Below, piece after piece: positions 1-64,000 of a stretch of 64,000 nt of DNA. A program made the translations under genes and the position numbers. Source of the stretch: an uncultured delta proteobacterium (lineage in GTDB: Bacteria > Myxococcota_A > Polyangia > Haliangiales > Haliangiaceae); the NCBI GenBank assembly GCA_963848295.1, contig CAWKDB010000010.1, positions 4,800,001 to 4,864,000 of the forward strand, read 5' to 3'. How positions within the stretch are numbered: position 1 is the first letter of the stretch; the number at the start of each line of letters is the position of its first letter. Under the pieces are notes generated by a model. It searched no databases. It saw only the letters and a list, made by a program, of their open reading frames with translations, and was not told the DNA's origin.

Positions 1-230
1 ATCGAGCTCATGGCGCCATTAGTGTGCACCGATCGTGCCCGTTGGAGGGGTATAGCGACCTTCATCATCACTTAAGACTCCGAGACTCCCCGGGTTTGGC
101 CCCGGGAAGATCGCGCCAGGCCACGGCGGTTTTGCAGCCCCGCAGGGTGGCGTTGCAACTTGACAGTGCCGCCGCTGCCGAATTAACAGAACACGAGCGT
201 TTTTGAGCCCCTAGTGGGCCGGGACAGCGA

Positions 231-1170
<940 letters not shown>

Positions 1171-1184
<14 letters not shown>

Positions 1185-1896
1185 CATCATCTATCGCCGC
1201 GAAATCGGCGCGTATCTGCGCCAACCGATCGGCTGGATCATCGCGGCGGTGATCCTGCTCGCCGACGGCATCTTCTTCCAAGCGTGGGCGATGCAAGGCC
1301 AGCTGCTGTCCGCGCAGGTGCTCGAGCGGTTCTTCTTCTTGTCGAGCTTCCTGTTCGGGACCGCGGGCATCTTACTGTCGTTCCGGCTGATCGCCGAGGA
1401 GCGAGCGAATCACTCGCTGGTGCTGCTCAACACGTCGCCGGTGCGCGACAGCGAGATCGTGATCGGCAAGTTCCTCGCCGCGCTCACGTTCATCACGGTG
1501 ATGCTGGTGCTCTCGCTGTACATGCCGTTCGCGATCAAGTCGGCGGGCAAGGTCACCGCGGCCCAGATCTTCGTCGGCTACCTCGGGCTGTTCTTGTTCA
1601 GCGCGCTCGGCCTCGCGATCGGCATCTTCGCCTCGTCGCTGACCAAGTCGCTGCTGATCGCGCTGCTCGTCGCCGCGTTCATCATGGTCGTGCTCGGCAA
1701 CGTCTATCAGCTCGCGATGCGGCTCGACTCGCCGGTCAAAGAAGTCGCGGAGCAGATCGACACGTGGTGGCAACGGTTCCAGAACGGGTTCGAACGCGGC
1801 TTGTTGAACCTCAAGGACGTCGTCGCGTATGTCGCGATGATCTACTTCTTCCTCTTGCTCGCCGTTAAGACGTTGGAGGCGAAGCGATGGCAATGA
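1171..1896 (+). CDS. ABC-2 type permease (GldF-like)
   Basis: ~6 hydrophobic helices, AEER...LLNTSPVRDSEIVIGKFLA motif; overlaps the ATPase gene. Confidence 0.9.
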
Positions 1897-4019
1897 GAAC
1901 TGCATCCCCGTGGTGGACCTCGCTCGTGTTCGGGCTGGGTCTGCTGTTCATCATGGTTGGCGAACGCCTGTTCGGTCATCTCGACGGCGTGCGCATGTTC
2001 TTCACCGGCCTCGGCCTCGCCGGCGTGCTCGGCGCCACCGCCTTGCGCGGTTGGACGATGTCCGCGAGCAAAGGCGCTCGCCGCAAGGTCGAAGCGACGC
2101 TGCTGCTGTTTCAGGCCGGCGGCATCCTCGCGCTCATCCTCTATGCGCTGACGACCCGCTGGGGCATCGAGCATCTCGGGCTGTCCGCCAAGGGTGCCGC
2201 GAAGTTCATCACCGTCGTCACGGTGCTGTGGTCGATCGAGCTGCTGTGCTCGCTCATCCCGCTGTTCATGATCGAGATGTCGCTCGGCATCGCGCGCCGC
2301 ACGGGCATCGACGTCGCGAAGGGCAACGACGACGAAGGCGTCGAGCTGCTGCGCGTTCGCGACATCGGCTGGTCGGGCCTCACGCTCGGCCTCGCCGCGT
2401 CGTTCTTGATGGTGACGTGCAACGTCGCGAACGAGCGCAACATCCAGAAGGACGTCAGCTACTTCAAGACGTCGTCCCCGGGTGAGTCGAGCATCAACAT
2501 CGCGAGCGCTTCGTCCGAGCCGCTCAAGGTCGTGTTGTTCTTCCCGGACCCGAACGAGGTCAAGGATCAGGTCAAGGCGTACTTCGAGGAGCTCGCCTCC
2601 GCGTCCGGCAAGATCACGATCGAGGAGCACGATCGTTACGTCGATGCCGAGCTGGCCGCGCACTACAAGATCCCGCAGAAGGATCCCGACAAGAACGGCG
2701 TGATCGTGATCGCGCGAGGCGAGGGTGCCGACGAGAAGTCGCAGACCCTCGAGCTCGACGCGAACTTCGAGACCGCGCGCCGCGCGACCAACACGAAGAA
2801 CCTGCGCACGCTCGACCGCGAGGTCAACACGATGCTGCTCAAGCTCGTGCGCGAGAGGCGCAAGGTCTACTTGACGGTCGGCCACGGCGAGCTCAACGAT
2901 CGCGAGTCGCTGCCCGCCGATCTCAAGGAGAAGGTGCTCGATCATCCGGCGACCCTGCTCAAGAAACGGCTCGGCGAGCTCAACTACGAGGTCAAAGACC
3001 TCGGCCTGATGGACATGTCGAAGGACGTGCCTGATGACGCCGCGGCCGTGCTGATGCTCGCCCCGGTGCTGCCGCTCGCCGATATCGAGTGGGCGGCGCT
3101 CTCGCGCTACATCGATCACGGCGGTCGCGTGCTGATCGCGCTCGACCCGCGCGCCGATCCGAACGGCATCGGCCCGCTCGAGGGCAAGCTCGGGGTCAAG
3201 TTCAACCCGGCCCCGCTCACCGACGATCACGCCTACCGGCCGACCCGCGGCAACCTCGCCGATCGCCGGCTCTTCGTGCTGACCAACCAGTTCTCGGCCC
3301 ACGCGTCGATGACTGGCCTGTCGCGCACCGCGGACAAGCGCGGTCTGTTGCTGATCGACGCCGGCACGCTCGAGGATGTGCCGTTCACCGACACCAAGAA
3401 CGCGCCGAAGAAGACCGTGATCTTGCGGTCCATGGACTCGAGCTGGATCGACGTCGAGGATGCCGACGACGAGCGTCGCTTCGGAGTGGAGACCCACTTC
3501 AAGTTCGATCCGAACAAGGAGAAGCGCCAGCGCTACACGCTCGGCGTCGCGATCGAGGGCCCGAAGGTGGCCAAGACGCCCGAAGAGATCGCGGCCGACA
3601 CCGAGAAAGCCGAGAAGGCCGCCGCGAAGGCGGTCGCCGCGGCGAAGACGGACAAGGAAAAAGAAAGGGCCGCCAAGCCCAAGCCAGTCGCGAAGGAGAA
3701 GGACGGGTTCCGCGTCCTCGTGTTCTCGGACGTCGACTTATTCGGCGACTTGATCATCTCGAACGCCGTCGGCATGCGTCAGATGCAGATCGTGTCTGAC
3801 CCGCTGCTCGACGATGCGATGAAGTGGCTGGTCGGTGACGAAGCGTTGACCGGCGATGTTCAGATCGAAGATGACGTCCCGATCGATCACACCAAGAACC
3901 AAGACGCGTTCTGGTTCGCGCTGACGATCTTCGGCGCGCCCCTCGCGATCGTGGCGTTCGGTTTGATCGGCACGTGGTTGCGCCGCCGGCGCACTCGCAA
4001 GCTCGAGGTGAAGTCATGA
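1893..4019 (+). CDS. GldG-family ABC-transporter auxiliary membrane protein
   Basis: N-terminal TMs, VYLTVGHGE motif, VPDDA..LMLAP..GGRVLIALDP, C-terminal TM plus RRRR; ATGA overlap with the permease stop. Confidence 0.8.
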   Translation: MRTASPWWTSLVFGLGLLFIMVGERLFGHLDGVRMFFTGLGLAGVLGATALRGWTMSASKGARRKVEATLLLFQAGGILALILYALTTRWGIEHLGLSAKGAAKFITVVTVLWSIELLCSLIPLFMIEMSLGIARRTGIDVAKGNDDEGVELLRVRDIGWSGLTLGLAASFLMVTCNVANERNIQKDVSYFKTSSPGESSINIASASSEPLKVVLFFPDPNEVKDQVKAYFEELASASGKITIEEHDRYVDAELAAHYKIPQKDPDKNGVIVIARGEGADEKSQTLELDANFETARRATNTKNLRTLDREVNTMLLKLVRERRKVYLTVGHGELNDRESLPADLKEKVLDHPATLLKKRLGELNYEVKDLGLMDMSKDVPDDAAAVLMLAPVLPLADIEWAALSRYIDHGGRVLIALDPRADPNGIGPLEGKLGVKFNPAPLTDDHAYRPTRGNLADRRLFVLTNQFSAHASMTGLSRTADKRGLLLIDAGTLEDVPFTDTKNAPKKTVILRSMDSSWIDVEDADDERRFGVETHFKFDPNKEKRQRYTLGVAIEGPKVAKTPEEIAADTEKAEKAAAKAVAAAKTDKEKERAAKPKPVAKEKDGFRVLVFSDVDLFGDLIISNAVGMRQMQIVSDPLLDDAMKWLVGDEALTGDVQIEDDVPIDHTKNQDAFWFALTIFGAPLAIVAFGLIGTWLRRRRTRKLEVKS

Positions 4020-5452
4020 GAGGCGCATTGATCCACGGCGTTCTGCTCGCCGTCATGTTGGTCTACGGCTACCGCACGTGGACGCGCGATACCTCGACGA
4101 AGCCGACGATCGGCACCGTCGTGTTGTGGGACCGTCCCGAGAGCGACATCCTGTCGATCGAGTACAAGACCGACAAGAGGGAAGTGAAGATCGAGCACAA
4201 GGGCACCGGTGCCGATGCGTACTGGTGGGGCACCGAGACCACGACGACGACCGAGAAGAAGAAGCCGTCCGATCCGCTGGCGGGCTCGGATGCCGCCGCC
4301 GAGACCGAGGTCAAGAAGGTGAGCGAGTTCCCGCTCGGGGACGCCGCGACCGAGCTGATCACGCGTTACACGGCGGCGCGCGCCCTGCGCGACCTCGGCG
4401 CGTCGAACGAGAAAGAGCTCAAGGAAGACAAGCTCGCCGATTCGAAGTCGAGCCTGACCGTGACGTTCAAGGATGGCGCGCGGACGTTTACCGTCGGCGG
4501 TCCGGTCTATGGTTCGTCCGACAAGTACGCGCTCGATACGAAGTCGAACAAGATCTACATCCTCGCGAAGGAGCTGCTCACCGGGCTCGAAGGTGGCGAG
4601 AGCACGCTGCATCTCGTCGATGCGCGCGGCTTCCCCGTCGATAAGATCGACGAGGTCACGATCACGGCCGGCGATCATTCGCGCGTCGCGCGGCGCGTGA
4701 CGAAGGCGGGCGAGGACGGCAAGCCGGTCAAGACCTGGGGCGACGCCGACACGAAGAAGGCGAACCAGACCATCGCGAACTACATCGAGGCGTCGAACAA
4801 CCTCAAGCCGACCGCGTACGAGTCGGACGTCAAGATGAGCGAGCTCACGCCGATCGTCGCGTTCAGCTATCGCGACGACAAAGGCGGCAAGCTCGGGACG
4901 ATGACGCTGTACCGCCACGAGAAGCCGGGCGTGTTGCCGGAGGGCGCCGAGCTCGATCCGGCGAACCCGCCGAAGGGCGAGCTCGAGTATTTCGTCGTGA
5001 CCGAGAAGTCGCGGGTACCGGGTCTCGTCCGGAAAGACGCGGCGCAGCGCACCGAACAAGATCTCGATGCGGTGTTCACCGCGAAGGCCGACGAGGAGAC
5101 CGGTGCGGGCTCTGGATCTGGCGCGGGCTCTGGCTCGGGCGTCAAGTCACTGGAGCCCAGGGGCAACCCGTTCACCGGGCCGGGTGCGAAGAACGCGCTG
5201 CCGCCGGCTCCACGCACGCCGATCCCGCCGGTCAAGCCGGCAGGGAGCGGCAGCGCGGCTCCCGGTGCGGGCAGCGGCGCTAAGCCGGCGAAGGCTCCGG
5301 CGCCAGGCGCGACACCGGCTGCGGCCCCGGTGAAGATGCAGACGGCTCCGAAGGCGCCGGCTGCGGCCCCGGCGAAGATGCCGGCCGCGGCCCCGGCGAA
5401 GATGCCGGCCGCGGCCCCACCGAAGGCGGCGGGCGCCGGCAGCGCGCACTGA
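4016..5452 (+). CDS. DUF4340-like periplasmic protein with Pro/Ala-rich tail
   Basis: N-terminal TM; usual fourth gene of gldAFG-like loci; ATGA overlap. Confidence 0.7.
   Translation: MRGALIHGVLLAVMLVYGYRTWTRDTSTKPTIGTVVLWDRPESDILSIEYKTDKREVKIEHKGTGADAYWWGTETTTTTEKKKPSDPLAGSDAAAETEVKKVSEFPLGDAATELITRYTAARALRDLGASNEKELKEDKLADSKSSLTVTFKDGARTFTVGGPVYGSSDKYALDTKSNKIYILAKELLTGLEGGESTLHLVDARGFPVDKIDEVTITAGDHSRVARRVTKAGEDGKPVKTWGDADTKKANQTIANYIEASNNLKPTAYESDVKMSELTPIVAFSYRDDKGGKLGTMTLYRHEKPGVLPEGAELDPANPPKGELEYFVVTEKSRVPGLVRKDAAQRTEQDLDAVFTAKADEETGAGSGSGAGSGSGVKSLEPRGNPFTGPGAKNALPPAPRTPIPPVKPAGSGSAAPGAGSGAKPAKAPAPGATPAAAPVKMQTAPKAPAAAPAKMPAAAPAKMPAAAPPKAAGAGSAH
5364..5418 (+). repeat. 24-bp coding tandem repeat (AAPAKMPA)
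   Basis: gcggccccggcgaagatgccggcc twice plus a partial copy. Confidence 0.7.
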
Positions 5453-5570
5453 TTGCCCTTCCCGGACCCCGGGTTAGGCTATCGGAATACAAGCAACCTC
5501 TTCGCCGGTCCAAGGTTCGTATATTGCGGACGAACGTGAAATGGGCCCTGCAAACGCCTGGAGGATCGAG

Positions 5571-6770
5571 ATGACTGCACCTTATCGCAACCTGCTCGTT
5601 GTCGTTGGCGCGTTCGGCTTGATCGGTGCAGGTGCCGCTTTGCGCGGCGGCGGCTCGAGCGCGTACGCCACGCCGGGGCTTCCGACTGATGGCTCGATCG
5701 CGGACGTCGCCGAGCGCGCGTTCGAGAGCGTCGTCGACGTCTCGATCACGATGCCCCAGACGTTCGAGACCAGCTTCGATCCGTTCATGGGCGGTCAGGA
5801 CGAGGCGCCGATGCACGAACGCGCCGAAGGCTCGGGCGTGATCATCACCGCGTCGGGGCGGATCCTCACGAACGCCCACGTCGTCAACAACGCGCAGACC
5901 ATCACGGTCACGCTCAACGACGGCACGAAGCTCGACGCCAAGGTCATCGGCAAAGATAGCCACGCCGATCTCGCGGTCCTCCAGCTCCAGGGCAATGTTC
6001 CGGTGCTCAAGCCGCTGCCGTTCGGCGACTCGTCGACGATGCGGCTCGGCGACATCGTGCTCGCGGTCGGCAATGGCCTCGGGGTCGGCAAATCGGTGTC
6101 GATGGGCATCATCTCGGCCAAGGGCCGGAACAACGTGCACATCGAGGACTACGAGAACTTCCTGCAGACCGATGCCGCGATCAACCAGGGCAACTCGGGT
6201 GGCGCGCTGGTCAACCTCAAGGGCGAGCTGATCGGCGTCAACACCGCGATCGCGTCGAAGAGCGGTGGCGCGAGCGGCATCGGCTTCGCGATCCCCTCGA
6301 ACATGGCGCGGCCGATCATGGAGGCGCTGATCAAGGACGGCAAGGTGACGCGCGGCTATCTCGGCGTCAACGTCATCACCGTGACGCCGGAGCTCGCGCG
6401 CGAAGCGAAGCTCGGCACGACCGTGGGTGTGGCGGTCGCCGCCGTGCAGCCGCGGGGTCCGGGCCAGCTCGCCGGTCTCGAACAGGGCGACGTCATCACG
6501 TCGATCGCGGGCATCGAGACCAAGGAGGGCAGCGTGCTGCGCGACACCGTCGCGAAGCAGAAGCCGGGGACCACGGTCGACGTCGCGCTGATCCATCAGA
6601 ATGGCGCCAAACAGACGATCAAAGTGCGGCTCGGCATCCTGCCGGACGAGACCTCGGCGGAGCAGCTGCAAAGGCAGCAGCAAGAGCAAATGCAGCAGCA
6701 GATGCAGCAGCACATGCAGCACCGGGTGTTGCCGAACGGTGTCCAGCAGTGGCAGTGGCAATCACCGTAG
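5571..6770 (+). CDS. HtrA/DegP-family serine protease with one PDZ domain
   Basis: ILTNAHVV, DLAVL, QTDAAINQGNSGGAL catalytic motifs; RGYLGV PDZ; ggagg upstream. Confidence 0.93.
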   Translation: MTAPYRNLLVVVGAFGLIGAGAALRGGGSSAYATPGLPTDGSIADVAERAFESVVDVSITMPQTFETSFDPFMGGQDEAPMHERAEGSGVIITASGRILTNAHVVNNAQTITVTLNDGTKLDAKVIGKDSHADLAVLQLQGNVPVLKPLPFGDSSTMRLGDIVLAVGNGLGVGKSVSMGIISAKGRNNVHIEDYENFLQTDAAINQGNSGGALVNLKGELIGVNTAIASKSGGASGIGFAIPSNMARPIMEALIKDGKVTRGYLGVNVITVTPELAREAKLGTTVGVAVAAVQPRGPGQLAGLEQGDVITSIAGIETKEGSVLRDTVAKQKPGTTVDVALIHQNGAKQTIKVRLGILPDETSAEQLQRQQQEQMQQQMQQHMQHRVLPNGVQQWQWQSP

Positions 6771-6807
6771 TTCGCGTTCGGCGCCAGCTGCGTTACAGTC
6801 GTAGGGG

Positions 6808-8052
6808 TTGAGGAGGCTGGTTTCGGCGCTGCTTGTCGTGTCTGCGTGCACCTCGCCGCGGACGAGTCGCGTGGTCCAGCCGCTGACCGCCGACGTCAAG
6901 CTCGCGCGCTACACGACGATCCGCGACGACGCGGCGGTGATGGGCGTACACAACGCGGCGCTGCTCGCGGGGATCGCGATCAGCGAGACTGGCCTGGCGC
7001 ATTGCTACTCCGAATCGGCGAGCTCGTGCCCGGGCCCGGCGTCGCCGTCCTGCAGCGGCGATCCGGTGATCGCCGGAGGCGCCGACGGGCCGTGCGCGGA
7101 CATGCAAGGCGGCCTCGGCATGTTCCAGTTCGACGCCGGGACGTACGCCGACACGGTCCAGACCTACGGCACCGCGATCCTGACGCTCGACGGCAACACC
7201 GAACAAGCGGTGTGGTTCGTGATCGACAAGGTCGAGATGGACATCTCCGGGGTCACCGACTGGCTCGGCGCCGCGGCGTGGATGGACGGCGTGCCGCTGA
7301 CCGCCGGCGATCCGGTGATGGAGCAATGGGCGAGCCTGCTCGCGTGTCGCTACAACGGATGCTGTTCGCAAACGCCGACGTGCATCACCCGCGGCGACAA
7401 CTACCGCGACAACGCGATCGCCGCGTACAACGAGATGGGCGCGGCGTTCTGGGCGACCGCGAATCGCTGCGCCGCGGTGCCCGACGACGGCGTGATCGAC
7501 GAGCGCAGCACGTGCTACCTCGCCGGCGGCGATCCTCGCTACTGGCGGCACGAGACGACCGGCTACGGCGGCACGCTCGACTGGACCCTGACGACCGACG
7601 ACGCCGCGCCCTCGAACTTCGCCGAATGGATCATCAAAGGCTCCGGTCGCTACCACCTCGAGGTCAACCTCGACGGCGGGACGTTCGGCCAGTCGAAGTC
7701 GGCGAGCTACGTCGTCCACCACGGCGGCATCGACGACGTGATCGTCATCGATCAATCGGCGAGCACGGGGTGGACCGCGCTCGGCGACTTCGCGTTCACC
7801 GGCAGCGGCGACGAGCACGTGCTGCTCGGCGACGACACCGGCGAGGCCGGCTCGACCAACACGAAGCTGATGTTCGATGCGTTGCGCGCGACCGCGCTCG
7901 ATTCCGGGGGCTCGGACGCGGGTCCTGGCTCGGGCGGCAAGGGCAACGGCTGTGGTTGCGGCGCGGCGGGCGGCGGTGGAGGGCTCGGGGGCGGCGTCGC
8001 GTTCGGCATCGTGATCGCCGGCTTGCGCCGCCGGCGTCAGACCCGCGGTTGA
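6808..8052 (+). CDS. Secreted lysozyme-like/golvesin-like protein with MYXO-CTERM-like anchor
   Basis: Lipobox VSAC; IAISETG, GLGMFQF and RYNG motifs; C-terminal IDQS..GW..LG.F.F..V.L.D..FDALR domain; GCGC-TM-RRRR tail. Confidence 0.65.
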   Translation: MRRLVSALLVVSACTSPRTSRVVQPLTADVKLARYTTIRDDAAVMGVHNAALLAGIAISETGLAHCYSESASSCPGPASPSCSGDPVIAGGADGPCADMQGGLGMFQFDAGTYADTVQTYGTAILTLDGNTEQAVWFVIDKVEMDISGVTDWLGAAAWMDGVPLTAGDPVMEQWASLLACRYNGCCSQTPTCITRGDNYRDNAIAAYNEMGAAFWATANRCAAVPDDGVIDERSTCYLAGGDPRYWRHETTGYGGTLDWTLTTDDAAPSNFAEWIIKGSGRYHLEVNLDGGTFGQSKSASYVVHHGGIDDVIVIDQSASTGWTALGDFAFTGSGDEHVLLGDDTGEAGSTNTKLMFDALRATALDSGGSDAGPGSGGKGNGCGCGAAGGGGGLGGGVAFGIVIAGLRRRRQTRG

Positions 8053-8062
8053 AGCTGGTCGT

Positions 8063-8506
8063 ATGAGTCCCGATCCGATGTTGCTCGCGGTCGCGATCGC
8101 CGCGGCGATCGTCGCGCTCGTGATCGCGCGCTGGCTGCGCGGCGTGCGCGGTTCGTGGCGAGCCAAGCGCCGGGCCAAGCGCGCGCTCGCCGGCGAGGAT
8201 CGCGCGGCGGAGATGCTCGCCCGCGCCGGGTTTCGCGTCGTCGCGCGCCAGGCGCGGATCGCGTGGGTCCCGACGGTCGACGGCGAGCCGGTCGCGATGG
8301 AGCTGTGCGCGGACTATCTCGTCGAGCACGGCGACGAGCGCCTCGTCGCCGAGGTCAAGACCGGGGCCGCGGCACCGAGCGTCGAGACCGCCGCGACCCG
8401 GCGCCAGCTGCTCGAATATCGCGTCGCGTTCGCCGTCGACGGCGTACTGCTCGTGTGTCCCGAGCGCGGCACGATCCATCGGATCGAGTTCCCGGGCCTG
8501 CCATAA
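8063..8506 (+). CDS. PD-(D/E)XK nuclease-like protein (YraN-like) with N-terminal TM
   Basis: GEDRAAEML..GFRVV, ADYLV, VAEVKTG. Confidence 0.6.
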   Translation: MSPDPMLLAVAIAAAIVALVIARWLRGVRGSWRAKRRAKRALAGEDRAAEMLARAGFRVVARQARIAWVPTVDGEPVAMELCADYLVEHGDERLVAEVKTGAAAPSVETAATRRQLLEYRVAFAVDGVLLVCPERGTIHRIEFPGLP

Positions 8507-8544
8507 AACTTGCCCGCGTCGCGCCGGCCACCGAGGCTGGGACG

Positions 8545-8982
8545 GTGAGCTATCTGCACTGCCCGACGTGCAAGCGCGCCTACAACCTGGCCGCGAGCCC
8601 CGCGTGCCCGAGCTGCGGCGCCGCCGCCGGCACGCCCGAGGATCCGACCGACGACATCGTCTCGGCCGCCGAACAACTGGCGCGTGCGCTCGCCCGCGCG
8701 AGTGACGACCAACGCGACGCCGCGGCCGCGCGCCTCGACCGCCGGCGCGACGCGCTGCCGCCCGGTGCCCCGAGCTCGATCGATCAATCGGACGGGCCCC
8801 GGTACGAGGAGCCCGCGGTGTGGCGGTCGGTCCGCTCGCTCGTCGCGCCGCTGCCGAGGCCGGCGCTGATCGCGCCGCCCGCGCTGATCGCACAAGCGGC
8901 GACCGCCGTGCTCGCGCGGATCGCTCCGTTCATCCGCACGGCTCGGCGCGTGCGCGCTCGCTTGATCGCGTTCGCGGCGTAG
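8545..8982 (+). CDS. Hypothetical protein with N-terminal Zn ribbon
   Basis: GTG start; CPTC..CPSC. Confidence 0.5.
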   Translation: MSYLHCPTCKRAYNLAASPACPSCGAAAGTPEDPTDDIVSAAEQLARALARASDDQRDAAAARLDRRRDALPPGAPSSIDQSDGPRYEEPAVWRSVRSLVAPLPRPALIAPPALIAQAATAVLARIAPFIRTARRVRARLIAFAA

Positions 8983-9071
8983 CGACCCGCGCTCATCGGT
9001 CGTTGCGCTGCGGGCAAGAACGACGCGCTGTTTCGCCGCGTGGCCGCGGTCGCGCCGCCGCTGCACCTCGA

Positions 9072-9527
9072 CTAGCGTGGCTCGAGTGCCGCTAGATCGT
9101 TTGCGGTGAGCGGCGGTCCGCTGAGCTTCGGCATCGAGCGAGCGCCAACAAGGATCGCGATGCCGAGCACGGCGCAATAGATGACCGCGCTCCCGTGGAC
9201 CGCGAGCGCGTATGCCACACGCCCGCCGCGCCCACCGACGATCAGAGCATCTGTAAGCGGAATGACCGCGCTGGTCAGGACGAACAGACCGACTGCGCGG
9301 CGCTGTCGCGTCAACAGCAGCACGCACAGGATGATCGCGAGGCCTAGGTCACGTCCCCCTTTCACATAGACCCAAGGGACATCGACGTTCGACGATAACG
9401 GCGCTCCATAACCGCTCGCTGCGGCTACGGGCGCGGTCAGCGCGAACAAGGACAGGAATAGCAAGAACGCTACCAGCACTGCGGTCCCCACGGCGGTGGG
9501 CGACCAAAGTCTCCACGAGGTCATCAT
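9072..9527 (-). CDS. DUF4267-like membrane protein
   Basis: GYG.P, VKGGRDL, IPLTDALIV, HGS; 4 TMs. Confidence 0.7.
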   Translation of the reverse strand: MMTSWRLWSPTAVGTAVLVAFLLFLSLFALTAPVAAASGYGAPLSSNVDVPWVYVKGGRDLGLAIILCVLLLTRQRRAVGLFVLTSAVIPLTDALIVGGRGGRVAYALAVHGSAVIYCAVLGIAILVGARSMPKLSGPPLTANDLAALEPR

Positions 9528-9564
9528 GGTTCGACGACATGCAGATCGAAGACCATAGTCGTCC

Positions 9565-10089
9565 ATGACCACAACAAGTCTCGTCGGAGTCGAGCTCGAG
9601 ACCGGCGGCGTGCTCCTTAAATTCACGGCGACCTCGGTCGAAACCAATGGCGCAGCTCATATCCAGGAGGCGCGCTATCCGCCGCACTCGAGCCCACCGC
9701 CGTTACATCGCCATCCTTCGCAAGACGAGCGCTTCATCGTGGTCGAAGGCGCGTTGAAGTTCCACCTCGGCGACGAAGACCGGATCATCGCGGCGGGCGA
9801 TACGATCGACGTCGCCAGAGGCGTGTTCCACTGCGCATACAACCCACTCGACGCCCAGGCGCTCGCGATCTGGGAGACGCGACCCGCGCTGCGCACCGCC
9901 GAGTTCTTCGTCGCGATGGATAGAGCGACGCGCGGTCGTGGTCGTACTCGCCCTCGGCTGACCGATGCCGCGGCGATCCTGTCCGAGTATCGCGCCGAGT
10001 TCGAGCTCTCGAAGCCGTCGCGCGTCGTGCAGCGGATCATGTTCACGTGTCTCGCGCCGTTCGGCCGCCACGCGCTCCACATCGGCTGA
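9565..10089 (+). CDS. Cupin-domain protein
   Basis: PPLHRHPSQDERF.V.EG...GVFH cupin motif. Confidence 0.85.
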   Translation: MTTTSLVGVELETGGVLLKFTATSVETNGAAHIQEARYPPHSSPPPLHRHPSQDERFIVVEGALKFHLGDEDRIIAAGDTIDVARGVFHCAYNPLDAQALAIWETRPALRTAEFFVAMDRATRGRGRTRPRLTDAAAILSEYRAEFELSKPSRVVQRIMFTCLAPFGRHALHIG

Positions 10090-10179
10090 CCGCCGCCGAC
10101 CCTGCGCTCGAGCAGCCGCGATAAACGCCTACGTCTCCGACGTCCGGTGCTGGATTCGTCTACGCTCGACCGCACGCCC

Positions 10180-10707
10180 ATGACCGGAGACGACATCGCC
10201 GTGCTGCTGGGTTTCCTCGCGGCCTCCATTGCACTGGCCGGCTTCGCTGGGATCGTCACCTCCATCGACCGCAGCGCAGCGGTGGCCTCCAGCGAGGTCA
10301 TCTCGTTTCGGGTGCGCAACCTCGTCACGTCCGCCGTAATGTCGGTGTTGCTGTCGCTGCTGCCGATCGTGCTCGGGGCGCTGGAGCTCTTTCAGTCGAG
10401 CCTGTGGCGGCGATGTTGCGTCGTCTCGGCCGTCGCGATCGGCGCGCTCCTGGTGTCGCTCGTGTCGGCGCGGATCCGCTTGAAGAACGGCAAGGACGCC
10501 GGGCTATCGCGCTCGCTGTTTGCGACGAACATCACGGTCGGTGCGCTCGCGTTCGGCGTGCTGATCGCCGGCGCCTCCGGATCCGTTGCCGGCCGCGGTG
10601 GCTACTTCACCGGCCTGTTCTTCCTGCTGTACCTGATGTGCACGCTGTTCTACCGCATGGTCGCGATGGCCGACGCCGCCGCGAGCCGCGCGGCCAAAAA
10701 GCCATGA
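10180..10707 (+). CDS. Hypothetical membrane protein
   Basis: About 5 hydrophobic segments; IALAGFAGIV motif. Confidence 0.65.
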   Translation: MTGDDIAVLLGFLAASIALAGFAGIVTSIDRSAAVASSEVISFRVRNLVTSAVMSVLLSLLPIVLGALELFQSSLWRRCCVVSAVAIGALLVSLVSARIRLKNGKDAGLSRSLFATNITVGALAFGVLIAGASGSVAGRGGYFTGLFFLLYLMCTLFYRMVAMADAAASRAAKKP

Positions 10708-10738
10708 CGATCGCGTCCTCGGAGCGCCGACGCCGTGC

Positions 10739-11332
10739 CTAGCCGAAATTCTTGTTCGCGAAGCTCCAGTTCACGAGCTTCCAGAACTCCTCGATGTACT
10801 TCGGCCGCGCGTTGCGGAAGTCGATGTAATACGCGTGCTCCCAGACGTCGATCGTCAAGACACAGGTCTTGCCCGATGCGAACGGCGTCTCGGCGTTCGC
10901 CGTGGTCTCGATCGCGAGCGAGCCGTCGCCGCCCTTGACGAGCCAGGCCCAGCCCGAGCCGAACTGCGCCGCCGCGGCGTCGCTGAACTTCTTCTTGAAG
11001 TCGGCGAAGTTGCCGAACGACTTGTCGATCGCGGCCTTGATGTGGCCGGTCGGTTCGCCGCCGGCCTTCGGCGCGAGCGAGTGCCAGTAGAACGTGTGGT
11101 TCCACACCTGCGCCGCGTTGTTGAAGATCTTCTTCTCGCTCGCCTGACCGTTCGTCGCCTTGACGATGTCCTCGAGCGACATCTTCTCGTACTTCGTGCC
11201 GGGGACGAGGGTGTTCAGGTTGTTGACGTAGGCTTGGTGATGCTTGCCGTAGTGGTAGTCGATCGTCTCCGGCGAGATCGTGGGAGACAACGCGTCCTTC
11301 GCGTACGGGAGCTCGGGCAGGGTGAAAGCCAT
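10739..11332 (-). CDS. sodB: Fe superoxide dismutase
   Basis: HYGKHH, NNAAQVWNHTFYW, FGSGWAWL, DVWEHAYY. Confidence 0.96.
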   Translation of the reverse strand: MAFTLPELPYAKDALSPTISPETIDYHYGKHHQAYVNNLNTLVPGTKYEKMSLEDIVKATNGQASEKKIFNNAAQVWNHTFYWHSLAPKAGGEPTGHIKAAIDKSFGNFADFKKKFSDAAAAQFGSGWAWLVKGGDGSLAIETTANAETPFASGKTCVLTIDVWEHAYYIDFRNARPKYIEEFWKLVNWSFANKNFG

Positions 11333-11411
11333 GGTGGGATCCTTTCTTTGTTGCTGCGGTTGTACCGTCGCCGGGCTGCGCCGACGAGCCGGGAGCGGCG
11401 TAAAGTAGGGC

Positions 11412-12326
11412 GTGCTAGGCCCCCTGGATCACGTCGGCGCTGCGCTCGGCTACTTGGCGACCGCCCGCCGCCAACATGCGAGCGACTTGCTAACCGCCGA
11501 GCAGCTCGCGTGGCACGCCGCGCTGCCGGCCGGGCTGACGCTCGAGTGGATCGGCACCGCGGGGTTTCGGCTCGAATACCAGGGCGTCGTCGTGTGGATC
11601 GACCCGTACGTGACGCGCCTGGCGCTCGGCGACCTCGTGCGCCGGCGCGTCGTGCCGGCGTCGAGCAGCACGGTCGACCGCTGGATCGATCGCGCCGATG
11701 CCGTGCTCGTCGGCCACACGCACTTCGACCACGCGCTCGACGTGCCGGCGATCGCGCGCAAGTTCGGCTGCCCGGTCTACGGCTCGCGCTCGCTCGAGCA
11801 CTTGATGAGCCTGCATGGCTTGGCCGAGCGCGCGGTCGCGGTCGATCCGCATCGCGATTACGAGGTCGGGCCGTTTCGGTTTCACTTCGTGCCGAGCGTC
11901 CATTCGAAGCTGCAGCTCGGCTTGGGCATCCCGTATTCCGGCGAGCTGACGTGCGATCATGTCGACGAGCTCAACCCGCAGGCGTATCGCTGCGGCCAGG
12001 TCTGGGGCCTGCACGTCGCGGTCGCGGGCGTGACGTTCTACCACCAGGGCTCTGCCGACCTGCTCGAGGACGAGATTCGCGATCGCGGCATCGACTACTT
12101 CTTGTGCGGCATCTCGGGCCGGCGGTTCACTCACGACTACGTCGAACGGATCGTGCGCGCGCTCGAGCCGCGCGCGATCGTGCCCACCCACTACGACGAT
12201 TTCTTTCGCCCGCTCGGCGACGCGCCGAGGTTCTCGTTCAACGTCAACCTGACCGGGTTCTGCGACGACGTCCACCGCGCCTCGCGCGAGCCGCAGATCC
12301 ACGTGATGAGCATCGGGGCGAGATGA
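11412..12326 (+). CDS. MBL-fold metallo-hydrolase
   Basis: WIGTAG, IDPY, GHTHFDHALD, PTHYDDF. Confidence 0.88.
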   Translation: MLGPLDHVGAALGYLATARRQHASDLLTAEQLAWHAALPAGLTLEWIGTAGFRLEYQGVVVWIDPYVTRLALGDLVRRRVVPASSSTVDRWIDRADAVLVGHTHFDHALDVPAIARKFGCPVYGSRSLEHLMSLHGLAERAVAVDPHRDYEVGPFRFHFVPSVHSKLQLGLGIPYSGELTCDHVDELNPQAYRCGQVWGLHVAVAGVTFYHQGSADLLEDEIRDRGIDYFLCGISGRRFTHDYVERIVRALEPRAIVPTHYDDFFRPLGDAPRFSFNVNLTGFCDDVHRASREPQIHVMSIGAR

Positions 12327-12346
12327 GCGAGCTCGAGCGCTGAGCG

Positions 12347-13162
12347 CTAGCCGACACCGAGCCAGTCGGTGAGCGCCGCGGCGCGGTCGTCGGGAAAATC
12401 GACGCCGACTGCGCAGCTCGCCTCGGCCGGGCCGTGCCAGTCCGAGCCGCCGGTGCAGACCAGGCCGAGCTCGTCGGCGATCGCGGACCAGTGCGCTCGC
12501 TCGCGCGCGTCGTAGTTGCCGTAGAACGCCTCGACCCCGTCGAGCCCGTCGCCGCGATACTTGCGCAGCAACGCCTCGCCTCGGCGGTCGTAGAGATGCG
12601 GGTGTGCGAGCGATAATGCGGCTCCGGCGGCGTGGCCGAGCGCGAGCGCGTCGGGGAGCGACAAGGCGCGATGCGGAACGTCGACCGGCCCGCCGTCGTA
12701 CAGGTGGCGAGCGAACGCATCTTTTAGCGAGCTCGCCGCGCCCGCGGCGACCATCGCCTTGGCGAGATCCGGCCGGCCCACCGCGCGAGTTGCGGCGACC
12801 GCGAGCAGCGGCTCGACCTCGATCCGGATGCCGCGTTGCTCGAGCTTGGCGGCCATCACTCGGAGGCGGTTGCGCCGCGCTTCGAGCAGCTCGCCGAGCC
12901 GCGCCTCGAGCGCCCCCCAGTCGCCGCCGCGATCGTACGCGAGCACGTGGATCGTACGTCGGGTTTCGGGATCGTCACACGACAGCTCCACGGCACGCAG
13001 CGTGGGGCCGCCGGCTCGCGCGGCCAACGTCGAGCCGGCGCACGTGTCGTGATCGGTCAGGGCGAAGACTGCCACCCCGCGCGCATCGGCCCGGCCGGCG
13101 ACCGCAGCCGGCGGTTCGCTACCGTCCGAGCAGGTCGAGTGGCAATGCAGCTCGAATCGCAC
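12347..13162 (-). CDS. PHP-domain phosphoesterase (TrpH/YciV-like)
   Basis: LHCHSTCSDG, ALTDHDT, LAHP, TGGSDWHG; GTG start inferred. Confidence 0.9.
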   Translation of the reverse strand: MRFELHCHSTCSDGSEPPAAVAGRADARGVAVFALTDHDTCAGSTLAARAGGPTLRAVELSCDDPETRRTIHVLAYDRGGDWGALEARLGELLEARRNRLRVMAAKLEQRGIRIEVEPLLAVAATRAVGRPDLAKAMVAAGAASSLKDAFARHLYDGGPVDVPHRALSLPDALALGHAAGAALSLAHPHLYDRRGEALLRKYRGDGLDGVEAFYGNYDARERAHWSAIADELGLVCTGGSDWHGPAEASCAVGVDFPDDRAAALTDWLGVG

Positions 13163-13227
13163 GTCGCACCCTATCGCGATCGAGTTCCATGCGACAGTCC
13201 GGCCACATCGGCGTCCGAGGCCCATCC

Positions 13228-13848
13228 ATGAATCCAAGAACGATCGTCCTGCTCGCGATTGTGTTGTTCAGCTCTGCGGTTGCTGCCGCGGATCCCGTCG
13301 ATGAGCCCAAGGCCTGGATCGGCTTCCAGGCCGAGATCGATCCGCTCGGTACGATCAACTACTCTGGAACGCTGCTCGGGATCTCTGACGATCAGAGCTT
13401 CGGGACGCAGTTCGCGTACGGACTCGGTCTCGACTTCGAGTACCAGGTGATGCCGCTGCTCGCGATCGGGTTCGCGCCGCGCGTCGTGTTCAACGTGATC
13501 GAGAACGGTGGGGGCGAAGACGCCAAGCAGCTACTCGACCTCCGACTCCGCGCCGCATTCGGCAAGGAGGTCATTCCGAAGCTGCGGGTTTACGGCATCG
13601 GCACGATGGGTTGGGGCACGACGCTCGGCGGCGGGCAGGACTACTTTGGCAACTCGACGACGTTCGACGGCTTCACGATCGGGTTCGGCGGCGGCGCGAG
13701 CTACGCGATCTCGCCGAAGCTGCGGCTGTTCAGCGAGCTGACCTACGAGTTCGGGTTCGAGAATCACAACAGCGACAACGTCGACCTCGGCGAGCACATC
13801 CAGTTCCTCGATCTCGCGTTCGGCATCGCCGCCGGCCTCGGCGGCTGA
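13228..13848 (+). CDS. Outer-membrane beta-barrel protein
   Basis: Signal peptide and alternating amphipathic beta-strands. Confidence 0.65.
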   Translation: MNPRTIVLLAIVLFSSAVAAADPVDEPKAWIGFQAEIDPLGTINYSGTLLGISDDQSFGTQFAYGLGLDFEYQVMPLLAIGFAPRVVFNVIENGGGEDAKQLLDLRLRAAFGKEVIPKLRVYGIGTMGWGTTLGGGQDYFGNSTTFDGFTIGFGGGASYAISPKLRLFSELTYEFGFENHNSDNVDLGEHIQFLDLAFGIAAGLGG

Positions 13849-13849
13849 C

Positions 13850-14557
13850 GTGGTGCTCGCCGCGCGTGCCCGTCGCTGGCTCGCGGGCAGCGATCGCACC
13901 GACCGCGGCGGCTTGCCGATCCACGAGCTGCTCGCGCCGCTACCGCTCGTCGCGATCGCGGTGCTCGTGCTCAATGATCGCGTGCTCAAGGGTTCGGCCG
14001 CGCCCGGCTGGTTGACCGGCAAGCTCAGCGACGTCGTCGGGCTGTTCGCGTTTCCGCTGATCGTGACCGCGGCCGTCGATCTCGCGCTCTATCTCGCCGC
14101 CAAGGTCGGCGCGCCAGTCGACTTCACGTTGCGGCGGTGGAAGCTCGGTGCGGCGTGCGTCGCGACTGCCTGCGTGTTCACCGCGATGAAGCTGTGGCCC
14201 GAGGCGGCGCGCGATGTCGCGCGCGCGTGGTCATCGATCGCCGGCGACAGCCACGTCGTCGCCGACCCGAGCGACCTCGTCGCGTTGGTCGCGCTCGCCG
14301 CCGCATGGGTCTACGGCCGCGCCGCGATCAGCCGCGGCTCGTATGGCCGACTCGAGCTCGCGGCGCGTCGCCATCGTGCGGGCGCGGCGGTCGTCGCGCC
14401 GTTTAGCGATGCCGCGGCGTGCGGGGCCGACCCGGCGATCGTGCGCGAGCTCGACACCGCGGTCGCGGCGTGGCTCGGTGGCGGGCCTGCGGCGCCGGTC
14501 GACGATGCGCTCGCGCGGTTACGGTGTATGGTCGATCCGTCATGGCCGACAGCTTGA
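13850..14557 (+). CDS. Hypothetical membrane protein
   Basis: LVLNDRVLK..GWLTGKLSD..DPSDL motifs. Confidence 0.7.
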   Translation: MVLAARARRWLAGSDRTDRGGLPIHELLAPLPLVAIAVLVLNDRVLKGSAAPGWLTGKLSDVVGLFAFPLIVTAAVDLALYLAAKVGAPVDFTLRRWKLGAACVATACVFTAMKLWPEAARDVARAWSSIAGDSHVVADPSDLVALVALAAAWVYGRAAISRGSYGRLELAARRHRAGAAVVAPFSDAAACGADPAIVRELDTAVAAWLGGGPAAPVDDALARLRCMVDPSWPTA

Positions 14558-15258
14558 TCGCCGTTCGAGATCGCCGCGAGCAAGTGATCGCGCGGATCTC
14601 CGAGTGCTACGCGGCCGACGTGCTCGATGTCGACGAGCTCGAACGCCGAATCGATGCCGCTCATAACGCGAGCACGCTCGCCGACCTCGAGACGCTCGTC
14701 GCCGATCTCGCTGCGCCGACCTCGTCCACCGCGCTCGTGCCGGTCTCATCCAGCGCGCTCGCAGTCGACGATCCGAGCCGACCCGCGACCAAGAAGCTCA
14801 GCGTCATCATGAGCTCGGTCGAGCGCCGGGGTCGGTGGACCGTGCCGAAGGCGACGACGCTGCGCGTGTTCTGGGCCAGCGCCGAGCTCGATTTTCGCGA
14901 TGCCTCGATCGGCCCGGGCGTCACGACGATCGACATCAGCGTGACGATGGGCAACCTCGAGATCATCGTGCCGCCGCAGCTCGCGGTCGACGTCGATGTG
15001 TCTTCGTTCATGGGCTCGGTCGAGGAGAAGCATCGCGTCCCACCCGATCCCGATCCGGCGCGCCCGATCCTGCGGATCACCGGTGCGGTGCGGCTCGGCA
15101 ACCTGGAGATCGTCACCCGTCTGGCGGGCGAGACCGGGCGGGATGCGCACCGGCGCGAACGTCACGAGCGCCGCCAGCTGCGCAAAGCTCGTCGCAGAGA
15201 GCGCCGTGGGCTCCGAGCGGGGACTCCTTCGCTCCCGCCTGGACGTAGTGAGATGTAG
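14542..15258 (+). CDS. DUF1707 (SHOCT-like) protein with LiaF-like C-terminus
   Basis: DRREQV...LDVDELERR....A.TLADL..LVADL; RRGRWTVP, ELDFRDA. Confidence 0.82.
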   Translation: MADSLIAVRDRREQVIARISECYAADVLDVDELERRIDAAHNASTLADLETLVADLAAPTSSTALVPVSSSALAVDDPSRPATKKLSVIMSSVERRGRWTVPKATTLRVFWASAELDFRDASIGPGVTTIDISVTMGNLEIIVPPQLAVDVDVSSFMGSVEEKHRVPPDPDPARPILRITGAVRLGNLEIVTRLAGETGRDAHRRERHERRQLRKARRRERRGLRAGTPSLPPGRSEM

Positions 15259-15321
15259 GCGGCCTCGTGACCGGGCCAGAGTCGCGGTCACAGTGCAGCC
15301 TCTGCTAGACTTTCGTAACGG

Positions 15322-17172
15322 ATGGGAATACCGGGCGCCCTGCCTCAGCAGCGCCTCGGTCGCTACGAGCTCCTCGCTCGGCTCGCGACCGGTGGGATGG
15401 GTGAGATCTTCCTGGCGCGTCTCGAAGGCGCGGCCGGGTTCGAGAAGCTCTACGTCGTAAAGCGGATCCTGCCGCACCTCGCGGACGACGCGCGCTTCCG
15501 TCAGATGCTGATCGCGGAAGCGCGGATCGCGGCGAAGATGTCGCACGCGAATATCTGTCAGGTCTACGAGCTCGGCGAGACCGACGGCCAGCTCTACATC
15601 GTGATGGAGTACCTCGAAGGCATCACGATGCTGCCGCTGCTCCGCAAGGCATCGAAGGAAGCGACGCCACTCGATTTCGGATTCGTCGCGCGGCCTGTTG
15701 CAGCAGACGTGCGACGCGCTCCACTACGCGCACGAGCTCAAGGATCGCGATGGCGAAGGCTTGGGCTCGTTCACCGCGACGTGTCGCCGTCGAACATCTT
15801 TCTGACCGAATCGGGCATCGTGAAGATCCTCGACTTCGGCATCGCGAAGGCGCGCGGCGCGTCGACGAACACGCAAGAAGGCACGGTCAAGGGCAAGTAC
15901 GCGTACATGGCGCCCGAGCAGCTGCGCGGCGGGGCGATCGATCGCCGAGTCGACGTGTTCGCGCTCGGCGTCGTGATGTACGAGATGATCGCGCTGCGCC
16001 GGCTGTTCCAGCGCAAGACCGACTACCTGACGTTCCGCGCGGTGATGGAGCAGCCGATTCCGGATATTCGCCGGTATCGCGCCGACTGCCCGGATTCTTT
16101 GGCCGAGGCCTTGGCGCGCGCCCTCGATCGCGATCAGTCGCAGCGCTTCGAGAATGCGCGCCAGCTCGGCACGGCGATGCTCGACGCGTTCGGCACGGTC
16201 AAACGTCCGTGGGGCCAGGGCGAGATCAGCGACTTCGTGCGTGCGAATTTTGCCGATGACATCGGCAAGCGCAGCCAGCAAGTGCAGAGCGCGGTCCAGC
16301 GCACGAAGTCCGGCGCCGACGCGCGCGTGACGATGCCGTTGATCGCGCAGGCCGACGAGATCCAGCCAACCGAAGACACCGATGACGATGGGTTCCCATC
16401 GGTCGAGACCGACGTCGACAGCACGTTTTCGCGCGCGAGCCGGACGCCGTCGGGGACCGACTTCCAGGGCCAGACGCCGCCGCCGTTCTCTGGTGGAGCG
16501 GATTCGAGCCCGAGCAACTCCGGAATGATCCGACCGGTGCAGGGCACGCCGGTGCTCCAACCGGCGATGCACTCACAGCCGATCATGGTCGTGCCGCGGC
16601 GCAGCCTGGTGTGGCCGTTGCTCGCGGCCGCGATGGTGTTGATCGCGGGCGGCGCGCTGTTTCTGGTCTGGCACCAGATGCAGCAACAACCCCAGCCGAT
16701 GGGACCCGTGATCATTCGTCAGGGCCCCGATCCGAGGCCGATCCAGCCGGACAACGCGACGAAGGACGGAAGTGGCAGCAGCGGCGTGAACCTGGCCGAT
16801 GGCAGCGACGCGCTTCGCAGCGGCAGCGCGACGCCCGCGGTTCCGGACGACACGACACCGCATAACCCCCATCCGACGCCACAGCCCCCGCGCCACCCGA
16901 AGACGGTCAACGAGCTACTGCGGGCCGGGCTGTCCGGAACGACCGATTGCGTGACCGCGAACGGCGGCCCGACAGTCCTGCCGAACGGCACCGCGACGAT
17001 CTCGATCGACGTGGCCAAGACCGGCGTTCCGAGGGGCGTCAAGCTGATCCCGCCGGCGCTCGACGCCGGGCCGCTCGGCGCCTGTGTCCGCAAGGTCTAC
17101 ATGGCGATCAAGTTTCCCGCTGGCAAGGAAGGCACGATCACGTTCGACGTGAACTTGAAGGCGCCGACCTAG
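15322..17172 (+). CDS. Membrane Ser/Thr protein kinase (compensated frameshift at ~15690-15760)
   Basis: GGMGEI, VVKR, HRDVSPSN, DFG, GKYAYMAPE; TM. The alternative frame between the indels reads GLLQQTCDALHYAHELKD. Confidence 0.92.
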   Translation: MGIPGALPQQRLGRYELLARLATGGMGEIFLARLEGAAGFEKLYVVKRILPHLADDARFRQMLIAEARIAAKMSHANICQVYELGETDGQLYIVMEYLEGITMLPLLRKASKEATPLDFGFVARPVAADVRRAPLRARAQGSRWRRLGLVHRDVSPSNIFLTESGIVKILDFGIAKARGASTNTQEGTVKGKYAYMAPEQLRGGAIDRRVDVFALGVVMYEMIALRRLFQRKTDYLTFRAVMEQPIPDIRRYRADCPDSLAEALARALDRDQSQRFENARQLGTAMLDAFGTVKRPWGQGEISDFVRANFADDIGKRSQQVQSAVQRTKSGADARVTMPLIAQADEIQPTEDTDDDGFPSVETDVDSTFSRASRTPSGTDFQGQTPPPFSGGADSSPSNSGMIRPVQGTPVLQPAMHSQPIMVVPRRSLVWPLLAAAMVLIAGGALFLVWHQMQQQPQPMGPVIIRQGPDPRPIQPDNATKDGSGSSGVNLADGSDALRSGSATPAVPDDTTPHNPHPTPQPPRHPKTVNELLRAGLSGTTDCVTANGGPTVLPNGTATISIDVAKTGVPRGVKLIPPALDAGPLGACVRKVYMAIKFPAGKEGTITFDVNLKAPT

Positions 17173-17181
17173 GAGAGCTCG

Positions 17182-19794
17182 TCACTTCGCGAGGCTAACG
17201 CGCTCGACCGCGCTTGCCGGGACCCAGCCCAGCGCACCGCTCGCGATCCGGATCCTCGTCCACGACTCGCGGCTCTCGACCACGGTCACCTCGGCTCCGC
17301 GAGGCAACGGCTCGGTCAGCGCGGACGGAGCTCCATCGTTGTCGGCGACGCGCAACGCCACGCCATCCATCACGACCGCATCGTCGGCGTGATGATCCTC
17401 GACCACGATCGACACGAGCATCGCGATCCATACCGCTAGCGGCAGGACCGCGAGCCCGCGCAGCCCGCGGCGGCGTTTGACGGACCACGGCACGACGAGC
17501 AGTACCGCGATCGCGAAGGCGACGGCCCCGACGAGCCAGCGCCGCGAGCTAGGCCAGCGATGGAAGAAGAACAGCGTGTCGGCGGCCGAGCTGACGTGCG
17601 CGCGATGAAACACCCCCGGCACTTGCTCGCGCAGCCACGCGAGGTTCTGTTGCGCGCGGGCGTTGCCCGGATCGATCGCGAGGGCGCGCCGATACGCGAG
17701 GGTCGCGGTGGCGAGGTCGCCAGCGCCGAGCGCGGCGTTGCCCCAATCCGCCAGCAGCTCGGGACTGTCCGGTTGGTCAGCGGCGACCTGACCGAGCAGC
17801 GACGCGGCGCGAGCGAAGGCGGTCCGTCGCTCGCTCGCGGCGGTCTTGGTCATCGCGAGCTGATAGGCATCGCGCGCATCTTCGAGCGAATGATTTGCCG
17901 CCGGCGTCGCGCCCGCGACGCGCGCACTTCCGGCGAGCGCGACGACGATGCCGAGCACGGTCATCGATGACGGGGGCTTGCCCCCCGGCGGCAGGGTCGC
18001 CGAAGGGCGGCGCGGTTCGATCGACGGGAGCGCCGACTTCGCGGGTGGTTTGCGCCTCGCCGCGCTCGCCCACTTGCGGATCAGCGCCAACGCATCGCTT
18101 CGCAGCGCGTTCGAGATCGGCTGCGATCCGGCCGCGGGCGCGAAGCTCTCGGTCTCCAGCTTCGCGAGCAAGCCACCGTCGTCGAGAGGTTGTCCGGCGA
18201 CGCGCGCGAAGTTGCGCAGCGCCGCGGCGAGCGGTCCGGCGGCGTCCCTCGCGGGTGCCTGCTCGGCGCGAGCGAGCTCGTCGTCGGCGCGCCGCTGCGC
18301 CGCCTTGATCTCGGCGATATCCTCCCGCCGACCGGCGGTGCGACGCCGCCACGACTGGCCGGCGAACAGCGCGAGCGGCAGGGCATAGAGCAGTCCGACG
18401 AGCAGCCACAGCGTGCCGCCGGCGATCGGGCGATCGCCGGTGCGGCCCGGTTCCGACAAGGCGAGATCGGCGTTGCCGAGCGACACGACAGTCTCGGCTG
18501 AGACCGTCTTCTTCGACGGCGCGGCGGACACGACCTGGTCGGCACCGATCACCGTGCCGCCCTTGACCGATAACGCGATCGGGTCGCTGTGGATCGTCTG
18601 GTACGTCGCCTTCTGCGGGTCGAAGTACGAGAACGCGAGCGCCGGAATCTCGCCGGTCGTGGCGGTCAGCTGCGCGGTGACCTTGAACGTCTTGGTCTTC
18701 GCGTCATCGGACAGCTCCCCGGTCGGCGCGTCTTGCGGCACGGCGAACTTGTCCTTCGGGAGCTCGTCCGGGCCATCGAGCCGGGGCAGCGCCAGCGTGT
18801 CGAGCCGCTGATCGCTCTTGACCGTGATCGCGAGCTCGACCGGTTCGCCCAGCGAGACGACCGAGCGGCTCGTCGTGACCGCGATCGAGAACTGTTGGCC
18901 GACCGCGCCCGCGAAGCTCGCGGGCTTATCGGTCTCGGGCAACGGCTTGGCTTCGAGCGTGTGCGCGACGTCCGCGGTGCGAAACAGCGCGGTCCCGAAC
19001 TCGCCGAACGCGTCTTGCTGACCTGCGGGCAGGCTCGCGACGACGGTCGCCGGTGCGACCTCGATCTTGCCGACGCGGCGCGGTGCCGCATACAGCTCGA
19101 GCTGGAGCTGGTTGTACGCGACGCCGTCGAGCGTCGTGCGGTCGACCTTGTAGGGGACATCGAGCGTCTTGGTCCCGATCGTCAGCGACAGCGTGTGGTC
19201 GCCTTGCTGCGGCGGCGGCGTCGCGACCGTGAAGTCGTCGTCGCCGAGCGGCAGCGTGATCTCGGGCTTGCCTTGCGGGTCAGCACGGAACAGCCAGTGC
19301 ACGACCAGCTTGATGTTCTCGCCGACGTAGACCGGACGGTCGGGCAGGCCCAGCGACAGCTTCATCGCGTCGGTGGTCGGCACGCTGCGCGCTTCGACGT
19401 TGCCGGCGGAGGCGGTCGCCTTCTTGCTGCCTTGCTCGACCGCGGTGGTCGGTACCTTGAGGTCGCCTTCCTTGGTCGGCACGACCGACCACTGCATGAC
19501 CCAACGCACGTCCTTCCACAGCCGTTCCCTGCCGTTGATGCTCTCGAACCGCTGCGAGATCTTCGGGCGGACACCGAGTGCGGTCACGTTCGCACCGGTG
19601 ATCGCCAGCGTCGGCTGCGCCGGCTCGGGCGACTCGTCGAACCCCTGGACGACGAGCGACAGCGTGAACGGGACGCCGACGTAGATATCGCGCTCCGCCT
19701 GGAATTGCGCCTGAGGCGGATCGTCGGCGAGCGCGGGTGCGGCCCCGAGCGCGAGCATCGCCGCGACGACGAGCACGTTGCGGCGAGTCATCAC
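17182..19794 (-). CDS. BatD-family protein fused to TPR + SH3 (BatE-like)
   Basis: FAGAVGQ, GEPVEL, PALAFSYFDP, WGNAAL..YRRAL..P..NL; C-terminal GAEV..W.RI..GWVP SH3-like segment. Confidence 0.8.
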   Translation of the reverse strand: MMTRRNVLVVAAMLALGAAPALADDPPQAQFQAERDIYVGVPFTLSLVVQGFDESPEPAQPTLAITGANVTALGVRPKISQRFESINGRERLWKDVRWVMQWSVVPTKEGDLKVPTTAVEQGSKKATASAGNVEARSVPTTDAMKLSLGLPDRPVYVGENIKLVVHWLFRADPQGKPEITLPLGDDDFTVATPPPQQGDHTLSLTIGTKTLDVPYKVDRTTLDGVAYNQLQLELYAAPRRVGKIEVAPATVVASLPAGQQDAFGEFGTALFRTADVAHTLEAKPLPETDKPASFAGAVGQQFSIAVTTSRSVVSLGEPVELAITVKSDQRLDTLALPRLDGPDELPKDKFAVPQDAPTGELSDDAKTKTFKVTAQLTATTGEIPALAFSYFDPQKATYQTIHSDPIALSVKGGTVIGADQVVSAAPSKKTVSAETVVSLGNADLALSEPGRTGDRPIAGGTLWLLVGLLYALPLALFAGQSWRRRTAGRREDIAEIKAAQRRADDELARAEQAPARDAAGPLAAALRNFARVAGQPLDDGGLLAKLETESFAPAAGSQPISNALRSDALALIRKWASAARRKPPAKSALPSIEPRRPSATLPPGGKPPSSMTVLGIVVALAGSARVAGATPAANHSLEDARDAYQLAMTKTAASERRTAFARAASLLGQVAADQPDSPELLADWGNAALGAGDLATATLAYRRALAIDPGNARAQQNLAWLREQVPGVFHRAHVSSAADTLFFFHRWPSSRRWLVGAVAFAIAVLLVVPWSVKRRRGLRGLAVLPLAVWIAMLVSIVVEDHHADDAVVMDGVALRVADNDGAPSALTEPLPRGAEVTVVESRESWTRIRIASGALGWVPASAVERVSLAK

Positions 19795-22106
19795 CAGTCC
19801 TGCTCCACCGGATCTTTGTTCTTGCTGTCGTTTTTCTCGGCGTTGTCGCGCTGTCGGCGCGCATCCTCGTCGTTCGCGCGCTGGCCGGCGCCGCTCTTCG
19901 ATTGGTCCTGCTTATCGCCTTGCGCTTGTTGCTGCTTGTCCTGCTTCTTCTTGTTGTTCTTCGACGGCGGCTGCAGCAGCTTGAGCGCGGACTGGAGATG
20001 CTCGATCGCCTTGGCCTCGGCGTCGACCGCCGGCTTGAGGCTGACCGATTGGTTCGTCGCGGCTTGCGCTTTGCCGAGCCCGGTCTTCGCGTCGGCCATG
20101 CTGTTTTGCGCGAGCTGGACTTCATCGGCGGCGGCCGCGAGCGTCTTCGGATCCGGGCCTTGCTGTGCGTGCGGGCCGGGTGGTTGCGCGCCTGCTTTCT
20201 TGCCCGCGGCGTCGGCCTGCTTCGCGAGCACGTCGTGGATCGCCTTCGCCATCTGCGCGTGCTCGTCTTCGCTCGTGACCAGGCCGGGCAGCTTCGGCGC
20301 GCGCGTGAAGTCATCATCGCCGTTCGCGGTCGTCGTCTGATCGCGCGTCTCGCCCTGCTTGCGGATCAAGTCCTGGAGGTGCTCGATCAAGTTGAAGAAC
20401 AGCTCGCGCAGCTCGTCGAGCTTGGCCTCGGCGGTCTTCGCCGGCGCGAGCGGATCGGTGTTCTTCGCGATCGCGGTCTGGAGCTCGGCGATCGCCTTCT
20501 CGGCGTCGGCGCGCAGCGGCTCGGCATCGGCGAGCTGTTGGCGGAGGCCGTCGAACTGCTTCTTGATGTCGTCCGGCGACGGTGACGGCGGCGGTGGGGC
20601 GCCCGAGCCTTGGGCAGCTTGCGCCGGTGCGACGGCTTTCTGCTCCGCCTGCTTCTGCTCGGCGTCGATCTTGGCGGCCTGTTCGGCGAGCAGCGTCTTG
20701 ATCTTCGGTAGCCGCGCGAGGTTGCGCGCGAGGTCCTGCTTCGCCTGCTCCGCTCGCTCCTTCGGCTCGAGCTGCGTGGCCCCTGGCGTGACGAGGGCGG
20801 TCAGGTCCTTTTGCGTGTTCGCAGCGAGCTCGATCGTCTGCTTGAGGTCGGCGAACTCTTCGACTGCCTCGCCGATCGCGATGACCGAGTCGCGCTCGGT
20901 CTCGCCGGCGTCATCGAGCTTGCCGTCGGCGAGTTGATGCTGGGCGCGCTCCATCGCGGCGCTGGCCTCGGTGACGAACGGCGCGGCTCGGGTGTAGCGC
21001 TCGAGCTCCTTCGCTTGGTCCTCGGACATCTTCGGCGGCTCGCCATTAGCGCCCGGCTTGTCGGCGTGGTCGGTGATCGCGGACAGCCGCGCGCGGACCT
21101 CGTCGATGCGATCGCGCAGGCCGGTCTGGCGCTCCGCGAGCGCAGCGGGTTGCATCCAGACCGGGATCACCGGCTTGCGATCGCTGTTCGCGAGCAGCTT
21201 CGGCGCGGTTGCCTCGGCGACCGCGCGGGTCTCGCGGATCAAGTCGACCTCTTCGCTGCCCACCGCTTGCAAGATCGGGATCGGCTCGAGCAGCTGCTCT
21301 CTCGCTCGCTTGAGCGCGATCATCGCCGCTTCGCTGCGAGCGAGCCCATCGTCGGCGGCGAGATCCTGCAGCTTGCGGCGCGCCTCGGCGATCCGCGAGC
21401 GCCCCTGGGTCAGGTAGACGTCGAGGTTCTTGAGCTGGACGAGTCGGACCTTCTCTTTGTCGTCGCGCTTGTCCTCGGGCTTCTTGCCGATCTGGTCGAC
21501 CTCGTCGTCCGCGAGATCACCGATCACGCCCGCTTCGGCGCCGATGCCGCGCTCCGCGTCGGCGAGCGCGACGAGCGCCTTCTGCTGCGCGGCAGGATCG
21601 GCGCCGCCGCTCTGCTTGACTTGGACCCACGCGGAGCGCGCTCCGTCGACCACGTCGCGCTGCTCCTCGATCACCGCGTCGAGTTGGCCCTCGAGCGTAT
21701 GCTGATCGCGTGCGAGCTCGTCCTTCATCGCCTGCGCCCGCGTCCGAGCGATCGCGAGGTTCGCGATCGTATCTTGGTCGTCCTTGCGCTGGTGCGACGC
21801 GTCGGTGAACCACGACACCGCTTGCTCTTCGAGCTCGAGCGCTGCGGTCAGGTCGGCATCCTCGCCGGCTCGCGTCTTCGCGGCGTGAGCTGCGTACGTG
21901 CACCCGAGATCGTAGGCCGCGCGAAATCGAAGCTCGGGATCGACGCCGGCATTGCTCCTCGAGTCGAGGAATGCCTTTTCGGCACCTTCGAAGTCGCCTT
22001 TCGCGAGCAGCTCCGCTCCGTGGTTGTACGTGTCGCGCGCGGCGCGATGCTCCGACGGGGTGCAGCTCGTCGCGAACCACAGCGCGGCGATCAGCGCGCG
22101 CCTCAC
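19791..22106 (-). CDS. Large BatC-like TPR/coiled-coil lipoprotein
   Basis: GTG start overlapping the upstream stop; lipobox ATSC; TPR (YNHG..AAYDLG); Q-rich tail ending PVEQDW. Confidence 0.7.
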   Translation of the reverse strand: MRRALIAALWFATSCTPSEHRAARDTYNHGAELLAKGDFEGAEKAFLDSRSNAGVDPELRFRAAYDLGCTYAAHAAKTRAGEDADLTAALELEEQAVSWFTDASHQRKDDQDTIANLAIARTRAQAMKDELARDQHTLEGQLDAVIEEQRDVVDGARSAWVQVKQSGGADPAAQQKALVALADAERGIGAEAGVIGDLADDEVDQIGKKPEDKRDDKEKVRLVQLKNLDVYLTQGRSRIAEARRKLQDLAADDGLARSEAAMIALKRAREQLLEPIPILQAVGSEEVDLIRETRAVAEATAPKLLANSDRKPVIPVWMQPAALAERQTGLRDRIDEVRARLSAITDHADKPGANGEPPKMSEDQAKELERYTRAAPFVTEASAAMERAQHQLADGKLDDAGETERDSVIAIGEAVEEFADLKQTIELAANTQKDLTALVTPGATQLEPKERAEQAKQDLARNLARLPKIKTLLAEQAAKIDAEQKQAEQKAVAPAQAAQGSGAPPPPSPSPDDIKKQFDGLRQQLADAEPLRADAEKAIAELQTAIAKNTDPLAPAKTAEAKLDELRELFFNLIEHLQDLIRKQGETRDQTTTANGDDDFTRAPKLPGLVTSEDEHAQMAKAIHDVLAKQADAAGKKAGAQPPGPHAQQGPDPKTLAAAADEVQLAQNSMADAKTGLGKAQAATNQSVSLKPAVDAEAKAIEHLQSALKLLQPPSKNNKKKQDKQQQAQGDKQDQSKSGAGQRANDEDARRQRDNAEKNDSKNKDPVEQDW

Positions 22107-23152
22107 GATCGCCCCCATCCGTGACCACCGGCGCCGGCGCCGACCGCGAGCGCCGACAGCAACAAGAACAGCGATGCGAGGACGAGCCAGGGATAGCGCT
22201 CGACCGGGACCTGGCGGGTCGCGGCATCGGCGGCGGCATTGAGGATCGGCTGGACGTGGCTCTGCATGATCGAGTCGAGATCGACCGCCGAGGTACCGGC
22301 CGGAATGTACGCGCCCTCGGTCGTCAGCGCGATCTTGCGGAGCGTGTCGCCATCGAGCTTCGAGATCACCGGTGGGCCATCGGGCTTGTTGTTCTTCGTC
22401 AGGATCGACTTCGCCCCGGTGGTGGGATCGGTGATCTCGATCTTGCTGCCTTGCTCGCTGCCGAGCCCGACCGCGACGATCTTGACGCCGGCGTCGCGCG
22501 CCTTCTTCGCCGCGTCGAGCGAGTACTTGTCCTGATCGTCGCCGTCGGTGATCAGCACCATCAGCTTCGCGCCCTGGCCGCTCGGGAAACCGCGCAGCGC
22601 GGTCTTGATAGCCTCGCCGATCTTCGTGCCGCCCCTGCCCGCGCTCTTGGTATCGACGATCGACAACACGGTGTTGAAGAACGAATGATCCGGGGTGAGC
22701 GGGCACATCGGTGCGGCGCGGCCCGCGAACACGACGAGCCCGACGTTCTGACCTTTGAGGCGCTTCACCAGATCCGAGATCTCCGCCTTCGCGCGGGCGA
22801 GGCGGTTCGGCGAGGCGTCCTCGGCGAGCATCGAGCGCGAGACGTCGAGGACGAACATGACGTCGGCCGAGGCTTTCGCAGCGGTGACCGTCTCGGTCTC
22901 GCCGCGAGCCTGCGGCTGCATCAGCGCGCCGATCGCGGCGAGCATCGAGGCGAGCACGAGCCCGAGCTTGAGCGCGATCCGACCGGGGCTCGCTTGCGCG
23001 GTCAGCCGCCGCTGCATCACCGGCGACAGGAACGTCGACAACGCTCCGCGGGCACGAAGCTCGAGGACGCCGAGTCCGATCACGACCGCGAGTGCAGCCC
23101 AGACGAGGTGGACGCGCTGGACCTCTTCGAACCGCCAATCGAACGGATTCAC
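22103..23152 (-). CDS. VWA protein, BatB-like
   Basis: LDVSRSMLAED..PNRL, PLTPD, LITDGD MIDAS motifs. Confidence 0.88.
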   Translation of the reverse strand: MNPFDWRFEEVQRVHLVWAALAVVIGLGVLELRARGALSTFLSPVMQRRLTAQASPGRIALKLGLVLASMLAAIGALMQPQARGETETVTAAKASADVMFVLDVSRSMLAEDASPNRLARAKAEISDLVKRLKGQNVGLVVFAGRAAPMCPLTPDHSFFNTVLSIVDTKSAGRGGTKIGEAIKTALRGFPSGQGAKLMVLITDGDDQDKYSLDAAKKARDAGVKIVAVGLGSEQGSKIEITDPTTGAKSILTKNNKPDGPPVISKLDGDTLRKIALTTEGAYIPAGTSAVDLDSIMQSHVQPILNAAADAATRQVPVERYPWLVLASLFLLLSALAVGAGAGGHGWGRS

Positions 23153-24211
23153 GGCAGCCTCCGCAATACGGTGCCGCGCAGGCCGAATGCCGCTGTGATC
23201 AGGCCGAGCGCCGCGAGCACGAAGTACACGTAGTACTGCGCGTACCGGGTGAACCGCTCCTCCTCGAACGTGCTGCGCTCGAGCTTGTCGATCTGTTTGT
23301 AGATCTTCGCGAGGCTGTCGGCATCGGTCGCGCGGAAGTACTGGCCGCCGGTCTTGCTCGCGATCTTGCGCAACAAGGTCTCGTCGATCGAGACGCGGAA
23401 GTGACCGAGGGCTGGCCGGCCGTCGCCGCGGTCCATGCAGATCGGGGCGTCGCCGTTCGTGCCGGCGCCGATCGTATAGACCTTGACGCCGGCGGCGACC
23501 GCCTCGTCGATCGCCTTATCCTCGGCGATGTCGTGGACGTTCGATTCACCGTCGGTCAGCAACAGGACGACCTTGCTGCGCGCGGCTCGGAACGCCTTGA
23601 GCCGCTCGACCGCGAGCTCGAGGCCGGCGCCGATCGCGGTGCCATCGTCTTTCTGGTCCGCGAAGTCGAGGTGGCGCGCGGCGTTGATGAGGTTTCCGTG
23701 GTCGAGGGTCAGCGGGCTGCGCGTGTCGGCGTAGCGCGCGAACGCGACGAGGCCGATCGCGTCGTCCTCGCGGCCATCGAGGCCGTCGCCACCGAGCACG
23801 AACCGGGTCGAACACGCGCTTGACCGCGCCGAGTCGGGTCGGGTCCTCGGCGTTGGCGTCTTGGTCGCAACCGGCGCCTTGCTTGCCCGCGAGATCCTGC
23901 GCGCGCATCGAGCCCGAGACGTCGACCGCCATCATCACCGCGATGCCGTCGCGATGAACGCGCGAGCTCTTGTCGCCGGCGCGCGGCCCGGCGAACGCGA
24001 TCGCGAGCGCGACGACCGCGAGGGCGAGCATCGCGTCGGGGACCCACGCGAGTCGAGTGCGCCAGGTCTTGCCGCCGAACGGCAACGCGCGCAGCGACGA
24101 GAACACGACACGGCCGGCGCTCGCGCGGGCCCACACGTACGCCGGAATCGCGAGGATCGCGGTCGTCAGGAACCACGGTTCGGCGAGCTCGAGGTTGCCC
24201 CACAGCCTCAT
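23149..24211 (-). CDS. VWA protein, BatA-like (frameshift at ~23806)
   Basis: VDVSGSMRAQD in one frame; D.IGLVAF, PLTLDH, GTAIG, LLTDGE in the other. Confidence 0.85.
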
Positions 24212-25224
24212 GCCGCGGCCGCCTCGCGCATGCGCGTATCCTCGACGAACCCGCGCGCCGATTCGAGCGACGCCAGCGACTCCGAGCTCTCCGGCCGGTA
24301 GCCTGCGAACTTCACCTGATCGCAGCGCTCGAGGAACGCGGTGAGCATGCCGCGATGCTCGGAGGTGAGCTCGCCGGCGCGCGACATTTCTTGAAGAAAT
24401 TCCTCGGTCGTCAGCTCGGGCGCGCGGATGTCGTAGCGGCGCTCGAGGTATGCGCGGACGATTCCCGAGAGATCGACGAACCATGCGTCGGCCTCCGCCT
24501 CGCCCGGAGCGCCGCGATCGCCGAGCGCGCGCAGCCTCGCGACCGCTTCGTCGTAGGCCGAGCGTTGCGCCGCGATCTTGCGCCGCGCACGCCATGCGCG
24601 GAACGCGAGCACCGAGCCCGAGCCGATGACCGCGGCGATGCTCGCGATGCCGATGACGAGCGTCCACGGCACGCCGCCGATATCGGGATCGAGCGCGCCG
24701 CTCGCTGCGTGCATCTCGGCGCTGGTCGCCGCCGGCGGCACCGGGGCGATATCGATCGGAATCTCCTCGGTCAGCAGCTCCTGAGGCTTCGGCACTTCCT
24801 TGCCAGAGCCGGGCGCGGCTCGGCCATCGGTCATCTCGAACCGAAACGGCGGGATGCGCTGCTTGCCGCTCGAGGATGCCTCGAGCGTGTAGGTCTGCTC
24901 GAACCGTTGACCGCCGTCGGGCAAGCGCTTCACGTCATGCGTCCAGTCCGGAACATCGAACCGCCCGAGCTCGCGAGCGCCGGTCTCTTGAAACGGCGGA
25001 TCGATCGCGACACCCGCCGCGGCGTCGATCACGAGTCGCAGGTAGATCTCGTCGCCGAGTCGCGGCTTCGCCGGCCAGACCTTGATCGTCGCCTTGACCG
25101 GCCCGTTCTCGGTGACCTTGACGATCGCGTCTTTCGGCGGCTCGAGCGCGGACGCCGGCACTTGGTCGGGCGTCGAGCCGTGGCTGCACGCGGCAAGCGT
25201 GGCGACGACGAGCAGGCGCTTCAT
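24208..25224 (-). CDS. Bat-operon lipoprotein with TM (DUF4381-like)
   Basis: Lipobox LAAC; YLERRY.I.A.E.TT.EF..D.VKFA motif; position in the operon. Confidence 0.75.
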   Translation of the reverse strand: MKRLLVVATLAACSHGSTPDQVPASALEPPKDAIVKVTENGPVKATIKVWPAKPRLGDEIYLRLVIDAAAGVAIDPPFQETGARELGRFDVPDWTHDVKRLPDGGQRFEQTYTLEASSSGKQRIPPFRFEMTDGRAAPGSGKEVPKPQELLTEEIPIDIAPVPPAATSAEMHAASGALDPDIGGVPWTLVIGIASIAAVIGSGSVLAFRAWRARRKIAAQRSAYDEAVARLRALGDRGAPGEAEADAWFVDLSGIVRAYLERRYDIRAPELTTEEFLQEMSRAGELTSEHRGMLTAFLERCDQVKFAGYRPESSESLASLESARGFVEDTRMREAAAA

Positions 25225-26201
25225 CGCCGCAGCCTCCTCTCGCGCTCGCGGAAGAAAGCGAGCAGCGGATCGACCATCGATTGCGACGCGTCGAACACGA
25301 CGAGATCCATCCCGGTCGCGCGCAGCTGATCGCGCAACCGACTCGCCCGTTCGTCGGCGCCGCGCGCGAGCTCGGTGCGAAACGCCGGCGACCGAGTATC
25401 GACGAGCCGCGAGCTCCCGGTCTCGGCGTCCTCGAGCGTGACGAGCCCGGCGGGCGGCATCTCGGCCTCGCGCGGATCCGTGATCAGCGCGGCGACGACG
25501 TCGTGCTTGCGATTCGCATGGCGCAGCACCTGGAGGTAGCCGTCATCGAAGAAGTCGCTGATCAAGAACAGCACGGCGCGGCGAGGTAGGACCTGCCGGC
25601 ACAGCTCGAGCGCCGCCGCGATCGACGTCGACCGCCTCGGCTCGCGCGTCACCTTCGCCTGGAGCTTTGCCCACCACGCGCGGATGGCGCGCGGCATCTC
25701 GAGCCAGCCACCGCGGGGGGACGGGCCGGCCGCGGCGCCCTGACCGCGAGCCAGCACCTCGCGCACGATGCGCAGTGCGTGCTTGCCGCCTTTGCGCGGC
25801 GGAATGTAGAGGTCGGCGGCGCCGTGGAACAGCAGCAGGCCGACCTTGTCGCCGTTCTCCACCGCGCTCATCGCGAGCAGCGCCGACAGCTCGGTCGCGG
25901 CTTCGAGCTTGCTGCGCCGGCCCGAGCCGAAATCCTGCGACGCCGAAACGTCGACGAGCAACATCACGGTCAGCTCGCGCTCCTCGACAAAGCGCTTGAT
26001 GTGCGGCTCGCCGGTGCGCGCGGTGACATTCCAATCGATCGCGCGAATATCGTCGCCCGGTACGTACGGCCGGACCTCGTCGAACTCCATGCCGCGGCCC
26101 TTGAACACCGACAGGTACGCGCCCGCCATCACGTCGGACACTTGGCGTCCGGTCACGAACTGGATGCGCTTGACGGCCTGCGCGATCTCGGCGGGCAACA
26201 T
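25221..26201 (-). CDS. DUF58 protein
   Basis: GRGMEFDEVR.Y.PGDD.R.IDWNVTAR, LISDF. Confidence 0.93.
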   Translation of the reverse strand: MLPAEIAQAVKRIQFVTGRQVSDVMAGAYLSVFKGRGMEFDEVRPYVPGDDIRAIDWNVTARTGEPHIKRFVEERELTVMLLVDVSASQDFGSGRRSKLEAATELSALLAMSAVENGDKVGLLLFHGAADLYIPPRKGGKHALRIVREVLARGQGAAAGPSPRGGWLEMPRAIRAWWAKLQAKVTREPRRSTSIAAALELCRQVLPRRAVLFLISDFFDDGYLQVLRHANRKHDVVAALITDPREAEMPPAGLVTLEDAETGSSRLVDTRSPAFRTELARGADERASRLRDQLRATGMDLVVFDASQSMVDPLLAFFRERERRLRR

Positions 26202-26209
26202 GGACGGGC

Positions 26210-27194
<985 letters not shown>

Positions 27195-27301
27195 AGGTTT
27201 TTTGGGCGAGGCGAAGGAAACCGCCGCCTGCGCGCCCTGTCAACCACGACGCGCAGTCGTTCATTCCCGAGTGAACACCAGAGACTCCGCGCACTTACCT
27301 C

Positions 27302-27376
27302 GGGACGGAGTAACCTTTGACACCTTGCGGTCGCGGACGAGCTCGGTCCGGAAGGTGTCAAAGGTGACTCCGTCCC
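27302..27376. repeat. 25-bp inverted repeat (REP/MITE-like)
   Basis: gggacggagtaacctttgacacctt (27302-27326) vs aaggtgtcaaaggtgactccgtccc (27352-27376); 24/25 complementary. Confidence 0.85.
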
Positions 27377-27475
27377 CGGTCAGGACTCGTATGACTTTGT
27401 CTCGACGCGCTTACGTTGCTTGACCGATCGAGTGCCGCGCGCGAGAGTGAACCTAAGGAATCGGAGATCAGGACG

Positions 27476-27568
27476 ATGAGCTTCGGCATTACGCACACCA
27501 CCCCGGCGACGGCATGTCTCGCCGTCGATCGCGGCGTGGCCCGCGGTGGCCGAGGCTCGATGCGCTGA
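27476..27568 (+). CDS. Putative 30-aa leader peptide MSFGITHTTPATACLAVDRGVARGGRGSMR
   Basis: SD-like ggag/agga upstream; followed by terminator/antiterminator structures and the MATE gene. Confidence 0.5.
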   Translation: MSFGITHTTPATACLAVDRGVARGGRGSMR

Positions 27569-27590
27569 TCGAGACCGACCTCACCGTCGC

Positions 27591-27625
27591 GGGCCCCTTG
27601 TTGACCAGGGGGCCCTTGTTCGTTT
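27591..27625 (+). terminator. Intrinsic terminator/attenuator upstream of MATE
   Basis: Stem gggccccttg / cagggggccc with 5-nt loop, then ttgttcgttt. Confidence 0.7.
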
Positions 27626-27658
27626 CGGCGAAACGATACGGGGCTCGGGAGATCCTCG

Positions 27659-29014
27659 ATGTCTGCGACTGCCTTACCCCTAGATTGGACCGATCGACCT
27701 GGCCGGACGCTGCTACGTCTAGCGTGGCCGATCACGGTCAGTACGTTGTCCTATTCGACGATGACGCTCGCGTCGACCGCGTTCGTCGCGCGGGTCGGGT
27801 CGGACGAGCTCGCGGGCGTCGGGCTCGGCGCGGTGATCGGTTTTGCGCTGATCTGTTTCGGCATCGGCGTGCTGCGCGGCGCCAAGACGCTCGTGTCGCA
27901 GGCGATCGGTGCGGGCCGGCGCGAGCAGATCCCTCAGCTGCTCGGCGCGGCGGTCGCGCTCGCGCTAGGGCTCGGTGCGCTCGCCGTGATCGTCGGCGAG
28001 TCCGTCGCGCCGCTCGTCGCGGCGTTGTCGGCATCGCGGCGCGCGGGACTGCTCGCCGCGCAGTATCTCGCGATTCGCTCGCTCGGCGCGCCGTTGGTGT
28101 TGCTCTACGCGGCGTTGCGCGAGGCGCGCTACGGCGAGGGCGATACGAAGCGGCCGATGCGCGCGTCGCTCGTCGCGAACGGCGTCAACATCGCGCTCGA
28201 TGCGACGTTGATCCTCGGCTTGGGCTGGGGCGTCGCCGGCGCGGCGGTCGCGACGATCGTCGCGAACGCGACGGAGCTGTCGTTGCTCGCATGGCCGATG
28301 CGGCACCAGCTGCGCGCGATGCGTTGGGCGCGCACCGCGCTCGGTGCGGTGTGGGAGCAAGGCTTGCCCAACGGCCTGCAGTTCGTCATGGAGGTCGGTG
28401 CGTTCTTGATCCTGACGGTGATCGTCGCGCGCTCGTCTGCGGTCGACGGCGCGGCGCATCAGCTCGTGCTGCACCTGATCAACGTGTCGTTCTTGCCGGC
28501 GCATTCGCTCGCCGAAGCGGCGGCGGTGCTGGTCGGACAGGCGGTCGGGGCGAATCGCGACGCGTTGGTGCCGAAGATCGCGCGCAAGGCGCTCGCGATC
28601 GGCGTCGGCTACTCGGCGACCTGCCTGCTCGGCTTCGTGCTGCTCGGCGGCGTGATCACGCGCGCGATGGCCGCAGGAGATCCCGCGCTCGCGGCGCGCG
28701 CCGAGACCCTGCTCCACGTCGGGCTCGCGTTCTTGATCGCCGACGCGGCGAGCGTGATCGCGCGCGGCGTCTTGCGCGGCGCGAGCGACGTGAAGTACGC
28801 CGCGATCGTCGGGATCATCACGTCATGGGTGACGACACCTCCGCTCGCGTGGCTGCTCGGCGTCGAGGCCGGGCTCGGCGCGGTCGGCGGCTGGATCGGG
28901 CTCGCGGTCGAGATCATCATCGGAGCCGCCTTGTTCTGGCTGCGGGTGTGGCGGGGCGGTTGGCGCCCGGCCGCAGCCAAGGCGAGGCGGGCGATGGCTG
29001 GCATCGCGGTGTAG
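27659..29014 (+). CDS. MATE-family efflux transporter
   Basis: LLRLAWP, VSQAIGA, GDTKRPM, GVAGAAVAT, VGQAVGA; ~12 TMs. Confidence 0.93.
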   Translation: MSATALPLDWTDRPGRTLLRLAWPITVSTLSYSTMTLASTAFVARVGSDELAGVGLGAVIGFALICFGIGVLRGAKTLVSQAIGAGRREQIPQLLGAAVALALGLGALAVIVGESVAPLVAALSASRRAGLLAAQYLAIRSLGAPLVLLYAALREARYGEGDTKRPMRASLVANGVNIALDATLILGLGWGVAGAAVATIVANATELSLLAWPMRHQLRAMRWARTALGAVWEQGLPNGLQFVMEVGAFLILTVIVARSSAVDGAAHQLVLHLINVSFLPAHSLAEAAAVLVGQAVGANRDALVPKIARKALAIGVGYSATCLLGFVLLGGVITRAMAAGDPALAARAETLLHVGLAFLIADAASVIARGVLRGASDVKYAAIVGIITSWVTTPPLAWLLGVEAGLGAVGGWIGLAVEIIIGAALFWLRVWRGGWRPAAAKARRAMAGIAV

Positions 29015-29220
29015 GTCGTGTGAGCTAGCCCACGTCTGGCGCCCCGGGCCGCTCGCGCGGTCATCGATGCGACCCGATCGGCGTGGGCGACCGCGGCGTC
29101 GGCGTTGATCACGGCGACCATCGCGGGCGACCTCGGCTTCCTCGGCCCCGCGATCGATGCCGACGGCCGCTCGAAACGGCGGCAATGTTCGTCGTCTTGG
29201 TTGGCGCCGATCGGCATCGC

Positions 29221-32200
29221 TCAGTCGAGCGGCCAGGGCAAGGTGCGCAGATCCGGCGCGATCGCGGCGAAGCCGGCGCGCAGGCGCGCGGCGGTAGGCC
29301 GTTTGCGCGGATCGCGCGACACCGCGGCGCGCAGCAGCTGCGCGAGCGAGCCGAGGTGAGGCTTGCGCTCGAGCCGCGCGAGGACGTCGGCGCCTGGCTG
29401 AGCCGCGAAGTGTTGATCGAGGACTTGTTGCAGGGTATCGCCGCGGAGCAGCACGCGGTTCGTGAGTACCTCGAAGGCGACGCACGCGGCGGAATAGACG
29501 TCGGCGGCGAACGGCTCGTGCTGGTCGCCGTCCTCGCTCCACACCTCGGCGGCACCGTAGTGAATGCTGCCGCAGCCGGCGCGTATCCGGCGACCGGCGA
29601 GCCCGAAGTCGACGAGCACCGCGTCGCCGTTGCCGGCGCGCAGCACGACGTTCGCGGGTTTGACGTCGAGGTGCGCGATCTGGACGTGGTGCATCGCATC
29701 GAGGCCGGCGAGCAAGCCGTCGACGATCGCGAGCGCGCGCGGCATCTCGAGCTGGTCCGCTTCGAGCGTGCGCTCGAGATTGGTACCGCGCACGAACTCC
29801 ATGACGAGCACCGGCTTGGGTCGGGCGCTCGCATCGAACGTGATGAATCGCGCGAGGTTGCCGTGACGCGGGAGCGCGAGCAACGCCGAGGCCTCTTCGC
29901 GGAACAGCCGCTCGAACTCTTGCTCGGACAAGCTGCGCGCGGCTTCGCCCGCGTAGTCCGGAACCTTCAGCGCGACCTGCTCGCGATCGGCCCGCGCCCG
30001 ATCATCGGCGCGCACCGCGAGCAAGACCGATCCGCCGGCGCCGCGCCCGATCGGCCGTACAACGTAGAAGCCGCCGAGCAAGCGCGACAATGGAACCCAG
30101 CCCGGCAGCATCGCGTCCGCGGCCGCGGTCGGCGCTGGATCGGCGTCGCCGAGGGGCCGGCGCGCGAGCGCGACCAAGACGCGCTCGGTCGCCGCGGCGA
30201 GCGCCGGAGGCAACGCCATGCGCGCGGCATCGACGGTCGCGGCGACGTGCTCGTCGAGCGAGTCATCTCCACGCGCCGCCGACTGCGCGAGGTCGCGCGC
30301 ATGGGCTTCGAGCTCGTCGCTGCGATCGTCGGCCGCGAGTCCGAGGCGCTGGCGCGCGCCGAACACGCGGCGGGCGAGGGCGCCGAGCTCGAGCGCGACG
30401 CTCTCGACGACACCGGCCGCATCGCGCCGGCTGCTCGCGCAGATCCGAGCCAGCAGGTTGCCGAGTCGGGCGAGCGAGAGTCGGACCGATTCGACTCTCG
30501 GCGATTGCTCGGGCGGGAGAGCGTCGGCGAGCTCGCCGAGGCGTTCGACGACGGCGGACACCGCATCGCCATCGTCGGGATCGGCGGCGGCCCACGTCGC
30601 CTTCTCGAGGGCGGCGTGCGCGGCGAACACCGCCTCGACCTCGGGCACCATCGACGCCTCGCGGACGATCGCGAAGTCCTCGTCGGCAAAGCTCGTCGTC
30701 CACGCGAGCAACAGGTCGGTGACCTCGGCGTGACCGTCGCGCAGCAGGGCATCGCCGGCGCGAGTCATCGCCGCCCACACCGCGCGGCGTAGCGGCGAGC
30801 GATCTAGCTGCGCGCGCGCCATCAGTTGGCGAACCGCCGCGAGTCGAGCTCCGACATCGGCTTCGCCACTCGCTCGCATGCCGTCGAGCAGGCGGACCAG
30901 AGCGCGCAACCGCGCGATGCGCAGCCCGCCGTGGAGCACCGGTCCGGTCTCGGCTCGCGCTTCGCGGGCGAGCAACGCGGCCTCGATCGCCGCGAGGCCG
31001 CGCGCGAACTGAGCGCGCGCCGGATCGCCGTCGGGTGCGAGCGCGAGCACCGCCGGCAGGGCGTTGTCGGCGAGCAAGCCGCGATCGAGCTCCCGCAACA
31101 ACCGCACCGAGTGGCGGCGATCGATCGGGTCGTCGTCGTTCGCGCGCTCGAGCCAATCGGCCGCGGCGACGACCTCTTCGACCGCGGCGCGAGCGTCGTG
31201 CAACGCGCGCGGAATATCGCCGGCATCGAGCGCCGCTCGCGCGGCAGCGATCGGCAGCGCGAGGCCTTCGGGCCGCGCGCCATCGCCGAGCTCGGCGTCG
31301 AGCGCATGGAGCAGCGCCCAGCGGCCGTCGTCATCGGTGGCCGCGACCGCGAGCTTGGCGCGCGTCCAGTCGTGCGCGGCCGCCGCAGCACGTGGCAACA
31401 GCGCCGCCGCCTCTTCGCGGCGCAGCTCGGCGAGCGCTTCGGCCGCATCGAGCGGCGCTCGCGAGACGAGCTCGGTCGCGAGGTCATCCGCGGCATCTGG
31501 CGACGTGATCGCCAAGCCGGCGAGGCCGAGGATCGCACCGCGCGCGACGCCGGGCTCGGTCGCGGCGCGTTCGACGAGGATCGGCGTCCACCGCGCCGCC
31601 GCGCCGCCGTGCTCGAGGGCCGCCGCCGCCGACGCGGAGGCGCGGCGCAGCTCGGTCGGGTTCGCGTTCGGCCGGAGCTCGCGATCGATGTCATCGGCGA
31701 GCTCGGAGTCGACGTGCGCGAGCAGGCCGCGCGCGATGCCGGCGAACCGCCAGATCAGCTGCTCGCGATCGCCGAGCAGCCGCGTCAACGCCGCGCGCAC
31801 CCCCGCGCGCGCGAGCACCGCGACGCCGCCGCGATCGCCGCCGAGCTGGCGCCGCAGCGCCTCGCGCGCACCATGTGCCAAGATCCGCGCGGCGAGCCGC
31901 CGACCCGGCAACGATCCGGTCGCCGGCACTTCGACCCAACTGTGCGCGAGCGACGGCTGAGCGAGCAAGCCGATCGCGAGCTCGCCGGTCGCGCCGGGGG
32001 CAGTCAGCGGCGCGGACAACACGACCTCGGCGCGCGCTCGCAGCGCCGGATCGGTCGCGAGCAGCTTCGGCGACGACCGCGCGAGCGCGACGAGCAACCG
32101 CACGAACGTGTCGCGATCGGCGGTGCGCAGGCGCTGCAGCACGCGCCGGCCGAGCTCGCGTCGCTCTGGCCCGGCGGGCAACGCCTGAGCGAGCTCGAAC

Positions 32201-32442
32201 AACGCGACCGCCGCGGCCGCGGGCGACAACCACTCGAGCTCGGCGAGCACGCCGTCACCGAGCGCGGTGCGGACGGCGACGAGGAGCTCGTCCGCGGCGA
32301 TGCCTTCGAGCGGAGCCGGCTCGCGCTCGGCGATCTGCGCGAGCATGGCGAGCCCCGCGCGCGCGACCTTGCGGCGCTCCTCGACATCGGCGATCGCGTG
32401 CAGTCCTGCGAATGCCGCCAGGTAGGTGCGGCCGGTCCCCAT
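29221..32442 (-). CDS. Ser/Thr kinase with long helical N-terminal region
   Basis: C-terminal GRGAGGSV, ALK, HLDVKPAN, DFG, DVYS. Confidence 0.85.
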   Translation of the reverse strand: MGTGRTYLAAFAGLHAIADVEERRKVARAGLAMLAQIAEREPAPLEGIAADELLVAVRTALGDGVLAELEWLSPAAAAVALFELAQALPAGPERRELGRRVLQRLRTADRDTFVRLLVALARSSPKLLATDPALRARAEVVLSAPLTAPGATGELAIGLLAQPSLAHSWVEVPATGSLPGRRLAARILAHGAREALRRQLGGDRGGVAVLARAGVRAALTRLLGDREQLIWRFAGIARGLLAHVDSELADDIDRELRPNANPTELRRASASAAAALEHGGAAARWTPILVERAATEPGVARGAILGLAGLAITSPDAADDLATELVSRAPLDAAEALAELRREEAAALLPRAAAAAHDWTRAKLAVAATDDDGRWALLHALDAELGDGARPEGLALPIAAARAALDAGDIPRALHDARAAVEEVVAAADWLERANDDDPIDRRHSVRLLRELDRGLLADNALPAVLALAPDGDPARAQFARGLAAIEAALLAREARAETGPVLHGGLRIARLRALVRLLDGMRASGEADVGARLAAVRQLMARAQLDRSPLRRAVWAAMTRAGDALLRDGHAEVTDLLLAWTTSFADEDFAIVREASMVPEVEAVFAAHAALEKATWAAADPDDGDAVSAVVERLGELADALPPEQSPRVESVRLSLARLGNLLARICASSRRDAAGVVESVALELGALARRVFGARQRLGLAADDRSDELEAHARDLAQSAARGDDSLDEHVAATVDAARMALPPALAAATERVLVALARRPLGDADPAPTAAADAMLPGWVPLSRLLGGFYVVRPIGRGAGGSVLLAVRADDRARADREQVALKVPDYAGEAARSLSEQEFERLFREEASALLALPRHGNLARFITFDASARPKPVLVMEFVRGTNLERTLEADQLEMPRALAIVDGLLAGLDAMHHVQIAHLDVKPANVVLRAGNGDAVLVDFGLAGRRIRAGCGSIHYGAAEVWSEDGDQHEPFAADVYSAACVAFEVLTNRVLLRGDTLQQVLDQHFAAQPGADVLARLERKPHLGSLAQLLRAAVSRDPRKRPTAARLRAGFAAIAPDLRTLPWPLD

Positions 32443-32535
32443 CGGCGAATTTTATCGGGTTAGCCGCCCGAGGGCCGGTTTTGCCCCGAGATGGATCGAT
32501 CAATCGGCTGTCCGGCGAAGCAAGGACGGCCGAAT

Positions 32536-33864
32536 CTACATCGAGGGGCCCCCGGAACGGGGCGGTCCGACCGGCGTCAAGTCGGCGACGGTCAGCGTCT
32601 CCTTATAGAAGACCGCGCCATCCGCGCCGACGCCGGATACCGAGATGGTGTCGGGGCCGACGTCGAGCACCGCGAAGTTGTACTGGACGTTGCGATAGAG
32701 CACGCCCGGTGCGGTTGGCCCTGGCGTCCCGAGGCCACGCGCTAGCGGGCCGGCCTGGAACTCGCGGATGCCGTATTGATGTCGATGCGCCGCGAAGAAG
32801 TGCTGGTCGCCCGAGAGAAACAACAGGCCGGGGATTTGGGCGGTGGCGAGCGCATCGAACATCACCTGGCGCTCGGTCGTGAAGCTCGACCAGGCGTCGT
32901 TGCCGGTCGCGAAGTCGAGCGGGATGGTCGTGAACACGAGCTTGAACGTCGCCGTGCTCTGCGCGATCGCCGCGAGAAACCATTGCAGCTGGGTCGCACC
33001 GAGCATCGTCTTGTTCGCGTCGTCGGGCGCGGCGTCGGCGCTGCGAAACCGCCGCGTGTCGAGCAAGAAGCCTTCGACATGCGCACCCCACCGCCACGAC
33101 CGGTAGCGAATTCCGGGCGGCGCGTCGCGCAGCGGGAAGAACTCGTCCCACACTTGCACCGCCGCGGCGTAGCGATCGGCCTCGGTCGCGACGAACTGTG
33201 CATCCCAGTTGTTGCGGAACTCGTGGTCGTCGTAGATCGAGCGCAAGCCGTGCAGCTTGAGCCAAGCGTGGACCTTCGGCGCGGCGCGCAGCTCGACATG
33301 GCGCTCGCGATAGGTCGCCACATCCATCGCCGGCGGGCCGTTGTCGGTGTACGGAAAGTCGCCGATCGTCACGAACAGCTCGGGCTCGTAGTCGGCGACA
33401 TGCTCGAGCAGCGCGCTGTCGAACTCGGAGGACGGATCGAGGTCGGCCGAGAACGCGATGCGCACCGGGCGAGGCTCGGCGTCGATCGGCGCCGTGCGCA
33501 CGGTGAACGGACCGGAGTGCGCGCCGTCGTCGAACACGACCGTGATGCTGTAGCTCGTGTCGGGCTCGAGCCCGGTGACGTCGACCGCGCCGTGGCCGCC
33601 GTCGTCGGACAGCGCGATCGCCACCGCGGTGACGTGATCGCCGCCGGTCGTCACCTGCGCGGTCGCGGTGCGCGCGCTCGCGGCCCAAGCAGCGACGATG
33701 ATCGCGTCGGTCGTCGGCTCGAACATCGCGGCGGTGTGCGTGTCGTCGTCGCTCTCCGGCAGGTCGTTGTCGCCGCAACCCGCGCTGTGCAACGCGAGTC
33801 CCGCGGCACCGACGCCGACGAGCCGAAGGACGTCGCGACGAGACGGTGCAGGCGTGCGAGTCAC
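32536..33864 (-). CDS. phoD: Alkaline phosphatase D family Tat lipoprotein
   Basis: SRRDVL Tat motif; GDFPYTD, YDDHEF.NNW, LDTRRFR, LSGDQH. Confidence 0.85.
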   Translation of the reverse strand: MTRTPAPSRRDVLRLVGVGAAGLALHSAGCGDNDLPESDDDTHTAAMFEPTTDAIIVAAWAASARTATAQVTTGGDHVTAVAIALSDDGGHGAVDVTGLEPDTSYSITVVFDDGAHSGPFTVRTAPIDAEPRPVRIAFSADLDPSSEFDSALLEHVADYEPELFVTIGDFPYTDNGPPAMDVATYRERHVELRAAPKVHAWLKLHGLRSIYDDHEFRNNWDAQFVATEADRYAAAVQVWDEFFPLRDAPPGIRYRSWRWGAHVEGFLLDTRRFRSADAAPDDANKTMLGATQLQWFLAAIAQSTATFKLVFTTIPLDFATGNDAWSSFTTERQVMFDALATAQIPGLLFLSGDQHFFAAHRHQYGIREFQAGPLARGLGTPGPTAPGVLYRNVQYNFAVLDVGPDTISVSGVGADGAVFYKETLTVADLTPVGPPRSGGPSM

Positions 33865-33911
33865 CGCGTGAAAGGATAGGCGATCTCGCGTCGCGGCGGT
33901 ATGACTTCGCG

Positions 33912-34604
33912 ATGGAGCGACTCCAGTTAGCGGGGCTCGATGCCCGAGTGGTCGGGCCGGCCGACGCGAAGGTCACCGCCGTCTTGCTGCACGGTTTCGG
34001 CGCACCCGGCGACGATCTCGTGCCGCTGTCGCAATACCTCGACGCGCCGGCGCGTTACGTGTTTCCCGAAGCGCCGATCGCGCTCGGCGGCCCGTACGGT
34101 GGCGGCCGCGCATGGTTTCGGCTCGATCTCGACAAGATGGAGCGCGAGCTGCGCAGCGGCGCGCCACGCGATCGGCGGGCCGAGGTCCCCGACGGCCTGC
34201 ACGAGGTCCGCGCTCGGGTCGCGCAGTTCATCACCGAGCTGCAAGCCGCGCTCGCGATCCCGAACGCCGCGCTCGTGCTCGGCGGGTTCTCGCAAGGCGC
34301 GATGATCGCCCTCGACGCGGCGCTGCATCGCGACGTCGCGCCCGCCGGGCTCGTGCTGATGTCCGGCACGATGCTCGCCGAAGCCGAATGGCAACCGCGG
34401 TTCGCAAAGCTCGCGGGCGTGCCGATCGAGCTGTCGCACGGCAAGCGCGATCCGCTGTTGCCGTTCGCGATCTCCGAGCTGCTGCGCGATCGCCTGATCG
34501 CCGCGGGCGCGATCGTCGACTGGCAGCCGTTCGACGGCGGCCACGAGATTCCGCCGCTGGTGCTCGCCGCCGCCGCCGAGCTGCTGACGAAGCTCGCCGG
34601 ATAG
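33912..34604 (+). CDS. Phospholipase/carboxylesterase (alpha/beta hydrolase)
   Basis: LLHGFGA, GFSQGA, HG.RDP, GGHEI. Confidence 0.92.
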   Translation: MERLQLAGLDARVVGPADAKVTAVLLHGFGAPGDDLVPLSQYLDAPARYVFPEAPIALGGPYGGGRAWFRLDLDKMERELRSGAPRDRRAEVPDGLHEVRARVAQFITELQAALAIPNAALVLGGFSQGAMIALDAALHRDVAPAGLVLMSGTMLAEAEWQPRFAKLAGVPIELSHGKRDPLLPFAISELLRDRLIAAGAIVDWQPFDGGHEIPPLVLAAAAELLTKLAG

Positions 34605-34611
34605 CTCCTAA

Positions 34612-35658
34612 TCAATTAGTCAGCAGCATGCCGCACAGCTGCGCGCCCGCATCCGGGCAGCACAGGTCGACGCCGGCGAACTGGCTCGTGTGAATGCATA
34701 CATGGGCGCCCTTCGACGGGTAGTAGTACGCCCAGAAGAAGCACATCTCGTCGTTCGCCGACTCGCCGAAACTCACGGTGCCTGCCTCGGAGTTGAACCA
34801 CGTGCATGTGAAGTCAAAGCCCGAGCCGGTCGGCACGGTGAACTCCGGGTTGAACGTCGCGGTCACCGGCTCGCTCCACAGGAACGGATCCGGCGCGTAG
34901 ATCGGTGTCAGCGTCCCGGTCGCGCTCGGCGCGGTGTTGATCTGAACATCGGTGCCGAGGTGGTGCTCGTGACCGGTGATCGCGAAGAACTTCGCGGTGC
35001 TGAGATCGAGGCCTGCCTTGCTCGGCGTGAAGAATTCGTGCAGCGTCGTCATCACGTTCGGCGGCAGCGAGATGTCGGGCGAGCCGATGAACAAGATCGA
35101 CGCCTCGTTGTTGATCGTCGCCGGGTCGGCGGCGTAGAAGTCCGCGGTCGCCATCAGCGAGATCGGCGTGTCGGTCGCGTTGATGTAATGGAGCTCGATC
35201 CGGATCATCTGGTTCGCGTTGAGCGTGTACGCGACGCCATCGGGCAGCGTCAGCTCGTCATCCTTTTTCTGCGTGATCATCAACGGGGCGACCATGCCGC
35301 TGGTGTTGAGCGCGCCGGTGAACGGCTGGCAGTCTTGCGGCACGGTCTGCTCGGTCGTGTCGAGGTCGTCCTTGTAGATGATCATGTGGTGCGAGCCGGT
35401 GCCGAGCACGTTGTGCAGCTGGTGCACTTTGATCTCGGTGGGGTTCGACAGCTTGAGGATCACGCACTGGGTGTCCTCGGTATCCGCGGGCACCGTGATC
35501 GGGCCCCATTGCAGCGAGTAGTCGGTGCCTTGCAACGGGGGAACATCCGCGGTCCCGCCGCCGTCGGGCTGGCCCTGCCCACCGCCACCGCCGCCGCCGA
35601 TGTTCTTGCCGCAAGCGGCAAGACCGAGGAACGAAATCGCGAGAGCGAGATGGCGCAT
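34612..35658 (-). CDS. Copper type II (PHM/DBH-like) monooxygenase-family lipoprotein
   Basis: Lipobox LAAC; SHHM, ELHYIN, GHEH, GES.NDEMC copper motifs. Confidence 0.8.
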   Translation of the reverse strand: MRHLALAISFLGLAACGKNIGGGGGGGQGQPDGGGTADVPPLQGTDYSLQWGPITVPADTEDTQCVILKLSNPTEIKVHQLHNVLGTGSHHMIIYKDDLDTTEQTVPQDCQPFTGALNTSGMVAPLMITQKKDDELTLPDGVAYTLNANQMIRIELHYINATDTPISLMATADFYAADPATINNEASILFIGSPDISLPPNVMTTLHEFFTPSKAGLDLSTAKFFAITGHEHHLGTDVQINTAPSATGTLTPIYAPDPFLWSEPVTATFNPEFTVPTGSGFDFTCTWFNSEAGTVSFGESANDEMCFFWAYYYPSKGAHVCIHTSQFAGVDLCCPDAGAQLCGMLLTN

Positions 35659-35743
35659 GCGAACCCCCTTAAGCGGGCGCAGTATTGCCCGACACCTTCT
35701 CGCTTGGATAGGCCCTTGTTGACTCGCGTTTAATGTAGCGAAT

Positions 35744-36676
35744 TCACGGAGAAATCCTCGTAATCTTGTAGCCTTTGGCGGCCAGCAGGTCGAGCACGCT
35801 GCGCTTTCCGAGCAGGTGCATCGCACCGACCGCGACGAAGCCACCGCCATCGGCGTGGAGCTGCTCGAGCTCCGGGATCCACGATGCATTGCGATCGTAG
35901 AGCATCTCGTTCATCTCCTGATCGTACTCGGCGTCGGTGTGGCCGTGGCGCTTCGCATCGGCGCGCTCTTCGTCTGTGAGCTCCGTCGTCTTCGCGTCGT
36001 CGCCGGCGAGATACGCATCGATCAGCTCGTGCTGGCGCGCCGCGGAGGTGTCGAGGTCGTCGATCATGTCCTTGAGCGCGCGCGCGTCCATCCACTTCTC
36101 GAGCAGCTTCTCCTGCTTGGCGGCCGGCTCGAGGTAGACGATCTGCTCGTGGTTGTTGATCGCGCGGCCGAGCAGCACCGAGTCCATCGCACCGGTTTTC
36201 GGTATGTCTTTCATCGACAACATCGTCGCGGCGACCATCGGCTTCATCCGATCGACCCGGCTCGCGACCGGCGCCGTGAGCGCGCCCTCGAGCTTGTGCC
36301 AGTAGTCGTCGCCGATCTCCTGGTGCACGGTCTCGCCGGCCGGTAGCTTGAGGTCGCCGAGCGCCGAGTCGTTGATGTCGGTCTCCATCGCGAACGCGCG
36401 CGCGGCGTCGAGCTTGTCCCAGACGATCTGGGGAAGCTGCGCTTCGGCGTCGATGCCGACGTGCATCGTGCCGAGCATGTACGTCGTCTTGCCGTCCTTC
36501 TCGACCGACCAGAAGAACGGATGCGGCAGCGGGTGCTTGACCACCGGCTTGACGGCCCACGGATCGGCGGAGCTCACCGTCTTGCCTTGGTCGGCCGGCG
36601 CGGTCGCCCGATCTGACTTCTGACAGGCGGCGGCGGCCAGGATCGCGATGAGGTAGGCGAACATGCGACGCGTCAT
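35744..36676 (-). CDS. TraB/GumN (Tiki-like) family lipoprotein
   Basis: YMLGTMH, YLE, RNASW, FVAVGAMHL.G..SVL..L. Confidence 0.88.
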   Translation of the reverse strand: MTRRMFAYLIAILAAAACQKSDRATAPADQGKTVSSADPWAVKPVVKHPLPHPFFWSVEKDGKTTYMLGTMHVGIDAEAQLPQIVWDKLDAARAFAMETDINDSALGDLKLPAGETVHQEIGDDYWHKLEGALTAPVASRVDRMKPMVAATMLSMKDIPKTGAMDSVLLGRAINNHEQIVYLEPAAKQEKLLEKWMDARALKDMIDDLDTSAARQHELIDAYLAGDDAKTTELTDEERADAKRHGHTDAEYDQEMNEMLYDRNASWIPELEQLHADGGGFVAVGAMHLLGKRSVLDLLAAKGYKITRISP

Positions 36677-36750
36677 GGGCGGACCTTTACCATGCAAATC
36701 GTAGCCTCGCTCACAGAACCTCGGGCGCGCCCGGGCGACACTATCGAGAC

Positions 36751-37266
36751 ATGCGGCATCGGCTCGTGATCGGTCTACTGCTCGGAGCGCTCGGCGCCAG
36801 CGCGGCCGCGGCACCCAGGATCGCGACGCCGACAGCCGAGCCGGCGACTTTCATGATCCGCGATCGGCTCGCTGCGGATCCCGATGCACTATGGCCGAGG
36901 TTGCCGCAGGACCACGAGCTGTCGATGGACGATCGCATGGTCGATAACTTCAGCGACTGGACCAATCGCGTGATGGGCGCTCATCTGGACAAGATGTCGC
37001 ACGACCTGGTCGCGCTGCACGTCGACATGCGAGCCGGTCGCGCGCGGCTGCGCTTCGGCATGGGCGACGGCCGGTTCCTCAAGTTCAAGTTCGATAGCGA
37101 TTGGCACTTCGTCGACGGCAAAGCGCGGATGATCGCGAAGCTCGACCTCGGCGTGTCCGGCCACATGTTGCACGTCGACGTCCCAGCCGTCGACGTGTCG
37201 ACCGACTCGTATCGCGGTCAGGATCTCGTCCAGGTCAACGTGCCGTTGCTCCAGCGGACCTGGTAA
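36751..37266 (+). CDS. Hypothetical secreted protein
   Basis: Signal peptide, typical codon usage, beta-rich C-terminus ending in W. Confidence 0.6.
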   Translation: MRHRLVIGLLLGALGASAAAAPRIATPTAEPATFMIRDRLAADPDALWPRLPQDHELSMDDRMVDNFSDWTNRVMGAHLDKMSHDLVALHVDMRAGRARLRFGMGDGRFLKFKFDSDWHFVDGKARMIAKLDLGVSGHMLHVDVPAVDVSTDSYRGQDLVQVNVPLLQRTW

Positions 37267-37299
37267 GCCACCGCCCCGGCAAAGGGGTATAAGCGGCGG

Positions 37300-39021
37300 A
37301 TGAGATCGGTCGCTGCCGCGCTGCTCGCGGTCGCCGCATGCCAGTCCGCGCCGCTTGCACCGGTCGCGCGGAACGCGCCACTCGCGCCGGCCGAGCTCGG
37401 GCCGGTCACGATCTCGATCATCGGCACCAACGACGTCCACGGCGCGATCACGCGGCTCCCGTTGTTCGCCGGCTACGTCGCGAACGTCCGTACCGCGCGC
37501 AAAGCTGATGGCGGCGGCGTCTTGCTGATCGACGCGGGCGACATCTTTCAAGGCACGTTCGAGTCGAACCTCGGCGAGGGCGTCGACATGATCCGCGCGT
37601 ACAACGCGCTCGGCTACACCGCCGCGACGATCGGCAATCACGAGTTCGACTACGGGCCGGTCGGCCCGGCGACGCGACCGGGTCCGGGCGACGACCCGCA
37701 GGGCGCGCTCAAGGCCCGGATCAGCGAAGCGACGTTTCCATTCGTCGATTCGAATCTCGTCGACGTCTCGGGCAAGCTGCCGCACTGGGCGAACCTGAGC
37801 GCGGGCACGATCGTCACGGTCGCCGGTCATCGCATCGGCATCGTCGGGGCGACGACCGAGTCGACGCCGCATAGCACGATGCCGTCGAACTTCGCCGGCC
37901 TCGCGATCGCGAAGCCCGAGGCGATCGCGGTCGCTGCGAAGGACTTGCGCGCGCATGGCGCCGAGCTCGTGATCCTCGCCGCGCACCTCGGTAGCGAGTG
38001 CTCGAGGTTCGACGATCCGCGCGACAGCTCGTCGTGTGACCGCAAGCAGGAGATCTTCGAGGTGTTGCCCGCGGTGCATGGCGTCGTCGACGCGATCGTC
38101 GCCGGTCACACGCACGCTGGCATCGCGCACGAGCTCGACGGGATCCCCACGATCGAGTCGTTCTCGTCGGCGGTCGCGTTCGGTCGGATCGACCTGCATG
38201 TCGCGGCCGACGGCCACATCCTCGACTCGAAGATCTTTCCACCGCAGCGCATGTGCCCGCTGGCCCCGGGCGCGAGCGACGAGAAGACGCCGCCGGTCGA
38301 CTGCAAACCGGACGACTATGAAGGTGCGCCGGTCGTGCGCGACCCGAAGATCCAAGCCGTCGTCGACGGCGCCCTGGCGCGCGCCGGCACGGCGCGGACC
38401 GAGAAGCTCGGCATCACGCTGACCGCGCCGATCACGAAGCTGTATCGAGCCGAATCGATCGAGGGCGACTGGTTCACCGACTTGATGCGCGCCGCGCAAC
38501 CGACGGCCCAGCTCGCGTTGACCAACGGCGGCGGGTTGCGCGCGGATGTGCCGGCGGGCGAGGTCACGTATGGCCAGGTGTTCGAGGCGATGCCGTTCGA
38601 TAATCGGTTCACGCTCGTCGACGTCACCGGCGCGCAGTTGCACGAGCTCGTAACCTCGAACCTCGAGAACCACGCCGGGCTGATGTCGTGGTCGGGCTTG
38701 ACCGTGAAGGCGCGCTGCGCCGGTGGCAAGCTCGATGTCGCGATCACGGTCGGCGGCAAGCCGCTGGTAAACACGAAGCGGTACACGGTCGCGACGACCG
38801 ATTTTCTCGCGACCGGCGGCGATGGCGCGCTCGCGGCGCTGAAGCTACCGGCCGATGCGTTTCATCCAACCGACGTGATCGTTCGCGAAGCGATCGTCGA
38901 GCTGCTGCGCCATCGCAAGGGCGTGGAAGCGACGATCGATCCGAAGCGGATCTTCGACGGCGTACACGGCCGGCTCGAGTTCCCGGGGGCGCGCCCGGTG
39001 ACGTGCGGAGGGTCGCCGTGA
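37300..39021 (+). CDS. Bifunctional metallophosphatase/5'-nucleotidase lipoprotein
   Basis: TNDVHG, DAGD, GNHEFDYG, AGHTH, NGGGLR, MPFDN, FLATGGDG. Confidence 0.92.
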   Translation: MRSVAAALLAVAACQSAPLAPVARNAPLAPAELGPVTISIIGTNDVHGAITRLPLFAGYVANVRTARKADGGGVLLIDAGDIFQGTFESNLGEGVDMIRAYNALGYTAATIGNHEFDYGPVGPATRPGPGDDPQGALKARISEATFPFVDSNLVDVSGKLPHWANLSAGTIVTVAGHRIGIVGATTESTPHSTMPSNFAGLAIAKPEAIAVAAKDLRAHGAELVILAAHLGSECSRFDDPRDSSSCDRKQEIFEVLPAVHGVVDAIVAGHTHAGIAHELDGIPTIESFSSAVAFGRIDLHVAADGHILDSKIFPPQRMCPLAPGASDEKTPPVDCKPDDYEGAPVVRDPKIQAVVDGALARAGTARTEKLGITLTAPITKLYRAESIEGDWFTDLMRAAQPTAQLALTNGGGLRADVPAGEVTYGQVFEAMPFDNRFTLVDVTGAQLHELVTSNLENHAGLMSWSGLTVKARCAGGKLDVAITVGGKPLVNTKRYTVATTDFLATGGDGALAALKLPADAFHPTDVIVREAIVELLRHRKGVEATIDPKRIFDGVHGRLEFPGARPVTCGGSP

Positions 39022-40355
39022 CCTGGTCGCCGACGAGCTGGAAGACACGCGCGGCATCGCAACAGGTCGAGTACGCCGATCCGGTCGCGCTCGATCGCGT
39101 CGTCGAACAGATCGGCCGGCTGCCGCCGCTCGTCACGTCCTGGGAGATCGAGCAACTGCGCACCGAGCTCGCGCGGGCGGCGCGCGGTGAGGCGTTCGTG
39201 CTGCAAGGCGGCGATTGCGCCGAGAGCTTCGACGACTGCCGATCCGAGCCGATCGCGGCGAAGCTGAAGATCCTGCTGCAGATGAGCCTCGTGCTCGTCC
39301 ATGGCACGCGCAAGCGGGTCGTTCGCATCGGGCGGATCGCCGGCCAATACGCGAAGCCGCGCTCGGCCGACACCGAGACCAAAGCGGGCGTCACGCTGCC
39401 CGCCTATCGCGGGGACCTCATCAACCGCGACGGCTTCACCGCCGCCGACCGCGCGCCCGATCCGGTGCTGATGCTGCGCGCCTACGAGCGCGCGGGTCTG
39501 ACGCTCAACTTCATCCGCGCCTTGACCGACGGCGGGTTCGCGGATCTCCACCACCCCGAGTATTGGGACGTGTCGTTCGCGAAGGGCTCGCCGCGCGCCG
39601 CCGGCTACGAGCGGATCGTCAGCTCGATCCGCGAGTCGCTCGACTTCGTCAGTGCGATCACCGGCGTCGAGGCCGAGGCCTTGCGGCGAGTCGACGTCTA
39701 CACGAGCCACGAAGCGCTCGCGCTGCCGTACGAACAAGCGCAGACCCGCCAGGTGCCGCGCCGCGACGGTCACTACAACCTGTCGACCCACTTCCCGTGG
39801 ATCGGCATGCGCACCGCGCAGCTCGACGGTGCACACGTCGAGTTTCACCGTGGCATCAACAACCCGCTCGGCATCAAGGTCGGCCCCGCGATGACGGGCG
39901 AGTGGCTGGTCGGCTTGCTCGACGCGCTCGACGCCGACCACACGCCGGGGCGGATCACGCTGATCGCGCGCATGGGCGCCGACCACGTCGCCTCGAAGCT
40001 GCCGCCGCTCGTCGAGGCGGTCCGCGCGGCCGGACGCACCGTCTTGTGGATGTGCGATCCGATGCACGGCAACACCGAGACGCTGCCGCAAGGGATCAAG
40101 ACGCGACGGTTCGACAAGATCGTCGACGAGCTCGAGCAGAGCTTCACGTTGCACGCGCAGCTCGGATCGCGGCTCGGGGGAGCGCATATCGAGCTCACCG
40201 GCGAAGACGTCACCGAGTGTATCGGCGGCGCACGCGGCTTGGCCGAAGTCGATCTCGAGCGCGCGTACAAATCGCGCGTCGATCCGCGGCTCAACTACGA
40301 GCAGGCGCTCGAGGTGGCAATGCGGATCGCTGACCACGTGAGAGGTACAACATGA
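39018..40355 (+). CDS. Class II DAHP synthase
   Basis: QGGDCAESF, RIAGQYAKPRS, CDPMHGNT, DPRLN; GTGA overlap. Confidence 0.95.
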   Translation: MTWSPTSWKTRAASQQVEYADPVALDRVVEQIGRLPPLVTSWEIEQLRTELARAARGEAFVLQGGDCAESFDDCRSEPIAAKLKILLQMSLVLVHGTRKRVVRIGRIAGQYAKPRSADTETKAGVTLPAYRGDLINRDGFTAADRAPDPVLMLRAYERAGLTLNFIRALTDGGFADLHHPEYWDVSFAKGSPRAAGYERIVSSIRESLDFVSAITGVEAEALRRVDVYTSHEALALPYEQAQTRQVPRRDGHYNLSTHFPWIGMRTAQLDGAHVEFHRGINNPLGIKVGPAMTGEWLVGLLDALDADHTPGRITLIARMGADHVASKLPPLVEAVRAAGRTVLWMCDPMHGNTETLPQGIKTRRFDKIVDELEQSFTLHAQLGSRLGGAHIELTGEDVTECIGGARGLAEVDLERAYKSRVDPRLNYEQALEVAMRIADHVRGTT

Positions 40356-41086
40356 GCGCACCCGGCATCTTTGGGCATCGCAGTCTGTTCTGGCGCGTGA
40401 TCTCGAGCTGGATGGTGCCGGTCATGATGACCGTCGCCTACCTCTTCATGATGTTCACGAGTAGGCGCAGCGACGACAGTGCGCAGACCTGGGTCGCGCG
40501 CGGCTGGATGGCGATCGGACTTATCCTCGTCTACGTCGTGTGGGGGATGTTCCGGTTCCTGACGACGAACGCCGCGCTGTCTCGCGCGGTCGCGGTCGGT
40601 GACGCCGATCGGCTACTGGAGATCGTCGACGCGAAGCTCGGCCGCAAGCGTCGCCCGGGCGCGCTCTGGATCTATCGTGCGATCGGGCTCGAGCTGCGTG
40701 GCGATCACGGCGATGCGCTCGCAGCGCTCGATCGCGCAGCCCAGGCGCGCTCGCTCAACCAGCGGCAACGCGCACTCGCCGCGAACGTGCGCATCGCCGT
40801 GCTCGTCGAGCAGGGCGAGGCCGCCGCAGCGCGCGACGTGTTCGATCGCGAGCTCGCGACCGCGCGCGATCCCTCGGCCGCGCTCGCCGAAGCGCGCATC
40901 TTGTGGGCCGAGCACGATCCGCAAGCGCCTGCGCGCTTCGCGAAGATCGTCGACGACATCCGCGCCGGCGCCGCGGTGCGCGCCGATGCCCATCGCTACC
41001 TCGCAAAGATCGCCGACACCGACCACGACGAGACCGCTCGCGCGAAGCACGCCGCTGCAGAGCAGCGACTCAGAACGAACCGCTGA
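40352..41086 (+). CDS. Hypothetical membrane protein with TPR-like helices
   Basis: Two N-terminal TMs; ATGA overlap. Confidence 0.6.
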   Translation: MSAPGIFGHRSLFWRVISSWMVPVMMTVAYLFMMFTSRRSDDSAQTWVARGWMAIGLILVYVVWGMFRFLTTNAALSRAVAVGDADRLLEIVDAKLGRKRRPGALWIYRAIGLELRGDHGDALAALDRAAQARSLNQRQRALAANVRIAVLVEQGEAAAARDVFDRELATARDPSAALAEARILWAEHDPQAPARFAKIVDDIRAGAAVRADAHRYLAKIADTDHDETARAKHAAAEQRLRTNR

Positions 41087-42044
41087 GCGCCACGCCGAAC
41101 GAGCTCGGCGTCACGACCGGAGCGAACGCGGTCGACGACACGCGCTGCTTGTCGGGCGCGGTGATGTAGAGATAGGCACCGGCGGCGACCGCGGCGAGGC
41201 CGACGCCGAAGACGATGTTTCCGCCATACGTCGCGATGCTGTTGCGGTGGTTGCAGCTGTTGCCGTTCGCCTTCGTGTACCCGCAGATCTGGTCGGTCGA
41301 CGGCATCGAAATGGTTGGCGGGTGCGCCAGGTCCTCTTCGGCATTGTGTTCGTGCCAGCCGATGCCGCCGGCGATCGCGATCAGGACGCCGCCGCCGACC
41401 GCCGTGATGATCCCGATGCGGCGCCGCTTCCTGCCCGGATCGATCAGCGTGCTGTCGGTGCCGGCTTCGAACGCGAGGGTAAGCGTCTGACCGCCTTGGC
41501 CCGCGACCGTGAAGTCTTGGTGGATCTCCTTGTTGCCCGGTGCGCGCGCGTCGAGCGCATGCCGCCCCGGGTCGACCTCGACCCGGGCGTAGTCAGATTC
41601 CGGCACGGTGGCGCCGTCGATCATCACCGTGACGCCTGGCGGCGCCGGCGCGGCGATAGCGATCGAGATCGAAGCGACGAGGGCGGCTAGCGAGGCCGTG
41701 TGTTCCTTCGCCGCCTGTTCGAACGGCGCGAGCCCGGTCTCGAACGCACGAACCTGGGCGCGGCGAAACCAATACAGCGCGGTCTTGTACTTCTTGAGCG
41801 CCTCGTTACACAGCCCGAGGTTGAGCTCCGTGCCGGCGGCGGTCGGGTCGAGCTCGATCGCCTTGCTGAACTTGTCGCAGGCCTCGGCCGCCTCGTGCTC
41901 GTCCATCAGCTTGCGGCCTTCGGCGAACAGCTTGTCGGCCTGCGCGAGCTTCGGCTCGGGCCCCGCGCTCGCGCCGGCCGCCATGCCGACGACGACCAGC
42001 GCCGTCGCGAACCAGACCCCCGCGTCGCGCATCACCGTCATCAT
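41070..42044 (-). CDS. Secreted TPR + PEGA-like protein
   Basis: LFAEG..AC.KF....LDP..GT.LNLG.C; V.IDG..VDPG.H; C-terminal TM and GSF end. Confidence 0.78.
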   Translation of the reverse strand: MMTVMRDAGVWFATALVVVGMAAGASAGPEPKLAQADKLFAEGRKLMDEHEAAEACDKFSKAIELDPTAAGTELNLGLCNEALKKYKTALYWFRRAQVRAFETGLAPFEQAAKEHTASLAALVASISIAIAAPAPPGVTVMIDGATVPESDYARVEVDPGRHALDARAPGNKEIHQDFTVAGQGGQTLTLAFEAGTDSTLIDPGRKRRRIGIITAVGGGVLIAIAGGIGWHEHNAEEDLAHPPTISMPSTDQICGYTKANGNSCNHRNSIATYGGNIVFGVGLAAVAAGAYLYITAPDKQRVSSTAFAPVVTPSSFGVALSGSF

Positions 42045-42063
42045 ACCCTAGCCAGACGCGGTT

Positions 42064-43035
42064 TTAGAAGCTCCCGACCGCCGCAAGCCCGGCCGAGCTC
42101 GGGTTCAGCTGCGGGACGAGTGCGATGTGGTGCTCGTCGTGCGGGCCGAGCACGAACAGCGTCGCGCCGACGCCGATCGCTACTGCACTAGCGACGCCGA
42201 CGACGGTGGCGGCGTTGCCGAGCGAGTGCGCGTTGACCTGTGCCCTGAAGCCGGCCGGGTTGCACTCACCGGTGCTCGCATCGCAGTACGCGGTCGTCGG
42301 CCCGGGTTGCGCACTGTACGGCCTCTGGTAGTCCTCGTGCGCGACGAGCGCGGCGACGGTGGCGGCGATCGCGGCGGCCACGCCGATCCCTGCCGTGACC
42401 GCGCCGGCGGTGCGCATGCCGTGCTTGATCGTGACCGGCTCGGGCAGGGGCGGGACCGCGAGCGCGAGGTGCTGGCGTTCGACCACCCGGACGCGCTTCT
42501 CGAACGGCACGCGATGGGGGGCGCTGATCTCGATCAGCACCTCGCCAGGATCGACCGCGATGTCACCGACCGCATCGAGCGGGATCACGACATCGGCGAC
42601 CACGACCTTGGTATCGGGCAGCGGCGCGATCCCGAACGCGAGTGAAATGTGTGGGACGCGCGGCTCGATGTCGGTGAGCTGCTGCGATGCGGCCGCGCGA
42701 TACGCGGCGAGATCGCGCTCGGTCGCGAGATCGAGCGCGCGGCGAAATCGCTTTGCGGCGCTCGCCCATAACCCGGCTTCTTGATTGCACCGGCCGACAT
42801 TCATGATCGTGCCGACCGCCTCGGGATTGAACTTCAGCGCTTCGCTGTACTTTGCGCATGCGCCGGTCCGGTCGCCGGCTTGCTCTAGCTTCTTGCCGGC
42901 GTCGAACAGCGCATCGGCCTTCGCCGGATCGAACGGATCGGCGCGCGCCGCCGCGATCGGCAGCGCGGCCGCAACGGCGGCGACGATCACGAGCAGGCGC
43001 ATCGCGCGAAATGGTATCAGCGACCGACGTCGCAT
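42064..43035 (-). CDS. Secreted TPR + PEGA-like protein (paralog)
   Basis: Same architecture as the neighbour: ALFDAG..AC.KY..GT..N.G.C, VDPG, GSF end. Confidence 0.75.
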   Translation of the reverse strand: MRRRSLIPFRAMRLLVIVAAVAAALPIAAARADPFDPAKADALFDAGKKLEQAGDRTGACAKYSEALKFNPEAVGTIMNVGRCNQEAGLWASAAKRFRRALDLATERDLAAYRAAASQQLTDIEPRVPHISLAFGIAPLPDTKVVVADVVIPLDAVGDIAVDPGEVLIEISAPHRVPFEKRVRVVERQHLALAVPPLPEPVTIKHGMRTAGAVTAGIGVAAAIAATVAALVAHEDYQRPYSAQPGPTTAYCDASTGECNPAGFRAQVNAHSLGNAATVVGVASAVAIGVGATLFVLGPHDEHHIALVPQLNPSSAGLAAVGSF

Positions 43036-43089
43036 GCATGTTAGTGGCGGACCGGGCTACAGATACCAGGCGCGCGTCCACGATCCGGG

Positions 43090-44814
43090 CTACCGGCTGA
43101 CCGGGCAGCCGTGCGCGTGGTCGTAGACCAGGCTGCCGTCGGGGCAGCGATCGCCGTTCTGCTCGGGCACTGGTGCGGTCGTCGCGTCGTGGGGAGCGGT
43201 CGCTCCGTCGTGCGGGGCCGTCGTCTTGTTGTCTTCGAGCTTGGGCGTCTGCTTCGTGATCGCCTTGTGGGTTCCAGCCAGCCTGTGCGTGCTCGGCTTG
43301 TGCGTCTCGACCCGTTCCTTGTGATCCGCGATCGCATGATCGGTCTTCGAGTCGCGCGGCGGCGGCGCGAGGTTCGCGCCGCTGCCGGTCGCGGGGACCT
43401 GGTCGTCGACCTTCGCGGCGGAGCCGGAGCCGGAACCCGAGCCGGTATCGGGTGGCGGCGGCACGACCGTGCGGCCGGTGTGCGGATCGGCCACCTGGGT
43501 CGGCGTGATCGCCGGTGTGGCTACGGCCTTGGCGTCGCCGTCGTCGTCGCCACCGTTCGCGAGCGCGACGCCGAGCGCGACGCCGCCGACGATCAGCAAC
43601 CCGAAGATCGCCGCGATCAGCGGCAGGCGGGAGCGCGTCGGAGCGCTGCGCGTGGTGTTCTCTTCGCCGAGCTCGGGCCGCAACATCGGCGACGACTGGT
43701 CCTGGGCGGCGTACGGTTGCGAGCCGTCGTGTGCGATCGGCACCGGCGTAGCGCGCGGCGGCGGCACCGGCATCGGCGTGCTCTGCGGACGCGGGGCTCC
43801 CGCGATGTTCCACTGCGGCGCGGTGATCTGATGCGAGGGCTCGCCGCCGTACGGCTTGCGCTGGCCGTTCGACGTGCTCTGGCCATCCCAGTCGAGGCTG
43901 CGGCGCAGCATGCGAGCCATGCGCTCGACCAGCCTCGTCGCTTGATGCGGGTCCGCGGCGAACGGGATCAGGTCGCGACCGAGCTCGGCCATGTTCGCGT
44001 AGCGCTGGTCCGCGGTCTTCGCGAGGCAGCGCAGGATCACGGCTTGGAGCGCGGGTGGCGTGTTGACCATCGGCGTCGGCGGATCGACCGCGACCTTCAC
44101 GCACATCTCCGAGAAGCTCTCGGCCTCGAACGGTCGCCGGCCCTCGAGCAATTCGTAGAGCACGGTGCCGAGCGACCACACGTCGCTGCGCTGATCGACG
44201 AGCCGCGCCGACCGCATCTGCTCCGGCGACATATACGCCGGCGTCCCGAGCAGGGACTGCGTTTGGGTCAGGTGCATGTCGGTGCCGATCGATGACTTCG
44301 AGATGCCGAAGTCGAGCACCTTGATCAACGCGCTGCCGTCGGGCCGCCACGTCACGAACAGGTTCGTCGGCTTGATGTCGCGGTGGACGATGCCGATCGA
44401 GTGCGCTTCGGCGAGCGCCTCGGCGGTCTGCAGCATCATCTCGCTCGCCCACGCCACCGGCATCACGCCGCGCTCCTTGAGCAGCTCTCCGAGATCGAGC
44501 CCCTCGAGGTACTCCATCACCATGAACGGCACGCCGGTCTCGAACACCCCGACGTCGTGCACGCGCGCGACGTACTCGCTCTTCAACTTCGCCGCCGCTT
44601 GCGCTTCACGTTGGAAACGCTGGACCGCGTCGCCATCGCGCAGCACGTCCTGGCGCAGCATCTTGACCGCGAACCGTTCGTTCAACGCGAGGTGCGTACA
44701 CTCGGCGACCACACCCATCCCGCCCGTGCCCAGGATCGCATCCACGCGATACTTGCCGAGAAATACCTGGCCGATGCTCACGCCGAGCTCGGCAGGGTTC
44801 ACTGGTTGGGCCAC
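43090..44814 (-). CDS. Membrane Ser/Thr protein kinase
   Basis: GTGGMG, AVK, HRDIKPTN, DFG, GTPAYMSPE, TM. Confidence 0.95.
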   Translation of the reverse strand: MAQPVNPAELGVSIGQVFLGKYRVDAILGTGGMGVVAECTHLALNERFAVKMLRQDVLRDGDAVQRFQREAQAAAKLKSEYVARVHDVGVFETGVPFMVMEYLEGLDLGELLKERGVMPVAWASEMMLQTAEALAEAHSIGIVHRDIKPTNLFVTWRPDGSALIKVLDFGISKSSIGTDMHLTQTQSLLGTPAYMSPEQMRSARLVDQRSDVWSLGTVLYELLEGRRPFEAESFSEMCVKVAVDPPTPMVNTPPALQAVILRCLAKTADQRYANMAELGRDLIPFAADPHQATRLVERMARMLRRSLDWDGQSTSNGQRKPYGGEPSHQITAPQWNIAGAPRPQSTPMPVPPPRATPVPIAHDGSQPYAAQDQSSPMLRPELGEENTTRSAPTRSRLPLIAAIFGLLIVGGVALGVALANGGDDDGDAKAVATPAITPTQVADPHTGRTVVPPPPDTGSGSGSGSAAKVDDQVPATGSGANLAPPPRDSKTDHAIADHKERVETHKPSTHRLAGTHKAITKQTPKLEDNKTTAPHDGATAPHDATTAPVPEQNGDRCPDGSLVYDHAHGCPVSR

Positions 44815-44947
44815 GCTTTGAAAATCGTAGCTTGCCGGTCCCCAGGTCTCAAGCGAACGTCGTGTGTAGGTTTTCGCCTACCGCGCCGGTAAAGGCGGCT
44901 TATTGGCGATCATCCGGCCCTGAAACGATCTCTTTCGCCGCTCGCGA

Positions 44948-46367
44948 TCAGCGTTGGATCTGGTGAATCTTCAAGACGTTGGTCTGAAGCCCCGATCCCA
45001 CGGGCACGGCCATCGTGATCAGCACGTGGTCGCCGGGCAGGGAGAGATTCCGCTCGATAAGCGTAGCCTCGACGCGATCGATCAGCTCTTCGGTGGTCGC
45101 CGATTGCCCGATCAGCGCGGGCGTGACGCCCCAGAACAGCGCGAGCCGGCGATACGTCACTTCGTTCGTGGTGAGGCAAACAATGTTCGCTTCGGGCCGA
45201 TAGTCGCTGACCAGGCGCGCCGCGCCGCCCGAGTCCGAGACCACGACGATCGTCTTTAGCTTCATCGCGTGCGCCGCGGTCATCGCGGCGTGTGCGATCG
45301 CGTTCGCCGGGACCGCGAGCTGGAGGTCCGGGACCTCGGTGTTCGCGCGGTAATACGCCGAACCTTCGATCTCCTCGATGATCCGCGCCATCGTGCGCAC
45401 CGCTTCGACGGGATGGGCGCCCGATGCGGTCTCGCCCGAGAGCATCAGCGCATCGGTCCATCGAGCACTGCGTTCGCGACGTCCGAGGCTTCAGCGCGCG
45501 TCGGTCGCGCTTGCGTGATCATCGACTCGAGCATCTGGGTCGCGGTGATGACGATCTTGCCGCGCCGGTTCGTCTCCTCGATCATCCGCTTCTGCCACAG
45601 CGGGACCTTCTCGGGACCGAGCTCGACGCCGAGATCGCCACGCGCGACCATCACGCCATCCGCGGCATCGATGATGTCGCCGAGCCGTTCGAGCGCTTGC
45701 GGCTTCTCGATCTTCGCGATCACCGGGAATCGACACTTGGTCGATCGTGAGCAAGCGCTTTGCTTCGAGGATGTCTTCGGGCCGGCGCACGAATGACAGC
45801 GCGACGTAGTCGACGCCATGGCGCAACGCGAAGCCGATGTCGGTCTTGTCTTTGTCCGACAGGGCGGGCGCCGACACCTCGACGCCGGGCAGGTTGATGC
45901 CCTTGTTGTTCTTCAGCACGCCGCCCGACACGACGACGGTGCGGACTTCGTGGCCGTCGACGCTGGTCACCGCGAGCGCGAGGTAGCCGTCGTCGAGCAG
46001 GATCTGATCGCCAGGGCGCACGTCTTTGGGCAGCAGCGAGTAGCTCGTCGAGACCCGTTTCTCGTCGCCGACGACGCTGGTGTCCGTCGTGATCGTGAAC
46101 TCCGCGCCTTGGCGCAGCTGGATCTCGCCGGCGGCGAACTTGCCGACGCGAATCTTCGGGCCCTGCAGGTCGAGCAACGCGGCGATCGCCTTGCCGCGCC
46201 GATCCGCTTCGGCCCGGACCGTTTGCAACATGCGCGCGTGATCTTCGTGACGTGCCGTGCGAAAAGTTAAGGCGCGCCACGCTCATGCCCGCGTCGATCA
46301 GCTCGCCGACCCGCTCGGCAGACGCGGACGCGGGTCCGAGAGTGCAGACGATCTTCGCCCGGGGCAT
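44948..46367 (-). CDS. pyk: Pyruvate kinase (three frameshifts at ~46245, ~45727, ~45458)
   Basis: [56 protein letters not shown] spread over 4 frame segments. Confidence 0.93.
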
Positions 46368-46434
46368 TTCGACCGCGAGTAGACACTCAAAACGCCTTGC
46401 TGAGAACCGCGGCTCCCGGTTATTAAGCCGCCCG

Positions 46435-48558
46435 ATGTTACGTACGGCTGTCGTGGGTCTAGCAGCCGCAGCTTGCTTGGCGAGCTGCACGGAAACACGT
46501 CCACAACCCGATCTCGTCGGCCAGGATGTCCGACTCACGATCATCCACACCGCGGACATCCACTCGCGGTTGTTTCCGTACAACTTCACCCCGAACAAGT
46601 TCGACCAGGCATACGGCCTGTTGCCGACGCTAGCGCCGTACGGCGGTATCGCGCGCATCGCGACGATGGTGAAGCGGATCCGCAACAGCGCGGATCGATC
46701 GCTGTGGCTCGACTCCGGCGACGCCTGGGAAGGCGCGGCGGTGTTCAACGAGTTCAAAGGTGAGCCAGAGATTCGCTCGTTGTCGCTCGCCGGCATGGAA
46801 GGCGAGGTCATCGGCAACCACGAGTTCGATCTCGGCGCGAACCAGCTGTTCACCGAGCTCGATCAGTGGTCGCAGTTCCCGCACCTGGTCGCGAACTACG
46901 CGTGGGACGATCCGACGAACACCGGCCAGCGTTCGCTGCGCGATGTCGTCCAGCCGTACGAGATCTACGACGTCAAGGGCGTCAAGGTAGGCGTCATCGG
47001 CCTCGGCAACGAGGACACGCTGCAGTCGATCTACAACGGTGGCAACACGCTCGGGTTCCGGCCGATCGATCCCGGCGTCGCGCTCCAGAACCAGGTCGCG
47101 TTGCTGCGCGGCCAGGTCGACCTCATCGTGGTGGCGAGCCACCTCGGCCTCGACAACGATGAAGGCCTGTCCGCGTCGATGGTCACCGACCCGAACGCGG
47201 CGCTGCCGCTCCAAGGTGTCGACCTGATCCTCGGCGGGCACCTCCACATCGTGACGAACCCGCCGAAGCTGCTGCCGAACGATGACGGCAGCAACTACTG
47301 CAAGACCTCGGATTGCGAGACGCTCCTCATTCACTCCGGTGCGTTCGCGAAGTACGTCGGCCGGATCGATCTCGTCGTCCACATCGGCAGCGACAACAGC
47401 GACCCCGAGAAGCGCAGCCGGATCGTGTCGTACGCGTACGACAACCAACCGGTCGTGACGTATCCGACGAGCGACCCGCGGTTCATCCCGGACGACCCGG
47501 CGGTCGCGAACCTGATGTGGCCGTACGCGGTCAAGCTCGCGCAGGACATCAACCTCAAGGGCGTGTTCGCGTACGTCGGTCCGCAGCCGACGACCGCGGT
47601 GATCCTGCGCAACGATCCGTCGGGCGGCGACTCGCAGCTCGGCAACCTCGTCGCCCGGTCGATGCAGACGCAACAAGGTGTCGACGCGCAGTTCGCGTTC
47701 ACGAACTCGCTCGGCATCCGCGATGACTTCAGCCGCGGACCGCTGACCAACGAGGAGATGTACAACGTGTTCCCGTTCGAGAACACGATCGTCGTGATGT
47801 ACCTGTCCGGCCAAGAGGTCCAGGACACGCTCGACTTCGTCGCGCAGAAGTCCGCGGCGCGCGGGTGCCGCACCCAGCTCCAGGTCGCGGGTCATAACGT
47901 TCGACATGGTCTGCCGCGACGATCCGGCGAACCCGGATCACTGCACCAGCATCGATCCGCAAGCCGGCAGCACGACCTGTACCGTCGATCTCGACTGTCC
48001 GCAGGGCGGCACGGTCGGCGGCCAGACGACGGTCGCCGATCGCTGCGATACGACGTTGCATCGCTGCGTCGCGACCGCGTGCGCGAAGCACATCTATGTC
48101 GGCGAGCATTGCCGGCCGGTCGACAACAGTGGCGTCGTGCAGTCGAGTCGAACCGGTCGATCCGAATTCGACCCCGTGCGCGGCGCTCCAAACGGACGGT
48201 CTGTATCGCGTCGCGGTCAACAACTACATCGCCGCCGGTGGCTCGGGCTTCCTCGTGCTCCAGCGCAACACCTCGCAGCAAGACACCGGCGTGTCGTTGC
48301 GCGGCGGCGCTCACCGTGTACCTCACGGCCCAGCAACAGAGCTGCGACGGCGTCGGGATCGCCGACATCCCGGACGAGACCGATGTTCCAGCGTCGTGCT
48401 CGAGCAACGCCGACTGTATCTACTCGAAGAAGTGCATCTTGGCCGGGACGACCGGCACGTGCATGCAGGCGACCGTCCAGCAGAAGTGGGGCAACGTCGC
48501 CTGCCTCGACGAGACGGTCGAGGCGCATGATGGGCGGATCAGGCCGGTGTTCCAGTGA
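46435..48558 (+). CDS. 5'-nucleotidase/metallophosphatase lipoprotein with Cys-rich inserts (three net-compensating frameshifts at ~47893, ~48150, ~48305)
   Basis: [48 protein letters not shown]. Confidence 0.85.
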
Positions 48559-49838
48559 GTCAGGCCACGCGGATAGCCGCGCTCGTCGCCGCGGCCGTCG
48601 GGCTCGGTGGGTGCGTCAAGCACAACCCGGGCATCACCGGCACGCAGTCGCTCGCGATCGACGTGGTGTCTCCGTCGGATACCGGCTCGCAGATCTCGCG
48701 CCTGCCCGACACGGATCGCACGATCGTCATCAACGTCACGGCGCTCGGACCAGACGACGAGACCGACACGACCTACAACAATCAGCTGCAAGTCTACGTG
48801 CTGTACCTGGGGACGCTCAGCCCGTACCTCGGCGCGCCGCCGCTCCAGACGATCCAGATGGTCAACGGCGAAGCGATGAATCAGACGATCACCCTGCCAC
48901 CGGTGTTCGGGCCGACCTCGATCTGGCTCGACGACGGCACCGACTCCGAGCCGACGTTCGCGACCGGCGCGTCGCAGACGCTGTGGTATCGCGATCCCGT
49001 GATCGCCGACATCCAAGCGCCACCCAACGAGAGTGCGCTCGACGCGCTCACCAATTCGCCGCTCGACAACAAGAACGTCGCGGTCAATGCGTCGCGCTAC
49101 GGCGCGAACGGGCGGCTGGTCATCACGTCGGTGTACGCGCAAGGCTATACGCTCGCCGACGTCAACTGCGCGGATGCGAACGGCACGCCGCCATGCGTAT
49201 CGGCGCCCTACGACTACATGGACGTGTTCTCGTACAGCGCACCCGAGGACCAGAACTCGCACTTCGTCAGTGAAGGCGAAATCATCGACGGCTTCGCCGG
49301 CGGCATCAACGAGTTCGACGGGCTCACCGAGATCGGGTTCCCGCAGACGTTCGTGAACGAGGGCGAGGACCCGAGCACACCGCCGGTGGTCAACACGGCG
49401 GTCGAACCTGCACCGGTGGTGATCGACACCAACCCGGCGAGCCCGACCTACTGGTTTGGGTCGACGACGGATCTCCCCGGGCTCGGAACCGGCGCGAGCG
49501 CCAACGGGATCGAGTTCGAGCGCAACGAGTCCGGCCCGGTCGAGCTCGACAACGCGGTCGTGTGCAATCTCGACAGCAACTACACGACCTTCAACCAGTG
49601 GGAGCTCGATCCCGCAGGTATCGGCGGTGACTGCTCGAGCAACAAGAACATCATCAGCGTCATCACCGCCGGCGTCATCCAGTTCGACCCGACCGGGTGC
49701 GTCGGCAAGACGCTGCCTAAAGTGGTCGGCATCATCCGCCCGATCAACATCGGAAGCTTCAACGTCTGGATCGTGTACCCGCGCTCGGCTGCTGACCTCA
49801 CGCTCCCGGTAGGAGACTCTACGTGCAAAGTTCAATGA
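48555..49838 (+). CDS. Lipoprotein, possible OB-fold
   Basis: Lipobox LGGC; GE.I...AGGINEFDGLTEI resembles the OB-fold of extracellular nucleases; GTGA overlap. Confidence 0.7.
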   Translation: MSQATRIAALVAAAVGLGGCVKHNPGITGTQSLAIDVVSPSDTGSQISRLPDTDRTIVINVTALGPDDETDTTYNNQLQVYVLYLGTLSPYLGAPPLQTIQMVNGEAMNQTITLPPVFGPTSIWLDDGTDSEPTFATGASQTLWYRDPVIADIQAPPNESALDALTNSPLDNKNVAVNASRYGANGRLVITSVYAQGYTLADVNCADANGTPPCVSAPYDYMDVFSYSAPEDQNSHFVSEGEIIDGFAGGINEFDGLTEIGFPQTFVNEGEDPSTPPVVNTAVEPAPVVIDTNPASPTYWFGSTTDLPGLGTGASANGIEFERNESGPVELDNAVVCNLDSNYTTFNQWELDPAGIGGDCSSNKNIISVITAGVIQFDPTGCVGKTLPKVVGIIRPINIGSFNVWIVYPRSAADLTLPVGDSTCKVQ

Positions 49839-51583
49839 TCCGTCTGGCTCTGGTCGCCGCCGTGCTCGTGGCTCCGGTCATCGCGTTCGCACAGCCGTCC
49901 GATACTCCGCCGGCCGGCGAGGGCAGCGGCAGCGGCAGCGGCAGCGGGAGCGCGACGCCGCCCGGTGTCGACGAAGGTCACCTCAAGGAGCTCGTCGATC
50001 GCGAGGTCGCGCGCATCCTCAACGAGCGCGCCGCGCAAGACGCGGCCGACCGCGCCGCGAAGGATCAGGCGGCCGACAAGCCCGCCGCGACCACCCCGGC
50101 CGACGGCTCGCTCACCGGCGCGAATGGCTTCATGGATACGCGCCTCGCATTCACGCTGACGAACGAGAACACGTTGGTCAAGCCGGGCGAGACGATCCCG
50201 AGCGTCCCCGGCTGGCGCTTCGGTACGCCGAACTCGCTCGGCGTGCTGTTCTTCGACAATTACGACACGCGCTACAGCGGCTTCGAGACCCTGTCGCACG
50301 CGACGATGTACCGCGACTATCACAAGGGGCACTTCGACGCCGAAGCCGGCCTCGTCATCCGGATCAACGAGATCTCTGGCTCGAACCTGAGCCTGTCGGA
50401 TGACGGTTCCTACATCACGCTGTCCAACTGGAAGGACCCGTCGCATCGCGATCCGACCCGCGTGTCGCTCACCGTGTTCCCGGTGTCGGCCGATCGGTTT
50501 CGCCTCGGCTACAGCTATCGGCTGTCGTGGGGTGGCAACCCCGAGTACGGCAATGCCACGTCGGCGACGCCAGGCGCGAAGGTCCAGTACGACAGCGAGA
50601 ACATGTACGTCTTCGCCGGCGCCAAGAGCGCCGTGATCCTCGACCAGCGCACCGCCGAGCAGAAGTCGGCGCTCGCCGGGTTGGTCGGCGCCGGCATCGA
50701 TCCGACCGACATGCTGCGGTTCGAGGTCAACGGCGGCTACTTCGATCGAGGCTACAACGAGCTGATCGACGTCAACGACCAGAAGGTCCAGCTGTTCGGT
50801 GGATCGTTCCAGGCGTCGATCCACAAGGGCATGCCGCTGCGGTCCTCGGTCGACTACCGGCTCTATCGCTACAACGGCGAGAAGGTCAGCGACTTGTTCC
50901 TCCCGGACAAGTACCCGGGCGGTCTGTCGTGGCTCGCTCAGAGCGAGGTCGAGGTCATCGGCCAGACGCTCAAGGATCCGGCACAGACCGGCGTCACGAA
51001 GATCCAGACTGGCCACGCCGCCGACCTCAACGTCCGCGTCAAGTACAACCGGACCCGGCTCCGCCTCGACGTCAGCTTCCGCGACCTCGCGTACATCCTG
51101 CACTCGGTGCCGAGCCTGCCGACTTACGAGGACTTCCCGTCGGACTACTCGACGACCCCGGATATCTTCGCGGCGATCGGCGCCGACCAGAACTACGGCG
51201 ACTTGTTGACCGTAGGCCTGATCGCCGGCATCGAACAGCCGTCGTCGTTGACCGCGCCGACCGGCATCCCCGGGAGCATGGGCGGGGGTACCGGAAAGAC
51301 CACCGCGGTGTTCGTCAACAACAACGTCGACACCTTGATCACGATCCTGCCGCAGAACGCCAAGGTCGTCCCTCAGTTCGCACTCAAGGGGACCGCGAAG
51401 CTCGACTTCGGCCGGATCTACACCGCGCTGGCCGAGGTGTTCTACATGCACAACCCGAACGCCACGACGTACCAGCGCGTCGGTTGCACGGCTGATCAGG
51501 CATGTCCGCAGCAGCCGTTCGAGTTCACGTTCGCGAATCAGAACCAGCTCGGGGTGAACGTCACTCTGCAAGCGCGGTTCTGA
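49835..51583 (+). CDS. Putative outer-membrane beta-barrel protein
   Basis: Signal peptide, coiled coil, amphipathic strands, C-terminal LGVNVTLQARF; ATGA overlap. Confidence 0.72.
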   Translation: MIRLALVAAVLVAPVIAFAQPSDTPPAGEGSGSGSGSGSATPPGVDEGHLKELVDREVARILNERAAQDAADRAAKDQAADKPAATTPADGSLTGANGFMDTRLAFTLTNENTLVKPGETIPSVPGWRFGTPNSLGVLFFDNYDTRYSGFETLSHATMYRDYHKGHFDAEAGLVIRINEISGSNLSLSDDGSYITLSNWKDPSHRDPTRVSLTVFPVSADRFRLGYSYRLSWGGNPEYGNATSATPGAKVQYDSENMYVFAGAKSAVILDQRTAEQKSALAGLVGAGIDPTDMLRFEVNGGYFDRGYNELIDVNDQKVQLFGGSFQASIHKGMPLRSSVDYRLYRYNGEKVSDLFLPDKYPGGLSWLAQSEVEVIGQTLKDPAQTGVTKIQTGHAADLNVRVKYNRTRLRLDVSFRDLAYILHSVPSLPTYEDFPSDYSTTPDIFAAIGADQNYGDLLTVGLIAGIEQPSSLTAPTGIPGSMGGGTGKTTAVFVNNNVDTLITILPQNAKVVPQFALKGTAKLDFGRIYTALAEVFYMHNPNATTYQRVGCTADQACPQQPFEFTFANQNQLGVNVTLQARF

Positions 51584-51680
51584 ACCGCGTTCGCGGCAGA
51601 TTCGATCTTTTTGGGCGGCGCTCCCGGTTGCGCCGCAAGAGCTGTGGTTAGACTCGGTGCTCGGGCGGCGATCGCTCGGG

Positions 51681-52632
51681 ATGATGACCGGATCCGACGA
51701 CCTCACGCCGATGCAATTTGCCCGCGAGCTGCTCGTGGACGGCGCGCGCTATCTCGTCGAATTGTTCAAGACAATTGCTAATGGTATCAAGTCGTTATCG
51801 CCTCTCGTGCTTGGTCTCGGCGTCGCGTGCAGCAGCGATAGCGAACCCGTTCGGCCACGCCCGGCGGCGATCGCCAAGCTCGTCGTTCCGCTGCCCCCGC
51901 CGGAGCCGAAGCTCGACACCGGACCCACGGAGCTGGGCCAGTTCAACATCACGTTCTACTACGTGATCGGCGAAGACGAGATCGTCCCCAAGGCGTCGCT
52001 GATCGCCTCGAACGACACCAAGACTGCCTCCGACGGCAGCGCGATGGACCAGCCTGATCCCGCGCACGACCCCGAGCTGGCGACAATCGCCCCACCGGCG
52101 GCCGAGATGGTGACGCTCTACTCCGGCGAGCACTGCAGCCCGATCGCGGAAGTCACGCGCGACTTCGCGATGCAGCTCCAGCTCCAGGGTACCGGCAAGC
52201 TGCGCGATGGTCGCGTCCTGAACATCTGGGGCCACTGCAACTGCCCGCGGACCCCATGCTTCAAGGTCACTGAAAACCAGTGGGGCACGGGTGGCTCCGG
52301 CCGGCCGCTACAGCCTTTCCGCACCGTGGCGGTCGACCCCAAGGTCATCAAGCTCGGCTCGTTGCTGTACGTCCCGCTGCTCGAAGGCCGGACGATGCCA
52401 GGACGCGCGCCGTGGGGCGGCTATGTTCACGACGGCTGCGTGGTCGCGGACGATACCGGGGGGGGCATCGACGGCAACCGGCTCGACCTGTTCGTCGGTC
52501 GCAAGGCGTACTTTCTGGGCATCTCGGGCAGCGGTGGCAGCCACGCCTGGGCGCGCCACGTGCCGGTGTTCGACGGCAGCAAGATCTGCGCGCGCAAGGG
52601 CCGAGTCGTCGGCCGCGCCGGTGCGATCTCAG
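51681..52632 (+). CDS. 3D-domain (MltA-like) protein; true stop probably ~52632, obscured by an indel
   Basis: TFYY, LQGTG.L.DG, TVAVDPKVIKLGS, ADDTGGGIDGNRLDLFVG; the ORF extension overlaps a convergent gene. Confidence 0.75.
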
Positions 52633-52660
52633 CGGCGGCCCATCGGCCCAGAGATCGGGC

Positions 52661-53119
52661 TCAGTGTGCGGCGGGAACGACGACCGGAGGCGTGGTCGGC
52701 GCGGTCGCGCTCGCGCCAGTCGCGGAGTTGGTCGCCGCGGTCGACGAATCGCCGCCACCGGCGGTCGCGCCGGGGAGCGTCGGGGTCGGTAGCTTGTCGC
52801 GATCGGCCTTGATGTCGACCGTCGGCGCCGTCTTCGCTTCGGGCTCGGTCGAGATCGTCGCGACGAAGCCGACGATGCCACCGAGGATGAGCGCGAGCCC
52901 GACATCGCCGAGCCACGGGGTCTTCGGCGAGCACGTGCCGGAGCTCTCCCCCGGGCCGGGCATCGTGCAGTTCGTGATGCCGTAGGTGAGGCCCTCGACC
53001 ACGAGCCCGCCGAGCACGAGCCCGCCTTCGCTGTATTTCGAGATCGTCCGGGCGCGCGGGTTGGTGGGAAAGCAACCGGCCAACAACAAGGCCGAGACGG
53101 CGAGAGCGACGGGACGCAT
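52661..53119 (-). CDS. Hypothetical lipoprotein
   Basis: Lipobox LAGC, two hydrophobic segments, Thr/Pro tail. Confidence 0.6.
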   Translation of the reverse strand: MRPVALAVSALLLAGCFPTNPRARTISKYSEGGLVLGGLVVEGLTYGITNCTMPGPGESSGTCSPKTPWLGDVGLALILGGIVGFVATISTEPEAKTAPTVDIKADRDKLPTPTLPGATAGGGDSSTAATNSATGASATAPTTPPVVVPAAH

Positions 53120-53213
53120 GGCCACGGGTTGTATCAGGATCCCGCCTGCGGTTAACAGCGACGTGATCACCGACGCTCATCTTGCGCGACGCTCGGACCG
53201 CAGTCCGAAGACC

Positions 53214-53930
53214 TCAGCGATGTAGCAGCGTTGCGCCGACGATCCGGTGGTCTGCGCGCTGCGCAAACGCGACGGCTCCCGCCGATCGCCACGCCGGATC
53301 GAGCGCGATCTCGGCCGCGTGGGTCTGGCCCGCAGCCGCGACTTTGACGAGCGAGCGCACGACACGATCCGACGCGAGGGTCTCGCCGGCGTTTTCTCCG
53401 CGCGGTACCCACGTCCGCGTACCGTCCTCGTAGATCGCCGCCCACACGTCGGCGTCGGCCGGTGCGGTCGCTTCGATCGTCACGTGGCTGGCCTGCCAGC
53501 TCGCCTTCGCGCTGACCGCGCGCTGCGGTGGAGCATCGGCGATCGCGCGCGTGACGGCGGTCGCATTCGAGCCGAGCACGCCCGACGCGCCGGCCACGAC
53601 GAGCTCGGGCGTGTAGGCGCGACCATCACCGAGTGCGCCGGCGTAGTCCTCCTGGCGCGCACTCCACGCCGCCGACGAGAACGGATCGGCCCAGCCCAAG
53701 CCGTTCCAGTAGTCGACGTGGAACGACAGCGGCGCGATCCGCCGGCCGGCGGCCTCACTGGCGGCGGCGAGCTTCGACAACAGGCGGTCGGCGGGCGGGC
53801 ACGAGCTACAGCCCTGCGACGTGAACAGCTCGATCACGATCGGGGCCTCGTCGGCGCGGGCAGCCGGCGGCTCGCCCGACGCGACCGAGCAGCCCAAGGG
53901 CAGGATCACCGCGGCGATCAGTGAGCGCAT
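53214..53930 (-). CDS. DUF1223 thioredoxin-like protein
   Basis: ELFTSQGCSSCPPAD, FHVDYWN..GW.DPF, YTP, RGENAG. Confidence 0.92.
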   Translation of the reverse strand: MRSLIAAVILPLGCSVASGEPPAARADEAPIVIELFTSQGCSSCPPADRLLSKLAAASEAAGRRIAPLSFHVDYWNGLGWADPFSSAAWSARQEDYAGALGDGRAYTPELVVAGASGVLGSNATAVTRAIADAPPQRAVSAKASWQASHVTIEATAPADADVWAAIYEDGTRTWVPRGENAGETLASDRVVRSLVKVAAAGQTHAAEIALDPAWRSAGAVAFAQRADHRIVGATLLHR

Positions 53931-54031
53931 GGTGGTCGTACGAACCAGCGGGCCGCGAGGTTACCGCGATTCATCCGCAGCGAGGGCCGCAGCAGCTGTC
54001 GCCGTTGCGGCAACCCATGTACCCGGTCCAA

Positions 54032-54247
54032 CCCGTTGCCGTGACCGTTTGCCGTTTGCCGTCGCCGCTGTTCGCCGTCGCCGTGGCCGTTTGCCGTCGC
54101 CGTGGCCGTGGCCGTTTGCCGTCGCCGTTGCCGGCGCCGTTGCCGTTTGCCGTCGCCGTTGCCGTTTGCCGTTGCCGTTTGCCGTCGCCGTTGCCGTTTG
54201 CCGTGGCCGTGGCCGTTTGCCGTGGCCGCTGTTCGCCGTTTGCCGAC
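54032..54247. repeat. Degenerate GCCGT(N/TT) 6-7-mer tandem array
   Basis: ~33 units: gccgtt, gccgttt, gccgtc, gccgtg. Confidence 0.92.
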
Positions 54248-54342
54248 TTTCGGATCGGGAGCAGGAACCGGACCTCGGATTCGGCGCCGAGGCCGTCGCC
54301 GGTTGGCTGCCGGCGTGGCGCCGGCGGCCTCGGCCGAGGTTC

Positions 54343-54666
54343 TTAGTGCGTGAGCCGCCACAGGATGGCGCGCACGTGGTCGAGCGGCTCGTCGACCGCG
54401 GCGAAGTCCTCGGCGGAGATGATGCCGCGCGCCTGTGCGATCAGCAGGGCGGTCGTGAGCTCGCTCGCGCTGCCGGCGGCGCGGCGATAAAAGTCGGGGC
54501 GATCGAGACCGACGCGCATGCGGCCTTCGCTGAGGTTGAGCGCGATGCTCTCGCCGGCGCGGACGATCTCGTCGGCGAGTGACTTGCGCGTGCGGCGGAC
54601 CTTGGCCTCGACAGAAGCGAGCTGCTGCAGGACGGCGAGGGCGAAGTCGAGGGCGTAGAACGACAT
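54343..54666 (-). CDS. Four-helix-bundle protein (23S rRNA IVP/TIGR02436, Avd-like), copy 1
   Basis: LADEI.RA.ESIALNLSEG..R..A.GSA.E motif; 107 aa; SD ggagg. Confidence 0.85.
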   Translation of the reverse strand: MSFYALDFALAVLQQLASVEAKVRRTRKSLADEIVRAGESIALNLSEGRMRVGLDRPDFYRRAAGSASELTTALLIAQARGIISAEDFAAVDEPLDHVRAILWRLTH

Positions 54667-54671
54667 GAAGA

Positions 54672-54896
54672 TCCTCCGAAGTGAGTGGCCGATGGGTGGG
54701 AACGTCTCTCTCTCGCCCGTCGCGCCGCAGTCGCGCGGGTCCCGTGACGAGCGCGGGCGCTGACCACCGCACTCGCCGGCCGATCAACTCCGCGGCGATC
54801 GCTCTCACACGCCGGCGCACTCGGCGCTCGGCGCGGGACAAGCGCGAAGCGGCGCAGGGCGAGAGAGACGTTCCATCCATCGGCGCGAGCGAAGGA
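54672..54896 (-). ncRNA. Putative structured 5' leader RNA (rod-like hairpin), copy 1
   Basis: Long self-complementarity; homologous to 55209-55435 with compensatory changes. Confidence 0.7.
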
Positions 54897-54913
54897 GCGT
54901 CGAGTGTTCCAAG

Positions 54914-55207
54914 GCCGTCGCCGTCGCCGTAGCCGTAGCCGAAGCCGTCGCCGGAGCCGGAGCCGAAGCCGTCGCCGAAGCCGAAGCCGTCGCCGAAGCC
55001 GAAGCCGTCGCCGAAGCCGTCGCCGTCGCCGAAGCCGAAGCCGAAGCCGAAGCCGAAGCCGAAGCCGAAGCCGAAGCCGAAGCCGTAGCCGTAGCCGAAG
55101 CCGTAGCCGGAGCCGAAGCCGAAGCCGAAGCCGAAGCCGAAGCCGAAGCCGTCGCCGTCGCCGAAGCCGAAGCCGAAGCCGAAGCCGAAGCCGTCGCCGA
55201 TGCCGCC
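54914..55207. repeat. GCCGNN hexamer tandem array (49 units, mostly gccgaa/gccgtc/gccgta)
   Basis: Strict 6-bp period over 294 bp. Confidence 0.97.
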
Positions 55208-55208
55208 A

Positions 55209-55435
55209 CCTTTCGCACTCGCGGCTTCCGATCGCCGTGGCCGTCGCCCTGCGCCGCTTCGCGCCAGCGCCGTGCCGAGCGCCGGGACCACCGACGCGTG
55301 CGAAGGACCGCCGCAGAGTTGGATCGATCGACGCGTGCGGAGATCTGTGCCCGCGCTCGTCACGGCGCCGGCGCGAGTGCGGCGCGACGGGCGAGACGGC
55401 CCCGGCGAATCGGGCGTCCGCTCATCCACGAAAGG
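55209..55435 (+). ncRNA. Putative structured 5' leader RNA (rod-like hairpin), copy 2
   Basis: Long self-complementarity; homologous to the reverse complement of 54672-54896. Confidence 0.7.
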
Positions 55436-55442
55436 CCACGCC

Positions 55443-55763
55443 ATGCTCGACGTCCTCGCTCAATCGCTCACCGTCCTCGAACAGCTCGCCCCGGTCGAGC
55501 CGAAGCTGCGGGCTCGCCGCAAGTCGCTCGCCGACGAGATCGGCCGCGCCGCCGAGAGCGTCGCGCTCAACATCGCCGAGGCGAGCGCACGCGCCGGCCT
55601 CGACCGCCCCGACATGTTCCGCCGCGCGTTCGGCAGCGCGCGCGAGCTGTCGGCCGCGCTCATGATCGCGAAGGCGCGCGGCTACATCACGCCCGACGAC
55701 TTCGCCGCGATCGATGCGCCGCTCGATCGCGTGCGCGCGATGCTGTTCCGGCTCACACGGTGA
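55443..55763 (+). CDS. Four-helix-bundle protein (IVP/TIGR02436, Avd-like), copy 2
   Basis: LADEIGRAAESVALNIAE..GSA.E; 106 aa; about 65/106 identical to copy 1 by manual alignment. Confidence 0.85.
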   Translation: MLDVLAQSLTVLEQLAPVEPKLRARRKSLADEIGRAAESVALNIAEASARAGLDRPDMFRRAFGSARELSAALMIAKARGYITPDDFAAIDAPLDRVRAMLFRLTR

Positions 55764-55794
55764 GCGCGCGCCGGGCGCTGATTCCGGCAGCCTT

Positions 55795-55974
55795 GCCGGA
55801 GCCGCAGCCGGTTCCGTACCCGGTTCCGCAGCCGCAGCCGGTTCCGTACCCGGTTCCGCAGCCGCAGCCGTAGCCGGTTCCGCAGCCGTAGCCGCAGCCG
55901 CCGCCGTACCCGGTTCCGCAGCCGCCGCCGCAGCCGGTTCCGCAGCCGCAGCCGTGGCCGTCGCCGATGCCGAC
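55795..55974. repeat. NCCGNN hexamer tandem array (30 units) with 30-bp higher-order repeat
   Basis: gccgca/gccggt/tccgta/cccggt/tccgca units; 55801-55830 is identical to 55831-55860. Confidence 0.95.
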
Positions 55975-56010
55975 AAGCCGCAACCGGTTCCGCTGGCGAG
56001 ATCCGGACGA

Positions 56011-56817
56011 CTACGAACCGCGCAGGGCGCGGACGATTTCTTCGCGCACCACGTGCGCCAGATCGTGTGGTTTTCCGCTCGCCGAGACGGTCGCGACCGG
56101 CGAATGGGGCGCCGGCGCGCACGCGACGACCGGCTGCGAAACCCCGGTGAGCTGCGGGTAGAGCTCGACCGCGCGGTCGGCGGCGCGCCCGATGCCGGCC
56201 TTCGCGCGCGCGGCGATCAGCGGCGCCATCGCCGATTCGGGCAGCGGGACCGGGCCACCGAGTGGGGCCGCGGCCAGTGCGATCTTCGCGAGGTGCTCGA
56301 CCAGCTCGAGCCGGAGCAGCGCGGTCTCGGCGTCCTTGCCCCACGCGATCACGCCGTGGTTGCCGAGCAGCACGACGTCGACAAGCTCGCACCACGGGGC
56401 GAGGGCGGCGCGCGCGGCGTCGCCGGGCGGCGTGAAGGGCAGCTTCGGGATCCTCGGTCCGAGCGACACGACGGCTTCCGCGATAAACGGCCGCTCGATC
56501 GGGTGCTGCGAGCTCGAAGCGATCGCGGTGGCCGCAGGTGGGTGCGCGTGGACGACCGCGCCGACGTCGGGCCGGCGCTCGTAGACGACGAGGTGCAAGC
56601 CGATCTCGCCGAATACCTTGCCGGCGCCGATGACCTTGCCCTTGGCGTCGAGCTCGATGATGTCCTTGTCCTCGACCAGGCGCTTCGAGGTCGCGGTCGG
56701 GGTCGCGATGAACCGTGCGCCGTCGCGCGCGCTGACGTTGCCGTCGTGGTTCGCGACCCAACCAGCGGCGTGGAGCTGGCGCGCGATCTTCGCGACCTCG
56801 CGGCGCAGCGGGGTCAC
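56011..56817 (-). CDS. Class II aldolase with C-terminal BMC encapsulation-peptide-like helix
   Basis: DGNVSAR, TPT..SK, E..LH...[18 protein letters not shown]; tail [14 protein letters not shown]. Confidence 0.9.
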
Positions 56818-57089
56818 GGGGCGGTCTCGACCGCGTCGACGATGCCGACGATCAGCGACCGGATCGGCACGATGTCGCCCTGTTTCAGGATCTGGCGGAC
56901 GCCGTTGCCCTCGGTCAGGACGAGCACCTTGTCGCCGACTCCCGCCTGCGCGTGGTCGACCGCGACGAAGCTCGCGCCGGCATCGCCGCCGTGCTCGTCG
57001 AGCGGCTGGACGACGAACAGCGCGCGCCCGGCGTACGCGGGGTGCTTGACCGCGGCCCACATCGGCCCGACGACCCGGCAGCACCTCAT
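56814..57089 (-). CDS. EutN/CcmL-family BMC vertex (BMC-P) protein
   Basis: RVVG..W...K..., VAVD...AGVGD.VL, IVGIVD. Confidence 0.9.
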
Positions 57090-57364
57090 GGCACCCGTTT
57101 CGGCGCGTCGAGCCCGTCGACGATGCCCACGATCGCGGCGTCGACCGGTACGAACCACGGCTCGAGAGCGAGCGCGGCTTCGCGCGACCCGACGAGGTAG
57201 ACGAGGTCGCCGTCCCCGGCTTGGACGGTGTCGATCGCGGCCTGGAGGTCGCCGACCGGGGCGCGGTGCTCGTCGACCGGCTGGACGAGCAGGATCTTCT
57301 TGCCCTCGAGGCCGGCGGCCTTGCGCGCCGCGACGACCGTGCCTTTAACGATGCCGAGGTACAT
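57086..57364 (-). CDS. EutN/CcmL-family BMC vertex (BMC-P) protein
   Basis: MYLG.V.GTVVA..K...[29 protein letters not shown]. Confidence 0.93.
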
Positions 57365-57416
57365 CGAGGCGCGGTTGTACCATGACGAACAGGGAGAGAC
57401 GGTGCTAGACCACGGC

Positions 57417-57755
57417 ATGGCCTACGAGCAAGAGCAGCGCGCCGCCCTGCGGATCCTCGAAGGGATCGAAGAAGGCACCATGAGCGCGGCTGACTCGGCA
57501 GCGCTTGTCGAGGACGCCGACCCGGCCCTCATCTATCTGATCTTCACGTGGCTGCGCAAGCGCTACGCCGATCACGCGAACTCCGATGCGGTGCTGGGTC
57601 GCGTCGTCGCGATCAGCGGTCGCCCGGCGGTCGCGAAGCTGATGAAAGAAGGCCAGGCCGACTCGATCGTCGAGTGGTTCGAAGACGGCTATTCTTATCG
57701 CGACCTCGGCGCGAAAGAATTCATCGCGCTGATCGTCGAGAAGCTCGAGAGCTGA
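57417..57755 (+). CDS. Hypothetical protein
   Basis: 112-aa ORF with strong GC3 codon bias, divergent from the BMC-P genes. Confidence 0.7.
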
Positions 57756-57789
57756 GACCGCCTCGTACGCTCGTTGCGTCGCCGAGGCT

Positions 57790-60700
57790 CTAGCGAATGC
57801 CGACGCCGAGCCTGGCGCGCAGCGCGAGCCAGCCCGGTAGAGCGACCGCGTGTATCAAGTGCTCCGCGGTGTCGCCGCGCGCCTTCGCCGCTGCCACGAT
57901 CGTGACCGCATCGCCGCCGACGAGCAGGGCGGCGCGATCGGCGGTGCGCTCGCACGCGGCGGCGTAACGGGCGGTGTCGAGGCTCATCGGCGGGACCGCT
58001 AGCAGCTGCTGCTCGAGCCGAGTCCGCAGCTTGACCGGCAGCGCGGCCTTGACGACCTCGTCGTGCGCGCGCTGGATGTCCTCGTCGGCGATCGACGCCG
58101 CGAGCGCATCGCGCAGCAGCGGCGGGCCGAACAGCCGCGCGACCGAGGCGACCAGCCGCGCCGATTCGGTGGCGGGCAAGCCGGCGAACGCGAGGTGCTC
58201 GGGCCGCGTGAGCTCGACGGCGCGCGCGAGCAGGGCGCGGATCGTGTCGTGCGGCAGTGGCGAGGTCTCGGCGGCGAGCCGAGGACCGATGACGATCACC
58301 GGCGTCGCGGCGGCGACGACCGTGACGTCCGCGCCTTCGTCGACTTGATACAGCATGACCGCGCCGGTGCCGAGCACGGTGGTCAACCGCGGGAACATCG
58401 CGTGCGCGGCGGCGTGAGTCGTCGCCGGAATCAGGCGCGCGCCGGAGCAGCCCATGCGCGCGAACGCCTCTTCGAGATCGGGCCACAGCAGCGCGGCGGC
58501 TTCGGCCAACGTCTGCGCGATCGGCGCGAGCACCGGGTCGGCGGTCGCGATCAAGAGCTGATCGGTCGCGTCGACCGCCGAGGGGTACGATTCGTCGTCC
58601 CGAATCGCGTACGGCTTGTTGACCTGGAGGAACGCGCTCTGATGGACGTCGGCGGTGTGACCGACGCCGATCGCGAGCTCGAGCGTCGCGCGCGCGGCAT
58701 CGAGCTTGTTCTGGCGGCGCAGCTCGTCGGCCCACGCGACGAGATCGGCGAGCGCCCCGGTCTGTGCGGTGATCGCACCGAGGTGCGTCGCGATCGCTTC
58801 TTTGCGCGCCGGGTCGTCGATCGTGGCTTGCTTGCCGAGATCGACGAGCGCACGCCGCGCCTGGGTCGCGCCCTCGGAATCGGGTGCGATCGCGATCGCG
58901 TGCTCGAACGCGGGTAGCGCTTGCCGGGTGTCGCCGCGTTGTGCGCGCGCTTGGCCGAGCCGGGTCGACAGCAACGCGCGATGCGCGGCGGACGCGGCGG
59001 AGAACCGATCGTCCTTCGCGGTGACGAGCTTGGTCAGCATCGACGCGGCGGCGTCGACATCGCCTTGGGCGAGCGCGAGCTCCGACGCGAGATCGACGGC
59101 ATCGACATCGTATGGATCGTTGTCGACGGCGCGATCGGCGGCGGCACGAGCGCGCGTCTTGTCGCCGGCGGCGAGGTAATCGTTCGCGGCGCGCAGGTGA
59201 CGGGCCGCGCGATCGGCCGGCGTCGCGCCGAACGCGGCCATCAGCTCGGCGGTCCGCGCGCTACCGGCGAGATCGCCGGCGAGGTCTTGGCGCTCGAGCA
59301 GCTTCTCGAGCAGCGGGACGTGCTTGGCCTCGAGCGGTTGCGCCGACGCGACCGCCGCGCCGTAACAGGTCAACGCGCGCTCCTCGTCGTGCAGCATCAG
59401 CAGCGACATGTCGCCGAGGGCCTCGAACAGCTTCATCCGCTCGGCCGGATCTTCGGTCGCGGTCGCCTGCCGCGTCAGCAAGTCGGCCGCCTTGCGGTGA
59501 TCGCCTTGCTCCATCGCGATCTCGGCGAGCGCCTGTAACGCGGGCGCGTAGTTCGGCTTGAGCTCGAGGGCGCGCGTGTACAACGGCGCCGCCTTCTCGG
59601 GCCGGAGCGAGCGAATCTCGGCGAGCGCCGCGTGATAAAGGCCCTGCGCGACCTCGGTCGGATACTTCACCGAGTCTTCGTGCGTCGCGAGCGGCGACAG
59701 ATGCAACGCCGCTTCGCGCCAGCGCCGCGCCTTGTAGCGGTTCTCGCCGAGCGCGAGCTTGATCAAGAGATGCCCGCGATGCATGCGATCGGCGGCGACC
59801 AGCGTCTGATACGCGTCCTCGTCGCGACCGAGCTTCTCGTGCGCGGTCGCGAGCCGGCGGTGCAGGTCCGCGACGAGCGCGGTCGGCGCGGCGGCCAGGG
59901 TCGTGCCATCGAGGACCTCGCGCAGGAACGCCTCGAGATCGGCCCACCGCTCGGCGTCGGCATAGAAGTCGGCGAGCGCGACGATCGCCGGCAAGTGGTC
60001 CGGCACGCTGCCGAGTGCTTCGAGCAACCGGCGCTCGGCCGCCGATTCGATGCCGGCGGCGCGCGACAGCGCGGCGAGCTGAGTGAGCACGCGCGCCCTC
60101 TCCGGCGGGGTGAGCGTCTCGGCTTCGAGCCGCTTCTCGAGAATGCGGGTCGCAGCATCGGGATCGCCGCCTTGCTCGGACAGCCCGGCGAGCGCCCAGG
60201 TCGCGTCGGCGTGATACGGCCGCAGCGTCAGCACGCGCTCGAACGCGGCATGCGCGCCGGCCATATCGTTGACGCGCGAGCGCAGGACCTCACCGGCCGC
60301 CATCAACGCGGCGATCTTGACGTCCTCGTCCTTCGCGCTCTCGGCTTCGCGCAGCTTCGCGTCGGCGAACGCGCGCGGATCCTCGTCGGGCGACGCGAGC
60401 TGAGCGAGCACCGCGAGCGCGGTCGGGTGCTCCGGCACCAGCGCGAGCGCGTGATCGATCGAGGCACGCGCGGCGTCGCGGTCGGACAGCTTGTCGACCT
60501 GGAGCTGCGCGAGCCGGATGTAGAGCCCGGCGAGCTCGCCCTTGCCGCCGCCGGCCTCGGCGTGCGCGGACAGCGTGTCGATTCGATTCTCGAGGATCGC
60601 CGAGGCTTCGCGGTCGCGTCCCGCCTTCGAGAGCGCGGCGACGAGGGCGTCGGCGAGTGCGGCGTCGTCCGGCGCGATCGTGCGTGCGTGGCGCAGCGTC

Positions 60701-63700
60701 GCCGCAGCTTCGTCTGGCATGTCGAGCCAATCGATCAGCACGCCCGCGCGCCGGGCGAGCAGTTGCGCGCGGTCGGCAGGCTCGCGCGCGAGTGCCGCGC
60801 GTCGGCGCAACACGTCGGCGAGGTCGCTCCATCGCGCGTGCGCTTGGTACAGGCCGTCGAGCGCCGCCCACGCTTCGATATCGTCGGGCCACGTCGCGAC
60901 GATCGCGTTGTACGACTCGATCGCGCGATCGGGCAGCTCGAGCTCGACCTCGTGGATCCGCGCGATCGAATGCAGCGCCTCGCGCGCTTCCGGCGAGCCC
61001 TCGGCGGTCTCGACGATCCGGCCGAGGGTCTCGATGACCTTGCTCCACCGGCCGACCGCGCCGTAGCGATCGGCGAGCCGTTGCATGACCATGATGTCGC
61101 TCGGCGCGAGCACCCGCAGGCGTTCGAACGCATCGATCGCGTCGTGCTCGCGATGCAGTCGGTCGACATAGATCGCGGCGAGATCGCGCAGCAGCTGAGG
61201 ACGCTCCGCTTCGGGCGCCGCGGTGCCGAGCCGAGGGTCGGTGCGCTCCTCGAGCGAGGCCGCGAGCTCGACCCAGCGGCCTTCGGCGCGATACAACTCC
61301 TCGAGCCGCGCGCGCGCGGTCGCATCGTTCGGCAGCATCCCGAGCACGCGGCGCAGCTGAGCCTCGGCGTCGCGCCAGCGCTTCTGCTCGGTGCGGATGT
61401 TCGCGACCTCCATGAGCAGATCCGCCGCGGCTTGCGCGGTCTCGGCTTGCTCGGCCATCCCTTCGTAGAGGTCGGCGAGGCGGTCGAACGCCTTGTTCTC
61501 GGACGCGATGCGTTGCAGGCGGGCGCGGACCTCGGCATCGCCGTCCGGGGTACGCCGCGCCTGGTCGAACGCGCGAGCGAGCGCATCGAACGCGCGCACG
61601 ATGTCCTTGGCGCCGGTCTCCCAGACCTCGGCTGCGCGGAACAGCCAGCGCAGCCGCGTCGCCGGATCGGGCGCGGGCAAGCCTTCGTAGGCGACCGCGA
61701 GCTCGTCCCACGGCGCATCGAACTCGCGGTTCGGCAGGCTCGGCAGCGGCGGGCGGCGCACCGGCAGCTGCGGCTTGCGCGCGGTCATGCCGGGTAAGCC
61801 GAGGCGCGGCATCGGCGGCGGCGAGCTCGGGCGATTCGCGCGCGCCGACCGCGTGATCTGCGGCGTGCGAGGCGATGGCGGTGGCGGCATCTTGCCGGCT
61901 TGCCCCGTTCCGGGCGTGCGCGGCGGCGGCACGGCCATGCGCGCGAGGTCGCTCGCCGAGAGCGTCATCGTCGAGTTCTCGGCGGCGAACGCCGGGTCGG
62001 GCCGAAGGGGCTTCGGCGGGGCCGTGAGCTCGACGTCGTCGAGATCGATCGGCTGAGTCGAGTCCCCGACCGCGAGAGTCGCTGGCGTGAGGTCGATGTC
62101 GGCGAGCGGCTCGGTCGACGCTCGGCGCGGGATGTGCGGGCGACCCGGCACCGAGCGATTCGATGCCGCCACCGCCTCCGCGATCGCGGCTTCGGATTGG
62201 ATCGTCGCCGGCGCGGGCTCGGGGCGCGGAGCGCGGTCGGTCTCGCGGTACTTGCCGATCGCGCGGGCGAGTCGCCACAAGTGCGACGTCGTCTCGGTGT
62301 CGTCGGGGGCGAGCAGCAGCGCGATCAGGTGCGTGCGGAACGCGCGGGGGGCGTCCTTGAGCTGCTCCTCGATGATGCCGGCCTTGCGGCGGAGGATCTC
62401 GACGCGTTTGTCGGTCGTGGCGGCCCGTTCGACGAGCGCGCTATCGACCGCGACGAGGTCATTCCACGCCCGCGCCTTCGCGGACAGCGCGACGAGCGCT
62501 TCGCGCGTGCCTTCGCGATCCGGCGACCACGAGAACGCCGCGAGGATGTCGGCGACCGCACCTTTCGGATCGCCGACGCGTTCGTCGAGGATCCGCGACC
62601 GGCGTAGATAGAGCTCGACGCGCTCGCCCGGGCTCGTCGCGCCGAGCGCGAGCTCGAATGCATCGAGCAGCGCCTTCCAGATCGGCCGTTGATCGAGCTC
62701 GCCCGCGAGCCGCTCGAGCTCGGCGAGCAGCGTGCCGTCGCGCGGGACGACCGCGAGCGCTTCGCCGTAGACCATGACCGCGCGCGGCTTATCGCCGAGC
62801 CGGCGTTCGGACAGCTGCGCGAGCTCTCGCGACAACGCGACGTAGCGATCGGCCTCGGCCGGCGCGCCGCCTTCGCCGAGCGCGACCAACCGCTTGCGCT
62901 CGTCGGCGAGCACTTCGGAGAGCTCGCGCCAAAGGCCGTACGACTCGGCCGCGCGCCGGACATCGGCGAGCGATTGCTCGTCGGGCGCTTCGTCGTGAGC
63001 GCGGCGCCACCAGCGGAACGCGGAGCGCGGATCGCCGAGCTTGTCGGCGATCGCGATCGCGATGCGTTGCACGAGTTGGCGGCGCTGCTCGGCGTGCTCC
63101 GGCGCATCCGAGACGTCGCGCGACGGCACGCGGGTGAGCATCCGCTCGACCATCACGACGTAGTCCTTCCACCGCCCGGTCTTCGCGAGCAAGTCGGCCG
63201 AGGCGGCGAGCGCCTCGTCTTGATCGGGATCGAGCTCGAGCACGCGGCGGAACGCCTGCAGCGCGCGCGTCGGGTTCGCGAGGCGGTCGCGACAGATGAG
63301 GCCGATCTCCAGCCCGCGGGCGACCTTGCGAATCGGCTCGGGCGACAAGTACATCTCGCGCTCGGCCACTCGCACCGCCGCGTCGTAGTCGCCGCGCGCT
63401 TCGTGCAGGCGGCGCAGCGCGGTGTGGGCGTCGAGGTGGTTCGGATCGAGCTCGCGCAGCAGGTGCTCGAACACCTTGATCGCTTCATTCGGCGCGCCGA
63501 GGCGCTCCTCGAGTAGCTCGCCGCGCTCCATCGCGATCTCGGCGGCGCGCGTGCGATCATCGGCTTGCCCGGAAGCGGCGAGCACCGCGATCTGCCGGCC
63601 GAGCACGTCGGCGAGCTCGCGCCACTTGCTCTGCGCTCGATAGAGCCGACCGAGCGCCTCGAGCGCGCCGCGACTTTTCGGGGTCAGCTCGAGCAGTCGA

Positions 63701-63999
63701 TGCCACGCCTTCGCAGCGCGCGGCGCATCGTTGAGCTTGCTATCGAGCACCGCGGCGTAGCGCTCGAGATCGACGGCGCGGACCGCGGCTTCGGGGGTCG
63801 CCGGCGCCGGCAGCGGCCGGCCACCGTCGATGCGCTCGAGCACCGACACGAGCTCGGCCCAGCGTTCGCTGCGCTCGTACAGCACGCCGAGCGCGGCGAG
63901 CGCATCGGGGTCCGACGGCGACGCGCGCAGCGTGTGCTCCCAGCGCTCGAGCGCGGTGACGTCATCGCCGCGTTCGGCCGCGAGCTTCGCGAGCCGCTT
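57790..63999 (-). CDS. Giant TPR-repeat protein (>2060 aa, 5' end beyond the window)
   Basis: Many AL.AL..LY...W..L TPR-like repeats; frame open to the window edge; C-terminal TADRAALL..GD. Confidence 0.85.
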   Translation of the reverse strand, partial: KRLAKLAAERGDDVTALERWEHTLRASPSDPDALAALGVLYERSERWAELVSVLERIDGGRPLPAPATPEAAVRAVDLERYAAVLDSKLNDAPRAAKAWHRLLELTPKSRGALEALGRLYRAQSKWRELADVLGRQIAVLAASGQADDRTRAAEIAMERGELLEERLGAPNEAIKVFEHLLRELDPNHLDAHTALRRLHEARGDYDAAVRVAEREMYLSPEPIRKVARGLEIGLICRDRLANPTRALQAFRRVLELDPDQDEALAASADLLAKTGRWKDYVVMVERMLTRVPSRDVSDAPEHAEQRRQLVQRIAIAIADKLGDPRSAFRWWRRAHDEAPDEQSLADVRRAAESYGLWRELSEVLADERKRLVALGEGGAPAEADRYVALSRELAQLSERRLGDKPRAVMVYGEALAVVPRDGTLLAELERLAGELDQRPIWKALLDAFELALGATSPGERVELYLRRSRILDERVGDPKGAVADILAAFSWSPDREGTREALVALSAKARAWNDLVAVDSALVERAATTDKRVEILRRKAGIIEEQLKDAPRAFRTHLIALLLAPDDTETTSHLWRLARAIGKYRETDRAPRPEPAPATIQSEAAIAEAVAASNRSVPGRPHIPRRASTEPLADIDLTPATLAVGDSTQPIDLDDVELTAPPKPLRPDPAFAAENSTMTLSASDLARMAVPPPRTPGTGQAGKMPPPPSPRTPQITRSARANRPSSPPPMPRLGLPGMTARKPQLPVRRPPLPSLPNREFDAPWDELAVAYEGLPAPDPATRLRWLFRAAEVWETGAKDIVRAFDALARAFDQARRTPDGDAEVRARLQRIASENKAFDRLADLYEGMAEQAETAQAAADLLMEVANIRTEQKRWRDAEAQLRRVLGMLPNDATARARLEELYRAEGRWVELAASLEERTDPRLGTAAPEAERPQLLRDLAAIYVDRLHREHDAIDAFERLRVLAPSDIMVMQRLADRYGAVGRWSKVIETLGRIVETAEGSPEAREALHSIARIHEVELELPDRAIESYNAIVATWPDDIEAWAALDGLYQAHARWSDLADVLRRRAALAREPADRAQLLARRAGVLIDWLDMPDEAAATLRHARTIAPDDAALADALVAALSKAGRDREASAILENRIDTLSAHAEAGGGKGELAGLYIRLAQLQVDKLSDRDAARASIDHALALVPEHPTALAVLAQLASPDEDPRAFADAKLREAESAKDEDVKIAALMAAGEVLRSRVNDMAGAHAAFERVLTLRPYHADATWALAGLSEQGGDPDAATRILEKRLEAETLTPPERARVLTQLAALSRAAGIESAAERRLLEALGSVPDHLPAIVALADFYADAERWADLEAFLREVLDGTTLAAAPTALVADLHRRLATAHEKLGRDEDAYQTLVAADRMHRGHLLIKLALGENRYKARRWREAALHLSPLATHEDSVKYPTEVAQGLYHAALAEIRSLRPEKAAPLYTRALELKPNYAPALQALAEIAMEQGDHRKAADLLTRQATATEDPAERMKLFEALGDMSLLMLHDEERALTCYGAAVASAQPLEAKHVPLLEKLLERQDLAGDLAGSARTAELMAAFGATPADRAARHLRAANDYLAAGDKTRARAAADRAVDNDPYDVDAVDLASELALAQGDVDAAASMLTKLVTAKDDRFSAASAAHRALLSTRLGQARAQRGDTRQALPAFEHAIAIAPDSEGATQARRALVDLGKQATIDDPARKEAIATHLGAITAQTGALADLVAWADELRRQNKLDAARATLELAIGVGHTADVHQSAFLQVNKPYAIRDDESYPSAVDATDQLLIATADPVLAPIAQTLAEAAALLWPDLEEAFARMGCSGARLIPATTHAAAHAMFPRLTTVLGTGAVMLYQVDEGADVTVVAAATPVIVIGPRLAAETSPLPHDTIRALLARAVELTRPEHLAFAGLPATESARLVASVARLFGPPLLRDALAASIADEDIQRAHDEVVKAALPVKLRTRLEQQLLAVPPMSLDTARYAAACERTADRAALLVGGDAVTIVAAAKARGDTAEHLIHAVALPGWLALRARLGVGIR

Positions 64000-64000
64000 C

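Follow-up and report, generated by a model that had tools for sequence, protein, structure and literature searches.

Paired PF05635 genes with hairpin leaders and CCG-hexamer arrays form a dispersed composite repeat in a Haliangiaceae genome

Proteins of the family PF05635 (S23p, 'four helix bundle protein') are very common in bacteria, and S23p of X. campestris has a four-helix-bundle fold and assembles into a toroidal homopentamer. To our knowledge, the only PF05635 member that is understood is Avd of DGRs, and we know of no explanation, in thirty years, for the link of the family to rRNA intervening sequences (IVS). REPIN/RAYT and other IS200/IS605-derived systems are dispersed non-autonomous hairpin elements with neither terminal inverted repeats nor target duplications; REPINs occupy intergenic spacers, and a Y1 HUH enzyme that recognises bulged hairpins mobilises them in trans. 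The type III toxin-antitoxin system ToxIN combines 36-nt ToxI repeats with a gene for the ToxN/AbiQ endoribonuclease. According to excerpts of one published account, PF05635 resembles Avd (PMC10053308). The 23S IVS of Coxiella burnetii and Leptospira carry an S23p ORF, that is, a member of PF05635, and are regarded, in the excerpts used here, as selfish elements whose mobility enzyme is not known (PMC4990558).

The window, a 64,000-nt stretch of genomic DNA, contains at positions 54033–55992 one copy of a composite repeat element of about 2 kb, made up of two divergent PF05635/TIGR02436 genes (FHB_L and FHB_R), a hairpin of about 180 nt before each of them and three (N)CCGNN hexamer arrays. 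We favor the reading, at a probability of roughly 0.6, that this is one of ten copies of a probably selfish, IVS-like element that was inserted between an aldolase gene and a DUF1223 gene and is mobilised in trans. Literature searches on PF05635/TIGR02436 proteins and on hexanucleotide repeats and microsatellites in myxobacteria yielded no such element, and it is likely to be of a kind not yet described.

As far as the excerpts describe them, 23S IVS with S23p have in common with the element the protein family, a very stable stem-loop tied to the gene and, in Coxiella, short copy-number-variable tandem repeats (heptamers) just 5' of the ORF that resemble the element's arrays (PMC4990558). By the same excerpts, IVS lie in helix 45 or 25 of 23S rRNA and their terminal inverted repeats enclose the ORF, which is decaying in Coxiella, whereas the element lies between protein-coding genes, completes its hairpin upstream of the ORF and has genes with good Shine-Dalgarno sites that are under purifying selection (PMC4990558). 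The element also differs from IVS in that its genes form divergent pairs embedded in hexamer satellite hundreds of bases long. An Rfam scan of 53800–56200 returned two chance-level rows only (E 1.7 and 4.5), and with its site between protein genes and a stem that closes upstream of the start codon, not around the ORF, the locus was rejected as a 23S rRNA intervening sequence proper.

With DGRs the element shares a small protein, a four-helix bundle from a related family, whose gene adjoins a structured RNA region, as well as variation concentrated at defined positions of a repeated sequence. A DGR possesses an RT, a TR/VR pair and a target gene, and its template and copy are 100–150 nt long and adenine-specific, while the element has no DGR-type RT, TR/VR or target gene and its repeats are tandem hexamers that are not adenine-specific; a DGR was rejected on these grounds. 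The order tandem repeats, strong hairpin, small protein gene is common to the element and to ToxIN, but units of 6 nt and a PF05635 protein replace the 36-nt repeats and ToxN/AbiQ, and neither FHB protein matched any PADLOC family, so that a type III toxin-antitoxin system was likewise discarded.

Architecture of the window copy

Homology to the other copies begins at 54033 with the left outer array (54033–54228, plus strand), which consists of (G)CCGNN units with frequent 7-mers (GCCGTTT; TRF period 6, 31.5 copies, 10% indels). FHB_L (54343–54666, minus strand, 107 aa) has a Shine-Dalgarno sequence, GGAGGA, at 54672–54677, and just 3' of its stop codon a short G+C hairpin (54286–54334, minus strand; an inverted repeat with 16-nt arms, 88% complementary) represents the 3' tail of the left cassette. 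Leader L (54667–54925, minus strand) contains a long hairpin whose outer arms, at 54699–54712 and 54861–54874, are inverted repeats. The central array (54926–55205, plus strand) was called by TRF as GCCGAA with 46.7 copies; a regular expression found 49 units at 54914–55207, the number given in the earlier note, and the 48 in-phase units comprise GCCGAA (28), GCCGTC (11), GCCGTA (5), GCCGGA (3) and GCCGAT (1). Leader R (55200–55442, plus strand), defined by its fold and by alignments, again contains a long hairpin, with GAAAGG 7 nt 5' of the ATG of FHB_R; both ribosome-binding sequences were read directly from the DNA. FHB_R (55443–55763, plus strand, 106 aa) is followed by the 3' tail of the right cassette (55764–55794, plus strand), a small CCGGCA..TGCCGG hairpin kept in other copies, and by the right outer array (55795–55992, plus strand; TRF) of NCCGNN units (GCCGCA, TCCGCA, GCCGGT, CCCGGT and others), the end of which is the right limit of homology to the other copies. 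The three arrays are the sole hexamer arrays with a TRF score of at least 80 in the whole window.

Both host genes flanking the element are on the minus strand: the DUF1223 gene (53214–53930), of which the conserved 5' region CATGG...GGTTAC is retained at 53928–53964, and the class II aldolase gene (3' part, 56011–56700), whose stop codon (56011–56013) lies about 20 nt from the right array. TRF, profile matches and folds thus bear out the layout that the earlier note had described from the letters alone, with three arrays, two divergent FHB genes, hairpin leaders and co-oriented flanking genes. A sigma-70 promoter scan gave 0 sites, and one terminator-like site was found, inside the aldolase end. 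Two features seen by eye were dismissed, a sigma-54-like TGGAAC-N5-ACGC in leader L, for want of conservation in other L copies, and a duplicated aldolase 3' end at the left junction (53961–54000), which was not significant.

FHB_L and FHB_R match PF05635 over the whole domain with 47.2 and 50.4 bits (curated cut-off 33.8) and TIGR02436 with 48.5 and 47.5 bits (cut-off 24), in agreement with the family assigned to them before, and a sequence match to 2GSC chain A was obtained (E 7.8e-4). Both ORFs at the window are intact, as claimed earlier. The two proteins are 65% identical over 99 aa; the earlier note had given about 60%. The L and R units of the window share 80% of alignment columns. No relatives of FHB_L were found on viral contigs and plasmids.

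Copies in the genome, selection and hairpin conservation

The genome has 31 PF05635 matches, 10 as divergent pairs, and contains ten composites, whose units are 93–94% identical on average, plus three diverged cassettes. In a blastn search with the leaders, both leader types were recovered at ten loci, 91–98% identical to those of the window. All 13 cassette loci have arrays, versus 0 of 9 other PF05635 loci; the array polarity is (N)CCGNN in all ten composites once these are co-oriented, and of the 64 CCG-hexamer arrays of at least 8 units in the genome, 27 are no more than 1.2 kb away from a cassette locus. By these counts hairpin, FHB gene and repeats travel as one unit, in line with what had been suggested from the window alone, although the association is confined to one subfamily, whose members have both leader and arrays, and does not extend to distant PF05635 paralogs. 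Gene conversion has homogenised the copies, as seen from conflicting L and R distance matrices (Mantel r 0.17), from failure of the four-gamete test at 59% of informative site pairs and from PHI (0 of 2000 permutations); high identity between copies is hence no longer proof of recent transposition.

Purifying selection acts on both genes: FHB_L is intact in 10/10 copies (pooled dN/dS 0.18) and FHB_R in 9/10 (pooled dN/dS 0.14), half of FHB_R being gone from one copy, with pS across copies of 0.16–0.18. Selection on these 19 genes could equally mean a host function.

The leaders are very stable: leader L folds at -148 kcal/mol (z -4.9) and leader R at -151 kcal/mol (z -5.6), in each case with 0 of 200 shuffles as stable, and the folding energies of all 26 leaders, drawn from the host genome and 18 others, range from -96 to -152 kcal/mol. 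Two sequences, GCCGAGCGC (54824–54832 in leader L, 55274–55282 in leader R) and GCGCTCGTCACGG (54742–54754 and 55353–55365, respectively), are near-invariant among the aligned leaders; the motif is asymmetric and adjoins covarying pairs, in which both sides have changed in 14/26 and 10/26 sequences. Between copies, leader divergence is 5.8–7.1% versus 13.4–15.6% at third codon positions, which makes the hairpins roughly twofold better conserved; they too are under purifying selection. In 18 of the 19 cassettes from relatives, the hairpin ends 21–43 nt 5' of the start codon. G-U pairs are equally frequent on both strands (121 antisense, 113 sense), so that an RNA hairpin is not favored over a DNA hairpin or cruciform. 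A scan of genome contigs and viral contigs at large for GCCGAGCGC-N60-90-GCGCTCGTCAC was too unspecific to inform on taxonomic range, since true leaders (nhmmer) made up 4 among the at least 145 loci listed.

We predict that each FHB protein binds the hairpin of the leader 5' of its own gene. Such binding might give an autoregulated RNP or, by analogy with 23S IVS stems, the hairpin might be an RNase III-type processing site. For PF05635, a family of 'function unknown', the element offers a clean, repeated context that evolution has tested, in which a protein under selection is combined with a conserved bulged hairpin directly before its start codon and with fast-evolving satellites, and it raises the concrete questions of whether the protein binds the hairpin and whether array length or copy number changes with the protein.

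Empty sites in relatives and candidate movers

At the aldolase–DUF1223 junction, an FHB gene was found at 0/29 loci of relatives, which are distant (DUF1223 aa identity at most 68%), and the two genes are 26–172 nt apart at 19/29 of these loci. The same holds for the site of a second copy (C11:317–318 kb), a spacer between convergent genes: an FHB gene or leader is present in 0/29 relatives, and the neighbours are at most 89 nt apart in 11 of the 23 relatives having both. As judged from these comparisons, the unit is an insertion, the window site and the second site being empty in relatives. Flank alignments at nine sites gave no target-site duplication above shuffles (window 67/300; other copies 9–198/200). 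A DNA query detected cassette DNA in 52 of 121 genomes of the family but missed four module-carrying genomes of genera g6 and g7; in four genomes of these genera, arrays occur at 26/30 PF05635 loci, as divergent pairs with their own hairpins. Cassettes of other species have flanking arrays at 15/29 relatives' loci, and FHB genes of other genera that are about 40% identical are again paired, hairpin-led and array-flanked, while copy numbers and positions differ among species.

The copies sit mostly between convergent genes, and the distance to a neighbour's stop codon is 0–50 nt at the left end of at least 6/10 copies and -1 to 29 nt at the right end of at least 7/9; the copies other than that of the window also lie between protein-coding ORFs. 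Insertion into spacers of mere tens of bases between convergent genes is documented. These positions, with arrays abutting stop codons, the selection on both genes and the architecture conserved across genera would also suit a domesticated host module, in which the FHB pairs are RNA- or DNA-binding regulators of the host and the blocks of hairpin and array act between converging genes as insulators or terminators whose usefulness led to their amplification. We consider this unlikely, because no relative examined has the element at either of the two loci, fewer than half of the family's genomes gave cassette DNA, copy numbers and positions vary by species and one copy has already lost half of FHB_R; survival of harmless insertions alone also explains the convergent-spacer positions.

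For the selfish, IVS-like element that we favor, the question is what moves it. An ORF and domain search found no RT or transposase inside 54033–55992, in keeping with the earlier note; any mobilising enzyme would thus act in trans, as had been anticipated there. An IS or MITE-type transposon was rejected (no transposase domain, no target-site duplication, arrays as ends). The assembly, which is 85% complete, gave three significant RVT_1 matches; each belongs to the group II intron type and lies away from the cassettes, and nothing ties the element to a DGR or Avd-type RT. None of the nine Y1_Tnp genes in the genome has a leader match or an array of at least 5 units within 1.5 kb, and a REPIN/RAYT or IS200/IS605-derived element was rejected because none of the nine is flanked by the leader hairpin. 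The element nevertheless resembles REPIN/RAYT systems in being dispersed, intergenic and hairpin-bearing, in a genome with Y1_Tnp genes, and in two relatives such a gene is cassette-adjacent: it abuts cassette arrays at 2/29 relatives' loci, once with arrays on both sides, and the two Y1 proteins are only 37% identical to each other. It differs in that a REPIN is about 100 nt long and has no gene, whereas here a hairpin of about 180 nt is tied to a conserved protein gene and satellites. The element would accordingly be moved by an enzyme encoded elsewhere, for which a hairpin-recognising Y1/HUH transposase is the best candidate because neither a target duplication nor an internal transposase was seen. 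The arrays may be preferred landing DNA of this mover, or a by-product that is continually regenerated.

Turnover and possible origin of the arrays

CCG is invariant in the 919 units examined, whereas N5 and N6 occur in all 16 combinations of the four bases, with no A-specific pattern, which gives satellites with three fixed and three free positions per unit. The unit spectra of arrays are no more alike within one element (cosine 0.32) than between elements (0.32), which indicates that arrays are renewed quickly; turnover is fast, yet CCG, its period of 6 and a single polarity are maintained. TRF detected stretches of identical units as well as higher-order periods of 12–36 nt, and arrays break into up to 9 in-phase runs. 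The spectra gave no indication that a single older array was split into those on either side of a cassette, and a genome search for remnants found no cassette 3' tails beside solo arrays. Long microsatellite arrays, with up to 86 units in a relative, are documented as integral to a dispersed element of bacteria.

It is quite unlikely, in our estimate, that a particle of FHB protein and hairpin itself makes or maintains the CCGNNN satellites. If it did, a bacterial element would be making and renewing satellite DNA of its own, through guided repeat synthesis or targeted slippage, and PF05635 proteins outside DGRs would have a first function. We give little credence to a retroelement-like repeat maker, in which the Avd-like FHB protein and the hairpin RNA recruit an RT in trans that copies a short template repeatedly, in the manner of telomerase or a DGR, and writes arrays with three fixed and three error-prone positions. 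The likeness to Avd in the excerpts cited above, the invariant CCG beside fully variable N5/N6, the fast renewal and a gene-array association that persists to 40% protein identity are consistent with it, but the identical-unit runs and the 12–36 nt periods are products of slippage rather than of independent mutagenesis unit by unit, no template is obvious in the leader, and the only RTs in the assembly are the three of group II intron type, none adjoining a cassette, although at 85% completeness a partner RT could have been missed.

Very improbable is a coding role, by which the arrays would specify dipeptide-repeat peptides of the module, X-Gly from the minus strand or Arg-X from the plus strand. 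The fixed CCG would then specify Gly (GGN) or Arg (CGN) throughout, the variable bases falling at synonymous positions or in neighbouring codons, a 76-aa minus-strand ORF (55753–55983) does read the right array as Gly-X, and long ORFs with coding-like GC3 enclose some of the solo arrays; against this stand the frequent phase breaks (the indels and 7-mer units of the left array, the up to 9 in-phase runs), the odd residue usage (Cys 122 and Ala 1 of 919), a composition that varies between copies and start signals that are not apparent. That the arrays are assembly artefacts deserves next to no credence: short-read contigs from public runs do break at arrays (Logan contigs of four soil or root metagenome runs covered only pieces and bridged none), but the same architecture recurs at ten loci on megabase-size contigs and cassette-flanking arrays are found in the assemblies of other species at the 15/29 and 26/30 loci given above.

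Anatomy and copies of the element

The layout proposed in the earlier note, two divergent FHB (four-helix-bundle) genes with hairpin leaders between hexamer arrays and two flanking genes, was borne out by the sequence. TRF placed the left outer array at window positions 54033–54228, the central array (GCCGAA, 46.7 copies) at 54926–55205 and the right outer array at 55795–55992, with no other high-scoring hexamer array in the 64-kb window; two further tandem repeats (5349–5436, 24-mer x3.7; 14658–14724, 35-mer x1.9) are unrelated to them. Between the arrays lie FHB_L (54343–54666, minus strand, 107 aa) and FHB_R (55443–55763, plus strand, 106 aa), which diverge, are 65% identical to each other and each have a Shine-Dalgarno site. 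In profile searches both proteins exceeded the cut-offs of PF05635 and TIGR02436, the families to which they had been assigned. The approximately 250 nt before each gene form a single long hairpin (left, -148 kcal/mol with z -4.9; right, -151 kcal/mol with z -5.6), and for both leaders 0 of 200 shuffled sequences were equally stable; an Rfam scan of the locus found nothing. The left and right leader-plus-gene units (cassettes) align at 80%, which makes the core an imperfect 1.4-kb palindrome centred on the central array. The flanking DUF1223 and class II aldolase genes are both on the minus strand. About 1.8 kb past the aldolase is a repeat-rich 2031-aa ORF (57790–63885, minus strand), TPR-like by eye only.

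The genome (7.78-Mb assembly, 68% G+C, 11 contigs, 85% complete; window on contig C10) contains 31 PF05635 matches, with 10 divergent pairs about 1 kb apart. Using the two leaders as blastn queries, we found both leader types at 10 loci (91–98% identical), as well as diverged cassettes: a pair at C11:697–699 kb, a single one at C10:1.11 Mb and a fragment at C2:904 kb. The association of leader and arrays with paralogues held at the cassette loci and failed at the other PF05635 loci, none of the nine carrying either feature. Of the genome's 64 arrays of at least 8 units, 27 are no more than 1.2 kb from one of the 13 cassette loci. When the 10 copies were co-oriented, every array had (N)CCGNN on the FHB_R sense strand in all of them, and similarity between copies ended at the outer limits of the outer arrays (window ~54030 and ~55995). 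Left and central arrays are present in 10/10 copies; nine copies have a right side, five of them with a long right array (29–59 in-phase units) and four with a short one.

Insertion sites and distribution in the family

At 29 loci of relatives, all other species of the genus and distant (DUF1223 at most 68% aa identity), no FHB gene was found at the aldolase/DUF1223 position. The empty junction sought in relatives was present in 19 of them, the aldolase and DUF1223 homologues being 26–172 nt apart; three had other coding-like DNA there, and in seven no aldolase was within reach. This comparison indicates that the window element is an insertion between aldolase and DUF1223; a rearrangement of the locus was not observed. 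Likewise, no FHB gene or leader followed the orthologous left neighbour of the C11:317–318 kb copy in any of 29 relatives, and among the 23 holding both neighbours, 11 have them 6–89 nt apart; this 1.8-kb element therefore occupies what used to be a gap of tens of bases separating two converging genes. For most copies, the distance from a stop codon to the start of the left array is 0–50 nt, and that from the end of the right array to the stop of a converging gene is at most 30 nt. No target-site duplication was detectable at the element flanks. Two unpublished genomes (G077 and G082) are single rows in the relatives' counts, and the conclusions are independent of both.

Leader-plus-gene DNA was detected in 52 of 121 sampled family genomes at up to 80% identity (94–96% within the window's genome), and arrays were also present at 15 of the 29 best relatives' loci, many of these loci being cut by contig ends. 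Array load had a median of 53 matching windows in cassette carriers versus 9 in non-carriers, 13 apparent non-carriers being nonetheless array-rich. The four array-rich apparent non-carriers examined have PF05635 genes ~40% identical to those of the window's genome, array-flanked at 26 of 30 loci and arranged as divergent pairs, each gene having its own ~150-nt hairpin in which a GTCACGG element is kept. In the tree, the pair members of another genus (g6) formed two well-supported sister clades apart from the L and R genes of the window's genus; the head-to-head pair is therefore of independent origin, or was independently homogenised. The plasmids and viral contigs searched contained no relative.

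Constraint, exchange and array turnover

FHB_L is intact in 10/10 copies and FHB_R in 9/10; the copy at C10:727325–728262, with FHB_R truncated after ~43 aa, keeps FHB_L and both hairpins and lacks the right array. Pooled dN/dS was 0.18 (FHB_L) and 0.14 (FHB_R) at a pS of 0.16–0.18. Mean divergence was 5.8% and 7.1% for the leaders and 13.4% and 15.6% for third codon positions, and the leaders are therefore also constrained. The left and right halves gave incongruent distance matrices (Mantel r 0.17, a value reached in 1335 of 5000 permutations). By the four-gamete test, 59% of the informative site pairs were incompatible, and none of 2000 permutations gave a PHI-type statistic as low as the observed one. 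These patterns indicate that gene conversion exchanges segments among the copies, so that their similarity need not imply recent transposition.

In an alignment of 26 leaders (7 from the window's genome, 19 from 18 other genomes), GCCGAGCGC on the 5' arm and GCGCTCGTCACGG on the 3' arm were invariant or close to it; in the 3' motif, GCGCTCG and CGG are paired and the TCA between them is bulged. Covariation was seen in the two pairs immediately outside the motif helix (both sides changed in 14/26 and 10/26), and the outer and apical stems vary in sequence with all 26 leaders still folding (-96 to -152 kcal/mol). G-U pairs were as common in the antisense fold (121 vs 113), a test that does not separate an RNA from a DNA hairpin. 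Hairpin leaders also occur without an FHB gene: a public MAG contig (L132:1454–2124) has two in tandem, 480 nt from each other, and three relatives (L057, L059 and L060) have single ones.

Among 919 in-phase array units, in which CCG is fixed by the counting rule, position 1 was G in 89%, and all 16 combinations occurred at N5/N6, with G rare at N6 (4%). Unit spectra were no closer within than between elements (cosine 0.32 and 0.32; 0.34 for the same position across copies), and the arrays thus turn over quickly compared with the 6–7% cassette divergence; CCG and polarity persist despite it. The 37 arrays away from cassettes, some intergenic and some within ORFs, have kept no cassette tail beside them. 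Several long ones (C10:224645–224908, C11:383259–383480, C2:877763–877930 and C10:3810853–3811086) overlap long ORFs whose GC3 is coding-like, in most cases towards the 3' end of the ORF. At the left flank of copy c2_1180 (C2:1181.6–1181.9 kb) the upstream ORF has a C-terminal tail rich in Pro, Lys and Ala, from which the array runs on; with (CCG AAG)n read as PK repeats, satellite and coding repeat merge at this flank.

Probable nature and proposed mobility of the element

The comparative data show a multi-copy, family-wide composite element with functional protein genes and hairpins. We favour a selfish, IVS-like element, with a probability of roughly 60%. The nearest described system is the S23p-bearing 23S rRNA intervening sequence (IVS), in which variable heptamer repeats precede the ORF (PMC4990558); location, hairpin topology, gene pairing and satellites all differ. 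Our literature search found no published description of such an element. The hairpin is invariably upstream of its gene, ending 21–43 nt from the start in 18 of 19 relatives' cassettes, which fits a 5'-leader role, and the FHB protein is predicted to act on the leader of its own gene. That the element is a domesticated insulator or regulator appears unlikely. Less likely still is a repeat maker using a reverse transcriptase (RT) in trans; the assembly, 85% complete, has three RTs, all of group II intron type. That the arrays are coding is very improbable, 7-mers being frequent and phase breaks occurring.

A selfish element of this kind would be mobilised in trans, with a HUH enzyme that reads hairpins as the most plausible agent. 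The observation in the earlier note that no RT or transposase lies in the window was borne out for the element, which encodes no catalytic partner. Besides the three RTs, the assembly has nine Y1_Tnp genes, none of the nine having a leader or array nearby. The 45 ORFs neighbouring relatives' cassettes include two Y1_Tnp genes (IS200-like), the others being unrelated housekeeping genes: one, with arrays on both of its own sides, is directly beside a cassette (L307, G115:C29 5587–9055), the other 180 nt from a cassette's array (L306, G044:C5 5307–7403). We regard these two cases as a lead rather than a finding; they may represent an autonomous form of the element. Separately, at C2:795818–797472 (L093, L004), one group II intron-type RT (655-aa ORF; 204 bits against TIGR04416, under the cut-off) and an ordinary PF05635 gene without leader or arrays are divergently oriented about 0.7 kb apart; this FHB gene has a near-twin at C10:3467581.

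What the first reader, a model, noticed from the sequence alone, without database searches (positions are those of the whole stretch)
54672..55435. Homologous ~225-nt rod-like RNA hairpins with compensatory base changes upstream of both FHB genes
Read in each gene's sense, both leaders share a ~150-nt core running tcgccctgcgccgcttcgcgc ... cgagcgc ... cgccgcRgagtt (apical) ... gcgctcgtcacgg ... gcgcgaStgcggcgcgacgggcga, whose halves pair. The variable parts covary. Copy 1 has gtccc/gggac where copy 2 has gcgcc/ggcgc. The outer stem is gccgatggatggaacgtctctc/gagagacgttcccacccatcggc in copy 1 and an unrelated ccgatcgccgtggccgtc/gacggccccggcgaatcgg in copy 2. Preserved pairing with changed sequence indicates selection on structure (RNA or ssDNA). 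I do not recognise it as a known Rfam family.
Basis: seen in the sequence. Interest (0 to 1): 0.82.

Follow-up and report, generated by a model that had tools for sequence, protein, structure and literature searches.

The report
Hairpin signal of a myxobacterial repeat
The two hairpins are copies of a long stem with a fixed-length loop that marks a small selfish DNA element of one family of myxobacteria; it occurs both in front of a small nucleic-acid-binding-type gene, whose start it hides, and on its own, which hints at an undescribed way of spreading.

Summary
Real, but not a 225-nt rod. Each copy is a ~80-bp imperfect stem closed by an unstructured 69-70-nt loop. Covariation holds on 31 homologues (12 of 29 pairs, 0/500 shuffles); no Rfam family. 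The hairpin heads a dispersed element: 24 copies in this genome, all before a four-helix-bundle (PF05635, Avd-fold) gene; this site is empty in 15 of 29 relatives. New here: the stem covers the Shine-Dalgarno site (59 of 65) and often runs on as a decayed inverted copy of its own gene (32 of 65); loop length is quantised (161 of 177 at 34-40 or 68-76 nt); the gene-sense strand lacks the G-U excess of an RNA stem; and gene-less multi-copy forms exist, also in two genomes with no PF05635 match. Best reading: cis signal of a mobile element that also silences its gene in read-through mRNA. RNA versus single-stranded DNA is unresolved. The scan noted the gene-plus-leader cassette before on other DNA (e1-7342930, e1-3910770, e1-7083824).

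The parts
53214..53930 (-). Host gene DUF1223 (left flank, not part of the element)
   Evidence: PF06764; lies 26-193 nt after the aldolase stop in 15 of 29 relatives
54044..54231 (.). Left hexamer array, GCCGNN on the + strand
   Evidence: (D2)
54343..54666 (-). Four-helix-bundle gene A, 107 aa
   Evidence: PF05635, E 2.9e-12
54667..54754 (-). Hairpin A, gene-side arm; Shine-Dalgarno site at 54674-54681, conserved mismatch motif at 54744-54754
54755..54823 (-). Hairpin A, 69-nt unstructured loop with the conserved central word (54786-54797)
54824..54914 (-). Hairpin A, far arm; anti-Shine-Dalgarno at 54890-54898, then a decayed inverted copy of the first codons of gene A that merges into the array
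54914..55208 (.). Middle hexamer array, 49 units, GCCGNN on the + strand
55200..55282 (+). Hairpin B, far arm; anti-Shine-Dalgarno at 55209-55215, motif half at 55272-55282
55283..55352 (+). Hairpin B, 70-nt unstructured loop with the conserved central word (55308-55318)
55353..55445 (+). Hairpin B, gene-side arm; motif half at 55353-55363, Shine-Dalgarno site at 55429-55435, start codon at 55443
55443..55763 (+). Four-helix-bundle gene B, 106 aa; S23p/Avd fold
   Evidence: PF05635, E 2.8e-13; model pLDDT 95.4; 2rld Z 17.1, 2gsc Z 16.4, Avd 8ub7_B Z 14.7
55783..55975 (.). Right hexamer array, GCCGNN on the + strand, ending about 35 nt from the aldolase stop codon
56011..57084 (-). Host class II aldolase gene (right flank); the element begins just after its stop codon
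   Evidence: PF00596

Best explanation
The hairpin is the cis-acting signal of a small dispersed mobile element of Kofleriaceae (Myxococcota). The full form is array - hairpin - four-helix-bundle (FHB) gene - array; this window holds two such units back to back. A gene-less form carries the same hairpin alone. SHOWN by sequence: multi-copy, filled and empty sites, conserved stem with fixed mismatches and bulges, loop of fixed length, stem covering the ribosome-binding site and start codon, FHB genes under purifying selection. INFERRED: (1) when a neighbouring host gene is transcribed through the element, the stem hides the FHB start, as in IS200, so the protein is made only from an opened or shortened transcript (about 0.7); (2) the FHB ring, like its structural relative Avd, binds the folded hairpin (flipped-out bases in the stem, loop in units of about 35 nt) (about 0.5); (3) this complex marks a single-stranded copy for spreading by a polymerase or reverse transcriptase supplied in trans, and fold-back copying from the hairpin leaves the inverted copy of the gene start (about 0.3). 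Which strand folds, and whether as RNA or DNA, is not settled.
For: 24 hairpin matches in G000, all at FHB genes, none alone at E<0.1. Empty site in 15 of 29 relatives and an independent FHB insertion at the same junction in one; another site filled in 1 of 16 relatives, there decayed. Covariation. Shine-Dalgarno at least 60% Watson-Crick paired in 59 of 65, start codon in 49 of 66. dN/dS about 0.17 and 0.14 among the genome's copies (crude count). Gene-less copies: 37 of 50 hairpins examined in nine other genomes (one is the reverse reading of a gene-linked hairpin), none with an upstream array, against 8 of 13 gene-linked ones; 7 and 9 copies in G026 and G046, which have no PF05635 match (95% and 91% complete). 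Loop length: 43 of 177 motif-only matches at 34-40 nt, 118 at 68-76, 10 between; the short class needs 5 changes on the protein tree, at least 3 forced by well-supported branches. Inverted own-gene copy: 32 of 65 rank in the top tenth against other loci's genes, with 113 deletions to 26 insertions, reaching nt 120-260 of the gene in 13 of 55. Neighbouring FHB genes inverted in 47 of 48 pairs. Avd pentamer binds a stem-loop by flipped-out bases (10.1101/2023.10.23.563531, section 8). IS200 hides its transposase SD in a stem (PMC4513863).
Against: No enzyme is encoded; the only reverse transcriptases found in G000 are of group II intron type (genome 85% complete). No consistent target-site duplication or terminal repeat at nine cassette ends (rough test). 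Gene-less copies persist in genomes without a detectable FHB gene, so FHB may not be what moves them. Copies in G000 differ by 6-8% and A and B distances are not congruent (Mantel r 0.07, p 0.34): no very recent burst, and gene conversion blurs history. The pair count includes 11 pairs from G000 and 7 from G076. The mismatch bias was weak in the 13-hairpin replication set (14:11) and absent for G-U versus A-C in the outer and core stem (24:26). No binding, expression or movement was observed.
Confidence: 0.55

Rival explanations
1. It is only an mRNA leader: a translational gate on the sense strand, opened by RNase III cleavage or by FHB binding (autoregulation), as in rRNA intervening sequences; the gene-less copies are dead remnants.
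For: Stem base sits on the SD and start codon with lineage-specific sequence. RNase III cuts the stem of the Coxiella IVS that carries a gene of this family (PMC4990558). U is the least-paired base on the sense strand (59% in the leader), and Avd binds flipped-out U.
Against: Gene-less copies keep the core stem and the 68-76-nt loop, are multi-copy with their own shared 3' tail and have no SD-ATG to gate. No G-U excess in any zone of the sense strand.
Confidence: 0.2
2. The selected structure is an antisense RNA (like IS200 art200 or IS10 RNA-OUT), or a read-through transcript of the convergent host gene, that pairs with the FHB mRNA through the open loop.
For: The antisense strand folds better in 36 of 59 (RNA parameters) and 48 of 59 (DNA) hairpins, in 10 of 13 further ones and in 26 and 32 of 37 gene-less ones; the conserved C-A/U-A position pairs in 59 of 59 on the antisense strand. 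[quoted passage not shown]
Against: The sense transcript would already be self-occluded; gene-less copies have no target; the energy gap is small (3-6%); the loop is purine-rich on the sense strand.
Confidence: 0.12
3. It is an ordinary MITE-like palindromic repeat (YPAL/ERIC/Correia type) moved by an unrelated transposase; the FHB gene is a passenger picked up once.
For: Gene-less, multi-copy, long stem-loop, mostly just downstream of a co-oriented host gene (24 of 28); YPAL has internal inverted repeats and no TA ends (PMC2229807).
Against: No terminal repeats or duplication found; the hairpin sits before deeply diverged FHB clades in the same register (72 of 106 non-redundant FHB leaders carry the motif); FHB under purifying selection.
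Confidence: 0.1
4. Neutral by-product: an old inverted duplication kept complementary by template-switch repair.
For: The far arm is copy-like with deletions.
Against: Fixed mismatches and bulges are kept, not repaired, and loop length is fixed while its sequence drifts.
Confidence: 0.03

Closest known systems
ORF-bearing 23S rRNA intervening sequences (Coxiella, Leptospira; S23p, PF05635)
   Same: Same protein family and fold; long stem next to the gene; short tandem repeats upstream of the start (heptamers in Coxiella, PMC4990558); selfish, patchy.
   Different: Not in rRNA; the gene lies outside the hairpin, behind it, not in its loop; conserved mismatch core and fixed-length loop; gene-less forms.
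Avd and its RNA stem-loop in diversity-generating retroelements
   Same: Same fold (8ub7_B Z 14.7, rmsd 1.7 A over 103 residues); Avd binds a stem-loop by flipped-out bases.
   Different: No reverse transcriptase, template repeat or variable repeat in the element; substitutions in the inverted copy hit T (33%) and A (30%) alike, not one base.
IS200 left end (SD-hiding stem, art200)
   Same: A mobile element whose inverted repeat hides the SD of its only gene (PMC4513863).
   Different: No HUH transposase; much longer stem with fixed loop.
Bacterial MITE-like repeats (ERIC, Correia, YPAL)
   Same: Dispersed, gene-less, long stem-loops next to genes (PMC2229807).
   Different: GC-rich, no TA ends or duplication found, and a gene-carrying form exists.
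Integron attC sites
   Same: Imperfect hairpin whose strand antisense to the gene folds better through G-T pairs (PMC5027507).
   Different: No RYYYAAC core; not in cassette arrays; loop purine skew is on the other strand.

Membership tests
23S rRNA IVS with S23p ORF | Encodes a PF05635 four-helix-bundle protein | tested here: met
23S rRNA IVS with S23p ORF | Inserted in a 23S rRNA helix | tested here: not met
   Flanks are aldolase and DUF1223 genes; no rRNA match in the window
23S rRNA IVS with S23p ORF | ORF enclosed in the loop of the terminal stem | tested here: not met
   Gene lies 3' of the stem; flanking arrays have the same orientation in 32 of 37 genes with both (many are copies from two genomes)
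23S rRNA IVS with S23p ORF | Excised by RNase III | not testable with these tools
   needs a cleavage assay
Diversity-generating retroelement | Avd-fold accessory protein | tested here: met
   (fold only, 11% identity)
Diversity-generating retroelement | Linked DGR reverse transcriptase | tested here: not met
   Four PF00078 matches in G000, none at a cassette, all group II intron-like by reading; genome 85% complete
Diversity-generating retroelement | Repeat pair differing at adenines only | tested here: not met
Integron attC site | RYYYAAC ... GTTRRRY cores at the stem base | tested here: not met
   No RYYYAAC in either hairpin region; one GTTRRRY inside loop B
Integron attC site | Bottom strand folds better | tested here: met
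   (modest; hairpin A with DNA parameters is an exception)
Bacterial MITE (ERIC/Correia/RUP type) | Dispersed non-coding copies forming long stem-loops | tested here: met
   gene-less form
Bacterial MITE (ERIC/Correia/RUP type) | Terminal inverted repeats and target-site duplication | tested here: inconclusive
   None consistent at nine gene-linked cassettes, ends only roughly placed; gene-less ends not tested
Any Rfam family | Score above gathering threshold | tested here: not met

The most novel reading that the evidence does not exclude
A minimal mobile element with no enzyme of its own: an Avd-like protein ring binds a single-stranded hairpin whose open loop is measured in units of about 35 nt (five subunits of about seven bases, matching the heptamer repeats of other elements of this gene family), recruits a host or intron polymerase, and spreads by fold-back synthesis from the hairpin on the strand antisense to the gene. 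Inverted gene copies, head-to-head and tail-to-tail pairs and the GCCGNN arrays would be footprints of that synthesis, and the gene-less hairpins its non-autonomous parasites.
Probability: 0.2. Interest if true: 0.88.

Novelty: new variant of a known kind. Interest (0 to 1): 0.64.

Why it matters
PF05635 proteins are very common and, apart from Avd, have no known ligand or function. This element supplies a concrete candidate ligand with testable design rules (a fixed mismatch core, a loop of 36 or 70 nt, two strands to compare) and natural gene-less controls. If the protein binds and moves it, a large family of 'hypothetical' genes and the repeat tracts around them become a mobile-element class, and the origin of Avd in diversity-generating retroelements becomes testable.

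Tried and rejected
Rfam at gathering and E-value thresholds: nothing. Covariance-model search over many genomes gave no answer; motif patterns were used instead. In 301 genomes of the phylum the long-loop pattern matched 7; the 5 loci from outside the window's family had no FHB gene nearby: not found there with this pattern, not shown absent. No relative in viral contigs. No RNA holder listed; laying four DNA contig sets showed only pieces of relatives. No sigma-70 promoter in 53900-56100. Idea that the mirrored ATG drives a repeat peptide: present in 20 of 48 but frames and lengths are inconsistent; rejected. Idea that arrays are a pre-existing target: most of the 40 arrays away from cassettes look like in-frame Pro-X or Gly-X linkers by reading and empty sites lack arrays; rejected. 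Idea of DGR-type adenine mutagenesis in the inverted copy or arrays: T and A both change and the spectrum does not fit the one I recall for the Bordetella enzyme; not supported. No inverted copy of the gene's 3' end downstream (14 of 87, partly from tail-to-tail genes). The first tRNA mismatch control was out of register and was redone; a first structure string was misaligned and redone; the tenth middle array was mis-bounded and is left out. The tree is the quick one; the careful search did not finish. Ten literature searches found no description of this hairpin; the library lacks most subscription papers and no supplements were read.

Full report
OBSERVATION. Two homologous hairpins lie back to back at 54667-54900 (- strand) and 55200-55445 (+ strand), each directly before a 106-107-aa PF05635 gene. 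Both fold far better than shuffles (z -5.99, -5.59). One part is wrong: the inner 69 and 70 nt are not a continuation of the rod. They fold like shuffled sequence (mean z 0.08 for 40 long loops), and the consensus of 31 homologues has no pair there. No Rfam family matches.

THE ELEMENT. The window is G000:C10:4800001-4864000; named relatives are Kofleriaceae. The genome has ten A/B pairs of this type (one with B truncated), one diverged pair, one single unit and one deleted remnant. A profile finds 23 full hairpins and one partial, all at these genes, and nothing else below E 0.1 (the model search scored only 150 candidates, the nhmmer run covered the genome). Each unit sits in GCCGNN arrays: 36 of 76 arrays of ten or more units lie within 400 nt of the 13 loci, with none in 1 Mb of simulated sequence. 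In nine middle arrays 389 of 405 units start with GCCG while the last two bases take 14 of 16 values. The element is an insertion: in 15 of 29 relatives the aldolase gene is followed directly by DUF1223, and one relative has a different FHB cassette at that junction. A second site is filled in 1 of 16 relatives with a readable junction, a 91%-identical genome in which the copy has decayed. Cassette ends often abut host stop codons. FHB copies are under purifying selection (crude dN/dS 0.17 and 0.14), differ by 6-8%, and A and B distances are not congruent. The protein model matches 2rld, 2gsc and Avd (Z 17.1, 16.4, 14.7; rmsd 1.5-1.7 A over 103-105 residues).

STRUCTURE CONSERVATION. On 31 homologues, 12 of 29 pairs show changes on both sides (5.3 in shuffles), score 0.152 against 0.057, 0 of 500, all slid controls lower. 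Two mismatches in the inner stem are kept: C-A or U-A (44 and 15 of 59) and C-U or C-G (50 and 9 of 59). The outer stem differs from lineage to lineage yet stays complementary. It covers the Shine-Dalgarno site (at least 60% paired in 59 of 65) and the start codon (49 of 66).

THREE FEATURES NOT IN THE FINDING. (1) Loop length is quantised. With the spacer free from 22 to 83 nt, 177 motif matches in 138 genomes of the family (two matches from unpublished G038 dropped; three are both-strand duplicates; many are copies within a genome) give 43 at 34-40 nt, 118 at 68-76, 10 between, 5 shorter, 1 longer; reversed-pattern controls gave 2 and 4 hits. One loop of 108 nt was seen. On a quick protein tree the short class needs five changes, at least three forced by well-supported branches, and one 34-nt loop is nested in a 70-nt clade. 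The distance from motif to start codon varies much more (66-112 nt in the long class). A unit of about 35 nt equals five times seven, which would suit a pentamer, but also six times six, and other 35-nt rulers exist (the SSB 35-nt mode, recalled, no call). (2) Beyond the start codon the far arm often continues as a decayed inverted copy of its own gene: 32 of 65 rank in the top tenth against other loci's genes, with 113 deletions to 26 insertions (controls 861 to 626); the likeness reaches nt 45-135 in 18 of 55 and nt 120-260 in 13 of 55. ATG is mirrored in 20 of 48, and in L090 one hairpin stands between two divergent FHB frames. Neighbouring FHB genes are inverted in 47 of 48 pairs, of which 18 come from two genomes. 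(3) The gene-sense strand does not look like an optimised RNA stem: A-C 32 against G-U 13 in 59 hairpins, tRNA control 1 against 17; the antisense strand folds better in 36 of 59 (RNA parameters) and 48 of 59 (DNA). Against this: 13 further hairpins gave only 14:11 for all mismatch classes though 10 of 13 folded better antisense; by zone the G-U:A-C counts are 24:26, 14:35 and 18:33; the loop is purine-rich on the sense strand; and unpaired U on the sense strand would equally suit an Avd-like binder. A strand-biased mutation process could also give the pattern.

GENE-LESS FORMS. Of 58 motif-found loci, an FHB gene followed in 16 of 27 long-loop, 13 of 20 short-loop and 3 of 11 other matches. 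Reading 15 of those without a gene showed about ten true hairpins and five chance matches. A wider look at 50 hairpins in nine genomes, chosen partly because they lacked a gene, gave 13 gene-linked (8 with an upstream array) and 37 gene-less (none with one; one of the 37 is the reverse reading of a gene-linked hairpin). They keep the core and, with few exceptions, a 68-76-nt loop, share a genome-specific 3' tail, are 75-92% alike, and mostly follow a co-oriented host gene (24 of 28). G026 and G046 hold 7 and 9 copies and no PF05635 match (95% and 91% complete). So the hairpin is more than a translational gate, and the arrays go with the gene, not with the hairpin.

MECHANISM. The best-supported reading is a cis signal of a mobile element that also hides its gene's start in read-through transcripts. 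The gate follows physically from the sequence and has a precedent in IS200 (PMC4513863, passages read). Binding by the FHB ring is inferred from the fold and from Avd, whose five subunits grip a stem-loop by flipped-out bases (10.1101/2023.10.23.563531, passages and section 8 read). Spreading by fold-back copying of a single strand is the least certain step; it would explain the inverted copies and inverted pairs, but decay of an old duplication under selection on the gene side explains the deletion bias as well. No mobilising enzyme is linked, and no target duplication was found.

COMPARISON. It shares protein and repeat association with ORF-bearing 23S IVS (PMC4990558, passages read) but fails location and layout. 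It shares strand bias with attC (PMC5027507, passages read) but lacks the core. The gene-less form resembles YPAL/ERIC-type repeats (PMC2229807, passages read). One further preprint was checked for one term and is not relevant; other papers were seen only as search listings. Ten searches found no description. Earlier notes of this scan describe the gene-plus-leader cassette and many gene-in-hairpin cassettes; I saw only their short texts, which do not mention loop quantisation, the inverted gene copy, strand bias or gene-less forms. No claim here rests on the unpublished genomes G037 and G038.

VERDICT. A real, selected, undescribed structured element; a new variant of the IVS-type/MITE-type selfish elements with unexplained design rules. 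Interest 0.64.

Noticed in passing
G000 C2:271083, C2:797188, C10:2647165, C10:3467581, C10:3175866, C10:4056361, C2:436753 (outside the window): A second PF05635 element family with 15-bp terminal inverted repeats and GACCTT-type hexamers, inserted next to CTAG stops; one copy has a 12-bp direct repeat on both sides. Several copies are interrupted by group II intron sequence, and three of the genome's four reverse-transcriptase matches sit at such copies.
   Followed up: partly
G000 C8:9516-9824: PF05635 gene enclosed by inverted GAGCCC arrays, the gene-in-hairpin layout.
   Followed up: no
window 53938-53965: GTAACC ... CGTA pair upstream of DUF1223, also seen in several relatives' empty sites; looks like an ECF sigma promoter (recalled, not tested). 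The element inserted upstream of it.
   Followed up: no
L101, after the aldolase stop: A short inverted hexamer array of another sequence (GCGTAA type) without a gene at the same junction.
   Followed up: no
L298, L327, L336, L337, L340: Gene-less hairpins preceded or followed by truncated tandem copies of their own 5' arm, some ending at the conserved mismatch motif.
   Followed up: no
window 57086-57418 and upstream: EutN/CcmL microcompartment vertex gene next to the class II aldolase; likely a bacterial microcompartment locus.
   Followed up: no
G000, 40 CCG-period arrays away from cassettes: Most appear to be in-frame Pro-X or Gly-X linkers in proteins, in the same period as the element's arrays.
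   Followed up: partly
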